A stretch of DNA of 64,000 bases from Mobula hypostoma (lineage: Eukaryota): the NCBI RefSeq assembly GCF_963921235.1, contig NC_086097.1, positions 111,726,001 to 111,790,000 of the forward strand, read 5' to 3'. The position numbers and the translations under genes were made by a program. This document shows positions 1 through 64,000 of the stretch, in pieces (position 1 is the first letter of the stretch; every line of letters starts with the position of its first letter). The notes beneath the pieces were generated by a model. The model did no database searches. It saw nothing but the letters and a program-made list of their open reading frames with translations, and was not told the origin of the DNA.

Positions 1-1372
1 ATGGTGAATGAACTTAAGTATTTTGTACCAGTTTTCAGTGTAAGGCACTAGCAGTATTCTGGAAGTTTGAGAGTGTCAAGGACAGAAGTGAGTGCAGTTG
101 CTATTACTAAGGATAATGTGGTTGGGAAGCTGAAAGGTCTGAAAGTAGATAAGCCACCTGGACCAGATGGACTTCACCCCAGGGTTCTGAAAGAGGTAGC
201 TGAAGAGACTGTGGAGGCATTAGTAGTGATATTTGAAAAGTTACTAGATTCTGGAATGGTAGATGTTGTTTACTTGGAGTTTCTGAAGGCTTTTGACAAG
301 GTCCTGAATATAAACTAAACAAGATAACAGCCACAGTGTTGGATAGGATATTGGCTGTCAACCAGTAGGCAAAGAGTGGGCATAAAAGATGCCTTTTCCA
401 ATTGGCTACCAGTGACTAGTGATGTTCCTCGAGGGTTGGTGTTGGGATTGCTTCTTTTCAGGTAATATGTCAATGATTTGGGTGACAGAGTTGATGGCTT
501 TATGGCCAAGTTTGTTGATGATACGAAGAAAGGTGAAGGAGTAAGTAGTGTTGAGGAAGCAAGGATTCTGCAAATAATTTGGCCAGATAAGGAGAATGGG
601 CAAAGTAGTGGCAGATGGAATAAAATGTAGGTAAGTATATGGTCATGCACTTTGATAGAAGGAATAAAGGTATGGACTCTTTTGTAAACAGGGGAAAAAA
701 AAAAATCAGGGATCAGAGGCCTAGGAGTCATCCTGCAGGATTCCCTGTCAGGTAACTTGCAGGTTTAGTCAGAGGTAAGGAAGGAAAGTGAGGGAACTAG
801 AATATAAAAGTGAGGATGTAATGCTGAGGCTTTATAAGGCATTGGTTTTGAATTGAATTGACTTTATTACTTACATCCTTCAAATACATGAGTGGTAACA
901 ATCTTTATGTCTCTATTCCAATGTGCAATTATAGTAATTTATAATAAATATGTACAATAGGATAGTTAATATAACATAGCAGTACAGTAGCATCAGCATG
1001 AATTAAGCAGTCTGATGGCCTGGTGGAAAAAGCTGTCCTGGAGCCTGTTGGTCCTGGCTTTTATGCTGCGGTACTGTTTCCCAGATGGTAGCAGCTGAAA
1101 CAGTTTTTGGTTGGGGTGACTTGGGTCTCCAATGATCCTTTGGGCCCTTTTCACTCACCTGTCTTTGTAAATATCCTGAATAGTGGAAAGTTCACATCTA
1201 CAGATGTGCTGGGCTGCACTGGAGAGGATTTGGAGAACCCAGGAATGAAAGGGTTAACATGCCAGGAGTATTTGGTGGCTCTGGGCCTGTACTCGCTGAA
1301 GTTCAGAAGAATGAGGAGGGCATCTCATTGAAAAGCCTTGATAGAGTGGATGTGCACAGGATGTTTCCTATA
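1..1372 (+). mobile_element. Degraded CR1-clade LINE ORF2 (RT) fragment, interrupted by a Rex1 tail and cut at an inversion breakpoint
   Basis: ORF 67..318 KLKGLKVDKPPGPDGLHPRVLKEVAE...VDVVYLEFLKAFDKV; downstream KFVDD (RT core) and LRLYKALV codons; continues at 1217-1372 (GLYSLKFRRMR). Confidence 0.9.
848..1216 (-). mobile_element. Rex1/Babar-type LINE 3' fragment inserted in CR1
   Basis: (ATTGA)n tail plus ACTTTATT (AATAAAGT on -); same 3' end as copies at 15760 and 31485-32001. Confidence 0.75.
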
Positions 1373-2030
1373 ATAAGTTCTGGCTCCTTCACCCTCGCTC
1401 CGCAGAAATGACAGCAACTTGTCTTTAAAGTTTCCATTCCTCGCTATGGGAAACTCAGCTTCCGGTTTGACATGCTCACCCACACTCTCCTCCTCCCAGA
1501 AAGTATGGACAGCCCATGGGCCCCACCTCTCCCGGGGCCCCAGTAGTACCAGGCAGTTCCACTGCTGTTACGTCAGCGCTAGTCTGAACTAAAACAAAGT
1601 CTTTGCCTGCCATTTTGTCAAACCTCCCCTCCATGATCGTAACTGTTCCTGATGCTTTAATGGTACCTAAAGTCCGAATTAACAATTTATTGGGTCTACA
1701 ACTGTCTACCTCACTCAATACACATGGATTCGTTAATAACCCCGTGGATTCACACCGCCGCTCAGCATCCATAAATACGTATTGTTATCACTTTACCGGA
1801 CAATAGTTTAACACACAACCTACTGGATCAATGCTCAGGAAAATCACACAGCATCCAATGAAATCGATCCTGGACAAGCCCCCACAAATGAAACCCCTGG
1901 TTTCCTTGGCTGCGCAAGTCTAGGGAAGACACAGTCCAGTCCTGCCAAACACGTGAGATTGAACCTGCTCTTCCACCCCAAACCTCGGTTTGTGTGGATG
2001 CTGTGTAATTTGCAATCCTGTTACAACTCA
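1373..2030 (-). mobile_element. 5' part of a Gypsy LTR retrotransposon with PNMA-like gag: LTR end, tRNA-Pro PBS, gag N-terminus
   Basis: On -: ...GGGGTTTCA (LTR end, 1889), then TGGGGGCTTGTCCAGGAT (1867-1884; 16/18 match to the complement of the tRNA-Pro 3' end), then ORF 1476..1772 CVLSEVD...FVLVQTSADVTAVELPGTTGAPGEVGP. Confidence 0.75.
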
Positions 2031-2182
2031 GTGCCAAGAAACAACAGACAGCGCCCTGCATACGATTATGTTTCATCTCTAACTTTATGACTTTTTGACT
2101 TTTCATCTTCTACTCACTTTAACTATTCACAGTAACAGAAATTTTGACCGGGTTGCCCTAACTTTTGCATGACACTGTATAT

Positions 2183-2262
2183 TAGGGGTTCCAACTTTTT
2201 TTAATGCCCTGGACCCTTACCATTAATGAGGGGGTCCATGGACCCCAGGTTTTGAACCCCTG
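2183..2262. mobile_element. Small hAT-type MITE
   Basis: Termini TAGGGGTTCCAAC / GTTTTGAACCCCTG; same family as 53758-53847. Confidence 0.6.
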
Positions 2263-2269
2263 CGTGATA

Positions 2270-2545
2270 TAAAGAAAACTTGCCCTTACATCTCACTTGA
2301 ACTAGTATTAGACATTTTGACCCTGGGAAAAATATACCTTCTGACTTGCATATTTATGCCTCTGGTAATCTTATAAACCTCTATCAGGTTTTCCCCCAGC
2401 CTCTGCTCTGCAGACAAGACAAACTAAGTTTGTCCAACCTCTCATTCCAGCACATGTCGTCTAATCCAGGCTGCTTTCCTATAGTCCTCTTCCACACCCT
2501 TTCTAAAACCTTGACATCCTTCCTATAGTGAGGCCTTCCATATTG
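2270..2545 (-). mobile_element. CR1 ORF2 C-terminal fragment
   Basis: ORF 2384..2593 PHYRKDVKVLERVWKRTIGKQPGLDDMCWNERLDKLSL. Confidence 0.8.
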
Positions 2546-2644
2546 TAGAGTAAGAGTGATTTGCTTGGTGTAGGAGGGAATGCAAGGGAACAAACCTGTT
2601 CCTGGGAAGATTTCTGAAGAACTATGATGTATTTCATTTGAAGA

Positions 2645-2722
2645 AAATCATAAAACCATAAGACACAGGAACAGAAATAGGCCATCGAGTGCTCGGCCAT
2701 TCCATCATGCTGATTTATTATC
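2645..2722 (-). mobile_element. CR1 3' UTR/tail fragment
   Basis: Reverse complement GATAATAAATCAGCATGATGGAATGG...GGCCTATTTCTGTTCCTGTGTCTTATGG matches CR1 3' ends seen elsewhere in the window (e.g. 22360-22420, 22862-22940). Confidence 0.7.
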
Positions 2723-4112
2723 TGCACATGAGACTTGGATGAACGGCAGTGCTCTGATGACATGAAAAGGCAATAATTGGTAGAGTCTGAGGGGACTGGC
2801 TGCTGACGTAGTGAGATTGTTAAAGGCACAGAACTCCTTCGCTTCTTCTACATGCAAGCGCTCGAATTTTCTTCTTGGTGCGACAGGAAGCCCAGAGGAG
2901 CCCATGACGGGGTTTCAGAACATGCTTCAGGAGAAGGGGGAGAGACTTTCCACCTACATTGTCTGGCTAGAGAGGCAGTTGAGTTGCTTACGTTGTAATG
3001 GGGGGCATTCAAACGGTTGAGGCAAATCAGTTAAGAGTGGCAAAAGGCGCATGGTCACAGGACGTGATCACCTGGGGTCTCTGAATGTCTCGTAAGAAGC
3101 ACCCCCCCCTCCCTCGTTTGTCAAGCTGAAAGTCAGAGAGGAAGAGAATGCAATGGAGGCACAGGAGGCCTCCATCAGCAGGGTACAGTCCTCGGTAGTA
3201 GCCCCCTTGACTGGTGACCACCGATAGGCCACCCCGGGGAGTGGTAAAGGAGCTCGTGGCGGAGTTTAGAACTGAGATGTCCCGTTTGGGATAGGTGGGT
3301 ATGGCAACTCCGCATGACAAGACCAACAGGGAGTCAAATCCCTTGGGTGGACAGACTAACCAGAAGGCTGCTGGTGAACGGGGTCCTATGAAAAGGGGAG
3401 CGACCGGTATTGTCTGTTATAACTGTGGTGAAGAGGGACACTTCAGGCGGGAGTGTGAAGGACAGGGAAAACCCTCGGAGAGTGAGCCGCTGGGTACCTA
3501 AGTGGAGAGACCCAGTGACAAACCGGCCTAGCATCTTGAGGGGAACACCCTGAAATAAAACACTCTATTCCAGAAGGCTTAGTGGGGCCGAGCTCCAGGG
3601 TATCACTATGGATTGAAGGCATTTGTGCTAGAGCCATATGTGACACCGGATCAAAGGTCACTTTGCTGTACCGTTCGTTTTACAACCGGTATTTGAGGCA
3701 TTTACTATTGATTCCACTCAGTGCGCTAGAGATCTGGGGTCTTAGTATGGATGACTATCTGTACGATGGTTACTTGTCATTGAAGCTGGAGTTTTTGGAG
3801 GCAGAGGAGGGAGTAGCTGAAGTCCTTGATACATTAGTGTCATTTGTTTGGACCCAGTCAAGAAGTGTGAAGATTCAATCCTGGTGGGGACAAATAATAC
3901 TATTGTGAGGAGGCTAGTGGGAGCTTGCAAGGAGAAAGTTGGAAAGAGCTTTCTGAAAACATTGTCCACCCACCCAGTGTTCCAAGTTGCTTTTGAGGAA
4001 GTGCATGGCTGCGCTGGGCTGGACGATGAGCATAACGAGGGAGAGTGCAGATCTCTCTTCGAGAATACGGTTGCTCCCTGGAGATGTTCAAACTGAGCAG
4101 AAAGAAGGGGAA
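2723..4112 (+). mobile_element. Gypsy gag (PNMA-like C-terminal domain, CCHC knuckle) and aspartic protease remnant
   Basis: LDERQCSDDMKRQ..LVES codons at ~2735; QEKGERLSTYIVWLERQL; CYNCGEEGHFRREC (ORF 3295..3501); AICDTGSKVTLL (ORF 3582..3908); many stops and frameshifts. Confidence 0.85.
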
Positions 4113-4229
4113 GAAACATAGAAAACATAGAAACATAGAAAACCTACAGCACAATACAGGCCCTTTGGCCCACAAAGCTGTGCCAAACACGTCCCTACCT
4201 TAGAACTACCTAGGCTTTATCCATAGCCC

Positions 4230-4424
4230 AAACAACAGGAATTCTGCAGATGCTGGAAATTCAAGCAACACACATCAAAGTTGCTGGTGAACGTAGCAGG
4301 CCAGGCAGCATCTCTAGGAAGACTAGTCCTGATGAAGGGTCTCGGCCTGAAACGTCGACTGTACCTCTTCCTAGAGATGCTGCCTGGCCTGCTGTGTTCA
4401 CCAGCAACTTTGATGTGTGTTGCT
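4230..4424. mobile_element. Fold-back Penelope-terminus insertion with hammerhead motif in the loop
   Basis: Arms ~4263-4322 and ~4367-4425 are reverse complements; flanked by near-duplicated GCTTTATCCATA(G/C)CCC (4214-4229 / 4422-4437). Confidence 0.85.
4325..4360 (+). ncRNA. Minimal type I hammerhead ribozyme motif (Penelope-associated)
   Basis: AGTC-CTGATGA-AGGGTCTCGGCCT-GAAAC-GTC-GACT: stem I AGTC/GACT, CUGAUGA and GAAA cores, GUC cleavage triplet, palindromic ACGT in place of stem III. Confidence 0.8.
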
Positions 4425-6769
4425 TTATCCATACCCCTCTTTTTTCATGGCCCCTTCTGGCTCTCCTAATTTCATTCTTAAGCTCCTTCCTGCTAGCCTT
4501 ATAATCTTCTAGATTCATATCATTACCTAGTGTTTTGAACCTTTCATAAGCTCTTCTTTTCTTCTTGACTAGATTTACAACAGCCTTTGTGCACTGCGGA
4601 TCTCGTACCTTACCATCCTTTCCATGTCTCATTAGAATGTACCTACTCAGAACACCAAACAAATATCCCCTGAATATTTGCCACATTTCTTCCTTGGGTT
4701 TCCCTGAGAACATTTGTTTCCAATTTATGCTTCCATGTTCCTGCCTAATAGCTTCATAGTTCCCCTAACTCCAATTAAACATTTCCCTAACTTGTCTATT
4801 CCTATCCCTCTCCAATGCTATGGTAAAGGAGATAGAATTGTGATTACTATCTCCAAAACGCTTTCCCACTGAGAGACCTGACACCTGACCAGGTTCACTT
4901 CCCAATACCAGATCAAGTACAGCCTCTCCTCTTGTAGGCTTATCTACATATTGTGTCAAGAAACCTTCCTTACAAACCTAACACACCTAACAAACTCTAC
5001 CCAATCTAAACCCCTCACTCTGAGGAGATGCCAATCTATATTTGGGAAATTAAAATCTCCCACCACAACAACTCTGTTATTACTACTCCTTTCCAGAATC
5101 TGTCTCCCTATCTGCTCCTTGATGTCCCTGTTACTATTGGGTGGTCTATAAAACACACCCAGTAGAGTTATTGACCTCTTCCTATTCCTAAGTTCCACCC
5201 ACAGAGACTCTGTAGACAACCTCTCCATGACTTCCTCCTTTTCTGCAGCTGTGACGCTATCTCTGATCAACAGTGCCACATCCACACCTTTTTTGCCTCC
5301 CTCCCTATCCTTTCTGAAAGATCTGAAGCCTGGCACTTGAATTAGCCATTCCTGCCCCTGCACCTTCCAAGTCTCTGTAATGGCCACAACATTGTAGCTC
5401 CAAGTGCTGATCCACGCTCTAAGCTCATCCGCTTTATTCACGATACTCCTCGCATTAAAATCGACACATCTCAAACCATCAGACTGAGCACGTCCCTTCT
5501 CTATCACCTGCCTATCCTCCCTTTTGCACTGTCTCCAAGCTTTCTCTATTTGTGAGCCAACCTCCCTTTCCTCCGTCACTTCAGTTCGGTTCCAAGCCCC
5601 CAGCAATTCTAATTTAAACTCTTCCCCCCCCCATAGCCTTTGCAAACCTCCCTGCCAGGATAATGGTCCCCCTCGGATTCAAGTGCAACCCATCCTTTTT
5701 GTACAGGTCACACCTGCCCCAGAAGAGGTCCCAGTGATCCAGAAATCTGAATCCCTGCTCCCTGCTCCAATCCCTTGGCCACACATTTATCCTCCACCTC
5801 ATTCTATTCCTATGCTCACTGTCATGTGGCACAGGCAGTAATCCTGAGATAACTACCTTTGAGGTCTTGCTTCTCAACTTCCTTCATAAGTCCCTGTAGT
5901 ATGTTTACAGGGCCTCTTCCCTTTTCCCTCTTATGTCGTTGGTACCAATATGTACCATGATCTCTGGCTGTTCTCCTTTCCACTTCAAGATATCGTGGAT
6001 GTGATCAGAAACATCCTGGACCCTGACACCTGGGAGGCAAACTACCATCCGAGTTTCTTTCTGCGTCCACAAAATCGCCTATCTGACCCCCTAGCTATAG
6101 AGTCCCCTATCACTGCTGCCATCCTCTTCCTTTCCCTACCCTTCTAAGCCACAGGGCCAGACTCTGTGCCAGAGGCGCAACCACTGTTGCTTCCCCCAGG
6201 TAGGCCATTCCCCCCCCCCAACAGTACTCAAACAGGAGTACTTATTGTTTAGGGGAACAGCCACTGGGGTATTCTCTAGTACCTGCTTGCCCTTCCCTCT
6301 CCTGACTGTTACCCACTTATCAGTCCCCCCAGGCCCTGGTGTGACTACCTGCCTATAGCTCCTCTCTATCACCTCCTCACTCTCCCTGACCAGACGAAGG
6401 TCATCGAGCTGCAGCTCCAGTTTCCTAACATGGTCTCTAAGGAGCTGCAGCTCGATGCACCAGGTGCAGATGTGGTTGTCCAGGAGGCTGGGAGTCTCCA
6501 GGACCTCCCACGTCTGACACCGAGCACAGAAAACTGGCCTCACGTACATACTTTCTGTCTTTGTTTTAAACAGATAACCTACCTGACCTTGACCTTTTAT
6601 CGCCGAAGCCCTGTTGAGCCAAAGCCTTCCTACTCTGTTTCCCACTACTCTGACACCCGCTCCTCCGACACCCGATCTGTAAATCTGTCTTCCCTTTAAA
6701 CTCTTTCCGCTGTTCTCACTGGCCGATCTTCACGCGCTTGTGCAGTCGTGTCCCGTTCAAACTGCTGAA

Positions 6770-7900
6770 GAAGGTAGTGGTTCTATACTGTGATGAAGGG
6801 CTGATATTCAATGCAGGGATGAAGCTGTCGTCCCACTTTCTCACAAAAAAGAAGCCCGCTCCTGCTAGCGAGGCTGACAGAGGGATAAGAACTGAGGCCA
6901 ACGCCTCTTTGATGTATTTTTCCATGACCACCATTTCAGGATGGGAGCGGGAAAAGAGCCGGTCCTGGGGAGGACTAGTAACAGATAAGAGGTCGATGGT
7001 GCAGTCGTATGGCCGATGTGGAGGCAGTGAGGTGGCCTTCTTCTTATAGAAGATCTCAAGGAGGTCAGCATATTTGGCAGGAACACCAGACAGGTCCACA
7101 CTTGCAGCTGGCACAGGAGGGGATACGCTGACAGGGGTTTGAGCTGGGGCCAGACAGGTAGACAGGCATTCCGGCCCCCACTCTTGGAGCACCTTTAGGG
7201 ACCAATCGATCCATGAGTTGTGTCGAGATAGCCCGTGAAGGCCAAGACTGAACAGCAGGTCAGGCAAATCAACAAGATAGATGGAGAACTGTTCCTTATG
7301 GTTGCCTTCTCGGAGAAGGAGGAGAGGAGGAGGCGGGAGGTGCTGATTCTGAGAGTGGGACTGTCCCGGCTGAATTGCGGCAGCAAGAGCTGACACCTGA
7401 TTCTGTTTCTCTGTGGTGAGTTGCTGAACTGTCTCTGCGGGTGCTGATCATTCTTCCTGCCTGGACTGGGTTTGCCGCCCTGAAAGTAATTGCCGTATTG
7501 CATGAGTCACTTCTGCCAACCTAATCGCTACTGACTTTAATTAGCTTCGGTTTGGGCTGGGCTCGCTGCTCTGTGAGTGGCTGTCACACTGTGTGAGCCA
7601 CTTCTACCAGTGCAGCCTCCACGGACTTTAACTTCTCTCCTGCCTGGCCAGTGAACGTCAGGGCCATGCTCAGCTGTCCTGTCTTCATTGGGTTCATTTT
7701 GGTGGTTGAGTCTTGGAGACAAGGATGTGCAGTGATGGCCCAAGTAAAGAAGGAGAGACATGGAAATGGATTGAACACTTCACTGATTTTTCATTAAAAC
7801 TGTGCAGAATAAAAGGAAAAATAATAAAAGCTAGACCAAAAAGGCAGTAAACTAAAACTTTCAAACTAAAGCTAATGCTGACGCTGCAGTTCAAAAACCA
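6770..7900 (-). mobile_element. 5' half of a Sushi-like chromoviral Gypsy element (LTR end, gag remnant, protease, RT start)
   Basis: ORF 6716..7396 LSRHNSWIDW...LPPHRPYDCTIDL...AGAGFFFVRK; LTR 3' part 7714-7900 resembles 14100-14276 in opposite orientation. Confidence 0.8.
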
Positions 7901-8089
7901 CTGGAGGGATGCTATAGTGTGCTGTTTAAAACAATTTTAACAGCCAGAAGATTTATTTGTAGACAACACACACCATTTCTTTAAAAATCTGCACATTCAA
8001 GGACCATAGAACATTACAGTACAGGAACAGACCCTTTGACCCTGGATATCTGTTATGAACATTTAGGTTTTCGCAAATAAGCTTATGAA

Positions 8090-10135
8090 AACTGTAACAA
8101 CACATCTATTGAAATCCAAAACCTGAACACAAAGCGTGCTAAAAGTCCTTTACGTAATTACCTCATCACGTCAGACCAGCCTCTTAAAGTGAACCCCAGC
8201 TCAATATTGGTGGTTGTGAATTCTGTACATTTCCATCATGGTGTAGGACACTCTTGGGTTCCTGCTGGGTTCCCCCATTTACATTACCCTGCAGAGGCAC
8301 ACCCCCCATGCTCCCGCCCCAGAATTCACTGAAGCTGGTATTGAGAGCCTGTCCAGAGCTCGGATGGTCCTATCATGGTCCTATGTTCTATAACGGAGGA
8401 ACAGCAGGTGCCTCTGTCTCATCCAGAGGAGCGTTGACATGTTTATGGTCGTGTCATGATGGCAGGAGCATGGTATGGAATCCGCCAAATCTTGGCGGGC
8501 TGGTTTAAGGTGGTCTATTGAAATACATTCAAGTCTACCCCTCTTATCTATGATAAAAGTCTTTTGTCTCCATTCCAAAATGCAGAACAGGGCATTGTAA
8601 GGGGACCTAGGGGAGTGTTGGTGTGTACATGGTGGATGAAAACAAATGAGGCTGAATGCAGGTCAACAAGAACACAGGAGAAGGGTAGAATATTGCTGAG
8701 AGGCCGACAGGCAGTTGTGGCATCAGGAATAAAATCAGCTGGCACTTGTAACAGCTGCCCTTATATCAATTCAGCTGCGGATGACTTCAAGTCCTGTTTT
8801 GGAGATGTTCTGTGCCTCAGCAGGACCCGTAAGAGATGGTCATGCCAGCACTCATCTCTTAGGGAAGCCCTCAGAGCAGTCCCGCATAGGCCATTGGACT
8901 GTGGGTGATACGCCATGGTGTGATGTAGCCTAACACCGAGGTTCTGGGGCCTTCGCAGCCCCGAGGTCTGATATGAACTAGGCACTGTGGTCAGAGGAAA
9001 TATCAGATTGGATATCAAACCCAGGCGCTGATGAATGCCCGAGTCATATCTGTGACCAATGCTAGAGGGACCTGGAGGTATGGAGGTAAGGAGGTGCATG
9101 AGACCGCAGGAGGAGGGAGGAGGACCATCAAGGTCCATATTGACATGGTCAAACCATCATACAGAGATGTCAAAAGGTGCCAGTGGTGCCTGGATAGGAC
9201 AGTTATTTTTTGCCTGCTGGCACTCCACACTGGCTGCAGTCCAATCACGCAAATTCTAAGGCCATTCCCCCAAGATTTAGTGCAAACAGTTTCTGTGAGA
9301 CCTTCTGGCCTGGATGTGGGAGGCTGTGTACGGAGTCAAAAACAGTTCGCCTCCAGATTGTGGGTACTGTGAGGTGAGGGCTACTGATTGAGACATCACA
9401 CAGGAGAGAAACCCCAGCTTCCCCGAACCTAATGTCGGCCAACTGCAGGCCCATGACTGCTGTTCGGTAAACCTGAACCTCTGGGTCGGTGGCTTGGTTG
9501 GCTGTCATGCCAGTGTAGTATTTTGTATATCAGTTGTGAATTCTGATATGTAGGCCAGTGGTGTCACTGCCATGCAGACCAAGGGTCTGATATCTTGGCC
9601 ATTGTGTACATGAGGGGTTTGTAGACAACAAACACTGTGAAAAGGCAACCTTCTAGAAGAAAACGAAAATAGTGGACAGCACAGACAGAGACTGAGAAGC
9701 TCACGGTCAAATATGCTGTGCTTTCTTTTGGGGGGTATAGAGCTGCTGGCTGAAGGAGGCGAGTGGCTGCCACATGCCTCCGACCAACTGTTTGTCCACA
9801 GCACTCTCAGCACAGGCTGAAACATCAGTAGTAATGGCTATAGGTACGTTGGGGAGTAGGTGCACCAGTAAGGTTGCATCGCTATCATCAAATATCCCGG
9901 TTACGTCCACTGACCAGTCCAATCACGCAAATTCTAAGGCCATGCCACACCAGGTTTAATGCAAACAGTTTCTATGAGATCTTCTGGCCTGGATGTGGGA
10001 GGCCATGTACGGAGTCAAAAACAGTTCACTTTCAGATTGTGGATACTATGGGGTGAGGGTGACCGATTGAGACATCACACAGGAGAGAAACCCCAGCTTC
10101 CCTGAACTTAACGTCAGTCAACCACAGGTCCATGA
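8090..10135 (-). mobile_element. Second Gypsy family: RNase H, integrase and 3' LTR remnants
   Basis: PIAITTDVS...WQPLASFS (9707..9922), KHSIFDRELL, HSLPHPG (integrase zinc-binding region), HHTMAYHPQSNGLC (8761..9138), CISIDHLKPA; G-rich PPT-like tract near 8300-8325. Confidence 0.85.
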
Positions 10136-10905
10136 GTAGAAGAAATGAAAGGGTTGACAATTTTCTAAATGGTGAGAAAATACAAAAAACTGAGGTGCAA
10201 AGGGACTTGGGAGTCCTTGTGCAGGATTCCCCAAAGGTTAATTTGCGGGTTGAGTCTGTGGTGAGGAAAGCAAGTACAATGTTAGCATTAATTTCAACAG
10301 GACTAGAATATAAAAGCAAGGATGTAATGTTGAGACTTTATAAAGCACTGGTGAGGCCTCACTTGGAGTATTGTGAGCAGCTTTGGGCCCCTTTTCTTAG
10401 AAAGGATCTGCTGAAATTGGAGAGGGTTCAAAGGAGATTCACAAAAATGATTCCAGGATTGAATGGCTTGTCCTATGAACATCGTTTGATAGCTCTGGTC
10501 TTGTATTCACTGAAATTCAGAAGACTGAGGGGGTGACCTAAATGAAACCTATCGAATGGTGAAAACCTTCATAGAGTGGGTGTGGAGAGGATGTTTCCTA
10601 TGTTGCGAGAGTGTAAGATCCGAGGACATAGCCTCAGAATAGAGGGGTGTCTTTTTAGAATGGAGATGAGGAGGAATTTCTTAATCCAGAGAGTGGTGAA
10701 TCTGTGGAATTCTTTGCACAGATAACTGTGGAGGCCAAGTTTTTATGTATATTTAAGGCAGAAGTTGATAGATTCTTGATCAGTCAGGACATGAAGGGAT
10801 ATGGGGAGAAGGCAGGAGATTGGAGCCGAGAAGAAAATTGGATCATCCATAATGAAATGGCAGAGCAGACTCAATGGGTCAAGTGGATTAATTCTGCTCC
10901 TACAT
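10136..10905 (+). mobile_element. 5'-truncated CR1 (ORF2 C-terminus + 3' UTR)
   Basis: ORF 10132..10536 QRDLGVLV...LRLYKALVRPHLEYCEQLWAP...LERVQRRFTKMIPG. Confidence 0.93.
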
Positions 10906-13900
10906 CAACTTACAACATCTCCACCTGCCCCTATGAATACTATTTGGTCTGGCTAATGCCCTGGCTGTTTTACAGGCCCTGGCCAATGATGTGCTCTGGG
11001 ACATGTTGAATCAATTTGTTTTTGTCTCTTTGGATGACATTCTTATCTATTCCCCCTCTCACCAGGAACACATCCAACATGTCCTGAGGTTTCTCAGAAG
11101 GGTCCACAAAAAAAAACCTTTTATGCCAAGCCAGAGAAATGCGAGCTCCACAAAAGAGCAGGTGCTGTTCTTGGGCTTCAACCCTTCCAGTGTTCAAATA
11201 GACCCATGTGAAGTTCAGGCAGTCACAGAATGGCCCAAACCATCTGTGGTCAAACAGGTGAGGCGCTTCAAGGGGTTTGAAAACTTTTTGTGGCCGCTTC
11301 ATCAGAAACTTCAATTTCAGGAGATCGCTGCAGGATTCCCATGGATAAGTGAAGCAGACCAAGCATTCTCAGAACTGAAATGATGCTTCACCATCGCCCC
11401 AGTGCTGCAACATCCAGACCCTTCCTGTCCATTCATAGTTGAGGTTGATGCATCAGATGTCACATCGGAGTTATACTCTCCCAGTGCTCTTCTGTGGTTA
11501 ATCAGCTGCACCCCTGTGCTTTTCTTCCCTGTCTGCAGAGTGTAACTATAATGTTGGGAACTGAGAACTTCTGGCTGTCAAGTAAGTTCTGGACGCAGGC
11601 TAGACTAGCTGGAAGGGGAATAGGACCACTTTCTGCTATGGACAGATCACAAGAATCTCTCCTACATCTGCGGCACCAGGAGAGTCAACATCGATCAAGC
11701 CCTCTTCTTCACCCAGTTTAATTTCACCCATACCTACTATCCTAGCAGCAAGAATATTAAAGCTGATGCTCTCTCCTGCCAGCCACTCCAGAGCCCATCT
11801 TTCCTCACTCGTCTATAGGTGCCCCAATAATTTGGGGAATTAGGAGAGAGCTGCATGTAGAGTTCTTTGTTTGAAAGTTCAGAGCTGTAAGTTGGCCCCA
11901 TGCTACGTGGGGCAATTCATAGTGGAGAAGGCTATCAACCAAGCCTTCTAAAGAATGCGACTACCATCTTCATTAAAGATTCACCAAGTGTTCCATGTTT
12001 CCCAGCTCAAGCTGGTGACTTCCTGCCCCCACCCCCTTCTCCCCACCTGGTGGATGGGACCCTGGTCTATTTTGTATAGCCTTTCTGGCATCTTGCCGGG
12101 TCCAATATCTCGTGGATTGGGAGGGGTTTGATCCTGAGGAATGCTCTTGGCTTCTGGTTCACATCATCCTGAACAAGTCTCTCATCTGGGACTTCTAGTG
12201 GGCATAGGCGTCCGGCACCTCAGGAGCTATGCCCAGGGAGGGAGGCCCTGTCACAACCACAGACTCTACCACAAAGTCTGAGCACCCCCACAGGCAGGAA
12301 GCTGAACAGGGTTGACAATCTCGACCATGAGTATGCATGCTCTAGCCAATTAGTATTTCATTGTGGTTGTGTTTAACCCCCTTAATTTGTTTCAGTTTTG
12401 TTGAATCTTGACTGATGCACAGCAACAGCTACGTTCCCTGCTTATGGTGTTTATAAAAAGCATTCACTCCCCTTGGAAGTTTTCATGTTTTATTGTTTTA
12501 CAATATTAAATCAAAGTGGATTAAATTTGGCTTTTTTGACACTGATTAACAGAAAAGACTTTCATTTCAAAGTGAGAAGAAATTCCTACAAATTGGTTTA
12601 AATTTATTGCAATTATTGAACACAAAATAATTGATTGCATAACTACTCATCCCCTTCAAGTCAGTATTTAGTAGATGCACCTTTGGCAACAATTACAGCC
12701 TTGAGTCTGTGTGGATAGGTCTCCAGCAGCTTTGCACATCTGGACATTGCAATTTTTCCCCACTCTTCTTTACAAAACTGCTGATACTCTGTCAGATTGC
12801 ATGTGGATCATGACTGAATAGCCCTTTTCAAGTCCAGCCACAAATTCTCAATTGGATTGAGGTCTGGACTCTGATTTGGCCACTCCAGGACATAAATTTT
12901 GTTATTTTTAAGCCATTCCTCTGTAGCTTTGGCTTTATGTTTGGGGTCATTGTCTTGCTGGAAAACAAATTTTCTCCCAAGTCCAGTTCTCTTGCAGACT
13001 TCATCAGTTTTCCTCCAGAAATTCCCTGTATTTTGCTGCATTCATTTTACCCTCTACCTTCCAGGGCCTGCTACAGTAAAGCATCTCCACAGCATGATGC
13101 AGCCACCATCACGCTTCATGATAGGGATGGAGTGCTTTTACTGATGTGTGTTGTTTGGCTTATGCCAAACATAGCATTTAGTCTGATGGCCAAAAAGCTC
13201 AATTCTGGTTTCATCAGACCATAGAACTGGAGTCTCCCACAAGCCTTCTGGCAAACTCTAGCTGAGATTTCATGAGTTTTTTCAACAGTGGCTTTCTCTT
13301 TGCCACTCTCCCATAAAGCTGTGTCTAGTGAAGCACCCGGGCAACAGTTGTTTTATGTGCAGACAGTGAAGCTTGTAACTCCTCCAGAGTTGTCACGGTC
13401 TCTTGGTGGCCTCCCTCACTAATCCCCTTCTTGCACTCAGTTTTTGAGGACAGCCTACTCTAGGCAGATTTACAGCTGTGCCATATTCTTTCAATTTCTT
13501 GATGATTGACTTAACTGTACTCCAAGCAGTATTCAGTGATGTCGAAATTTTCTTATACCCATCTCCTGAGTTGTGCTTTTCAATAACTTTTTTGAGGACT
13601 CTTTTGGAGTGTTCTTTTGACCTCACGGTGTAGTTTTTGCCTGGAGACTGACTCACCAAAAGTTGGTCCTTCCAGATACAGGTGTATTTTTACTCCAATC
13701 AATTCAAACACCTTGACTGCACACAGGTCTCTAAAAACAGATCTCCATTTAACCAATTATATGACTTCTAAAACCAAATGGCTGCACCAGTGATAATTTG
13801 GTGTGTATTATTAAAGGGGATGAAAATGCAATCAATTATTTTGTGTTTTATATTTGCAATTAATTTAGATCACTTTGCAGAGATCTGTTTTCACTTTGAC

Positions 13901-14276
13901 ACAAAAGAGTCTTCTTTTGTTCATCAGTGTCAAAAAAAAGCCAAATTAAATCCACTTTGATTCAATGTTGTAAAACAATAAGACATGAAAACTTCCAAGG
14001 AGGTGAATACTTTTTATAGGCACTGTACTTTAACCCTTATTCTGGGAAACAAGACCACAGCTCAGATTGATGCTGTATTAATTTACTTACTGTTTCTGAG
14101 CCACATTGTCAATGTCAGCTTTAGTTTGAGAGTTCTAGTTAATGGCCTTGTTAAACTGGTGTTTATCCTCTTTCCTTTTGTTCTCAATAGTTCTTATTAA
14201 AATTCAATGAACTGTCCAATCTGCTTCAGTGTCTCTCCCTCTTTAGTTGGACCATAACCACACATCCTTGTCAACA
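10906..14276 (+). mobile_element. 3' half of the Sushi-like Gypsy element: RT, RNase H, chromodomain, PPT and 3' LTR (LTR split by Tc1)
   Basis: ORF 10991..11383 FVFVSLDDILIYS; APVLQHPDPSCPFIVEVDASD at ~11395-11460; [16 protein letters not shown] chromodomain at ~12102-12150; GGGAGGGAGG PPT then TGTCAC at 12249; LTR ends ...ATCCTTGTCAACA at 14276. Confidence 0.85.
12445..14025 (-). mobile_element. Tc1 (DD34E) DNA transposon with long IR/DR-type TIRs, defective
   Basis: ~220-bp inverted termini, TA on both sides; N-terminal HTH remnant (13393..13659 GDGYKKISTSL..STVKSIIKK); [11 protein letters not shown] and [17 protein letters not shown] (12808..13041). Confidence 0.93.
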
Positions 14277-14619
14277 TTAGAGATAGGGACGTTGTCGGAG
14301 AAGATTCTGAGGGACATTTTATATCAACTTGAAAAGAGAGGGACTAAATGGGATCAGTCAATATGGTTTTGAGTATTTTGAGGAGTAACTAAGAAAATGT
14401 GGTAAATATTATTTATGCACCTTTGTCAAGGCTTTTGATAAGATCCTGCATGGTAGGCTTCTCCAGAACATTAAGGCACAAGGGATTCTCGGTGTGTTGG
14501 CAAACTGGATGCAAAGTTGGCTAGATGGCAGGAGGCAGAGGATTGTAGTGGATTTGTGCGTTTGCTGACAGGAATCTTGTCAGAAGTTTTGTACAGATTA
14601 TATACTGTACATATATAAA

Positions 14620-15742
14620 TGTATACCTATAATTGGGACACATTGGAATCAGTACATTTTGGTCAGTGAAGCGGCTGTCCCAATTAGCTGAAGTTTCATG
14701 GAAATAGTTAAGAATGTATAAAAAAAGAAAAAGTACCATTTAACTGAGTAACTAAATATGTATTTAAATATGAAGGACAGAATAAATGGTGTTGGCGCAT
14801 GGCCAAGTGGTTAAGGCGTTCGTCTAGTGATCTGAAGGTCGCTAGTTCGAGCCTTGGCTGAGGCAGCATGTTGTGTCCTTGAGCAAGGCACTTAACCACA
14901 CATTGCTCTGCGATGACACCCGTGCCAAATTGTATGGGTCCTAATGCCCTTCCCTTGGACAACATCGGTGGCGTGGAGAGGGGAGACTTGCAGCATGGGC
15001 AACTGCCGGTCTTTCATACGACCTTGCCCAGGCCTGCGCCTGGAACCTTCCAAGGCACAAATCCATGGTCTCACAAGACTAACGGATGCCTACAAAAATA
15101 CACAGAATAAATGAGAATACCATCAATACCAATAAAGTACGATAAAACTGTATTAGTTCCTAATTGTATATTGACGGAGGAATTAATCCTGTGTACCTGT
15201 ATGCTGCTGCATTCTTTTGATAATGCACCATGTAGATAATGGACTTCCTTCATGCAATGCTATCGAAGATTATATCTTTCAAATCTTCATAGCAACATTC
15301 AAGATGGTTGTCAATACCTTCAAATCCTTCATAGTTTCTAACTTACTGAAGTAGTGAAATCATTTCATTTAGATTCCTGGCCATTTGCAGCATCTCCAAG
15401 CCTGAATACTTGAAACTGCTGTGAGCAAAACAGTTCTGAATTGTCTAGCTGCTTATTTTTCACCAACTATCAGTGACAAAGATCACTGCTGTTTGAACAG
15501 AAGTGCACGCAACTGATGAACATTTAAAAACTATTGGCTCGGAGTATGGTGTAGCGTCTAACAGCTGAACAAGTGCATGCAAGTGACACTAGTTAGAAAC
15601 TGTTCAGCAACAGTTTCCTGCCCTCAGTTAAGTGGCATAGTGTCTAAATAAACACAGAGAAGCCTGGCTATTTTCTTAATAAGTTTTTGTTCTTTAAGGT
15701 TGTCCCAAATGAATGGCTGCCCTGATTAACCAAAATCCACTG
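14620..15742. mobile_element. Probable non-autonomous Tigger/pogo-type element hosting a SINE
   Basis: Repeated GCTGTCCCAATTA-like subterminal motifs at both ends; ends GATTAACCAAAATCCACTG; no intact ORF. Confidence 0.4.
14787..15092 (+). mobile_element. tRNA-derived SINE
   Basis: A box TGGCCAAGTGG, B box AGTTCGAGCC, followed by GTGTCCTTGAGCAAGGCACTTAAC body and a ~170-bp 3' domain. Confidence 0.85.
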
Positions 15743-15945
15743 TGTGTGTGTGTGTGTATAGAATTGAACTGAATTGAATGGAATTGACTTTATTTCTTAC
15801 ATCCTTCACATACATTGGAGTAAAAATCTTTACGTTACGTCTCCGTCAGAAGGTGCAATGTGCAAATTATAGTAATTCGTAATAAATAGTATGTACTGTA
15901 AGATATACAACAGAACAGACAATATAGCTCTGAAATACAATTGTG

Positions 15946-16716
15946 CCAGCCGACTCACAGGTGAAGTGTCGCCTCACCTGGAAGGACTGTTCGGCTGGGT
16001 TGATATACTGCGTCCGGTGCTCCCGATGTGGCCTTTTATATATTGGCGAGACCCGACGCAGACTGGGAGACCGCTTTGCTGAACACCTATGCTCTGTCCG
16101 CCAGAGAAAGCAGGATCTCCCGGTGGCCACACATTTTAATTCCACCTCCTATTCCTATTCTGACATGTCTATCCACGGCCTCCTCTACTGTAAAGATGAA
16201 GCCACACTCAGGTTGGAGGAACAACACCTTGTATTCCGTCTGGGTAGCCTCCAACCTGATGGCATGAACATCGACTTCTCTAACTTCCGCTAATGCCCCA
16301 CTTCCCCCTCGTACCCCATCTGTTACTTATTTTTATACACACATTCTTTCTCTCACTCTCCTTCTTCTCCCTCTGTCCCTCTGAATATACCCCTTGCCCA
16401 TCCTCTGGGTCCCCCGCGCTCCCCCCGCACTTGTCTTTCTTCCCGGACCTCCTGTCCCATGATCCTCTCGTATCCCTTTTGCCAATCACCTGTCCAGCTC
16501 TTGGCTCCATCCCTCCCCCTCCTGTCTTCTCCTATCATTTTGGATCTCCCCCTCCCCCTCCAACTTTCAAATCTCTTACTCACTCTTCCTTCAGTTAGTC
16601 CTGATGAAGGGTCTCGGCCTGAAACGTTGACTGTACCTCTTCCTGCCTGGCCTGCTGCGTTCACCAGCAACTTTGATGTGTGTTGCTTGAATTTCCAGCA
16701 TCTGCAGAATTCCTGT
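15946..16716 (+). mobile_element. Penelope-like element 3' fragment (GIY-YIG endonuclease end + terminal repeat)
   Basis: ORF 15943..16293 LIYCVRCSRCGLLYIGETRRRLGDRFAEH...PVATHFN...LQPDGMNIDF; pyrimidine-rich 3' region and hammerhead motif. Confidence 0.93.
16597..16632 (+). ncRNA. Minimal hammerhead motif (GUU triplet variant)
   Basis: AGTC-CTGATGA-AGGGTCTCGGCCT-GAAAC-GTT-GACT. Confidence 0.75.
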
Positions 16717-18554
16717 TATATACAGACCAAGTGAGGTTCTCAGTGATGTGTATACCGAGGAACTTAAAGCTGTTCACCCTCGCAATCTCAGATCCACTGA
16801 TGTCAATAGGGGTTTGCCTGACTCCATTCCTCCTGTAGTCCACAAACAGCTCCTTTGTTTTTGCGATATTGAGGGAGAGGTTGTTTTCTTGACACCACTG
16901 TGCCAGGGTGATGACTTCTCTGTAGGCTGCCTCATTATTATTTGAGATAAGGCTAATCAATGTAGTATCATCTACAAATTTAATTAGTGGATTGGAGCTG
17001 TGGTTGGCAACAGAGTCATGGGTGTATAGAGAATAAAGGAGGGACCTTAGGACACAACCCTGGGGAGCTCCTGCATTGAGGGACAGAGGTCTCTGAGCTT
17101 CTTATAAAGTCTGGAGGGAATTATGGTGTTGAATGCTGAACTGTAGTCTAAGAACAGCATTCTCACATAAGCATCATTCTTCTCTAGATGTGTAAGGACG
17201 GTGTGTAGAGCAGTGGCTATTGCGTCATTTGTCAATTGGTTGTGTCGGTAGGTGAATTGTAGGGGGTCCAGCGTGGGTGGTAGCAAGCTGCAGATGTACT
17301 CCTTGACCAGCCTCTCAAAGCATTTGCTTATTATTGAGATGAGTGCAACAGGACGCCAGCCATATGACATGTTACCTTGGTCTTTTTAGGTACAGGGACA
17401 ATGGTGTATGTTTTGAAGCAGGAGAGCACTCTACGCTGGGAGAGGGTGAGATTAAAAATGTCCACTCGTTGGAAACACTTGCATACTTCAGCCTCAGAGA
17501 TGACCAAGGTGCAGGGTGCATCAACGACTCTCCTCTGGGGCTCAGTGTTGGCGACATTGAACAGAGTGTGAAAAAGATTTAGCTCATCTGGGAGCGAGAC
17601 AGTGATGTTGGCAGCACCACTGCATTTAGCTTTGAAGTCTGCGATGGTGTGCAGACCTTGTTATAAGCTACTCGTGTTGTTGGTGGGGAATTGTGTCTGG
17701 ATCTTGTCCCTGTATTGTCGTTTCGTTGCCTTGACGACTTTGCGTAGATTGTAGCTGCGTTTCTTGGTGGTTACCAGCAGTGAAAGTTCTGTCTCGCTCA
17801 GTGGCTGCAGTGTGCTCGGAACTGCTGATCCAGGGCTTCTGGTTTGGATAGACCCTGACCGATTTTTGGGAGACAAATGTCCTCGATGCACTTCCGGATG
17901 AAGTGTGTGTGTGTGATAAATAAATAGATATTTATATAGTTGAAGTACTTTATTTCTATACATTGGCAAAGGAAATTGGCAAAGGAACAACAGGCATTTC
18001 ACCAAAACGATGAACTATCATACAAGTAAAGTTGCTTAAGTAAAGGTTTAGTGCTTTGACAGATCTGGAAATCTGGAAATTTAGGTAGTGTGTTGCAAGG
18101 TGGGCACTAGGTTACAATATTAGTGTTAGTTTAGTCACAGATTTGTTCAGTTACATCAACCAGAGTCAACTGGACCATTATTGCCCAACATAATCCCTTG
18201 ACATTATCATGTAAATTCAGCACACTAGTTCAATAGTTCTCTTGATGTCTTTCCCTTCCAAACATGTTAAATTTATAACTGAATCTGCATTAAATAATTA
18301 GATACACAGAACAACAGAAGTAAAACTATCAAACAAATTGATTGGATTAAAACAATCTATTTTGGATCAAAAACACAAAAGGAAAAATGACTTGGCCATG
18401 GCTTACAGAGGTTAGTATAGTTTCAAAAGGAGGCACAAAGCATTGCAGAAATAGAAGGCCTGATGACTGGGAGTAGGGATTATGAATGGTAAAGAGGATG
18501 CAGAGGCTTTGAGGCAATTTAGACAAGTTGTATATTTGGGGAACTACATGACAG

Positions 18555-18850
18555 TGGCAAGTCGTGATGGTGGCTGGCATCCCTCTGTCTTGAAGAACAA
18601 TGGGCGATCACCATTACAAGCCTGGGTGGAAGGTATGGAGATCCTGAGATGCCCAGTTGTCAAGGTCCCCCTCTCAGCTTCACCAAAGGAAAGCTTATGA
18701 GGCAATACATTTGACACTAGCTTGGCTGCAGGAGCTGCCGGAAGGATGTTCAGTGATGTCCAGCCACTTTAGGGGCTCCACTCCTGATTTGCTGTCTGGG
18801 TCTTCGTCTCTCCTCGAGTCTGCCCACAAGGCCGTGGGGCTTATTTGGCC
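18555..18850 (-). mobile_element. Degraded non-LTR-derived repeat related to 51670-52200
   Basis: Shares CCAAAGGAA...TTTG(G/A)CAC(C/T)AG...GCAGG(A/T)G(C/T)TGCC...CTCCA(G)CTCC..ATTT motif string with 51810-51920. Confidence 0.45.
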
Positions 18851-19235
18851 AGTGGCAGTACAAAATGGATAAATGTGAAATTAGCTATTTTGGCATGAAT
18901 AAATAGAAATACAGAGTATTATTTACATTATGATTGATCGGTAGACTATTAAATTCTTGGGTGTAACTCAGGATATCTAACAGATGCTGGCCTTCCATCA
19001 CAAAACAAAAATTATGAAATGCATTTTAAGGAAACGGAGATGGTTTGATATTACTCAATTGCGATGCATAAATCAGAATTTTTTCCCCTTTTCTTTCAGC
19101 TTTGTGGGTTTTATTTCAATAATATTAACAGTTCTTTAAAAATATTAACATTTAATGAACCTCTTCTACCATTTCATATTTATACCAGGCCTTGAAAAAT
19201 CACCAAGCTGAAATGATATATATGCAGATTCTCAC

Positions 19236-19486
19236 CTTGTAGCTTGTGCAGCAAAGTATTGGACTCTGACCAGAGAACTTCCTTTAACCATGTAGGTCTG
19301 GCTAATGCTACAGATGACCTTCATGCCCCAGGGCACACAGGCCCCCTCCTTTCGAGTGATCTCATTCACCAGTCCATTCAGCTTCCATTCAGAAGGCTGT
19401 GGGTACACTCCACCCTTCCCCTCTCCACCCAAGCTCCCTCCCAGCCAGAGTACTGTTCTGGACAGTGGTGCTTTTGTGGCGAACAT
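19236..19486 (-). CDS. Candidate first coding exon of an unidentified host gene
   Basis: Non-repetitive sequence; ATG 19486 opens 83 codons (MFATKAPLSRTVLWL...SLVRVQYFAAQATR) ending at AG|GTGAGA donor; TATA-like element ~125 nt upstream. Confidence 0.4.
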
Positions 19487-19610
19487 GATCCTCTAAGCCC
19501 TGGCTTCGCAACCCGATTCTGTTGATATCTTGTTAGTGTTTTTAATTCTGGTCTGGTATCAAAAGAATTTGAAGTCCCTCGACTCGGCTCTGATCAGGTG
19601 GAGCAAATGC

Positions 19611-19620
19611 TTTATAAATA
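19611..19620 (-). promoter_or_regulatory. TATA-box-like element upstream of the candidate exon
   Basis: TATTTATAAA on - strand. Confidence 0.35.
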
Positions 19621-21083
19621 AATAAGGATCAGTTCTGTGGGGGCATGACAGGGCTGATTACATACAGATTACTGGGAGAATGCCGCTTATACATGCAACA
19701 CTTCCTTTTTTCATAACAAATGACCTCACTGTGGAGAGTAATTACTCAACCTGACTATGCGCTTGGAATTCAGATCAAATATCAGGCATGGGCTTCAGTT
19801 TTGTGCCAAAGTAGGTTTCTATGCTGAATCCCAAGGTTATAACTGCATGGTTAAGTGCTGGCAGCTGCACAGTTTAAGAACATATCTGTTTGTTAGCACA
19901 CACAGAACTGAAAAACTTTCATTGGCAATTGAAACTCAATGACGTTCTTTGAAGTGAATCACTGCTGCCTTGTAACTTTTTAAAACAACATTAGCATTTA
20001 ATGCAATGCAGTATTTCTGGCTCCTAAATCACATAATTTGTCCATTGCAAATTGAAAAATTGCTACTACTCTGCTCTCAGGGCTTTTAATGTATATGTAA
20101 AGTGCACTGAAATGTTTTTAAGAAATTGTAACAAGTGACTTCCTTCACAAAATGGTACTTTTGGTAAAATTGCACCTGCAGGTTTACTTAGAGAAACTAA
20201 TTTGAAAATAGAATCAGCATTCTCATATACCAAACAACCTGACAAAGGTTAATTCCAACAAGATTCTGTTGTTACTCTGCAGTGTGTGATTCCTGAAACC
20301 ATCTTCCTGTTTTTCTCCTTGGGCAGTCCCTGAGAACTGAGAACGAACACATGAAAAGAGATCAGGACTAGGGCCACCAATCCCCACAAACCTATTCCCC
20401 CATTCAGTGAGACCGTGGCGGATTTATGCCGGCCTCTACTCTGGTTCTGTTCCCTCTGTCTGTGGATCTTTCAAAAATATCTCTGCTTACCCTTCAAATG
20501 AGCTTGCCTCCACAACACTCTGAGGCAGAGATTCGTCACCACTTGCTTCCAGTCTGGTTTTGTTGTCTCTGAGGTAGCTAATAAGGACAACATTGGAACT
20601 ATTGACTCTTGCACAGATGAGGCAGGAGTTGGTTAACAGGCAGGCAGGAAGCAGTTTGTGAGATGGTGCTATAATGCTGCCAGTAACGTTATAGATTCTG
20701 TGTGGTCCCAATGGACAGCTTTGATGTCATCAATATGACAGAATTCTCCTTTGCCATTTTGAGCTCTCATTGGCACAGGGGTTCCCCAGAATCACTGGGC
20801 TGCTGTATTTCCTCAAGGAAGAGCTGAGCATATTCTTGAAGATTTTACTCTTTCCTTTGGCAGTTTGCTCAAATGACAGAGTCCAGAACAGAGCATCACT
20901 CCCTGGAGGCTGGTGTCAGATCTGCAATCAAGGGGCCAGCCCAATGTACCTGACCAAGAGAAATAGTGTGTTTGTATTCTTATTGCTCCACTTTTATTCT
21001 TTCTTCTCTCTCTCTCTCGATATGCACTCAATTTGTGTTGGTTAATTTTGTCATGTAAGTTATGTATAACATAGGTTAAGATA

Positions 21084-21651
21084 CACACAGTGGCCACTTT
21101 ACTAGGTACCTCCTATACCTAATAAAGAGGCCACTGAGTGTATGTTCATGGTCTTCTGCTGCTGTAGCCAAACCACTTCAAGATTTGACATGTTGTGCAC
21201 TCAGTAATGCTCCTCTGCACACCACTGTTGTAATGTGTGGTAAAACCTGAGTTACTGTTGCCTTCTTGTCAGCTCCGTCTGGCCATCCTCCTTTGACCTC
21301 TATCATTAACAAGGAATTTTCACACACAGGACTGCCACTCACTGGATGTCTTTTTTGTTTTTCACACCATTCTCTGTAAGTTCTAGTGACTGCTGTGTAT
21401 GAAAATCCTATGAGATCAGCAGTTTCTGAGATACTCAAACCAACCCATCTAACATCAACAGTGATTCAACAGTCAAAATCATTTAGATCACATTTCTTCC
21501 CTAGTCTGATGTTTGGACCGAACAACAACCGAACCTCTTGACCATGTCTGCATGCTTTTATGCATTGAGCTGTTGCCACATGATTGGCTGATTAGCTATT
21601 TGCATGAATGAGCAGGTGTACAGGTCTACCTAATAAATTGGCCACAGAGTG
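21084..21651. mobile_element. Non-autonomous Tc1-type MITE
   Basis: Termini CACACAGTGGCCACTTTACTAGG / CCTAATAAATTGGCCACAGAGTG, TA flanks; LSISETADLIGFS HTH remnant; same family at 30320 and 38458. Confidence 0.85.
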
Positions 21652-21869
21652 TAAGTTTATGTTAACTTATGTTTGTAATGAACTCTGCTGCATGACATAA
21701 TTTTCATGACATTTTATACTGTGGGTATGACTTGAAATTGAATGCTGGAGTTGCTGGACTAAGACTTTCACATTGACTTTGGTTTGTTTATCCTTCCAGT
21801 GAGTTTGGAGGTTATTGCAAAGACAGCATTGGTGTAATTTTTCAGTACCTTATGATGTCTGTCATTGAT

Positions 21870-22420
21870 AGTTCATCAAGGATGTCATGCTGAGGCATTG
21901 TGAGGCATTGGTCATACTGCACTTGGAGTATTGTGAGCAGTTTGGGGCTCCTTATCTAAGAAAAGATGTGCTGGCTTTGGAGAGTGTCAGAGGACATTCC
22001 CAGGGATGAAATGGTTAATATTTGCTGGTTTTGGGGCTGCACTCACTGGAGTTTAGAAGAATGAAGAAGGGATCTCAATGAAACCTATTGAATCTTAAAA
22101 GGCTTAGATACAGTGGATGTGGAGAGGATATTTCCAATAACTGGGAGTCTTGAACCAAAGAGCACAGTCTCAGAATACAAGGATGTCCCTTTAGAACAGA
22201 GATGAGGAGGAATTTCTTCAGCGAGAGGGTGATGAATTTGTGGAATTCTTTGCCATTGCTACTGATGGCTGTGAAGGCCAAGCCAGGTATTCATAGGTTC
22301 TTGATTAGTAAGGGCATCAAAAGTTACAGGAGAAAGCAGGAAATTTGGGATGAGAGTGATAATAAATCAGCCATGATAGAATGGTGGAGCAGGCTCGATG
22401 AGCTGAATGGCGTAATTCTA
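21870..22420 (+). mobile_element. Degraded CR1 3' fragment
   Basis: HLEYCEQFGAPYLRKD codons; MRRNFFSERVMNLWNSLP (22202..22492); 3' UTR. Confidence 0.85.
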
Positions 22421-24692
22421 TTGGAAGCATACAGTAAACCACAAATTTTGTGCCAGCTCTTAAGTCTTGATTATCAGATACCCTTTTCCTGAATCACCCG
22501 AAGGTTCTGCTAGCAAATTGAAGACAATAGTGAATTTTATCCACAACGCCAGGGGGTGGATCTCAGTGTATGGATTGTGGAACATGTTTCCCAGGGCCTT
22601 CCAAAAGACCTTCATTGCTCAAAGGCGATCTTGTGCAGTAGGGGCAGTTGGTCAATGCTTCACTGAATAAATCAATAATGTCTTAGAGCTCGGACTCCAA
22701 AGTTGCGTAAGCTCAAGCATCATCTGCATTCTGTAGTTCATGTACCAAAGGTTGGGTAACCGTGACTCTGGCCTACAGTCACCATAGGCTGAACAGTTTC
22801 CCATTACTTACATCAGAAGATTAGCTCTACTCCATAGGAAGTTTGTTGGGACCAATCTACAACATAAGACCATAAGATATAGGAGCAGAAGTAGGCCATT
22901 CCGCCCATCGAGTCTGCTCTGTCATTCAATCATGGCTGATCCAATTCTTCCAGTCATCCCAACTCCCCTGCTTTCACCCCATACCCTTTGATGCCCTGGC
23001 TAATCAAGAACTTATCTATCTCTGCCTTAAATGTACCCAATGACTTGGCCTCCACAGCCGCTTGTGACAACAAATTCCACAGATTTACCACCCTTTGACT
23101 AAAGTAATTTCTCTGCACCTCTGTTCTAAATGGACATACTTCAATCTTGAAGTCATGCCCTTTTGTCTTAAACTCCCTAACCATGGGAAATAACTTTGCC
23201 ATATCTAATCTGTTCAGGCCTTGTAACATTCAGAATGTTCCTATGATATCCCCCCTCATTCTCCTGAACTCCAGGAATACAGCCCAAGAGCTGCCAGATG
23301 TTCCTCATATGGTAACCCTTTCATTCCTGGAATCATTCTCAGGAATCTTCTCTGACCCCTCTCCAATGTCAGTACATCCTTTCTAAAATAAGGGGCCCAA
23401 AACTGCACACAATATTCCAAGTGTGGTCTCACAAGTGCCTGATAGAGCCTCAACATCACATCCCTGCTCTTATATTCTACACCTCTAGAAATGAATGCCA
23501 ACAGTGCATTCGCCTTCTTCACCACTGACTCATCCTGGAGGTTAACCTTTAGGGTATCCTGCACAAGGACTCCCAAGTCTCTTAGCATCTCTGTTTTCTC
23601 TCTCCATCTAAATAATAGTCTGCCCGTTTATTTCTTCCACCAAAGTGCATGACCATATACTTTCCAACATTGTATTTCATTTGCCACTTCTTCGCCCATT
23701 CCTTTAAACTATCTAAGTCTCTCAACAGGCTCTCTGTTTCCTCAACACTACCCGCACCCCCCCCAATATCTTTGTATCATTGGTAAATTTAGCCACAAAT
23801 CCATTAATCCCATAGTCCAAATCATTGACATACATCATAAAAAGCAGTGGTCTCAACACAGACAACTGCGGAACTCCACTGGCAACTGGCAGCCAGACAG
23901 GATAGGCTCCCTTTATTCCCACTCTCTGTTTTCTGCTGATCAACCAATGCTCCACCTATGCTAGTAACTTCCCTGTAATTCCATGGGCTCTTATCTTGCT
24001 AAGCAGCCTCATGTGCGGCACCTTGTCAAAGGTCTTCTGAAAATCCAAGTACACCACATCCACTGCATCTCCTTTGTCTACCCTGCCTGTAATTCAATTG
24101 CAGTAGGTTAGTCGGGCGAGATTTTCCTTTCGGGAAACCATGCTGGCTTTGGCCTATTTTATCATGTGCCTCCAGGTATTCCATAATCTCATCCCTAACT
24201 ATCGATTCCAACAACTTTCCAACCACTGATGTCAGGCTAACAGGTTTATTGTTTCCTTTCTGCTCCTCCCACCCTTCTTAAAAAGTACCATAACATTTGC
24301 AATTTTTCAGTCATCTGGTACAATGCCAGAATCTATTGATTCTTGAAAGATCATTGTTAATGCCTCCACAATCCCTCCAGCTACTTCCTTCAGAACCCAA
24401 GGGTGCATTCCATCAAGTCCAGGAGATTTATCTACCCTCAGACCATTAAGCTTCCTGAGCACCTTCTCAGTCGTAATTTTCACTGCACATACTTCATTTC
24501 CCTGACACTTTTCAATGTCCAGTATACTGCGGATATCTTCCACTGTGAAGACTGATGCAAAATACACATTCAGTTCCTCTGCCATCTCTGCATCTCTCAT
24601 TACAGTATCTCCAGTGTCATTTTCTATTGGTCCTATATCTACCCTCAACTCTCTTTTACACTTTATATACTTAAAAAGCTTTAAGTATCTTC

Positions 24693-25346
24693 TTTTTTTT
24701 GTAATTTATTTTTTATTGAATTTCATCATCAAACAAACATTTCCATAAGATGTATTACAGATACTGTACATATATATCATATAATCATATTTGTCACAGA
24801 TCTCCACATAATATTTATCTGGGGTATACACTTATAGAAAGGAGAGGAAAGAAAGAACAATCCAAAAAAGAAAACTATGTTCATAGTAGGGAGTGATCTT
24901 TTTTTTTTACAACATATTCATTGACTTGTGAGAATAAAATCAGGTCTATGAGGTGTTGTGTAGTTCAACCATTTATTCCAGTATGAATAAAATTGTTCCA
25001 ACTTATGATTAACATTTAGAGTTGGGCTCTCCTGTGATAACCATTTCCTGGTAAGGGTCTTTTTACCAGCCACCAACAGTACATTCATTAAATATTTATA
25101 TCTTTTCCACCATTCTTGAGGTATATACCCAAAATATATGGTCTTACTCTCTAAGGGTATTTCACATTTAAAAATGTCTTGTAGGGCATTATGTATCCCA
25201 CTCCAATCCCACTTTGATAACGGGGCATTCCCAGAAAATATGATAATGGTTTGCATTTTGATTTCCACAATTTCTCCAGCAAACAGAGGGGTTACTATCA
25301 TAATGGGATTTCTGAGAGGGTGCAATAAAATATCTTATCAAGTTTT
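24693..25346 (-). mobile_element. 5'-truncated L1-clade LINE with poly(A) tail and 16-bp TSD
   Basis: - strand encodes LIRYFI..SQKSHYDSNPSVCWRNCGNQNANHYHIFWECP (C-terminal Cys/His motif) and LLVAGKKTLTRKWLSQESPT; T-rich tail at 24693; TSD AGCTTT(A/T)AGTATCTTC at 24677-24692 / 25347-25362. Confidence 0.88.
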
Positions 25347-25839
25347 AGCTTTTAGTATCTTCGTTGATATTAGTCGCCAGCTTCATTTCATAATCTATCT
25401 TTTCCTTCCTAATGACTTTCTTAGTTTCCTTCTGCAAGTTTTTAAAAGCTTCCCAATCCTCTATTTTCCCACTAGCTTTGGCTTCCTTGTATGCCCTCTC
25501 TTTTGCTTTTACTTTGGCTCTGACTCCACTTGTCAGCCATGGCAGTGTCTTTCTTCCATTCAAAATTTTTTTCTTATTTCGAATTCATCTGTCTTGCACT
25601 TCCCTCATTTTTCACAGAAACTCCAGCCATCTCTGCTCTGCTGTCCTTCCTGCTAGTGTCCCTTTCCAGTCAACCTTGGCGAGTTCCCCTCTCATGCCAT
25701 TGTAATTTCTTTTATTCCACTGAAATACCGCCACATTGGAATTTAGCTTCTGCTTCTCAAATTTCAAAGTGAGCTTGATCATATTGTCAAAGTTGCTGGT
25801 GAACGCAGCAGGCCAAGCAGCATCTGTAGGAAGAGGTGC

Positions 25840-25875
25840 AGTCGACGTTTCAGGCTGAGACCCTTCGTCAGGACT
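25840..25875 (-). ncRNA. Minimal hammerhead motif
   Basis: - strand AGTC-CTGACGA-AGGGTCTCAGCCT-GAAAC-GTC-GACT. Confidence 0.78.
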
Positions 25876-27540
25876 AACTGAAGGAAGAGTGAGTAAGGGA
25901 TTTGAAAGTTGGAGGGGGAGGGGGAGATCCAAAATGATAGGAGAAGACAGGAGGGGGAGGGATAGAGCCAAGAGCTGGACAGGTGATTGGCAAAAGGGGA
26001 TACGAGAGGATCATGGGACAGGAGGTCCGGGAAGAAAGACAAGGGGGGGGGACCCAGAGGATGGGCAAGAGGTATATTCAGAGGGACAGAGGGAGAAAAA
26101 GGAGAGTGAGAGAAAGAATGTGTGCATAAAAATAAGTAACAGATGGAGGATGAGGGGGAGGTGGGGCCTAGCGGAAGTTAGAGAAGTCGATGTTCATGCC
26201 ATCAGGTTGGAGGCTACCCAGACGGAATGTAAGGTGTTGTTCCTCCAACCTGAGTGTGGCTTCATCTTTACAGTAGAGGAGGCCGTGGATAGACATGTCA
26301 GAATGGGAATGGGATGTGGAATTAAAATGTGTGGCCACTGGGAGATCCTGCTTTCTCTGGCGGACAGAGCGTAGATGTTCAGCAAAGCGGTCTCCCAGTC
26401 TGCGTCGGGTCTCGCCAATATATAAAAGGCCACATCGGGAGCACCGGACGCAGTATATCACCCCAGTGGACTCACAGGTGAAGTGTTGCCTCACCTGGAA
26501 GGACTGTTTGGGGCCCTGAATGGTGGTAAGGGAGGAAGTGTAAGGGCATGTGTAGCACTTGTTTCGCTTACACGGATAAGTGCCAGGAGGGAGATCAGTG
26601 GGGAGGGATGGGGGGGACGAATGGACAAGGGAGTTGTGTAGGGAGCGATCCCTGCGGAATGCAGAGGGGGGGGGAGGGAAGGATGTGCTTAGTGGTGGGA
26701 TCCCGTTGGAGGTGACGGAAGTTACGGAGAATAATATGTTGGACCCGGAGGCTGGTGGGGTGGTAGGTGAGGACCAGGGGAACCCTATTCCTAGTGGGGT
26801 GGCAGGAGGATGGAGTGAGAGCAGATGTACGTGAAATGGGGGAGATGCGTTTAAGAGCAGAGTTGATAGTGGAGGAAGGGAAGCCCCTTTCTTTAAAAAA
26901 GGAAGACATCTCCCCCCTCCTAGAATGAAAAGCCTCATCCTGAGAGCAGATGCGGCGGAGACAGAGGAATTGCGAGAAGTGGATATATTTTATATATTGG
27001 CGAGACCCGACGCAGACTGCGAGACCGCTTTGCTGAACATCTACGCTCTGTCCGCCAGAGAAAGCAGGATCTCCCAGTGACCACACATTTTAATTCCACA
27101 TCCCATTCCCATTCTGACATGTCTATCCACGGCCTCCTCTACTGTAAAGATGAAGCCACACTCAGGTTGGAGGAACAACACCTTATATTCTGTCTGGGTA
27201 GCCTCCAACCTGATGGCATGAACATCGACTTCTCTAACTTCCGCTAGGCCCCACCTCCCCCTCGTACCCCATCTGTTACTTATTTTTATGCACACATTCT
27301 TTCTCTCACTCTCCTTTTTCTACCTCTGTCCCTCTGAATATACCTCTTGCCCATCCTCTGGGACCCCCCCCCCTTGTCTTTCTTCCCGGACCTCCTGTCC
27401 CATGATCCTCTCGTATCCCCTTTTGCCTATCACCTGTCCAGCTCTTGGCTCTATCCCTCCCCCTCCTGTTTTCTCCTATCATTTTGGATCTCCCCCTCCC
27501 CCTCCAACTTTCAAATCCCTTACTCACTCTTCCTTCAGTT

Positions 27541-27575
27541 AGTCCTGACGAGGGTCTCGGCCTGAAACGTCGACT
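27541..27575 (+). ncRNA. Minimal hammerhead motif
   Basis: AGTC-CTGACGA-GGGTCTCGGCCT-GAAAC-GTC-GACT. Confidence 0.78.
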
Positions 27576-27979
27576 GCACCTCTTCCTACAGATGCTGCTT
27601 GGCCTGCTGCATTCACCAGCAACTTTGATGTGTGTTGCTTGAATTTCCAGCATCTGCAGAATTCCTGTTGTTTTTGATCATATTGTGATCACTATTCCCT
27701 GAGGGTTCCTTAATCTTAAACTCTCTTATCACCGGATCATTGCACAACACCCAATCCAGCACAGCCGATCCTCTAGTGAGCTCAACAACAAGCTGTTCTA
27801 AAAAACCATCCCTTAGACCTTCTTCAAATTCTCTCTCTTGAGGTCCAGTACTGGCCTGGTTTTTCCAATCCACTTTTATGTTAAAATCCCCAACGATTAT
27901 CATGACATTGCCCTTCTGACACTCCTTTTCTATCTCCTGCTGTAATTTGTAATCCACACCCCGGCTGCTGTTTGGAACA

Positions 27980-28780
27980 TGGTGGTGAGAAAGATTTTTA
28001 AAAAGTGTCAGATAAACTACACAGTTTTGCTTGGCATATGTCTTCACTGAGACAGGTCCTGTTGTTGACCCTTTAATTGACATCATGGCTTGCATGCCAT
28101 CATGGGCCAAGATGGAGATGAATGCCAAATTTGCATAGGATGAACCATTTTCTTTCTTAATTAATGGAGTCAAAGGTTTTAGTAAGGCCAGAAGGCAATG
28201 CATGTTGGCTGGTTGCAGCTCCCTGCATTTATTTAATAGTTGACACATAGTGAAGATCACATTCTGTAATGCCTCTTGATTGACAGGTCCAAAACTGTGA
28301 TCCTAGTAACAATTTTTCAGCTATTGGGAGAAGAGGACACTGGTGATGACTTTCAGCGAGATTCACCTTACCTCCTTTCTTGAAGATGGTCAAGAAATCT
28401 GATCTCTGAGGTCTTCTTCCCTTCCTAGACATGGACAGTGAGAAGGTAGATTTGTGACAGAAGCTTGTCAGTGCTAAGTTTTAGGATTGAAGTGTACAGT
28501 CATGTTCCAAGGTCTTGTTTTATTCAAAATGAGAAATGGACATCTCGATTTCTTGTTGGTAAGTGTGGTGGTAAGGTTGGACTGAATAGGTTGCCTTGCG
28601 ATGGAGTCCACAGTATTAAGTGGAAGAGGTTCCTTCCAGTGGGCATTGATTGCCCCTCTGTCCCAGAAAAGGTCAGCCACAATTCGACTCTCAGTACTTC
28701 GGGACATTGGATGTTTGGACTATACATGGCTTTTACAGTGTTAAGGAAGCCACATATCTTGACAGAAAACAAGAAAAAAT
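27980..28780 (-). mobile_element. Degraded RTE-clade LINE RT fragment
   Basis: IFTMCQLLNKCREL (cf. RTE-type IFT.RQLQEKCRE), LTIFKKG, AHDGMQA...PVSVKTYAKQNCV. Confidence 0.65.
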
Positions 28781-29346
28781 GCAGTTTATTTAAGAGTATT
28801 TTATAAAAAATTAAAGAAAAATACTCATAACATACACAATAATTTTTATTCCTTTATCTGATATGACGGTATTGGGTTTGTTGACTGCGAAGTTCTAAAC
28901 TCACACAAATATTTTAAGCCCTGTCAGATATGAATAGCCACATGTACTTTTGGTAAAGGGAGATTATACTGTAACTACCCAATCTTCAAAGGCTGGTTTA
29001 CTTCCTGTTTATTCTCCATGGCATGTTTAGCTGTCAATATCCACTATTTGAGTGATAGGTCCCCTCTCCTTACCAAGGAGAAGATACTTCCAGCTCACAG
29101 AGTAGTTTAGAACACAGTTCATTTATTTACAGTATACATGTTTAAATCCAAACAACACTCTTAAAACACATTTAAAACTTATAGAGGATTTCTATCTTAT
29201 AAAATATTTCCAAATTACAAACCAGTTCTAAAGCACGAACCATTTCCAAAACACAAAGCACAAAGCATTTCATCAATATAAAGTATTTCACAAACACAAA
29301 GGATTTCTAAACACAGGTACAGTTCCTACAAACTAAAAAGACATAC

Positions 29347-29547
29347 CATCAAGTTGCAAACAAACAAATCATCCGTTACAGAAACTGAATCTGAAGAAGC
29401 GGGTTCACTCCTTGTTTCTTTCATGTTTTTAATTTTCCTTACCCCATTCCTAATAAGCCTGAACAGCTCTCTACACTTATTGTTTCTCAACCGCTTGGGT
29501 AACTTTACAAGTGTGTGATATTTCCTCAGGTATCCTTTTAACACAGT
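29347..29547 (-). CDS. Candidate internal exon (201 nt, phase 0-0), product unknown
   Basis: TGTTTTTAG acceptor, 67 open codons TVLKGYLRKYHTLVKLPKRLRNNKCRELFRLIRNG...DDLFVCNLM, ATG|GTATGT donor (alternative GG|GTAAGG donor inside); non-repetitive context. Confidence 0.3.
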
Positions 29548-30319
29548 CTAAAAACATTTTTGAAAACAATACTCTTAGCTACAGCAGCTACCATGAATGC
29601 TGTAAAGCTAACTTCCTTGAGCACATAAAACCTTTCAACCAGAAACACATCAGTTACTGATATGCTAAATTGTACTATCCATCTGGTCAGCAAGCTTTCT
29701 TGAACTAAGCAACTTAAGCTTCAGTTTGTCTGTTTGGAACAACCTGTGATAAACAAGTCATTGTCTTATACTGCATCTTGAGCAATAATAAAGCAGATAC
29801 AGTGAGCTAGCAGCTGCTTTTGCAGACAGAGCATCTTCTACATTTTCTACAATAGCACCTTCTATTTACAAAGTTGTGTTTTTAACTTCAAGCTGATTAA
29901 TGCTTTTTATTTACATTTCAAGAACTGTAGATTGACTTCCTTTATAACCAGAAACTAAACAAACTGTTAGTTGGAAGTTTACTTACATTTGTTTCATCTT
30001 ACAAGTGGTGAGTGTGTTTAGAAAGTAAGGTTAGCAGAAATGAGATCTCCTGTCCCAGGTCAGTGAATATCCATCACACTGGTATACCCTCTGGTGAGCA
30101 GATTGCAAGACAATTCATGCTCAATAAAGAAATAATATGTGGTTCAATCAAAAGCAGCACCTTAAATAATTACAGAATACTATCACAACTTAATCATGCC
30201 AACAGAAGCCCAGAAATATATAGCATACATGAATAAATAGAGTTTCCACAGATCAATCAGACTCCAAAGGAAAGATGGAACAAGATCAAGAGAATAATTG
30301 GCACTATTCTTCCACCTTA

Positions 30320-30802
30320 CATTCAGTGGCTACTTTATAATGTAGTGCCTGTACCTAGTAAATGGCCATTGAGTGTATGTTTGTGGTTTTCTGCTGCCAT
30401 AGCCCATTCACTTTAAGGTTGGACGTGTTTTGCATTCAGGGACCTTCCTGTCAGATTGAACTAGTCTGGCCATTCTCCTTTGACCACTCTCATTAACAAG
30501 ACGTTTTCACCCACAGAACTACTGCTCACTGGATGTTTTTTTTTTGTTTCACACCATTCTCTAAATTCTATTCACTGTTGTGTGTGCAAGTCCCAGCAGT
30601 TTCTAAAATACTCAAACCACCCCATCTGATCATTCCACAGTCAAAGTCAATTAGATCACATTTCTTCCCCATTTTGGTGTTTGGTCTGAACAACAACTGA
30701 ACTTCTTGACCACATTTGCATGCTTTTATATGCACTGAGTTGTTGCTACATGATTGGCTGATTGGAAATTTGCATAAACAAGGTATATAGGTCACTGAGT
30801 GT
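30320..30802. mobile_element. Non-autonomous Tc1-type MITE (family of 21084)
   Basis: CATTCAGTGGCTACTTTAT start, CACTGAGTGTA end; internal sequence matches 21084-21651. Confidence 0.8.
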
Positions 30803-31484
30803 ACTTATCCAGAAATTAGTACATACATGTAGCAGCAGAACCTCTGTAATCTGACACCTGTCAGATTTGACAGGCTACTACTTAAATCAAATCTGCTGTT
30901 CAGTCAAGAGTCAGATCTATGTTCCCTTTCTTTTGTCCCTCTTTCAGCCTCCTCAGTCCCAAACTTCTGCTGGTTTAGTTGCTCTTGGGCATGGCTTCTC
31001 CGCTCTCCAGGCCAATTCTCTCTACCAATCTGTATTCTCCATTGTAGCTGCTTCTTTGCTGGCCTGGAATTTCCAGTTACTACAGCACGCCTAATTATAA
31101 AATGCCAGATAACAATGCTATCACAGTATTAAACTATGTCATTTCACTTTTAAGACATTTTTAAATACATGATTTTAACTTGGGTATTGATCTGATTATT
31201 TTGGTTTAACATTCAGCACTATTGCTAGAATAATGACATAAAATATTGAATCTGCTCAGCAGATCTTACGGAATCTATGGAAAGAGCAAAATAGTTAATC
31301 CATTTCAATGATATTTCATTGGAACTTGTCATTTCTTGGTTATTCTTAGTTCTGGTCTGTAACCTCACATTTTGATAACCAATGTTTATTGATCTTGCAT
31401 GTGACAATTCACATTAGTGGGAAATTCCTGATCTCTTGCTTCCAGTGAAGTCTGGCTTTTGCAGAAAATACACCAGTTGTGGTG

Positions 31485-32001
31485 AAAAAAGCACAATTGC
31501 ACCTCTTTCACCTCAGACGGTTGAGGAAGTTTGGCATGGGGCCCCTAAATCCTAAGAACTTTCTACAGGGGCACAATTGAGAGCATCCTGACTGGTTGCA
31601 TCACTGCCTGGTATGGGAACTGTACTTCCCTCAGCTGCAGGATTCTGCAGAGATAGTGAACTTCCCATGATTCAGGACATTTACAAGACAGGTGTGTAAA
31701 AAAGGGCCCGAAGGATCATTGGGGACCCAAGTCACCCCAACCACAATCTATTCCAGCTGCTACCATCCAGGAAACAGTACCACCACATAAAAGCCAGGAC
31801 CATCAGGCTCTGGGACAGTTTCTTCCACCAGGCCATCAGAATGATTAACTCACGCTGATCTGAGTGTATTTTTATGTTACATTGACTGTTCTATTTATAT
31901 AAATTACTATGATTGCACATTGCATATTTAGACGGAGACGTAACATAAAGATTTTTACTCTGTATGTGAAGGATGTAAGAAATAAAGTCAATTCAATTCA
32001 A
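31485..32001 (+). mobile_element. Rex1/Babar LINE 3' fragment
   Basis: LRTFYRGTIESILTGCITAWYGNC codons at ~31552; ends AATAAAGTCAATTCAATTCAA. Confidence 0.85.
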
Positions 32002-32347
32002 TATTGGAGGGCTTCCAACGACTTGGCCCTTTCATCCTGTTGAAAGAACAGTTGCTGCCAGCTGGCAATTATGGAGGTGCATTACATGGGAATGTTTCTT
32101 CCCTGTAGTAATCAAGAATTATACAGAAATGAAGGCGAATATTTTGACTAATGGCTGCCTACTGTGCCTGTTCTTCTGTGAAATTGCACATTAAAGAATG
32201 TATGTATTCTGCCTCATGTATAAATCTCACTGATTTATCCATCTTCCTGCATCTCCTACAAAATTGTTAATTTAGTTTATATTACCTCAAGTATTCTTCA
32301 CACTTATAAACTGCAGCACTTAACACTCTCCTGAATCTAACTGATGT

Positions 32348-32612
32348 ATATTTATTTATTTATTGAGATACAGCAGGAATAGGCTCTTCCAGCCCTTCAA
32401 GCCATGCCACCCAGCAGTCCCCCAATTTAGTCCGAGCCGAATCACAGGACTGTTAACAACGACCTATTAACCTACCTACAGTACTCCTCTGGACTGTGGG
32501 AGTGTCCGGAGGAAACCCACAAGGTCGTGGGGAGAACATATGAACTCCTTACAGGTAGCGTAGGGAACTAAACTCGGGTTGCCTGTACAGTTAAGAATTG
32601 TGCTACCCCATG
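32348..32612 (-). mobile_element. V-SINE-like element
   Basis: - strand GTGGGTTTCCTCCGGACACTCCCACAGTCC (V-domain-like); (TATT)n tail. Confidence 0.6.
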
Positions 32613-33024
32613 CTACCCCACCTGTTAATATATTTTCCGAGGTTTACTCCTCATTGTTTCCCAAGTTAATTATTATTTTCATATTTTAACGTTGTCAACC
32701 AAGTCTGTAGCAAAGATTTTAAAAGCAATTTAAAACATCCATGTCCATGGTTTTTAAGATGAAATGCCTCTTTATTTTAGTTGCTGTCAAGCAAATGTTA
32801 ACACAAAGAGATATCAGTGAAAACCAAATAATTTAAATGTGACATAAGTTTGTAGCACAGTGACAGCCTGTTTCAGAGATAATTTAGAAGGTACAATGGT
32901 ACAATCATGGAATAAGTATAATAATACGTATCTATACCTTTACAATTGGACGAAAGTTCAACTCAGCATTAAAAAAGATATCATCTGAAATTCAGTTTCA
33001 TCATCAAATATACAGAGTGGCTGG

Positions 33025-33737
33025 GTACATACATCTATTGATGCTTCTGGACACATTTTCAGTGATGTTCCTGGAATCATCGGGTGTTTCGGGTCTTTCA
33101 ACATCATATACCCTCCTCCAGGTGACCCAGCCGGGGCTGATCAGACCCCAGCTTGTGTCTAGATGGCTAGTTACTTATGACTCCATGGCTCCCCTCTTTT
33201 GAGCCACAGCCATCTTGAGGCCCTCTCTGCCGCATTGGTGGTACTGCGGATGGCTCTCCTCTTCCTCTCTCCCTCAATGCCCAAATTGCTGAAGGTTCTG
33301 GCTAAAGAACGGGCTGAGAATCCCCTACAACCAGCCTCCACTGGGAGACACCTCACTCTCCATCCAGCCTGCTGGCAGTTGCTGACCAGTCCTGAGTACT
33401 TGGAGAGCTTCCTATCAAAGGCTTCTTCCAAGCGATCTTCCCATGGGACTGTCAGCTCCAGCAGCACCACTTGCTTAGTAGACAATGTCTGGTTGCAGGG
33501 TGGTGGCTTCATTATGGTTGGGGAACTTCAGCTGCCGTTCAAGGTCCACCAACAGCTGACAGTCCCTTGCAGATGTCTGCAGATGTTCCTTTGGCAGGGA
33601 TTGGCTGCTCCCCAGCTCTGACAAAGGCAATGGTCTGCTTGGAGGGTCGGGACCGCTTCGCCCACTCAACTCCTGTGCTGACGGCTTCAGCGATGGTCTT
33701 CAGGACCTGATCATGCCTCCACCTGTACCGTCCCTCA
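33025..33737 (-). mobile_element. Hero/R2-group non-LTR retrotransposon 3' end (restriction-like endonuclease + 3' UTR)
   Basis: TTLQPDIV (33475..33669) then KQVVLLELTVPWEDRLEEAFDRKLSKY...GWRVRCLPVEAGCRGF...AAERASRWLWLKR (33171..33512): PD..E.T-type RLE domain. Confidence 0.85.
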
Positions 33738-34467
33738 TATCATAGAAAATACTGTAACCTTTGATTTTTCTTGTCTATGGAAACTTCTGAAGATAAAGGG
33801 CATAACAATAGGAAGATTGCTGGGCTGCTAATAATCAGCTGCAGAATTCTCCTCCTCACTGGCCAGTTCTTTTCTAACTTCTCTGCCTGCACATTGACGC
33901 ACAGAAGTCAAGGGTGAGCAATTAGTCAGATTCTGGTACACTGCATACCCATACTGCCATTAGAGTTGCTGCGAAGGTGATTCGGTTAGGGTTAAGTCGG
34001 GGTTGTGGCCGGTTGCTGGGCGGTGTGGCCCAAAGGGACAGAAGGCCTATTCTACGCTGTAACTCAATAAATCAATAAGAGCAAAAGGCAGAGTTCTAAT
34101 ATACTGATGGAGGGGCCAGATGAGAACTACCAGAATGTTGCTGCCATAAATGCGGCAAAACTCGCACAGTACAATCCTCGCTGATTTGATTTGATGCAAA
34201 GTAACCAATTTCACTCTGTTTCGATGTATCTGTGTCAGAAAAAAATTAATCTTTATGCTCTCATTCATTTAAATGACGTCAATAGTCTTGAGTAAAAAGT
34301 CAGGTAACTTAAAAAGTAAAAAGTGGTTTACTTATTTTACCTTAATATTTTTGCATTATTTTTCCAACCTTTAAGATGTTCCAAATTAAATATGCAATTT
34401 AATGACAAGCAACTTTGTAGCATTTCTTAAAGTTAGCGATTATCGGAGATAATTAATGTTTTTTGTA

Positions 34468-34640
34468 ACACTCACAACACGCTGGAGGAACTCAGCAGGT
34501 CGGGCAGCATATGTGGAACGAAGGGTTCCGGCCCGAAACGTCAACTGATCTTTTCCACGGATGCTGCCCGACCTGCTGAGTTCCTCTGCCGTGTTATGAG
34601 TGTTGCTTTGACCCCAGCATCTGCAGATTATTTTGTGCTA
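34468..34640. mobile_element. Fold-back Penelope-terminus insertion with 13-bp TSD
   Basis: Inverted arms around CGAAGGGTTCCGGCCCGAAACGTCAACT (hammerhead 3' half); AATGTTTTTTGTA at 34455-34467 and 34641-34653. Confidence 0.85.
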
Positions 34641-34807
34641 AATGTTTTTTGTAGACAGTTCCTGCTCTGCTTTGCCTTGCCTCATGAGAAGACTCACAGG
34701 TGCTACCAGTTAGTTTGTCCTCTGAGTCATTTTAACCAGATATCCCTAAACTGAAATTTTATATGGTGGGACAATGACCAAAGCAGTCGTTGAGCATTGC
34801 TCATAAA

Positions 34808-35463
34808 AGGTTGACTCTGTGGTTAAGAAAGCATATGGTGCATTGGCCTTCATCAATCGTGGGATTGAGTTTAGGAGCTGAGAGGTAATGTTGCAGCTAT
34901 ATAGGACCCTGGGCAGACCTCACTTGGAGTACTGTGCTCAATTCTGGTCGCCTCACTATAGGAAGAACGTGGAAACCATAGAAAGGGTGCAGAGGAGATT
35001 TACAAGGATGTTGCCTGGATTGGGGAGTATGCCTTATGAGAATAGGTTGAGTGAACTCGGCCTTTTTTCCTTGGAGCGACAGAGGATGAGAGGTGACCTC
35101 AAAGAAGTGTACAAGATAATGAGAGGCATTGATCGTGTGGATTGTCAGAGGCTTTTTCCCAGGGCTGGAACGGCTAGCACAAGAGGGCACAGTTTTAAGG
35201 TGCTTGGAAATAGGTACAGAGGAGATGTCAGGGGTGAGTTTTTTTACTCAGAGAGTGGTGAGTGAGTGGAGTGGGCTGCTGGCGATGGTGGTGGAGCCGG
35301 ATAAGATAGGGTCTTTTAAGAGACTCCTGGACAGGTACATGGAGCTCAGAAAAATAGAGGGCTATGGGTAAACCTTGGTAATTTCGAAGGTAAGGACATG
35401 TTCGGCACAGCTTTGTGGGCCAAAGGGCCTGTATTGTGCTGTAGGTTTTCTATGTTTCTAATA
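34808..35463 (+). mobile_element. 5'-truncated CR1
   Basis: ORF 34888..35265 LYRTLGRPHLEYCAQFWSPHYRK; tail TTTCTATGTTTCTA. Confidence 0.93.
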
Positions 35464-35859
35464 CATTTAGCTGTCAATGTCAATGAAGGGATAACAAGCT
35501 ATGACATTCTGGGTAGGACATGGACACAGATGCTGTATTTTTTGAAGTGGTACATGTATAAGCTGTACCGATTTAAAACTTTAAAAGCTATCTTGGCTCT
35601 AGATGAACAAACATTATAAGAACAGTAATAGGTATTTATTTAATATTGTTCCTTAATGTGTATCATGCAGTGCTGAAGAGCAGAAAAAAGTCACTATACC
35701 AGTAATACATTCTCATATTTCCTCACAATTTTGAAAAAGGCTATTTAACCTATTTTGTCTATGCCAGCTCTCAGAACTAACCAATCCCATTTTCACTTAT
35801 ATGTTTATCAACATCCCCCAGTCCCCAATTCTGTAACCACTTATACCCGTCTATCAATC

Positions 35860-36800
35860 TACCAGCACAATCTACCCCACCAGCGCCCGCATCCAGCTCA
35901 TAATTCTCCAAAACTTCCACCACCTCCAACTGGATCCCACCACCAAACACATCCTTCCCTCCCCCCCCCACTTTCTGCTTTCCACAGGGATTGCTATCTA
36001 CACGACTCCCTTGTCCATTCATCCCTCCCCACTGATCTCCCTCCTGGCACTTATCCTTGCAAGCGGAACAGGTACTTCACCTGCCCCTACCCCTCCTCCC
36101 TCACTACCATTCAGGGCCCCAAACAGTCCTTTCAAGTGAGGTGACACTTCACCTGTGAGTCTGTTGGGGTCATATACCGTGTTCGGTGCTCCTGGTGTGG
36201 CCTCTTGTGAGACCTGACGTAGATTGGGAGACCGCTTCACCAAGCATCAAGGCTTCGTCTGCCAGAACAAGCAGGATCTCCCAGTGGCCACCCATTTTAA
36301 TTCCACTTCACAGTCTCATTCCAATACGTCCATCCATGGCCTCACCACTGTCGGGATAAGGCCACACTTAGGTTAGAGGAACAACACCTTATATTCCGTT
36401 TGGGTAGCCTCCAACCTGAAGGCATGAACATCGACTTCTCAAGCTTCCAGTAATGCTCCCACCCACCCCGCTTCACCATTTCCCATCCCCTTGTCCCTCT
36501 CTCATGTTACCTCCTTGCCCACCCATCGCCTCCCTCAGGCGCTCCTCCCCCTTTCTTCTTTCTTCCATGGCCTTCTGTCTCTCTCAACAATCAACTTCCC
36601 AGTTCTTTGCTTCATCCCTCCCGCTCCAAGTTTCACCTATCGCCTGGCATTCCTCTTTCCCCTCCCCCACCTTTCAAATCTACTCCTGGGCTTTTTTTTC
36701 TCCAGTCCAGCTGAAGGGTTTAGGTCCAAAATGTCGACTGTACTTTTCTCCATAGATGCTGCCTGGCCTGCTGAGTTCCTCCAGCATTTTGTGTGTGTGG
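35860..36800 (+). mobile_element. Older Penelope-like 3' fragment
   Basis: PPGTYPCKRNRYFTCPY (35755..36144), degenerate GIY-YIG region, decayed hammerhead at ~36704-36740. Confidence 0.85.
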
Positions 36801-36949
36801 CACAATATTGGGATCTGGGAAGAAAATGGAGCAGTTGAGGGAAATCCATGTGGTCACAGCAAGAACTAACTCACAATTACTTTTCTGGAATATCATTTGC
36901 CAACTATTTGCCCATTCTGCAAATATATAGTGGAGTACCATAGGAAATG

Positions 36950-37715
36950 GTACTGGGTCCATTGTTGTTTGTCATCTACATCAATGATATAATGTGTTAT
37001 CTGGATCAGCAGATTTGTGGATGACACTAAAGTTGGGGATGTAGTAGACAGCCAGGAAGACGATCAGAACTTGCAGCTGGAAAAAGGAGCCGAAAAATGG
37101 CAGATGGAATTTAATGCAGACAAGTGTGAGGTGTTGCACTTTGGTAGGACCAACCAGGGTAGATCTGACACAGTGAATGGCAGGGCACTGAGAAGTGTGA
37201 TAGAACAAAGGGATCTGGGAATATAGGTCCATAATTCATTGAAAGTAACATCACAGTAGATAGGTTTGTAAAGAAAGCTTTTGGCACTTTGGCCTTCATA
37301 AATCAATATATTGAGTACAGAAGGTGAGGTGTTATGTTGAAGTTGTACAAGACATTGGTGAGGCCTAATTTGGAGTGTTGTGTGTAGTATAAAAGAGTAT
37401 GGAGAAGATTTACAAGGATGTTGCCGAGATTGGAGGACCTGGTTTATGAGGAAAGATTGGATAGGATAGGGTAAATGCAAGTAGGCTTTTTCCACTGAAG
37501 TTTGGTGGGACGACAACTGGAGGTCATGCATCAAAGGTGAAAGGTGAAAAGTTTAAGGGGAATATGAGGGTTCTGAGAGTCTGGAACGAGCTGCCAACAC
37601 AAGTGGTGCATGCAAACTCGATTTCAACGTACATGGATGGTAGGGATTGATGAGAGTAGGCAGTGTAAATGGTTCGCCACAGATATATGGGCTGGAGGGC
37701 CTGTTTCTGTGCTAT
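36950..37715 (+). mobile_element. Degraded CR1 3' fragment
   Basis: DDTKVG...KWQMEFNADKCEVLHFG (37017..37226). Confidence 0.85.
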
Positions 37716-37907
37716 ACTTTGTTATCACATTCCCTTAGCATCTATTACTAAATCCTGTACTTTTCTATGACTCTGTGACTCTATATTGAAATTATATTGT
37801 TGCTGGTCTCGTCAGTTTTAAACATCTCTCCCAAATTTAATACCATTCAAAAATTTATAAATTGCATTTTTGATTTCAGACTCTAAATCATTAATGCAAT
37901 TTTAAAC

Positions 37908-38145
37908 TTTTTATTTAGAGGTATAGTATCCTAACAGGCTTTGGGCCCAGTGAGCCCAGGCTGCCCAGTTATGCCCAAATAGCTGTAAATCTTTGGAAAG
38001 TGGTAGGGAACCGGAGTACTTGGAGAAAACCCATGTAGTCACAGGGTGAATGTACAAGCTCCCCACAGACAGTGACAGAATTGAACTTGGGTTGCAGCTA
38101 CTACTGTTACAGCATGTGCCAACTGCAGTGCTACCATGCCACCCA
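37908..38145 (-). mobile_element. V-SINE-like element
   Basis: - strand GGGTGGCATGGTAGCAC head and GGGTTTTCTCCAAGTACTCCGGTTCCCTACCAC V-domain-like core. Confidence 0.6.
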
Positions 38146-38457
38146 CTAATTTTGAGCAGCAGTGTTCCTAATACTGACCCATGAAACACCAAATCCCTGC
38201 GTCCTCAATGCAAGATGACCACCTTTTCCACCCCCTTTCTGTCCCAAAGCCGGCCAGCAATCCATTCTGCCCCTTAACCCCCAATTTAGTATTCCCTTCC
38301 TTTAATCAGTAGAGCTCTGTGGCATTGCATTTTTGGAACCTGGATGAATTACACAGACTGCATTACTGTCTACTCTCTCAGTTACCTCTTCAAAAAAATC
38401 AATCACCAGAAAGAATTTGTCCATTTTCTCTTTTGGTAATGACACAGGCATTGAATA

Positions 38458-39005
38458 TACTCAGGGGCCAGTTTATTAGGTACACCCGTACACCTGCTCA
38501 TTACTGCAAATATCTAATCAGCCAATCATGTGGCAGCAACTCAATGCATAAAAGCATGCAGACATGATCAGGAGGTTCAGTTGTTGTTCAGACCAAACAT
38601 CAAAATGGGGAAGAAATGTGACCCAAGTGACTTTGACCATGGAATGATTGTTGGTGCCAGATGGGGTGATTTGGGTGTCTTAGAAACTTCTGGTATTTTC
38701 ATGCACAGAACTTACAGAGTATGGAATGAGAAAAAAAAATCCAGTGGCTGGCATGTCTGTGGGTGAAAATACCTTGTTAATGAGAGAGATCAGAGAAGAT
38801 TGCCTAGAATGGTTCAAGCTGACAGGAAGGTGACAGTAACTCAAATAACCACATGTTACAACAGTGGTGTGCAGATGAGCATCTCTGAATACACAACATG
38901 TCAAACCTTGAAGTGGATGGGTTACAGCAGCAGAAGACCATGAACATACACTCAATGGCCACTTTATTAGATACAGGAGGTATCTAATAAAGTGGCCACT
39001 GAGTG
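38458..39005. mobile_element. Non-autonomous Tc1-type MITE (family of 21084, opposite orientation)
   Basis: Termini TACTCAGGGGCCAGTTTATTAG / CTAATAAAGTGGCCACTGAGTG-TA. Confidence 0.85.
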
Positions 39006-39298
39006 TAGATCTATAGTTTTGTATCCCATTAAAGCATAAGAATTAGAAATGTACAAAATGCAGCTTCTGGTGCTATTTTTGTGCTGATAACAATGATCTC
39101 CAGTTGACTCTTTTCAACAGTAGCTCCATTGGGTTCCTGATTTGACACAATAAATTTTTAAACCGGGTGTACAGTAATATAACTGGTTTAAAGTGGATAA
39201 ACTGCAGGCAAACAGCTGGCGGTTTGAACCACTGATTCAGAGGCGTGAGTTTGAAGCTGACCAGCTTAGAAGTTTAGATTCCTGTGTAATTAAACGTG

Positions 39299-39899
39299 CC
39301 CGCTAGAGAAAGCAGGATCTCCCAGTGGCCACACATTTTAATTTCACGTCCCATTCCCATTCTGATATGTCTATCCACAGCCTCCTCTACTGTCAAGATG
39401 AAGCCACACTCAGGTTGAAGGAACAACACCTTATATTCCGTCTGGGTAGCCTCCAACCTGATGGCATGAACATTGACTTCTCTAACTTCCGCTAATGCCC
39501 CACCTCCCCCTCGTATCCCATCCGTTATTTATTTATTTATTATTAATTTTTTCCCTCTCTCCTTTTTCTCCCTCTGTCCCTCTCACTATACTCCTTGCCC
39601 ATCCTCTGGGCTTCCCCTTCCCCCTTTCTTTCTCCCTTGGCCTCCCGTCCCATGATCCTCTCCCTTCTCCAGCCTCATATCCCTTTTGCCAATCAACTTT
39701 CCAGCTCTTAGCTCCATCCCACCCCCTCCTGTCTTCTCCTATCATTTCAGATCTCCCCCTCCCCCTCACACTTTTAAATCTCTTACGAGCTCTTCTTTCA
39801 GTTAGTCTTGGCGAAGGGTCTCAGCCCGAAACGTGGACTGTACCTCCTCCTAGAGATGCTGGCTGGCCTGCTGCGTTCACCAGCATTTTGTGTGCGTGT
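39299..39899 (+). mobile_element. 5'-truncated Penelope-like copy with ~12-bp TSD
   Basis: RKQDLPVATHFN..QPDGMNIDFSNFR codons; decayed hammerhead 39804-39839; TAATTAAA(C/T)GTG at 39287-39298 and 39900-39911. Confidence 0.88.
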
Positions 39900-42484
39900 T
39901 AATTAAATGTGGATTTTTTTTCAAAAAAAGAACTAGCTTGTAAATACAAAGCCTCCCAATTGTCATTAAAAATGTCTAGTCTTCTTTCAGAAAAGGTAAT
40001 CTATCATCCATACATAGATTTGACATATATATCACTGATGCAAGACCCATGACTGTGGTTGACCCTTAACTACCTTCTCGGGGAATTGAGGGGTAGACAT
40101 TATCTATTGAAATAGCGATCTATATCCATCTCTGTGAATAGATAAACAGACAACAGTCCATATTCCATCTCTGCATGAAATCTATATATTTCAGTAATTC
40201 ACATCTGGCCTCTGTTCTGCTCTACCTCTGTTTGTGCTCATGTGTTTTCATTTTACTGAATAGAATACACCATCCTCTCTACTTTTCTACATTTCATACC
40301 TCTAAAAAACATTGCCAAACTCTATTTTACAATTGTTCTTTCACTAATCCTCCCCTCCTCTTCTATTGTTTGGTCTCTCTTGTGGAAGATTTAAAAAAAT
40401 GCACTAAATACGTTCAAGTTTTTTTCTGTTCTTTAATCAACATCGGTTATTTTGCATTAATAGAATTTCATAAGTGTAGAAGCCATGCATCTATTCACTA
40501 CTTGCTTTGTATCCTGTGTCTTGGTTTATTATGTTTATTATGGTAACTAGTCACATGAGTGGGGGCGTGGTAAAAGCGAAGGCAATCAGTTATGTCTTCA
40601 TGCTTTGCTCCAGGCAGTTTGTAGCTTGGGACTGGTGAATGTTTTGCTGATGCTCAATAACGTTCAATTGTGCTTAACTTACACTTGGATATGCTGAAGT
40701 TTCATCACTTCAAGATTGTATGTTTGCTAATTGTTAATAAAGGGTCAAGTAAAGGATTCAACTTTTGGAGCAATCATTGGAGCTGGGGGCGTGTCAAGCA
40801 AGTATATCAAATCCGTAGGTTGAAGGCAGCTACAATTGTTTTGCTTTTGGTTTTGCCGTTACAATAAGGTTAAATTCGTAACAACAATTACAGTTTACAT
40901 TTATATAATTTCCTTGACATAATACAAAGGTTCCAAGGCAGTTCACGTAAGAGTTAGTAGACAAACCCAACACCCCACCAAAGAAGGAGATTTTAAGAGA
41001 GCTCATCAATGCAGATGCACAAGGAATGTTTTGAAGCAAGAGAGAGTTGTAAAATGATACAGAGTTTTAAAAAGAGACTTTCACAGGATTAGCAATTGAA
41101 GGCATTAGCTAAATTCGGGTAAAGAAAATTAGGAATGCATGAGAAACTAGAAATAAATGAAGGAAAATGCCTCAGAGCATTTAAGTGCCGGACACAATTA
41201 AGGACATCAAAAGAGGTGATGTAATTGAGGTATTTGAACATAATGATGAGAAAATGTAAGCATTACCAGACTTCAAGACAGTGAAGCTCGTGGGCAAAGT
41301 GAATACAGGAGGTGGAGGAAGTTTGAAAATAGACCTGGATGCTTGAGCTGAGGGGGAATTAGTGTTCCACAAGTCTTCCTTTCTCTCCTTCTACATGCCT
41401 CAATTATAAAGCTCAGATCCCATGTGCTTTTTAAACTCCTTTCTCCACCTGTGCACATAAACCCCTAGATCTCACTTTTGTTGGAATTGTGCTCTGTATA
41501 CCCAAGTCCACATCATTAATGCATGTTGAGAAAAGCAGCAATTTAGTACAGAACCACTTCTCCATAACATGAGATACAATTTCTCAATACTCTTGTTTCA
41601 TGCTGCTTAACTGTTTACTTTCCACACTTTGTTAATCTATGCTTAAATTATTATCATGAGCCTCGGATGTGGCACTTTTTCAGATTCCTGTTAGAAGTTT
41701 ACATTTACCACACCAACTAAATGTTCCTTATTTACTCTCTCTGTTACTTAATCAAAACACCTTTTTAAAATATTAAATGCCACTTCCCTTAATTCATCCT
41801 AGCTTTCTCTAAGCGGCCAACAATATAGAAGTGATAGTTAATTCTGATCCTGATTATTGTTTCAGGAGTTTTCCTCACCACAGACACTATATATTGCCAG
41901 GTCTGTACTTTGTAAGTACATCCCTGCTAATGATTGCTATTGTCCATTCTTCAATCTCCTCCCCTGAATACATGGATGTTTGACTGATCATGGCCAGGGT
42001 TTCTACTATTTCCTTCCTTCCCTCAAAAACTTGGGATTTATCACTTTAAGTACAGCTAGCTTTTCTATCTTTATTTCTAATTTTTTGACCTATCAGAATC
42101 TCAACCACATATTCCTTTGAGGCTCAAGCAGTCTTCATCCTTCTGAGAGGGATGTAAAGAACTCATTCATGTATTCTCCCAGCTATTCCCTTTGCCTCCA
42201 TGAATAGATTTCTTTCTTAGTCTCTGATCAACAATTTCTTTTCCAACCCCACCTCCTCCCTCTCTTACAACCCTTTTCCTGTTCACATGTACACATACTA
42301 CTTTTGAATATTTCTATATTCACTGACATTCTTTTCTCATTCTCACTTTTCTTCCCGCATTTCTTTTCTCTTATTTCTGCTTTGAAGATTTTGTAATTTT
42401 TTTGTAATTAGTTTAATTATCATTTTCATACATATTTCTTTATCTCTAAAAAGTTCTAAGTATACTTATTATCAAAATCCATAT

Positions 42485-42690
42485 AGCCGGCCAGTGGTGT
42501 AGTGGCATCTGCACCAGACTTTGAGGCAAGTGGTCCCAGTCTCGAATCCGGCCGGTTCCTTGTACGCTTTGTATCTGTGCTGGGTTGAGCATCAAGCTAG
42601 CAACTTGGCCTTGTTAAAAAAAAAAGACAAATGCTAAAGAAACAGCAGTGGACCCCCAGTGGGCCACTAGGTACGGAGAGGAACAATATG
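42485..42690 (+). mobile_element. tRNA-derived SINE (second family)
   Basis: TGGTGTAGTGG A box, CTCGAATCC B box, non-tRNA body. Confidence 0.6.
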
Positions 42691-42697
42691 TATGCCT

Positions 42698-42890
42698 CCA
42701 TATACAACCCTGAGATTTATTTTCTTGTGGGCATACTCAATAAATCCATAATAGAATAATAACCATAATAGAATCAATGAAGGACTGCACCAACTTGGGC
42801 TTTCAGCCAATGTGCAAAAACCAGCAAACTGTGCAAATACGAAAAGAAAGAAATAACAATAATAAATATTAAGAACATGAGATTCAAGAT
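42698..42890 (-). repeat. Interspersed repeat, also at 54895-55120 and in opposite orientation near 43300-43510 (probable LINE-derived 3' tail)
   Basis: CATATACAACCCTGAGATT..TTTTCTTGTGG...AAACTGTGCAAAT..AAAAG shared with 54895-55090. Confidence 0.6.
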
Positions 42891-43577
42891 TGAAATCAGC
42901 AAGGATGAGAGTGGAAGCCGAGCAGGTGCTCAGCGCTATCTGCCTGTGTTTGACCAATCTCTCTCTCTCCCTCTCGCCCACTGCTGCTAGAGGAAGGGGC
43001 CTGTGTTTGAACGGTCTCTCTCTCTCTCTCATTCTCACGTTCTGCTCCTGGAGGAAGATGTCTGCACTTGACTAGTTTCTCTCTCCCTCTCAATCAATGC
43101 TGCCAGAGTTTTGAGCTTGGGCAAAGTTTAATTGACATGACTAGATGCAGATTGGACTCTGCAGTTCATGTTATGTGCTTCTGGTTACTCCTTCTTTTGC
43201 TGCTATCTTGTGCGATCTTGGTCGCAGCAGACTGGCTCTGCAGCTTGCGGTCAACGAAAGATACAGTGCTAAACTGAAATGAACTGAACTGAACTAAACA
43301 TTCCTAGACTGTTTCAATGACACTGTGATTTGATGTTTTATGTTCTGTGTTTTCTGCTTGCTTTTTGCAATTTGCATGATTTGTTCTTTTTTGGGAATTT
43401 TCTTTAAACGGTTTTCATAGTATTTTTTTGTTTTGTGGCTGTCTGTGGGAAGACAAATCTCAGGGTTGGCAACTGCATACATACTTTGATAATAAATGTA
43501 CTTTGAACTTTGAAGAGCCCCTGAAAGTGAGTCCATAAGCTTTGGGAACATTTCAGTGATGGTGCAAGTGAAGTTGA

Positions 43578-44535
43578 AACATAGAAATATAGCAATCTGC
43601 ATCATGTTACAGGCTCTTTGGCCCACAACGTTGTGCCAATCATGTCTAGAAACTGCCAAGAATTTCCCTCATGCATAGCCCTCTATTTTTCTAAGCTCCA
43701 TGTACTCATCTAAGAGTCTCTTAAAAGACCATATTGTATCCACCTTGCTGGCAGTGCATTCCATGCACCCACCACTCTGTGTGAAAAACTTACCTCTGAC
43801 ATCCCCCTTGTACCTATTTCCAAGCACTTTAAAACTGTGCCCCCTCATGTTATCCATTTCAGCCCTGGGAAAAAGCCTCTGGCTATCTACATGATCAATG
43901 CCTCTCATCATCTTATGCACCTCTATCAGGTCACCTCTCATCCTCCATCGCTCCAAGGAGAAAAGGCCAAGTTCACTCAACCTATTCTCATAAGACATGC
44001 TCTCCAATCCAGATAACATCCTTGTAAATCTCTTCTGCGCTCTCTCTATAGTATCCACATCCTTTCTGTAATGAGGTGTCTAGAACTGAACACAGTACTC
44101 CCAAGTGGGGTCTAACTAAGGTCTTATATAGCCGTAACATTACCTCACGGCTCTTGAACTCAATCCCATGGCTGATGACGGCCAACACGCCATACACCTT
44201 CTTAACAACACTGTCAACCTGCACAGCAGGTTTGAGAGTCCTCTAGACATGGACCCCAAGATCTCGCTGATCCTCCACACTGCCAAGAGTCTTACCATTA
44301 GTATTATATTCTGTCTTCTTATTTGACCTACCAAAATGAACCACTTTACACTTATCTGGGTTGAACTCCATCTGCCATTTCTCAGCCCAGTTCTGCACCC
44401 TACCAATGTCACACTGTAACCTCTGACAACCCTCCAGACTATCCACAACACCCACAACTTTTGTGTCATCAGCAAATGTACTAACCCACTCTTCTACTTC
44501 CTCATCTAGGTTATTGATAAAAATCACAAAAAGGA
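43578..44535 (-). mobile_element. 5'-truncated CR1
   Basis: IFINNLDE...FADDTKV (44243..44527); ERAQKRFTRML (43669..44058); AACATAGAAA tail. Confidence 0.92.
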
Positions 44536-45372
44536 GTGAAGTTCAAAGGTTTCAAAGGTACATTTGATGTCGGAGAAATGTATACAATATACATCCTGAA
44601 ATACTTTTTCTTCGCAACCATCCATGAAAACAGAGGAGTGCCCCCAAAGAATGAATGACAGTTAAATGTTAGCACCTCACAGCCCCCCACCAATTCCCTC
44701 TCCCACACATAAGCAGCAGCAAAGCAACAATTCCCCCCCCCATCAACAAAAAAAAACATCGGCACCCACCACTGAACACTCAAGGTGTGCAGCAAAGCAT
44801 CAGCAAAGACACAGACTTGCAGTACCCCAAAGACTACTCATTCACCCAGTATTCGACATACCCAGACTCTCTCTCTCCCTAATGGGGAGAAAGAGGTGTC
44901 TCCGTGTCACAGTGAGAAGGGAGACATAACAAACAACTCGCTGATTTATGATGTTATAAGTCAGTTGCATTGCTTTTTCCAAGCTCTGTGCCCAAAGAAC
45001 TCAGGTCTCTGGGCACACAGCCAGCAGCCAGCTTGCTGCTTTCGATCCTCCATCTCCCACAACACACCAGATTCCGGCAGAGACACTGACTTTTGGTCCA
45101 CCTGTCTCCAGAGCCACGAGATTCCGGAATTCCAAAGATGAGCTAAGCTCTTAGGCTGCATCCTTGGCATGTCGAATAACAGCCAGTCATGAAATCCGAG
45201 AGCGGGTCCCATTCCCACAAAGAACCCAAGTCAGCGTGTAACTCCAGGTCAGGGTCTTCAAAAGAACCCTGAAAGGGAAAAGTAAAGATAGTAAAGATGG
45301 AAATAGAGCTGTTTCCAAAGATGCAAGTAAAGGAGTTTGGTGCCATTGTCTCCTCCTAAGCTCCTTCTCTAG

Positions 45373-46452
45373 TTATCCCCTTTGGTTCAGGAGCTCGATA
45401 AATAAGTGGTAAAAACTATTCCTGAACCTGATGACTGAGTGGTAATAACTGTTCCTGAACCCGATGACTGAGTGGTAATAACTGTTCCTGAACCTGATGA
45501 CTGAGTGGTAATAACTGTTCCTGAACCCGATGACTGAGTGGTAATAACCGTTCCTGAACCCGATGAACCCGATGACTGAGTGGTAATAACCGTTCCTGAA
45601 CCCGATGACTGAGTGGTAATAACCGACCCTGAACCCGATGACTGAGTGGTAATAACCGTTCCTGAACCCCATGACTGAGTGGTAAGAACTGTTCCTGAAC
45701 CTGATGACTGAGTGGTAATAACCGTTCCTGAACCCGATGACTGAGTGGTGATAACCGACCCTGAACCCGATGACTGAGTGGTGATAACCGACCCTGAACC
45801 CGATGACTGTGTGGTAATAACTGTTCCTGAACCTGATGACTGAGTGGTAATAACTGTTCCAGCACCCGATGACTGAGTGGTAATAACCGACCCTGAACCC
45901 GATGACTGTGTGGTAATAACTGTTCCTGAACCTGATGACTGAGTGGTAATAACTGTTACAGAACCCGATGACTGAGTGGTAATAACTGTTCCTGAACCCG
46001 ATGACTGAGTGGTAACAACCGTTCCTGAACCTGATGACTGAGTGGTAATAACTGTTCCTGAACCCGATGACTGAGTGGTAACAACCGTTCCTGAACCTGA
46101 TGACTGAGTGGTAATAACCATTCCTGAACCTGATGACTGAGTGGTAATAACTGTTCCTGAACCTGATGCTGCAAGTCCTGATGCTCCTGTACCTTCTCTG
46201 TGATGATGGAAGTAGTGAAAAGAAAGCATGTCCTGGGTGGAGGGGGTCCCTGGTAATGGATGCTGCTTTCCTGCGATAATGATTCATGTAGACATGCTCA
46301 TTCGTGGGGAGGGCTTTAACCGTGATGGTCTGGGCCAAATCCACTATTTCTTGTACCATTTTCTGCTCCAGGGCATAGGTGTTTCCATACCAGACTGTGA
46401 TGCAGCCAGTCAATATACTCTCCACCACACATCTATAGAAGTTTACTCTCAT
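45373..46452 (-). mobile_element. Rex1/Babar-type LINE ORF C-terminus with internal tandem expansion
   Basis: NFYRCVVESILTGCITVWYGN...RKAASITRDPLHPGHAFFSLLPS..RRYRSIRT..RFRNSYY...LLN. Confidence 0.85.
45415..46168. repeat. 33-bp minisatellite, ~22-23 copies
   Basis: Unit CTGTTCCTGAACC(C/T)GATGACTGAGTGGTAATAA; 11-aa periodicity in all three - strand frames; one extra 9-nt partial unit at ~45565. Confidence 0.97.
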
Positions 46453-46869
46453 TTATAAAAAGTAATCTCTAGCTTACTCTCTAAAACTCCCCCCTGATGG
46501 GAGGGGGCTACATAGTATCCACACCAGGATCACCATGCTCAAAATGTTACTTTCCCTAAGCAGTAAGGCTGAACAACACTTCCACCTACTAACTCACCCC
46601 TCCATCATTACTTTGCCATTTTCTGTCAGTCTCACCTTACATATGTACAGACACTCCTGTGCCTAGCGTCATTTTTGGACATGCAGTCAATCTATGTACG
46701 CAAGCTATTTTACGTATTAATACTTAGTGTTTTTTAAATTATTATTATTATTGTGTTCTCTATCTTTTTGTATTTTTTTTGTGCTGTATCGGATCCGGAG
46801 TAACACCTAATTTGTTCTTCTTTGCACTTGTGTACTGGAAATAACATTAAACAATCTTGAATCTTAAGC

Positions 46870-47375
46870 TGGATCAAAATGCTGGAGGAACTGAGCAGGT
46901 CAGGGAGTATCAATGGAAATGAATAAAGTCGAAGTTCCAGGCCGAGACGCTTCATCAGGACTGAAATGGAAGGGGGAGGACGCCAGAGTAAAAAGGTGGG
47001 GGGAGGCGAAGAAGGCAAACTGGAAGGTGATAGGTGAAGCCAAGTGAGCAGGAAAGATGTAAGGCTGGAGAAGAAGGAATCTGATAGGAGATGAGAGTAG
47101 ACCATAGGAGAAAGGGAAGGAGGACGGGTCCCAGCTGTAATTGATAGGTAGGTGAGAAGAGGTAAAATGCCAGAGCAGGCAATAGAAGAAGAGGGAAGGG
47201 GGAGGGAAAAAGAATTACAGGAAGGAAGAAAAAAGTGACATTCACGCCAGCAGGTTGGAGGCTACCCAGAGAGAATACAAGTTGTTGCTCCTCCACTCTG
47301 AGGGTGGCCTCCTCTTGGCACAAGAGGAGGCCATGGATTGACACGTCGGACGGGAATAGGAATTGGAATTAATAT
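46870..47375 (-). mobile_element. Older Penelope-like 3' fragment
   Basis: SIHGLLLCQEEATLRVEEQQLVFSLGSLQPAG (46955..47344); decayed hammerhead CTGATGA..GGAACTTC at 46927-46962. Confidence 0.85.
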
Positions 47376-47820
47376 GTAGTAAAAAGTTACTTAAGCTATA
47401 TGTAGCAGCCAATTCTAGCCAAACCACATTGCCATGCTGGCTACCCCCCATGGGTTTGTTACTCTTGTATGACACACCCTCAGCTCCAATAATGATTGTT
47501 ACAAAAATCAAAGATATCTATTTGATCCTTTATTAGCAATTAGCAAAGATAAAAGCTTGAAACAATGAAACTTAAGTGTACCCAAGTGTATGTTAAGTGT
47601 AATTGAGTGGTCAACAAAAGATACAATATCTGTCGGTCCCCAACTGCAAACTGTACTGAACAAAGGAAGAATACGTAACTTATTTCCTCACTTTTACCAT
47701 GCCCCCACCCATGTGACTAGTTACCATAATAAACATAATAAATGCAAAACACAGAATACAAAGCAGATGGAGAACAGAGGCATGGCTCCTACACTGTAAG
47801 TGTCCATGAATACTACATAC

Positions 47821-47928
47821 AGTTGCATCTCTCAGCAACACTCTTTCCCGTATAATGCAAATGAATAACAATCCATGGATAGTGATGAAGCCTGGGTGTT
47901 ACAGAGCCCCACTGCTGGGGATGTTGGC
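47821..47928 (-). CDS. Candidate exon 3 of divergent - strand transcript (108 nt, phase 1-1)
   Basis: GTCCTTTTCCAG acceptor, GTATGT donor, frame stays open (GQHPQQWGSVTPRLHHYPWIVIHLHYTGKSVAERCN). Confidence 0.3.
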
Positions 47929-48011
47929 CTGGAAAAGGACAGCAGCATTGCTTCACTATTTTTCCAGTGCTTTTGAAGGACAGTGTTTAGGAAGTAGTGA
48001 CAGTATCTTAC

Positions 48012-48083
48012 CGGAGCCTTGAGTTGTCTGTTGGAGGTAGTCCAGGTTTCCTAATTGTAAAGAAGAATCAGGATCCCTGGCGC
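48012..48083 (-). CDS. Candidate exon 2 of divergent - strand transcript (72 nt, phase 1-1)
   Basis: GGTCTTCTAG acceptor, CCG|GTAAGA donor, open frame GARDPDSSLQLGNLDYLQQTTQGS. Confidence 0.4.
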
Positions 48084-48577
48084 CTAGAAGACCATGAGAT
48101 TTGCACCGAGAAGAGGATTTTTATCTTCAAACCCTTTACCTAATTGACCTTAGGTAATGATAGCACAATGTATTCCATTGTTAAGATTAACCAAGAGGTG
48201 GCTTCTAAGATTATGGAAAGTGGCTCAGATTTTCCAAAGTGTTGACATGAATCTTTGTCAGTGGTTGGATCTAACTACTATAATACATCAAAAATCATAC
48301 AATCAGATGTCACTGAATTCTTTAAACAGCAAGCACTAAATACCATTACAATAACATCTTAAGAGCCGAAATATTGCTTTAAATAATTTTGTTCTTAGTA
48401 CTTGACATCCAGTTCTATCAATGCGTCTTGCAATTCCATTTTTTTTAAAGTTATGAATAACTCAGAAGTTGAGTTAAAAAGTTATTTCTTAGCCTTTTTC
48501 TTATTTGGAAAGAAAGTGAACCGCTCTCCGAAAGGAGATGTGAGAAGTCTGGACAAGGCAGGGGAAGAGCACCTTAC

Positions 48578-48623
48578 CTCGGGAGGAGGGGGAGGCGGAG
48601 GAGGATCGGGATATCGCCTTCAT
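48578..48623 (-). CDS. Candidate first coding exon of divergent - strand transcript
   Basis: GCGATGA start, MKAISRSSSASPSSR, strong GAG|GTAAGG donor at edge of CpG island. Confidence 0.45.
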
Positions 48624-49065
48624 CGCCGTCTCATGTCTGTGCGGTGACGTAGAGCGTCTGCTGACCTTTTACCTCGCGGAGTCGAGTGGGGAGAGAGGCT
48701 GCGGGGCCGAGCAGGATGTGGGGAGGATACTGATTGCTGGCGGATTGGGGAGGGGGAACTGACCGGTTGTTTCACTGTCCGCAACGGATACCTGGAGCGG
48801 TGGGGGGGTAGGAGGAAGGGCTGGGCGCAGATTAGCCCGGCGGAGGCCAGGCGTTGTTATCTGCCTGTGCGATAATTAATCGGGGGGCGGGGGAGGCCCG
48901 GCGCTAGCACCCTTTGGTGTGAGGTTGTTGTGGCCCCGGGGCGGATGCCTAGGTGCAGGACAGCCTCCGCCGCTTCCTTCGCGGCTTGAAGTTGTGCTGT
49001 TGTCCTTGGGCTCACTCCCTCGATCTCCCTCTGGCCGTGTCCCGTTCCCCTGTCAGCCATCTACT

Positions 49066-49174
49066 ATGGCCGTCTCTCGCTCCACCAGCTGTTGTTCCTC
49101 ATTCTCCAGCGGCCAGAGAAACCCATTGTACTATTGGACTCGGATATCGGCTTTCATTGTTCTCGGCTTCATCA
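49066..49174 (+). CDS. First coding exon of an unidentified gene, probably a secreted or membrane protein
   Basis: Kozak-like ACTATGG; MAVSRSTSCCSSFSSGQRNPLYYWTRISAFIVLGFI then A|GTGAGT phase-1 donor, typical of signal-peptide exons; no in-frame exon 2 found in the window. Confidence 0.65.
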
Positions 49175-51669
49175 GTGAGTATTGTACTTCTAATCTGATC
49201 AAATCGCACCTGCAAAGAAAACATCCTGTGTATTTCTATCTCTGCCCCGAATTGGAAAGCGGACACTTCGTGTATTCAGCTTATTGTTAACAGTTGTTGA
49301 CTTCTCTTTTGTTGATTTTTGTTTAAACTCCCACATCAGAAGATCTAGGGGCTTTAAGTTTTAAAGCGGGTGTTATTTTAAGATTTGTAGACCTGTTTCA
49401 GAAAAAAAGACTGATCTGTTTATTGTGCCAGTAAATGGAAATTAGATTTTTTAAAAATTGTAGTCTTCCTCCCCCCCCCCCCGCGTCTTGATTGTTGTGC
49501 TATGCTCTGGTCTGTGCTCAATGAGTTTAGTTAATATTGTTAAAGGCTTTACTGCTAGTTCTGTTGCAAAGCAGATGTGTGGGTCTTATGGTAACTTTAA
49601 ATAGTCTCAGTTAACCTGTCTGTTTTTTTAAAAAAACTAGAGTTTTTAGACTCTGCTTTATGTATCTGTAGAGTCAACCTGCCATCATGAGCATGCAATA
49701 TAGGCTGGTCTGAATCTGCATTTCATCATGTACCCCGCTGTATTTAATTATGTTGCCCCTTGTCCTGTGCAGAACATATGAAAGCAGTAAAGCGTTTTCT
49801 GTTTAATGTTTGCTCCTGTCAGAATTGCTTGGCTTCCTCTTTAACTAATCCAGCCTGCTGGCCTTCTGTGAACTTCATACTTAAAAACTCCCTTAATTCA
49901 CAGCAACCTTTGCTTCCTAGCCCTCTCCTGATGATGCTGAGCTACAGTTGATTTTGGGTTCTTGAATGCTTTGTTGTTAAAATTTGTCTTCAAAACCTAC
50001 CATGGATTAGTTAGACTTTTTTCCATTTCTTTTAGTTAGAAAATTCTGAACTACCTGTGCTGTAATAATTTTCCGCTGCTTGTATTTAATTGTTCACCTT
50101 TTGATGGACAATACCTCAGTTGCCAAGAACTAAGCTTCCCTGCCTCCCTACTCAACTTGTCCTTTTAAATTGCTTTTTAAAATTTGCCTCTTTGATCAAG
50201 AGCTTATGGATAATGCTGGTGTTTCAATGAGAACTAACAGTGCGCAGTCATTTCATTACAAGGAATATCCAACTTGAAGATATTCCAAGTCTAGAGCATA
50301 GTGGGTGACAAATGACAGTGCATGTGCCTCTCTGCTCTTTCATTGGAGTTCAGTAGTAGAGGAAAAAAAGACTTACTGGTATTTAATGGGGGTTCCCAAC
50401 TTGTGCTTTCCTGGCCTAGGATCAGAAAAGACACTCGTTTCAGTGAAAATTCTCTGATGAGAAAATGAGAGAAGTTTTTACATTTTAATGCACTTATTGA
50501 GAAATGTTTTAAAGTTTGAATTTATTTGAATTTATTTTATTTTTCTACACTTAGTTGAATGTCAGACATTTAATGTTGTTTCCTTTTAATATCCTTTACA
50601 GAGAGGGTTTTATCCCCAGTTTAGCCAACTGTGAAAGCACAGCATTTTGGGATGGGGCCTCAGCACCTTGCTGCTGAGACATACTCATCATTGAGGCTTT
50701 GGCTGCACCTTCAAGGAGATCAGTTGAAGTTTCTTTCCACATTCAGGCCAATGAAATGCCGAGAAATGGAGTAAGATATTTCTGGGAATATAAAATAAGT
50801 CCCAGTAACTCGGAGGTATAAACAAGTATGTGGGTTAGATTCTGAGAGGTGCAACAATGAAACTACAGTAGTAGGAGACTTCAGCCACACAGGCATGAAC
50901 TGAAACTGTAGTGGTATAAGGGCAGTTAAAATTACAGCTTTCAAATATTGTGTAGTGAGTTAAGTGAGACGGTGTGGTACCTGACTTTGTGTAGATTATG
51001 AATCTGGACCACCAGAAAGGATGACAATGCCAGACCATTTTGGAAGGAACCATTATGGAATTACTCAAAATAAACAAGCTTGAGTGTAAAATTGGGCATG
51101 GCTTCTTTTGCTACACTGAGAAATAATTTGTTAAAAGAGGGCTAGAGAGAGCTACTTGAGGGGAAATGAGTGACAAAACAAAGGAAATATATAGAGGAGC
51201 TGGTGATGGTTATGACCAGATATTTAAAAGGGAAGGCATGACCCCTACACCAACCTTAATATTCTTCCTTTTAGTGTTTGATTGGTTTTGAGGAACATGC
51301 AGGACAGAATAATAACAAAAGGAAGTGTGTATATAATGTATATGCTTATATATGTGTAAGTATAATACATCTATTTTGAACTACAATGGGTTTCATAAGG
51401 TATTTCATTATATATAATGGAATAGGTTATGAAACCCATTACCACACAATGGAAAAGGTCCAAAATGGAAAATAAACGTGTAGCTCCTGTTTTATGCAGA
51501 TGGTATCAACACTGATGTTAAGAAAATCTGGGTGTATTAACTGGCCTAGCATTTTTTAAAAAGTAGATAAATTTATGGAATTGGATTGAATATATCTGAG
51601 GCTCTTAGAAGGATCAAGCAAGCAAATGGTGTTCTGATGATTTTCCAATCCTCTTGCATTATTAGAAGT

Positions 51670-52200
51670 TGTGTGGTGGGGCTGTTCGTTGGTCAGGGTT
51701 GACCATGGATGTTGCTTCTCAGCTGTCTGTGATATGCAAGCCAGGGTTGTACAAGATGGAGAGCAAGCCATTGCCCATGTAGCAGCCCACCCCCAACGCT
51801 GCTGATGAATCCAAAGGAACGTCGGGGACCGATGCCATTTGGCACCAGCAGTGTTGCAGGTGTTGCCAGTCAGCATTGAACTCAACGTAAGACTGCCTTT
51901 CGGACTCCAGCTCCAGATTTTTCCTCGGGATTTACTCCTGAAGCCTTCCCATGAGTGGGTATAGCCACAAGGCAACAGAGATTTGAGATCAGAGTTTGCC
52001 TTCTAGATGAACTGCCAACGACAACTGACGAACCCTATTTCCCCAAAGCGGCTGGTTTTAAAGTGCCAGTAATGTGCCTTTGCCCCTTCTCCTGTCAGTA
52101 GAAATGGTTCTGCTGGGTTTAGGAGCTAAGCCACAAGTCAAGGTCAGGAGCTGGGCTTGGTTGTCAAAGACTATTTGAGACGCACACCTTTAGGAGCATT
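51670..52200 (-). mobile_element. Non-autonomous non-LTR retroelement (unclassified)
   Basis: No ORF; 3' ~170 nt on - resembles the 3' domain of the SINE at 14787-15092. Confidence 0.5.
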
Positions 52201-52847
52201 TAATAGTTAGTAGGAGCATATATTTAAGGCTTGTGTGGTACCGTTGTTTAAAAAGGGAGAATGGGAAGATTAGGTAACTACAAGCAGGAGTTCTGGTGGT
52301 GGACAAGTTTTTGGAGAAATCTGATTGACAGTATTTGGAGAGGCAGAGTTAATCGAGTAGAGATTTAATTTGAAAGGAAAGGTCATGCTGTAATAATCAG
52401 ATTGCAGAATTTTGGAGGAGGATTGATGCAGTCTGCATAAATTGATGTCAATTTCTATGGGAATTTAAAGTTTTACATTTTAATAATCTTGAGGTGACTT
52501 GCAGCTTTGTCTTTAAACATTAATATGCTTTGGCATTGCCTGCATATTGCAACACTGACTGAAGTTGGAGTTTTGGAGTGAAGTGACATGGGTTGTATAT
52601 TCATTTATTTTGTGGTTCAGCGCCCTTCTGGTGTGAAGGTTGTTGGTGATGAAGTGCAGTATTGAGAGAAGTTTTGAGGTATTCTTATTGTCACCAGTCT
52701 GAGCTGAGATTGGATCTGTTTTACACCTTTTTGGTTGATACTACAGCTTGCATGCCATCATGAATCGAATGCAAGAGGGAGATGAGTTTCCAAGAGCACC
52801 TGAATTTAAGAAGAATTCCTAAACTCCTCCTTGATTAGCAGAGATGA

Positions 52848-53050
52848 AGGGGTGGCACGGTATCGTGGCAGTTGGTGTAACACTATTCCAGCACCAGTGA
52901 TTCAGTTTCTGTTCCGCCGCTGGCTGCAAGGAGTTTGGACACGGCTGTGTGGTTTCCCTCCCACATTCAAACGAGGTGAGTTTGTAGGTTAATTGGTAAC
53001 ATGGGTGCAGTTGGGCGGCATGGCCTGTTACTGTGCTGCATCCCTAAGTA
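52848..53050 (+). mobile_element. V-SINE-like element, degraded
   Basis: GGGGTGGCACGGTA head; GGTTTCCCTCCCACATTCAAA core; GTAGGTTAATTGG. Confidence 0.55.
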
Positions 53051-53204
53051 AACAAAGTAATGGCTTTTGTGAGGCCTAGGTAGGCAGTGCCACTCAGTGA
53101 GAAAGCTGATGATGACTTTCCCCCTGGTAGAGAGCAGGAAGCCCCCTCTGTAGTTACTGAAATGAGAGTTGTCACTTACCACAGAGTTGAATACAGTTAT
53201 GGTA

Positions 53205-53640
53205 TCTGACTGACTGACTGACTTACTGCCTGTTACACCACTGGCATTTAGGGCAGCAATGAAGGTCCTCCATCTCTGGGGGTGTTCGGGGCTTCCTTCA
53301 TTGTGTCAATAGCTCCCTCTCGGTTTTCTTTACTGTCAGTCACGCAAGTCCTGGTGGAGACTCAGGAATACTATCGCATTCCAATGTTGGAGGATTCATC
53401 ATTGTTGATTCCATAACAATTTTGTTTTACCTGTCAGGATAGTTAGCCCTAAGTTAAGCTCCTGAACCTCGAGGACTGGTGGACCACTCTTAGTCTGTCC
53501 TCTACCCTTTGACCTGTTTGGCATGGATGACCCTGCCAAGAGCTGAAGGGTAAAGCCCTGACTCCAGCTCACATAGCTCTCCAGGTCATTGAGGTATGCA
53601 AACCTCCAGACTATGACAAGGTTGTGGACCTCTTGGAGGT
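53205..53640 (-). mobile_element. Short RTE-derived non-autonomous element
   Basis: - strand starts CACAACCTTGTCATAGTCTGGAGGTTTGCATACCTCAATGACC..GAGCTATG (RTE/BovB-like 5' end); (CTGA)n/(CTTA) tail at 53205-53226. Confidence 0.55.
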
Positions 53641-53757
53641 GTAACACTTGAAGTGCTAGAGTAGTATAGCATGGAAACAGGCCTGTTGTCTCGACTCATC
53701 CATGTGAACCAAGATACTCATGGAAGCTAATCCCATTTGGTCCATATCCCTCTAGAC

Positions 53758-53847
53758 CAGCGGTTTCTAACCCTTTTTGTGCCATGAACCCCTATCATTA
53801 ACCTGTGGGGGGGTGGTGTCTGTGGACTCCATTGTTAGGAACCCCTT
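53758..53847. mobile_element. hAT MITE with 8-bp TSD
   Basis: CTCTAGAC at 53750-53757 and 53848-53855; termini CAGCGGTTTCTAAC / GTTAGGAACCCCTT. Confidence 0.8.
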
Positions 53848-54079
53848 CTCTAGACTTCCTATCCATGTACCTGTCCAAATGACTTCTAAATATCGTTATT
53901 GACCTGCTTCAACCATTCCTGTGGTAGCTTGTTCCATGTAGGCACCACCCTGTTCATAAAGAATTTATCTCCTGGGACCCTATTAAATCTTTCTCTTCTC
54001 AGCTTGAAACAAATAAATCTAGATAGCATAGATTTTTGATTCACTTTCACTGGGGGTGGGGGAAGAGTGCTCATTCACC

Positions 54080-54293
54080 AGAAAATCTGCAGATGCTGGA
54101 AATTCAGGCAACTCGCACAAAATGCTGGTAGAACACAGCAGGCCAGGCAGCCTCTATATGAAGAGGTACAGCCAACATTTCGGGCCGAGACCCTTCGTCT
54201 TGTCCTGACAAAGGGTCTAGGTCCGAAACGTCGACTGTACCTCTTCCTATAGATGCTGCCTGGCCTGCTGTGTTCTACCGGCATTTTATGTGT
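54080..54293. mobile_element. Fold-back Penelope-terminus insertion with 14-bp TSD
   Basis: Inverted arms with two head-to-head decayed hammerhead halves (54170-54237); AGTGCTCATTCACC at 54066-54079 and 54294-54307. Confidence 0.88.
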
Positions 54294-54319
54294 AGTGCTC
54301 ATTCACCCTATTTTTGGCT

Positions 54320-54890
54320 TATGAACGCAAAAGCAAGGATGCTTTGTAGACGCTGGTGAGGCCTCATTGAGGTATTGTGAGCAGTTTTGGGCCCCTTATC
54401 TAAGGGAGAGTGTGTTGACATTGGGTTCAAAGGAGGCTCATGAGAAAGATTCGGGAATTGAAAGGGTTATCATATGAGGAGCATTTGATAGCTCTGGGCC
54501 TTGCTGGAATTCAGAAGAATGAGGGGTGACCTCATTGAAAACTATCAAATGTTGAAAGCCCAAGATAGAGTGGATGTGGAGAGGATGTTTCCTATGGTGG
54601 AGTCTAAGACCAGAATAGGGGGACGTCCATTTAGAATGGAGATGAAGAAGAAAGTCTTTAACCAGAGAGTGGTGACTGTGGAATTTGTTGCTACAGGCGG
54701 CTGTGAAGGCTGTCATTAGGTATATTTAAGGCAGAAGTTGATGGATTTTTGATTAGCCAGGGCATGAAGGGATATGGGGAGCAGGCAAGAGATTGAATTT
54801 GAGAGGGAAATGGATTAGCCATGACAAAATGGTGGAGTAGACTCAATGAGCCAAATGGCCTACTCCTGATTGTATATCTTATGACCTTAT
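54320..54890 (+). mobile_element. Degraded CR1 3' fragment
   Basis: LEFRRMRGDLIE...FNQRVV (54501..54719); 3' UTR. Confidence 0.85.
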
Positions 54891-56016
54891 GTCACCATAT
54901 GCAACCCTGAGATTCATTTCCTTGTGGACATGCTCAACAAATCTATAGAATAGTAACTATAACAGAATCAATGAATGACTACCAAACCAGGGCTTTCAAC
55001 CAGAGTGCAGAAGACAACAAACTGTGCAAATGCAAAAAGAAGAAACAATAATATAAATAAATAAGGAATAAATATTAAGAACATGAGATGGAGAGCCAAT
55101 TAAAGTGAGTCCATTGGTTGTTCATATATGCTTATCCATATATGTTGGGATCGTGAGACCATGAATAATTGCCAGCAAATATCTTCTGGACATTGATTCT
55201 AGTTCTTGGGTATTCCCGCAAAATAAATATTGCCTGAAGATTGATGCCATCATATCTTTTGTTCAATTTACATGTGTATTTTATCATTTGTTAGCCTTCA
55301 GCAAAGTCTGTTTATTTCAACAGTTTAAAACGATGCACCATTCTCAAGTGAAATACACAAATTAAAATAACAACAAAGTTATGGGCTGATGTTTGTGTAT
55401 GCACGGTTTCAACAAATTACATAGTGAAACCAATTATGATTTGGAAGCCACTTAATCTAATTTTAGTGGAAGACACTGTTCCCTAGTAAACTTGATGATA
55501 AACTTGGCTTTAATTCGGCTTTTAAGGAGGTGCTCATGCTGGTGCTTTATTCATTATTCATGCTGGGCTTTTATTCAGGCGTACACGTGAATTGAAGTAA
55601 ATCTACTGTGCATCCATAGAAAATAGTTTGGCACCATAATGTCTAGCTGGTTTGTGTTTACTAATGCTGATTGTTACTTATTGTGAATGAATGGTCTCTA
55701 GAGTCCATTTCAGTTCAGTGACAGCCTCTGGACTGAAATCTTTTGTTCTTTTCCAGCTCTTCCCACATCCATCTGCTCTTTAACTCTTCTGTTTTTTCTT
55801 AAGCCATCATAGCACTACCAAATAGAAATCCAAACATTATACTATAAAAAGGATATGATTAAACTAAAAAGGTGCAGAAAAGATTTACAAGGCTGTTGCT
55901 GCAACTGAAAGGCTTGGGTTACAAGGAGACTTAAATAGGCTGGGACTGTTTTCCTTGGAGTGAAGGAGGCTGAGAGGTGATCTTATCGAGGTTTATACAA
56001 TCAGGAGTGGCATGGA

Positions 56017-56383
56017 TTAATACAGAGAGGTGCAAGGTTTTGCACATTGGTAGGAACAACCAGTGAATGGTAGGGCACTGAGAAGTGTGGTAGAACAAAG
56101 GGATCTGGGAATACAGGTCCATAATTCGTTGAAAGTGGCATTACAGCTAGAGAGTCGTGAAGAAAGCTTTTGGCATATTGGCCTTCATAAACTGAGTACA
56201 GGAGATGGGATGTTATGTTGAAGTTGTACAAGACATTGGTGAGGCCTACTTTGGAGTATTGTGTGCAGTTCTGGTCATCCAGCTACAGGAAAGATGTAAA
56301 TACTGTTGAAAGAGTACAGAAAATTTACAAGAATGTTGCCTGGTCTGGAGGATGTGAGTTACAAGGAAAGATTAAATAGATTA
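56017..56383 (+). repeat. Left arm of a 367-bp inverted duplication (CR1-derived); partner 57464-57830
   Basis: Reverse complement nearly identical to 57464-57830; ORF-track peptides 56001..56231(-) and 57616..57939(+) are near identical. Confidence 0.92.
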
Positions 56384-58289
56384 GAAATGATCTAAATGAT
56401 CTCTCCTCATGACCTTTTTCCCAGGTGAGGGAAAACTTTAGAGGGTCTAATACAGACAATTGTGACAACCTCAGGAAGGGAAAAGAAACACTTTGGTTGG
56501 CATCGAGCCAAAGTGCTTGTTTCCATGATCTATAACTCTGCTACCTTCTGCCTCCTACTATTAACCCAGTTTGTCACAACCCAAAATGTTAATTGTGCAG
56601 TTCCCTCCACAGATGCTCCCGGAACTGCTTCAGTACCTTCAGCATCTTGTTTGTAAGTAATCAATTGGTTTGCTCACCCTGAATCTCATTTGTTCTAACC
56701 TTCTTGATGATGTGGGATTTTGTCAAGGCCTTGGTAAAGTTCGTGAGGCACAATTCTATACGCAGCAAAGCCATACTGACTATCGCTAATCAATCCTAGT
56801 TTTTCCAAATGCAAATAAATCCTGTCACTCAGAATCCATTCAGTAACTTTCCACCACTGGTGTTAGATTACTTGACTGGTAGTTCTCTAGCTTGTGCTTA
56901 AATAAAGATGTAGCATTAGCCATCCACCAATGTTCTGGTACCTTGCCATTGGCTAACTAAGATGTAAAAATCTCTGCCAGGGCTTCAGCAATTTCTTCCT
57001 TGCTTCCCACAATGTCCTAGGATACACCTGGTCATGCTCCTGTGATTTGTCCATCTTTATTAACTAATAACCCATCATTACTTCCTCTTCTATAACGTCA
57101 ATAAAATGTACAGCACAGAGTCCATGCCAGAACGATTTAAACTGCCTATTCCCATTGACCTGCAATGGGAACAAGCCCTCCATACCCCAACCATCCATGT
57201 ACCTGTCCAAACCTCACTTAAGCTTTGAAATTGAGCTCGCATGTGCCACTTGCTGGTGCTGGCAGCTCATTCCATACTCTCATAACCCTCAGTGAAGAAG
57301 TTTCCCCTCATGTTCCCCTTAAATTTTTCACCACCTACCCTTAATCCATGACATCTGGCTATAGTCCCACCCAGCGTCAGTGGAAAAACCCTATCTATAC
57401 CACTCAGTCTTGTATACTGCTGTCAAATCTCCTCTCAATCTTCTACGTTCTAATGAATAATTTTAATCTATTTAATCTTTCCTTGTAACTCACATCCTCC
57501 AGACCAGGCAACATTCTTGTAAATTTTCTGTACTCCTTCAACATTATTTACATCTTTCCTGTAGCTAGATGACCAGAACTGCACACAATACTCCAAAGTA
57601 GGCCTCACCAATGTCTTGTACAACTTCAACATAACATCCCATCTCCTGTACTCAGTTTATGAAGGCCAATATGCAAAAAGCTTTCTTTACGACTCTCTAG
57701 CTGTAATGCCACTTTCAACGAATTATGGACCTGTATTCCCAGGTCCCGTTGTTCTACCACACTTCTCAGTGCCCTACCGTTCACTGGTTGTTCCTACCGA
57801 CGTGCAAAACCTTGCACCTCTCTGTATTAAATTCCATCTGCCATTTTTCCCAGCTAATCCAAATCTCTCTGTAAGCCATGATGTCCTTACTTGCTGTCCA
57901 CTACACCCCCAATCTTGGTGTCATCTGCAAATTTGCTAATCCAGTTAACCACATATTGTTGTTGATATACATAACAAATAACAGCAGTCCCAGCATCAAT
58001 CCTTGCGATACTCCACTAGTCACAGGCCTCCAGTCAGAGAGGCAACAATGTTCTATCACTCTGGCTTCTCCCACGAGCCCAGTGTCTAATCCAACTTATT
58101 ACCTTATCTTTAATGTGGAGTGACTAAACCTTCTTGACCAACCTTCCACGCTGGACCTAGTCAAATGCATTGCTAATATCCATGTAGACAACATCTACTG
58201 CCTTGCCTTCATCCACTTTCCTGGTTGCTTCCTTGAAAAACTCTTAAGGTTGGTTAGACATGACCTTCCATGCACGAAGCCTTACAAGT

Positions 58290-58465
58290 CAAAATCTGTA
58301 GATGCTGGAGGTTCAAGAAAAACACACAAAATGCTGGAGGAACTCAGCAGGCCAGGCAGCATCAACAGAAAAGAGTAAACACTCGACGTTTCGGGCCGAG
58401 ACCTTTCATCAGGACTGGAACAAAAGATGAGTTGGAGCAAGAAGGTGGAGGGAAGGGAGGGCCTC
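58290..58465 (-). mobile_element. Penelope terminal fragment with hammerhead motif
   Basis: - strand CAGTC-CTGATGA-AAGGTCTCGGCCC-GAAAC-GTC-GAGT at 58381-58416, followed by the GATGCTGCCTGGCCTGCTGAG terminal sequence. Confidence 0.8.
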
Positions 58466-58574
58466 AATATCTCTCGAAAATCAAGGTTCCCTATACCTGT
58501 CATATTTACCTTTTATTCTGACAGGCACAGACAAGCTTTGAACTCACTTTTGAAGGCCTCCCACTTAGTAAGTA

Positions 58575-61500
58575 CAGGTTTCCCCCGCCATCCGAAGGTA
58601 GAGTGTTCCTATGAAACGTTTCGTAAGCCAAAATGTCGTAAATGTCGTGGAATTCTTCATTAAGATGGAGAGTGACATAGTTAATTCAGAAACAAAGGTT
58701 CTGAACTTAAAGAAGGGTAACTTTGAAGGTATGAGACGTGAATTAGCTAAGATAAACTGGCAAATGACACTTAAAAGGTTGACGGTGGATATGCAATGGC
58801 AAGCATTTAAAGATCGCATGGATGAACTACAACAATTGTTCATCTCAGTTTGGCAAAAGAATAAATCAGGGAAGGTAGTGCACCCGTGGCTGACAAGGGA
58901 AATTAGGGATAGTATCAATTCCAAAGAAGAAGCATACAAATTAGCCAGAGAAAGTGGCTCACCTGAGGACTGGGAGAAATTCAGAGTTCAGCAGAGGAGG
59001 ACAAAGGGCTTAATTAGGAAAGGGAAAAAAGATTATGAGAGAAAACTGGCAGGGAACATAAAAACTGACTGTAAAAGCTTTTCTTAGATATGTGAAAAGA
59101 AAAAGATTGGTTAAGACAAATGTAGGTCCCCTATAGACAGAAACAGGTGAATTGATTATGGGGAACAAGGACATGGCAGACCAATTGAATAACTGCTTTG
59201 GTTCTGTCTTCATTAAGGAGGACATAAATAATCTTCCGGAAATAGTAGGGGACAGAGGGTCCAGTGAGATGGAGGAACTGAGGGAAATACATGTTAGTAG
59301 GGAAGTGGTGTTAGGTAAATTGAAGGGATTAAAGGCAGATAAATCCCCAGGGCCAGATGGTCTGCATCCCAGAGTGCTTAAGGAAGTAGCCCAAGAAATA
59401 GTGGATGCATTAGTGATAATTTTTCAAAACTCTTTAGATTCTGGACTAGTTCTGGACTAGGTGGCTAATGTAACTCCACTTTTTAAAAAAGGAGGGAGAG
59501 AGAAACCGGGGAATTATAGACCCGCTAACCTAACATCGGTGGTGGAGAAAATGCTAGAGTCAGTTATCAAAGATGTGATAGCAGCACATTTGGAAAGTGA
59601 TGAAATCATCGGACAAAGTCAGCATGGATTTGTGAAAGGAAATTCATGTCTGATGAATCTCATAGAATTTTTTGAGGATGTAACCAGAAGAGTGGATAGG
59701 GGAGAACCAGTGGATGTGGTATATTTGGGTTTTCAAAAGGCTTTTGACAAGGTCCCACACAGGAGATTAGTGTGCAAACTTAAAGCACACGGTATTGGGG
59801 GTAAGGTATTGATGTGGAGAGAGAATTTGTTGGCAGACAGGAAGCAAAGAGTGGGAATAAACGGGACCTTTTCAGAATGGCAGGCAGTGACTAGTGGGGT
59901 ACTGCAAGGCTCAGTGCTGGGACCCCAGTTGTTTACAATATATATTAATGACTTAGATGAGGGAATTAAATGCAGCATCTCCAAGTTTGCGGATGACACG
60001 AAGCTGGGCGGCAGTGTTAGCTGTGAGGAGGATGCTAAGAGGATGCAGGGTGACTTGGATAGGTTAGGTGAGTGGGCAAATTCATGGCAGATGCAATTTA
60101 ATGTGGATAAATGTGAGGTTATTCACTTTGGTGGCAAAAACAGGAAAACAGATTATTATCTGAATGGTGGCTGATTAGGAAAAGGGGAGGTGCAACGAGA
60201 CCTGGGTGTCATTATACACCAGTCATCGAAAGTGGGCATGCAGGTACAGCAGGCGGTGAAAAAGGCGAATGGTATGCTGACATTCACAGCAAGAGGATTC
60301 GAGTACAGGAGCAGGGAGGTACTACTGCAGTTGTACAAGGCCTTGGTGAGACCACACCTGGAGTATTGTGTGCAGTTTTGGTCCCCTTATCTGAGGAAAG
60401 ACATCCTTGCCATAGAGGGAGTACAAAGAAGGTTCACCAGATTGATTCCTGGGATGGCAGGACTTTCACATGATGAAAGACTGGATCGACTAGGCTTATA
60501 CTTGTTGGAATTTAGAAGATTGAGGGGAGATCTTATTGAACCGTATAAAATCCTAAAGGGAGTGGACAGACTAGATGCAGGAAGATTGTTCCCGATGTTG
60601 GGGAAGTGCAGAACGAGGGGTAACAGTTTGAGAATAAAAGGGAAGCCTTTTAGTTCTGAGATTAGGAAAAACTTCTTCACACAGAGAGTGGTGAATCTGT
60701 GGAATTCTCTGCCACAGGAAACAGTTGAAACCAGTTCATTGGCTATATTTAAGAGGGAGTTAAATATGGCCCTTGTGGCTAAAGGGATCAGGGGGTATGG
60801 AGGGAAGGCTGGTACAGGGTTCTGAGTTGGATGATCAGCCATGATCATATTGAATGGTGGTGCAGGCTTGAAGGGCCGAATGGCCTACTCCTGCACCTAT
60901 TTTCTATGTTTCGAAAGCAAAGAAGCAATTACCATTTATTTATATGGGAAAATCTTGTGAGCGTTCGCAGACCCAAAAATAACCTACCAAATCATGCCAA
61001 ATAACACATAAAACCTAAAATAACAGTAACATATAGTAAAAGCAGGAATTATATGATAAATACACAGCCTATATAAAGTAGAAATACTTCTCTACAACGA
61101 TTGCCTGCACAGATCTCCGTAGTGAAAATCTCACGCAAATACTGTTGGCATAAACGCGCTCTGTAGTAACCTATAAACTATGAAGCTGCCAAATCTACCA
61201 AATAACACGTAAAAATACACAGCCTATATAAAGTTGAAATAATGTATGTACAGTGTATCACTTACTGGAATTGGGAAGACATCGAGCATACTGATGATAG
61301 TGTGTTAGACTGAGTCGTTGCAGGTTGGGGTGGTGCAGTGGCCCCCACCCTCCAGGCCGCCGACTGATACATTGCCGCGAAGCATGCAGGGGTCCAGCAG
61401 TAGTCAGGAGGCACTCAGCACATCTTTAAGAAAAAAGCTGAACTAAACATGCTAATTAATTAGGTGCTGCCCGGCACGTAAATGTTGGCGCAGATCAGAG

Positions 61501-62436
61501 ATGATTGCCGATTGCATCAGCACTGATCTGAGCCGACAATTACGTGCTTGGCGGCACCTAATTAATTAGCATGTTTATTTTGGCTTTATTCTTAAAGATG
61601 TACTGTGTGCCTCCTGGCTACTGCTGCATTCTCCGCAAATTGGTATAGTATCTGTCCGGGGCCCGGGTGTTGGGGTGGTGGGACATGGGGGTGTCATCTC
61701 ATCGTCGGTCAGGGCGGGCAGCTCATCTTCTCCTATTACTGCCTGCCTCGATGTCAAAGGTCGAGGTTTGTCGTCTGCTGTGGCTGATGTGGAAGGCTTG
61801 CTTGACTGCTGATCCTCGCGCATTTTTCTATCACACAGTTCTTTGTAAGACTCAAAACATCCTGCAAATATCCCCTAAACCTACGTAACCTTTCAAAATT
61901 AAAGTCGTACCTTATCATTGCAGCGAAAATCTCATGCAGTTGCTTCACGTTCAGTTCCTGGACGACTTCACTTTCGCTACTGCATTTGGTTTCGATTGTT
62001 ATCCTTTCCTCTTCCAAGTGCATCAGCTCTTCATCTATTAGTTCTTGGTCATGGGATGCCAAAACCTCTTCAACATCATCTTCGTCAGCTTCCACAAGCC
62101 AAACTCACTTTGTCCTTGCTTCGTTCACCACGATTGAAACGCTTAATTATGTCTAGTTTTACGCTAAGTGTAACACCCTTACGAGCTCTTTCAGGCTTTT
62201 TTGACACTTTAGAACTCATCTTGCAAACAGCTGCTCACAGGCTCGTGTTTAAGCAATGCTGTTCCGAATCCGGGGGAGAGTGGCTGCTCGGGGCATGCGC
62301 TGATTTTTTTTATCGCGCGCTGCCTTTCTTCGTAACAGTGAAAACACATTCTGAAAGCGAAAACATGGTACTAATGTAGGTCTTTCGTAACAGTGAGGTT
62401 TCGTAAAGTGAACGTTCGAAAAGCAGGGGACACCTG
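58575..62436 (-). mobile_element. Internally deleted Tigger/pogo transposon
   Basis: TA-CAGGTTTCCCCCGC ... GCAGGGGACACCTG-TA termini; MSSKVSKKPERARKGVTLSVKLDIIKRFNRGER (CENP-B-like HTH, ~62120-62220) joined to acidic C-terminus EDDVEEVLASHDQELIDEELM (61754..62095); DDE domain absent. Confidence 0.85.
58640..60912 (+). mobile_element. Relatively young 5'-truncated CR1 (most of RT to 3' tail) inside the Tigger element
   Basis: Consecutive ORFs 58611..59087, 59152..59460, 59461..60174 (NYRP..SQHGFVKG..DFQKAFDKV-like..GVLQGSVLGP..KFADDTK), 60190..60825; tail TTTCTATGTTTC; only a few stops/frameshifts. Confidence 0.96.
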
Positions 62437-62574
62437 TACACCTTTGCCAAAAAACAACTTGTCCCAATCCACATTTGCCTCATCCTTTCTGATACCATCA
62501 AAATTGGTCTTCTCCAATTTTGAGTTTCAAATTGTGGACCAGACTTAACTTTTTGTATATTTCCTTTGAAACGA

Positions 62575-63731
62575 CAGTCGACCCTCCTTATCCGCGAGTT
62601 CCGCATGCGGGAATTCAATTAAGTGCGAATCGAGAAAACCCGGAAGTGCTCTTCCAGCATTTGTTGTTCGAGCATGTACAGACTTTTTTTTCTTTTCATT
62701 ATTCCCTAAACAATGCAGTAAAACAACTATTTTATGTAGTATTTACATTGTATTAGGTATTACAAGTAATCTAGAGACAATTTGAAGTATACAGGAGGAT
62801 ATGCATAGGTTAAACCTGGATTGGGATCGAAAGAAAACCGGAAGTTCTCTTACTAAGTAAGTCGGAACAGGTACATCCGGTATAACAGGTACGTCCGGAC
62901 ATGGCTTTAAGGTAAGGGGTGGGAAGTTCAAGGGGGATATTAGAGGAAGGATTTTTACTCGGAGAGTGGTTGGTGCATGGAATGCACTGCCTGAGTCAGT
63001 GGTGGAGGCAGATACACTCGTGAAGTTTAAGAGACTACTAGACAGGTAAATGGAGGAATTTAAGGTGGGGGGTTGTATGGAGGCAGGGTTTGAGGGTCGG
63101 CACAACATTGTGGGCCGAAGGGCCTGTAATGTGCTGTACTATTCTATGTTATTTAGCGTCAGTTAGTCAAACGTTTGTCTTAGTATATAGTATATATTTT
63201 ACCTTTCTATGCATATAAAACACTTAAGAAACGTATGTTTCAGAGCTGGGCCCAGTGACAGACCGCTCCCGAGTGCGCTGTCCATCTATGCTGGGTTGAT
63301 GTGGAGGATCAAAAACCCAAAACCGAATAAATGAACCACTGCGTTGCTTAGTAATAGTTGTAGCTTTCATCAGGGCAAGGCCTTTCTCACTTTATCCTTT
63401 AAAATTGTTCCGATCGTTGACCGACTGTAGCCTAACGCTTTTCCAATGACCGATGGCGTTTCACCTCTTTCTGACCGCTTTATTATTTCCACGTTATTTT
63501 CCATTCGTGATCGTGATTATTTTAGTGAACAGAAACACTGCAGATTCAGAGCTCTGCCGCTGGGTCCTAATGTCCACCGCACTGAGACAAGTTAAATGAG
63601 GTCCTGGATTTCGCTGGGTCCTAAGGTCCACCGCATTGAGCCAGGTTGAATAACGAACTTGAGCATCCGAGTTTTTTGGTATCTGCAAGGGGTCCCAGAA
63701 CCAGACCCTCGCGGATAAAGAGAGCCGACTG
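62575..63731. mobile_element. Non-autonomous Tigger/pogo-type element carrying a CR1 3' fragment (62898-63152, +)
   Basis: TIRs CAGTCGACCCTCCTTATCCGCG / CGCGGATAAAGAGAGCCGACTG-TA; insert encodes FTRRVVGAWNALPESVVEA and ends ATTCTATGTT. Confidence 0.8.
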
Positions 63732-64000
63732 TACTGGCATTGTAATCACTATATGCAAAGTATTCACCTACACAAACTTCTGTCACCTGCCCTGTCTCAT
63801 TCGTTAATAGCAGATCAAGTATCACACACACTGTCATTGGGATTTCTACGTACTGATTAAGGAAACTTTCCTGAACACATTTGACAAACTCTATCCCATC
63901 TCGTCCTTGTACAGTATAGGAGACCCAGTCAATATGTGGAAAGTCAAAATCACCTACTGTAATAGCCTGTTGTTTCTTGCAACAGTCTACCATCTCTTTA

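Follow-up and report, generated by a model that had tools for sequence, protein, structure and literature searches.

The 5′ ribozymes of R2 elements have an HDV-like fold. They lie at the 5′ end of the element, free it from the host co-transcript by self-cleavage and set its true end (PMC7650587, PMC13580325). In the excerpts of the cited papers on which the following comparison draws, Penelope-like elements (PMC11167929) contain hammerheads of type I (bioRxiv 2026.07.22.740005) and a GIY-YIG endonuclease, and they show partial-tandem copies and an internal start of reverse transcription. Non-LTR retrozymes are non-coding tandems of 170-400-nt units bounded by type I hammerheads; the monomers released by double cleavage are closed into circles, in vitro chiefly through an RtcB-type ligase, and retrozyme RNA circles have been demonstrated (PMC7229834). 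In type-SGC hammerheads (HRIMA-1 and variants), the blocks follow the order cleavage site, GAAA, CUGAnGA; the linker between stems I and II is short, the core is a double pseudoknot, and an extra helix joins the outer sides of stems I and II. Their stem II is formed by the strand after CUGAnGA, and the published scheme treats this strand and the block as inseparable. Type-SGC RNAs cleave in vitro at 0.007-0.13 per minute and come from metatranscriptomes and metagenomes of unknown hosts, with none found in the genome of a known organism (Eckert et al. 2023, PMC10085705). Short insertions into the hammerhead core have been described near C3, after A6 and at U13a, and the passages used here contain none at A9/10.1 (Perreault et al. 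2011, PMC3088659).

The window, the whole 64,000-nucleotide stretch of Mobula hypostoma DNA analysed here, contains a 5′-truncated copy of a Hero-type non-LTR retrotransposon on the minus strand. Longer copies in the same genome have a single ORF that encodes an RT domain (Pfam RVT_1, E 5e-15), then a CCHC motif and a PD-type (PD..D) endonuclease. The best solved relatives of this ORF are R2 proteins, and the Tetraodon polyprotein P0054, whose cluster includes accessions AAN12398.1 and BAC82599.1, is 65% identical to it. The Hero/R2-group assignment made in the initial annotation is supported. P0054 is presumably Zebulon/HEROTn, in which RT, CCHC motif and PD-type endonuclease likewise come in this order and target specificity is lacking. 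Bouneau et al. are said to have described Zebulon in 2003 with a partial-tandem structure. An endonuclease-region tree, without labelled outgroups or a reliable root, placed the element beside P0054. RT, CCHC motif and PD..D endonuclease are given as features of the Hero clade in the sections used of PMC3636483 and PMC2790886.

Copies of the family lack poly(A). A 23-letter tail pattern had 1358 exact matches in the genome, and motif divergence within the family was ~2% in a genome sample. The 3′ flanks were unrelated among 90 copies, which fits the absent target specificity of the Hero clade; regular target-site duplications were sought, and a duplication of at least 7 nt was found in 2 of 64 cases only. 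Older Hero families of the same genome also carry the motif described below. Elements of several bony fishes (proteins P0002-P0014) show 80-85% protein identity to the family, and the UTR at locus L066 is nearly identical to that of the family. The remaining repeats of the window, we assume, resemble shark and ray repeats; if so, the fish-like family protein together with the L066 UTR suggests horizontal transfer. Two regions of the window with long inverted repeats and sub-threshold Rfam microRNA matches (34472-34599 and 38940-39014) are probably ordinary repeats.

The features of the copy, from its 5′ to its 3′ end, are as follows.

33020..33737, minus strand: Hero-type non-LTR retrotransposon copy, 5′-truncated (end of the endonuclease region plus 3′ UTR); extent of homology
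33171..33527, minus strand: last part of the decayed ORF that is still open (restriction-like endonuclease region), ending with the stop at 33173-33171
33154..33163, minus strand: P1 5′ strand; its partner follows the CUGA block, and the window copy has one mismatch
33129..33153, minus strand: P2 hairpin between P1 and stem II, predicted to be stacked at the four-way junction
33124..33128, minus strand: 5′ strand of the true stem II (10.1-10.5), which lies upstream of the strand with the cleavage site
33117..33122, minus strand: P4 5′ strand, the distal stem III arm past the kink-turn
33114..33116, minus strand: non-bulged strand of the kink-turn (tandem G.A pairs); signature in 33 of 43 motifs
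33107..33113, minus strand: 5′ strand of stem III, followed by H17, the cleavage base, at 33107
33100..33106, minus strand: stem I 5′ strand
33091..33099, minus strand: short linker and stem II 3′ strand (11.5-11.1)
33082..33090, minus strand: G12-A13-A14 and stem III 3′ strand (A15.1 at 33087)
33070..33081, minus strand: bulged strand of the kink-turn and P4 3′ strand
33063..33069, minus strand: stem I 3′ strand
33056..33062, minus strand: C3-A9 core block; 33057 (G8) is A in the window copy
33046..33055, minus strand: P1 3′ strand, immediately after A9; previously annotated as stem II
33020..33045, minus strand: terminal hairpin and tail, end point of family insertions; putative start of reverse transcription

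The cut site is predicted between 33107 and 33106. The initial annotation had read a candidate hammerhead on the minus strand at 33113-33050, just past the ORF stop, and much of its description agrees with ours: stem I (33106-33100 with 33069-33063), stem III (33113-33108 with 33087-33082), GAAA (33090-33087), the CUGA-like block (33062-33056) and a further helix (33122-33117 with 33075-33070) lie where it placed them, and the core has the non-circular strand order cleavage, GAAA, CUGA that it reported. It did not include P1 or P2, and it missed both the type-SGC hammerheads already in print and the fact that full-length copies are terminally redundant.

Hammerhead G8 is the general-acid position. 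Position 33109 is A in the window copy and G in the family. In an unselected genome sample of 88 motif-covering copies, CTGAAGA was found in 80 and CTGAAAA in none, and 85 had G at 16.2. Because G8A is absent from all and G16.2A from nearly all unselected copies, the two changes represent decay of the window copy; they have probably left this copy catalytically dead, in line with the first reading. The consensus predicted there was correct for CTGANGA and failed for GGGTGTA, which occurred in 3 of the 88 copies vs. 72 with GGTTGTA. These 72 copies have a U.C mismatch at the fourth stem III pair, and the dominant subfamily has spread with it.

An Rfam scan of positions 30000-40000 (E ≤ 10) gave 16 matches, none of them at the motif and none to a hammerhead. 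This result, together with the loss of G8 in the window copy, might be taken to indicate a chance resemblance to a hammerhead within a structured UTR. However, Rfam models cannot match the permuted order, which accounts for the missing match, and the core letters recur in relatives at positions that were left unconstrained. The relatives were fetched by protein only, with an alignment of 34 proteins and no selection on the UTR; 318 metagenome loci were confirmed, and the best 80 of them, at 39-83% identity, were used. Viral contigs were also searched and gave no relative; genome contigs gave 5 loci, four of which end before the UTR and one of which lacks the motif. A stems-only descriptor, in which base pairs were scored and no base identity was used, matched in 69 of the 80 loci. 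GAA and CTGAnGA both occupied their exact unconstrained slots in 37 of these 69 (34 of 46 among loci scoring at least 18), and chance expectation is ~4e-6 per locus by our own arithmetic.

A core-anchored parse, which allowed one mismatch per block and left H17 and 10.1 out of its criteria, accepted 54 of the 80 loci and yielded 43 non-redundant motifs. U4, G5, A6, G8, A9, A13, A14 and A15.1 were present in 43/43 motifs, C3 in 42, G12 in 41 and U16.1 in 42, and N7 was free; the motif sequences are related, not independent, and these conservation counts are not probabilities. H17 was C in 17, U in 14, A in 12 and G in none of the 43, so that the NUH cleavage triplet rule is kept; a redundant copy, L138, has G at position 17. 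Position 10.1 was G in 41/43 motifs, and the 10.1-11.1 pair that closes stem II was G-C in 35/43 and G-U in 4/43. When the 26 unparsed loci were examined by eye, 13 were on contigs that end before or inside the motif, 6 had a decayed or partly deleted motif, 2 stopped short of the C-terminus, and 5 had a full UTR without the motif. Four of these five (L106, L118, L120 and L129) form one branch, whose UTRs contain repeated GGATTA/TAATCC words; this branch may use another structure.

Comparison of the motifs revealed six helices (I, II, III, P1, P2 and P4). The partner of the strand preceding GAAA lies upstream, at an almost constant distance of 14-15 nt from stem III, and this upstream stem II shows many compensatory changes across motifs. 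The strand following CUGAnGA pairs with the P1 strand, which lies still farther upstream than the stem II strand, and the P2 hairpin sits between P1 and stem II. Because the strand following CUGAnGA pairs upstream in P1, not in stem II, the chain is broken between A9 and G10.1. Where the core, P1, P2 and stem II meet, no base was left unpaired in 24/43 motifs (0-2 in shuffled and 0-6 in swapped-strand controls). In a MI-APC analysis, the top 22 of 1431 column pairs were all predicted pairs, although some registers had been fitted, which favours the model. A structure-blind MAFFT alignment was made of 42 sequences, namely the window copy and 41 motifs (the other two of the 43, L119 and L133, have unsure boundaries and were omitted). 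On this alignment stem I was 96.9% paired, stem II 94.7%, stem III 89.5% and P4 87.6%, vs. 34-49% for slid controls; P1 and P2, which MAFFT misaligns, were 51-77% paired. Energy folding of four sequences (z -2.3 to -4.2) recovered the nested scaffold of P1, P2, P4 and III in three and only P2, P4 and III in the fourth, whose P1 strand was cut short. The pairing percentages and the stems-only recovery rule out chance resemblance, to which we assign a negligible probability. A hammerhead-core RNA that is real, clade-wide and strongly covarying, with the fold described here, is nearly certain from these comparisons.

K-turns have a sharp axial kink and bind proteins of the L7Ae family. A kink-turn signature, consisting of a 3-nt bulge and tandem G.A/A.G pairs, was found between stem III and P4 in 33/43 motifs, and some of the others had a plain 3-nt bulge by eye. 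In the branch of L123, L125, L128 and L137, a plain bulge in an otherwise paired helix replaces the kink-turn, which points to the bend, more than the G.A pairs, as the feature that matters. The linkers are short: 0-2 nt between stem II and P4, 0-5 nt between P4 and stem I, and 2-8 nt between stems I and II. P1 would stack on P2 in the four-way junction, so that stem II could still stack on the core, and the kink-turn would fold stem III back, bringing the distal ends of stem I, stem II and P4 together as a second junction. As deduced from the helices and linkers, the overall RNA is cage-like, with two junctions joined by three arms. Crossing stems had been anticipated by the first annotation, which called for a pseudoknotted or dimeric fold; on paper the dimer would be superfluous, since the kink-turn and the two extra junctions would close the topology in one molecule. 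The P2 loop (33136-33146 in the window, minus strand) is often a short palindrome in relatives (TGATCA, TGGCCA, TGTACA, GACGTC) and is a possible kissing-loop dimerisation site.

At the family level, the Hero RNA has a CUGAnGA and GAAA core with an A15.1-U16.1 pair and three covarying stems around it, with G10.1-C11.1 closing stem II, as in a hammerhead. The order cleavage site, GAAA, CUGA with crossing stems departs from the circular, pseudoknot-free arrangement of types I, II and III. The block order, core letters, short stem I-stem II linker and double-pseudoknot core are shared with type-SGC RNAs. In contrast to type SGC, the stem II 5′ strand of Hero lies upstream of the cleavage site and both conserved blocks; only Hero has a P1/P2 four-way junction at A9/G10.1 and a kink-turn arm that extends stem III. 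Instead of the extra helix of type SGC, Hero has P4, an extension of stem III past the kink-turn that is connected to stems I and II via 0-5 nt linkers. The Hero RNA also belongs to an autonomous animal retrotransposon, unlike type-SGC RNAs, none of which was found in the genomes of known organisms (PMC10085705). We infer that the Hero RNA works like a hammerhead, shares the SGC order and lacks two SGC features.

The motif might nevertheless be a plain type-SGC or dimeric hammerhead, with the strand following CUGAnGA as stem II, that forms the 3′ end of the element. In the window family, 4 of 5 pairs are possible between this strand and the one on the GAAA side, perhaps as a transient alternative pairing. 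However, this pairing, proposed previously as GTGTC/GACCC, was 54.8% on the MAFFT alignment vs. 94.7% for the upstream partner, and across relatives it was 47-55% and did not covary; both strands have better covarying partners. The expectation that stems I-III covary was confirmed for stems I and III, and for the additional helix, and not for the proposed stem II (z -1.0 to 0.7). Copies end ~86 nt past the site, at odds also with the 3′-end processing suggested at first. A plain type-SGC or dimeric hammerhead is therefore very improbable.

Copy ends were analysed in the Mobula genome. Insertions stop ~86 nt past H17. At locus L033 the 5′ UTR of a full element directly abuts a tail segment that contains a whole ribozyme. 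Among copies chosen by their 5′ UTR (best 30 of 40 scored loci from 302 candidates), 28 of 30 were directly preceded by their own tail, and the other 2 stop at the junction. All 28 tail/5′ UTR junctions lacked added bases, with at most a one-base indel within the tail. There were 105 exact tail/5′ UTR junctions in the genome, of which 88 were inspected and 87 were usable. The upstream segment extended through the cleavage site in 62/87 and contained a whole second ribozyme in 53/87, where two ribozymes in direct repeat flank the unit. Segment starts fell within -4 to 0 of the cut in 3/87 and between +9 and +69 in 22/87. Of the first 30 inspected junctions, 27 continue for at least 500 nt into the element; the remaining 58 were viewed ~100 nt downstream. 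Paired tail matches lay ~3.62-3.64 kb apart in several places. In the metagenome collection, 14 of 53 loci with at least 400 nt downstream showed a head-to-tail run into a Hero N-terminus, a count in which assembly collapse is possible. L085 and L086 are two different Hero elements that follow one another head to tail on one contig, and each carries a motif version of its own. Contigs from 4 of 24 sequencing runs included none counted as bridging the junction, a result that has no bearing on expression.

A pile-up of copies at the cut was sought in four ways in this genome and was not found. Copy boundaries within -6 to +8 of the cut numbered 0/89 on the first pass and 3/87 on the second. By eye, 1 of 30 inspected (from 123 matches at the site) was a true truncation, as compared with 0/30 at +3 (30 of 31 inspected) and 1/30 at -3. 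Boundaries inside the last ~87 nt were present in 24/87 second-pass vs. 1/89 first-pass cases; such short second-pass boundaries also fit a template jump. No second-pass boundary (0/87) fell between -26 and -5 of the cleavage site. Run-on of the 3′ end into the 5′ UTR was clear only over two bases, with p=0.03 at the third and p=0.16 at the fourth. The junction and boundary data indicate that the scissile bond is intact on both passes and that no fixed 5′ end of the template lies at the junction. The Hero 5′ UTR itself is conserved in distant members as an array of small hairpins with purine-rich loops at ~21-nt spacing, followed by two longer hairpins before the ORF. These hairpins were seen at L033:2102-2270 and downstream of the motif in L070, L077, L078, L079, L085, L088, L103, L117, L126 and L140. 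This conserved UTR may serve to start translation without a cap or to bind protein, functions that a circular RNA would require.

Natural members of the Hero motif are likely to self-cleave. The ribozyme would cut read-through transcripts that overlap the tail into unit-length RNA, two ribozymes ~3.6 kb apart releasing one unit. The unit ends would re-form one ribozyme and then be joined, by self-ligation or by a host RtcB-type ligase. Within the circle, the element's reverse transcriptase would begin at the tail, ~86 nt beyond the cut, and copying of more than one round would renew the overlap for the next generation. We regard this model as a whole, in which the fold cleaves read-through RNA to unit length and the unit is closed to a circle and reverse transcribed, as evenly poised between right and wrong. 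The terminal redundancy fits a circular template, without proving one. A circle would explain the intact site on both passes and would renew the overlap, as in retrozymes on a small scale (PMC7229834). The joint proposal, that the replication of Hero LINEs, as autonomous protein-coding elements, passes through a circular RNA of 3.6 kb and that a hammerhead of new topology both cuts and closes it, with the core split at A9/G10.1 by a four-way junction and a two-junction cage that is locked by the kink-turn, holds the cut ends together and favours re-ligation, is tentative and carries somewhat less than even confidence. Several points count against the model as a whole: the absence of a pile-up at the cut, the short second-pass segments, a run-on that is firm for two bases, the stem III U.C mismatch in 72/88 copies, and the five full-UTR relatives without the motif. 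In the sections of the papers used, ribozyme mutants of a Penelope-like element left in vitro insertion unchanged (PMC11167929), and the published permutation scheme holds CUGAnGA and its stem II strand inseparable (PMC10085705).

An active ribozyme could also serve a linear template. The upstream copy would trim host read-through RNA and the downstream copy would stay uncut; the overlap would be renewed by a jump of the reverse transcriptase from 5′ end to 3′ end, or by tandem master arrays as in Penelope-like elements. R2 enzymes are capable of template jumping, and R2 jumps are untidy, whereas the 28/28 Hero junctions have no added bases. Upstream trimming would also cap the overlap at 87 nt, and 62/87 overlaps are longer; linear copying alone would shorten tandem arrays every generation. 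Nevertheless, the site is intact in all copies, second-pass lengths resemble a fresh start, and Penelope-like elements combine partial tandems, an internal RT start and the use of unprocessed RNA in vitro (PMC11167929). On balance a linear template appears somewhat unlikely.

The fold could instead be a hammerhead derivative that serves as a binding site for the element's protein and fixes where reverse transcription begins, cleaving rarely or never. R2-group 3′ UTRs bind the element protein, and the location of the Hero fold matches their protein-bound part. The break at A9/G10.1 may hinder an active core, the genome has no trace of cutting, and the stem III mismatch is tolerated. However, the positions required for chemistry are fixed, and N7 and H17 vary exactly as cleavage permits (G17 in 0/43, with G in the redundant L138), a pattern that protein binding alone would not predict. 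Such a binding role in place of cleavage is unlikely.

Compared with the described systems, in the excerpts cited, Hero shares with Penelope-like elements (PMC11167929) a hammerhead, partial-tandem copies and a presumed internal RT start, but is a LINE with a restriction-like endonuclease and a non-circular topology. It shares with retrozymes tandem units bounded by hammerheads; however, its unit is ~3.6 kb and encodes its own enzyme, and its RNA circle is a prediction (PMC7229834). As in R2, a self-cleaving RNA would free an R2-group element from its host co-transcript, but the Hero hammerhead core lies in the 3′ UTR and its site stays intact in copies (PMC7650587, PMC13580325). A literature search for a ribozyme in Hero elements found none, with subscription papers and Repbase outside its scope, and the main text of PMC10085705, in the parts used, has no mention of Hero or kink-turns. 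The cage-like split-core hammerhead topology was not found described in the literature searched. The partial-tandem layout is probably not new, given the reported description of Zebulon; its link to a ribozyme was not found described.

A covarying example that breaks the CUGAnGA block and recurs in most branches of a retrotransposon clade of animals would broaden the rules for hammerheads, a much-studied ribozyme, and would explain why standard searches missed it. The passages used of PMC10085705 left open how the far end of stem III reaches stems I and II, and the Hero kink-turn, which sits in a suitable place, offers a natural answer. The model also gives a testable account of how a LINE without a poly(A) tail or a fixed target frees its RNA, and of the overlap between its full-length copies and their own tails. 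Work is under way to engineer R2-group elements for gene insertion, so a circular template or a 3′ ribozyme, if true, would bear on template design.
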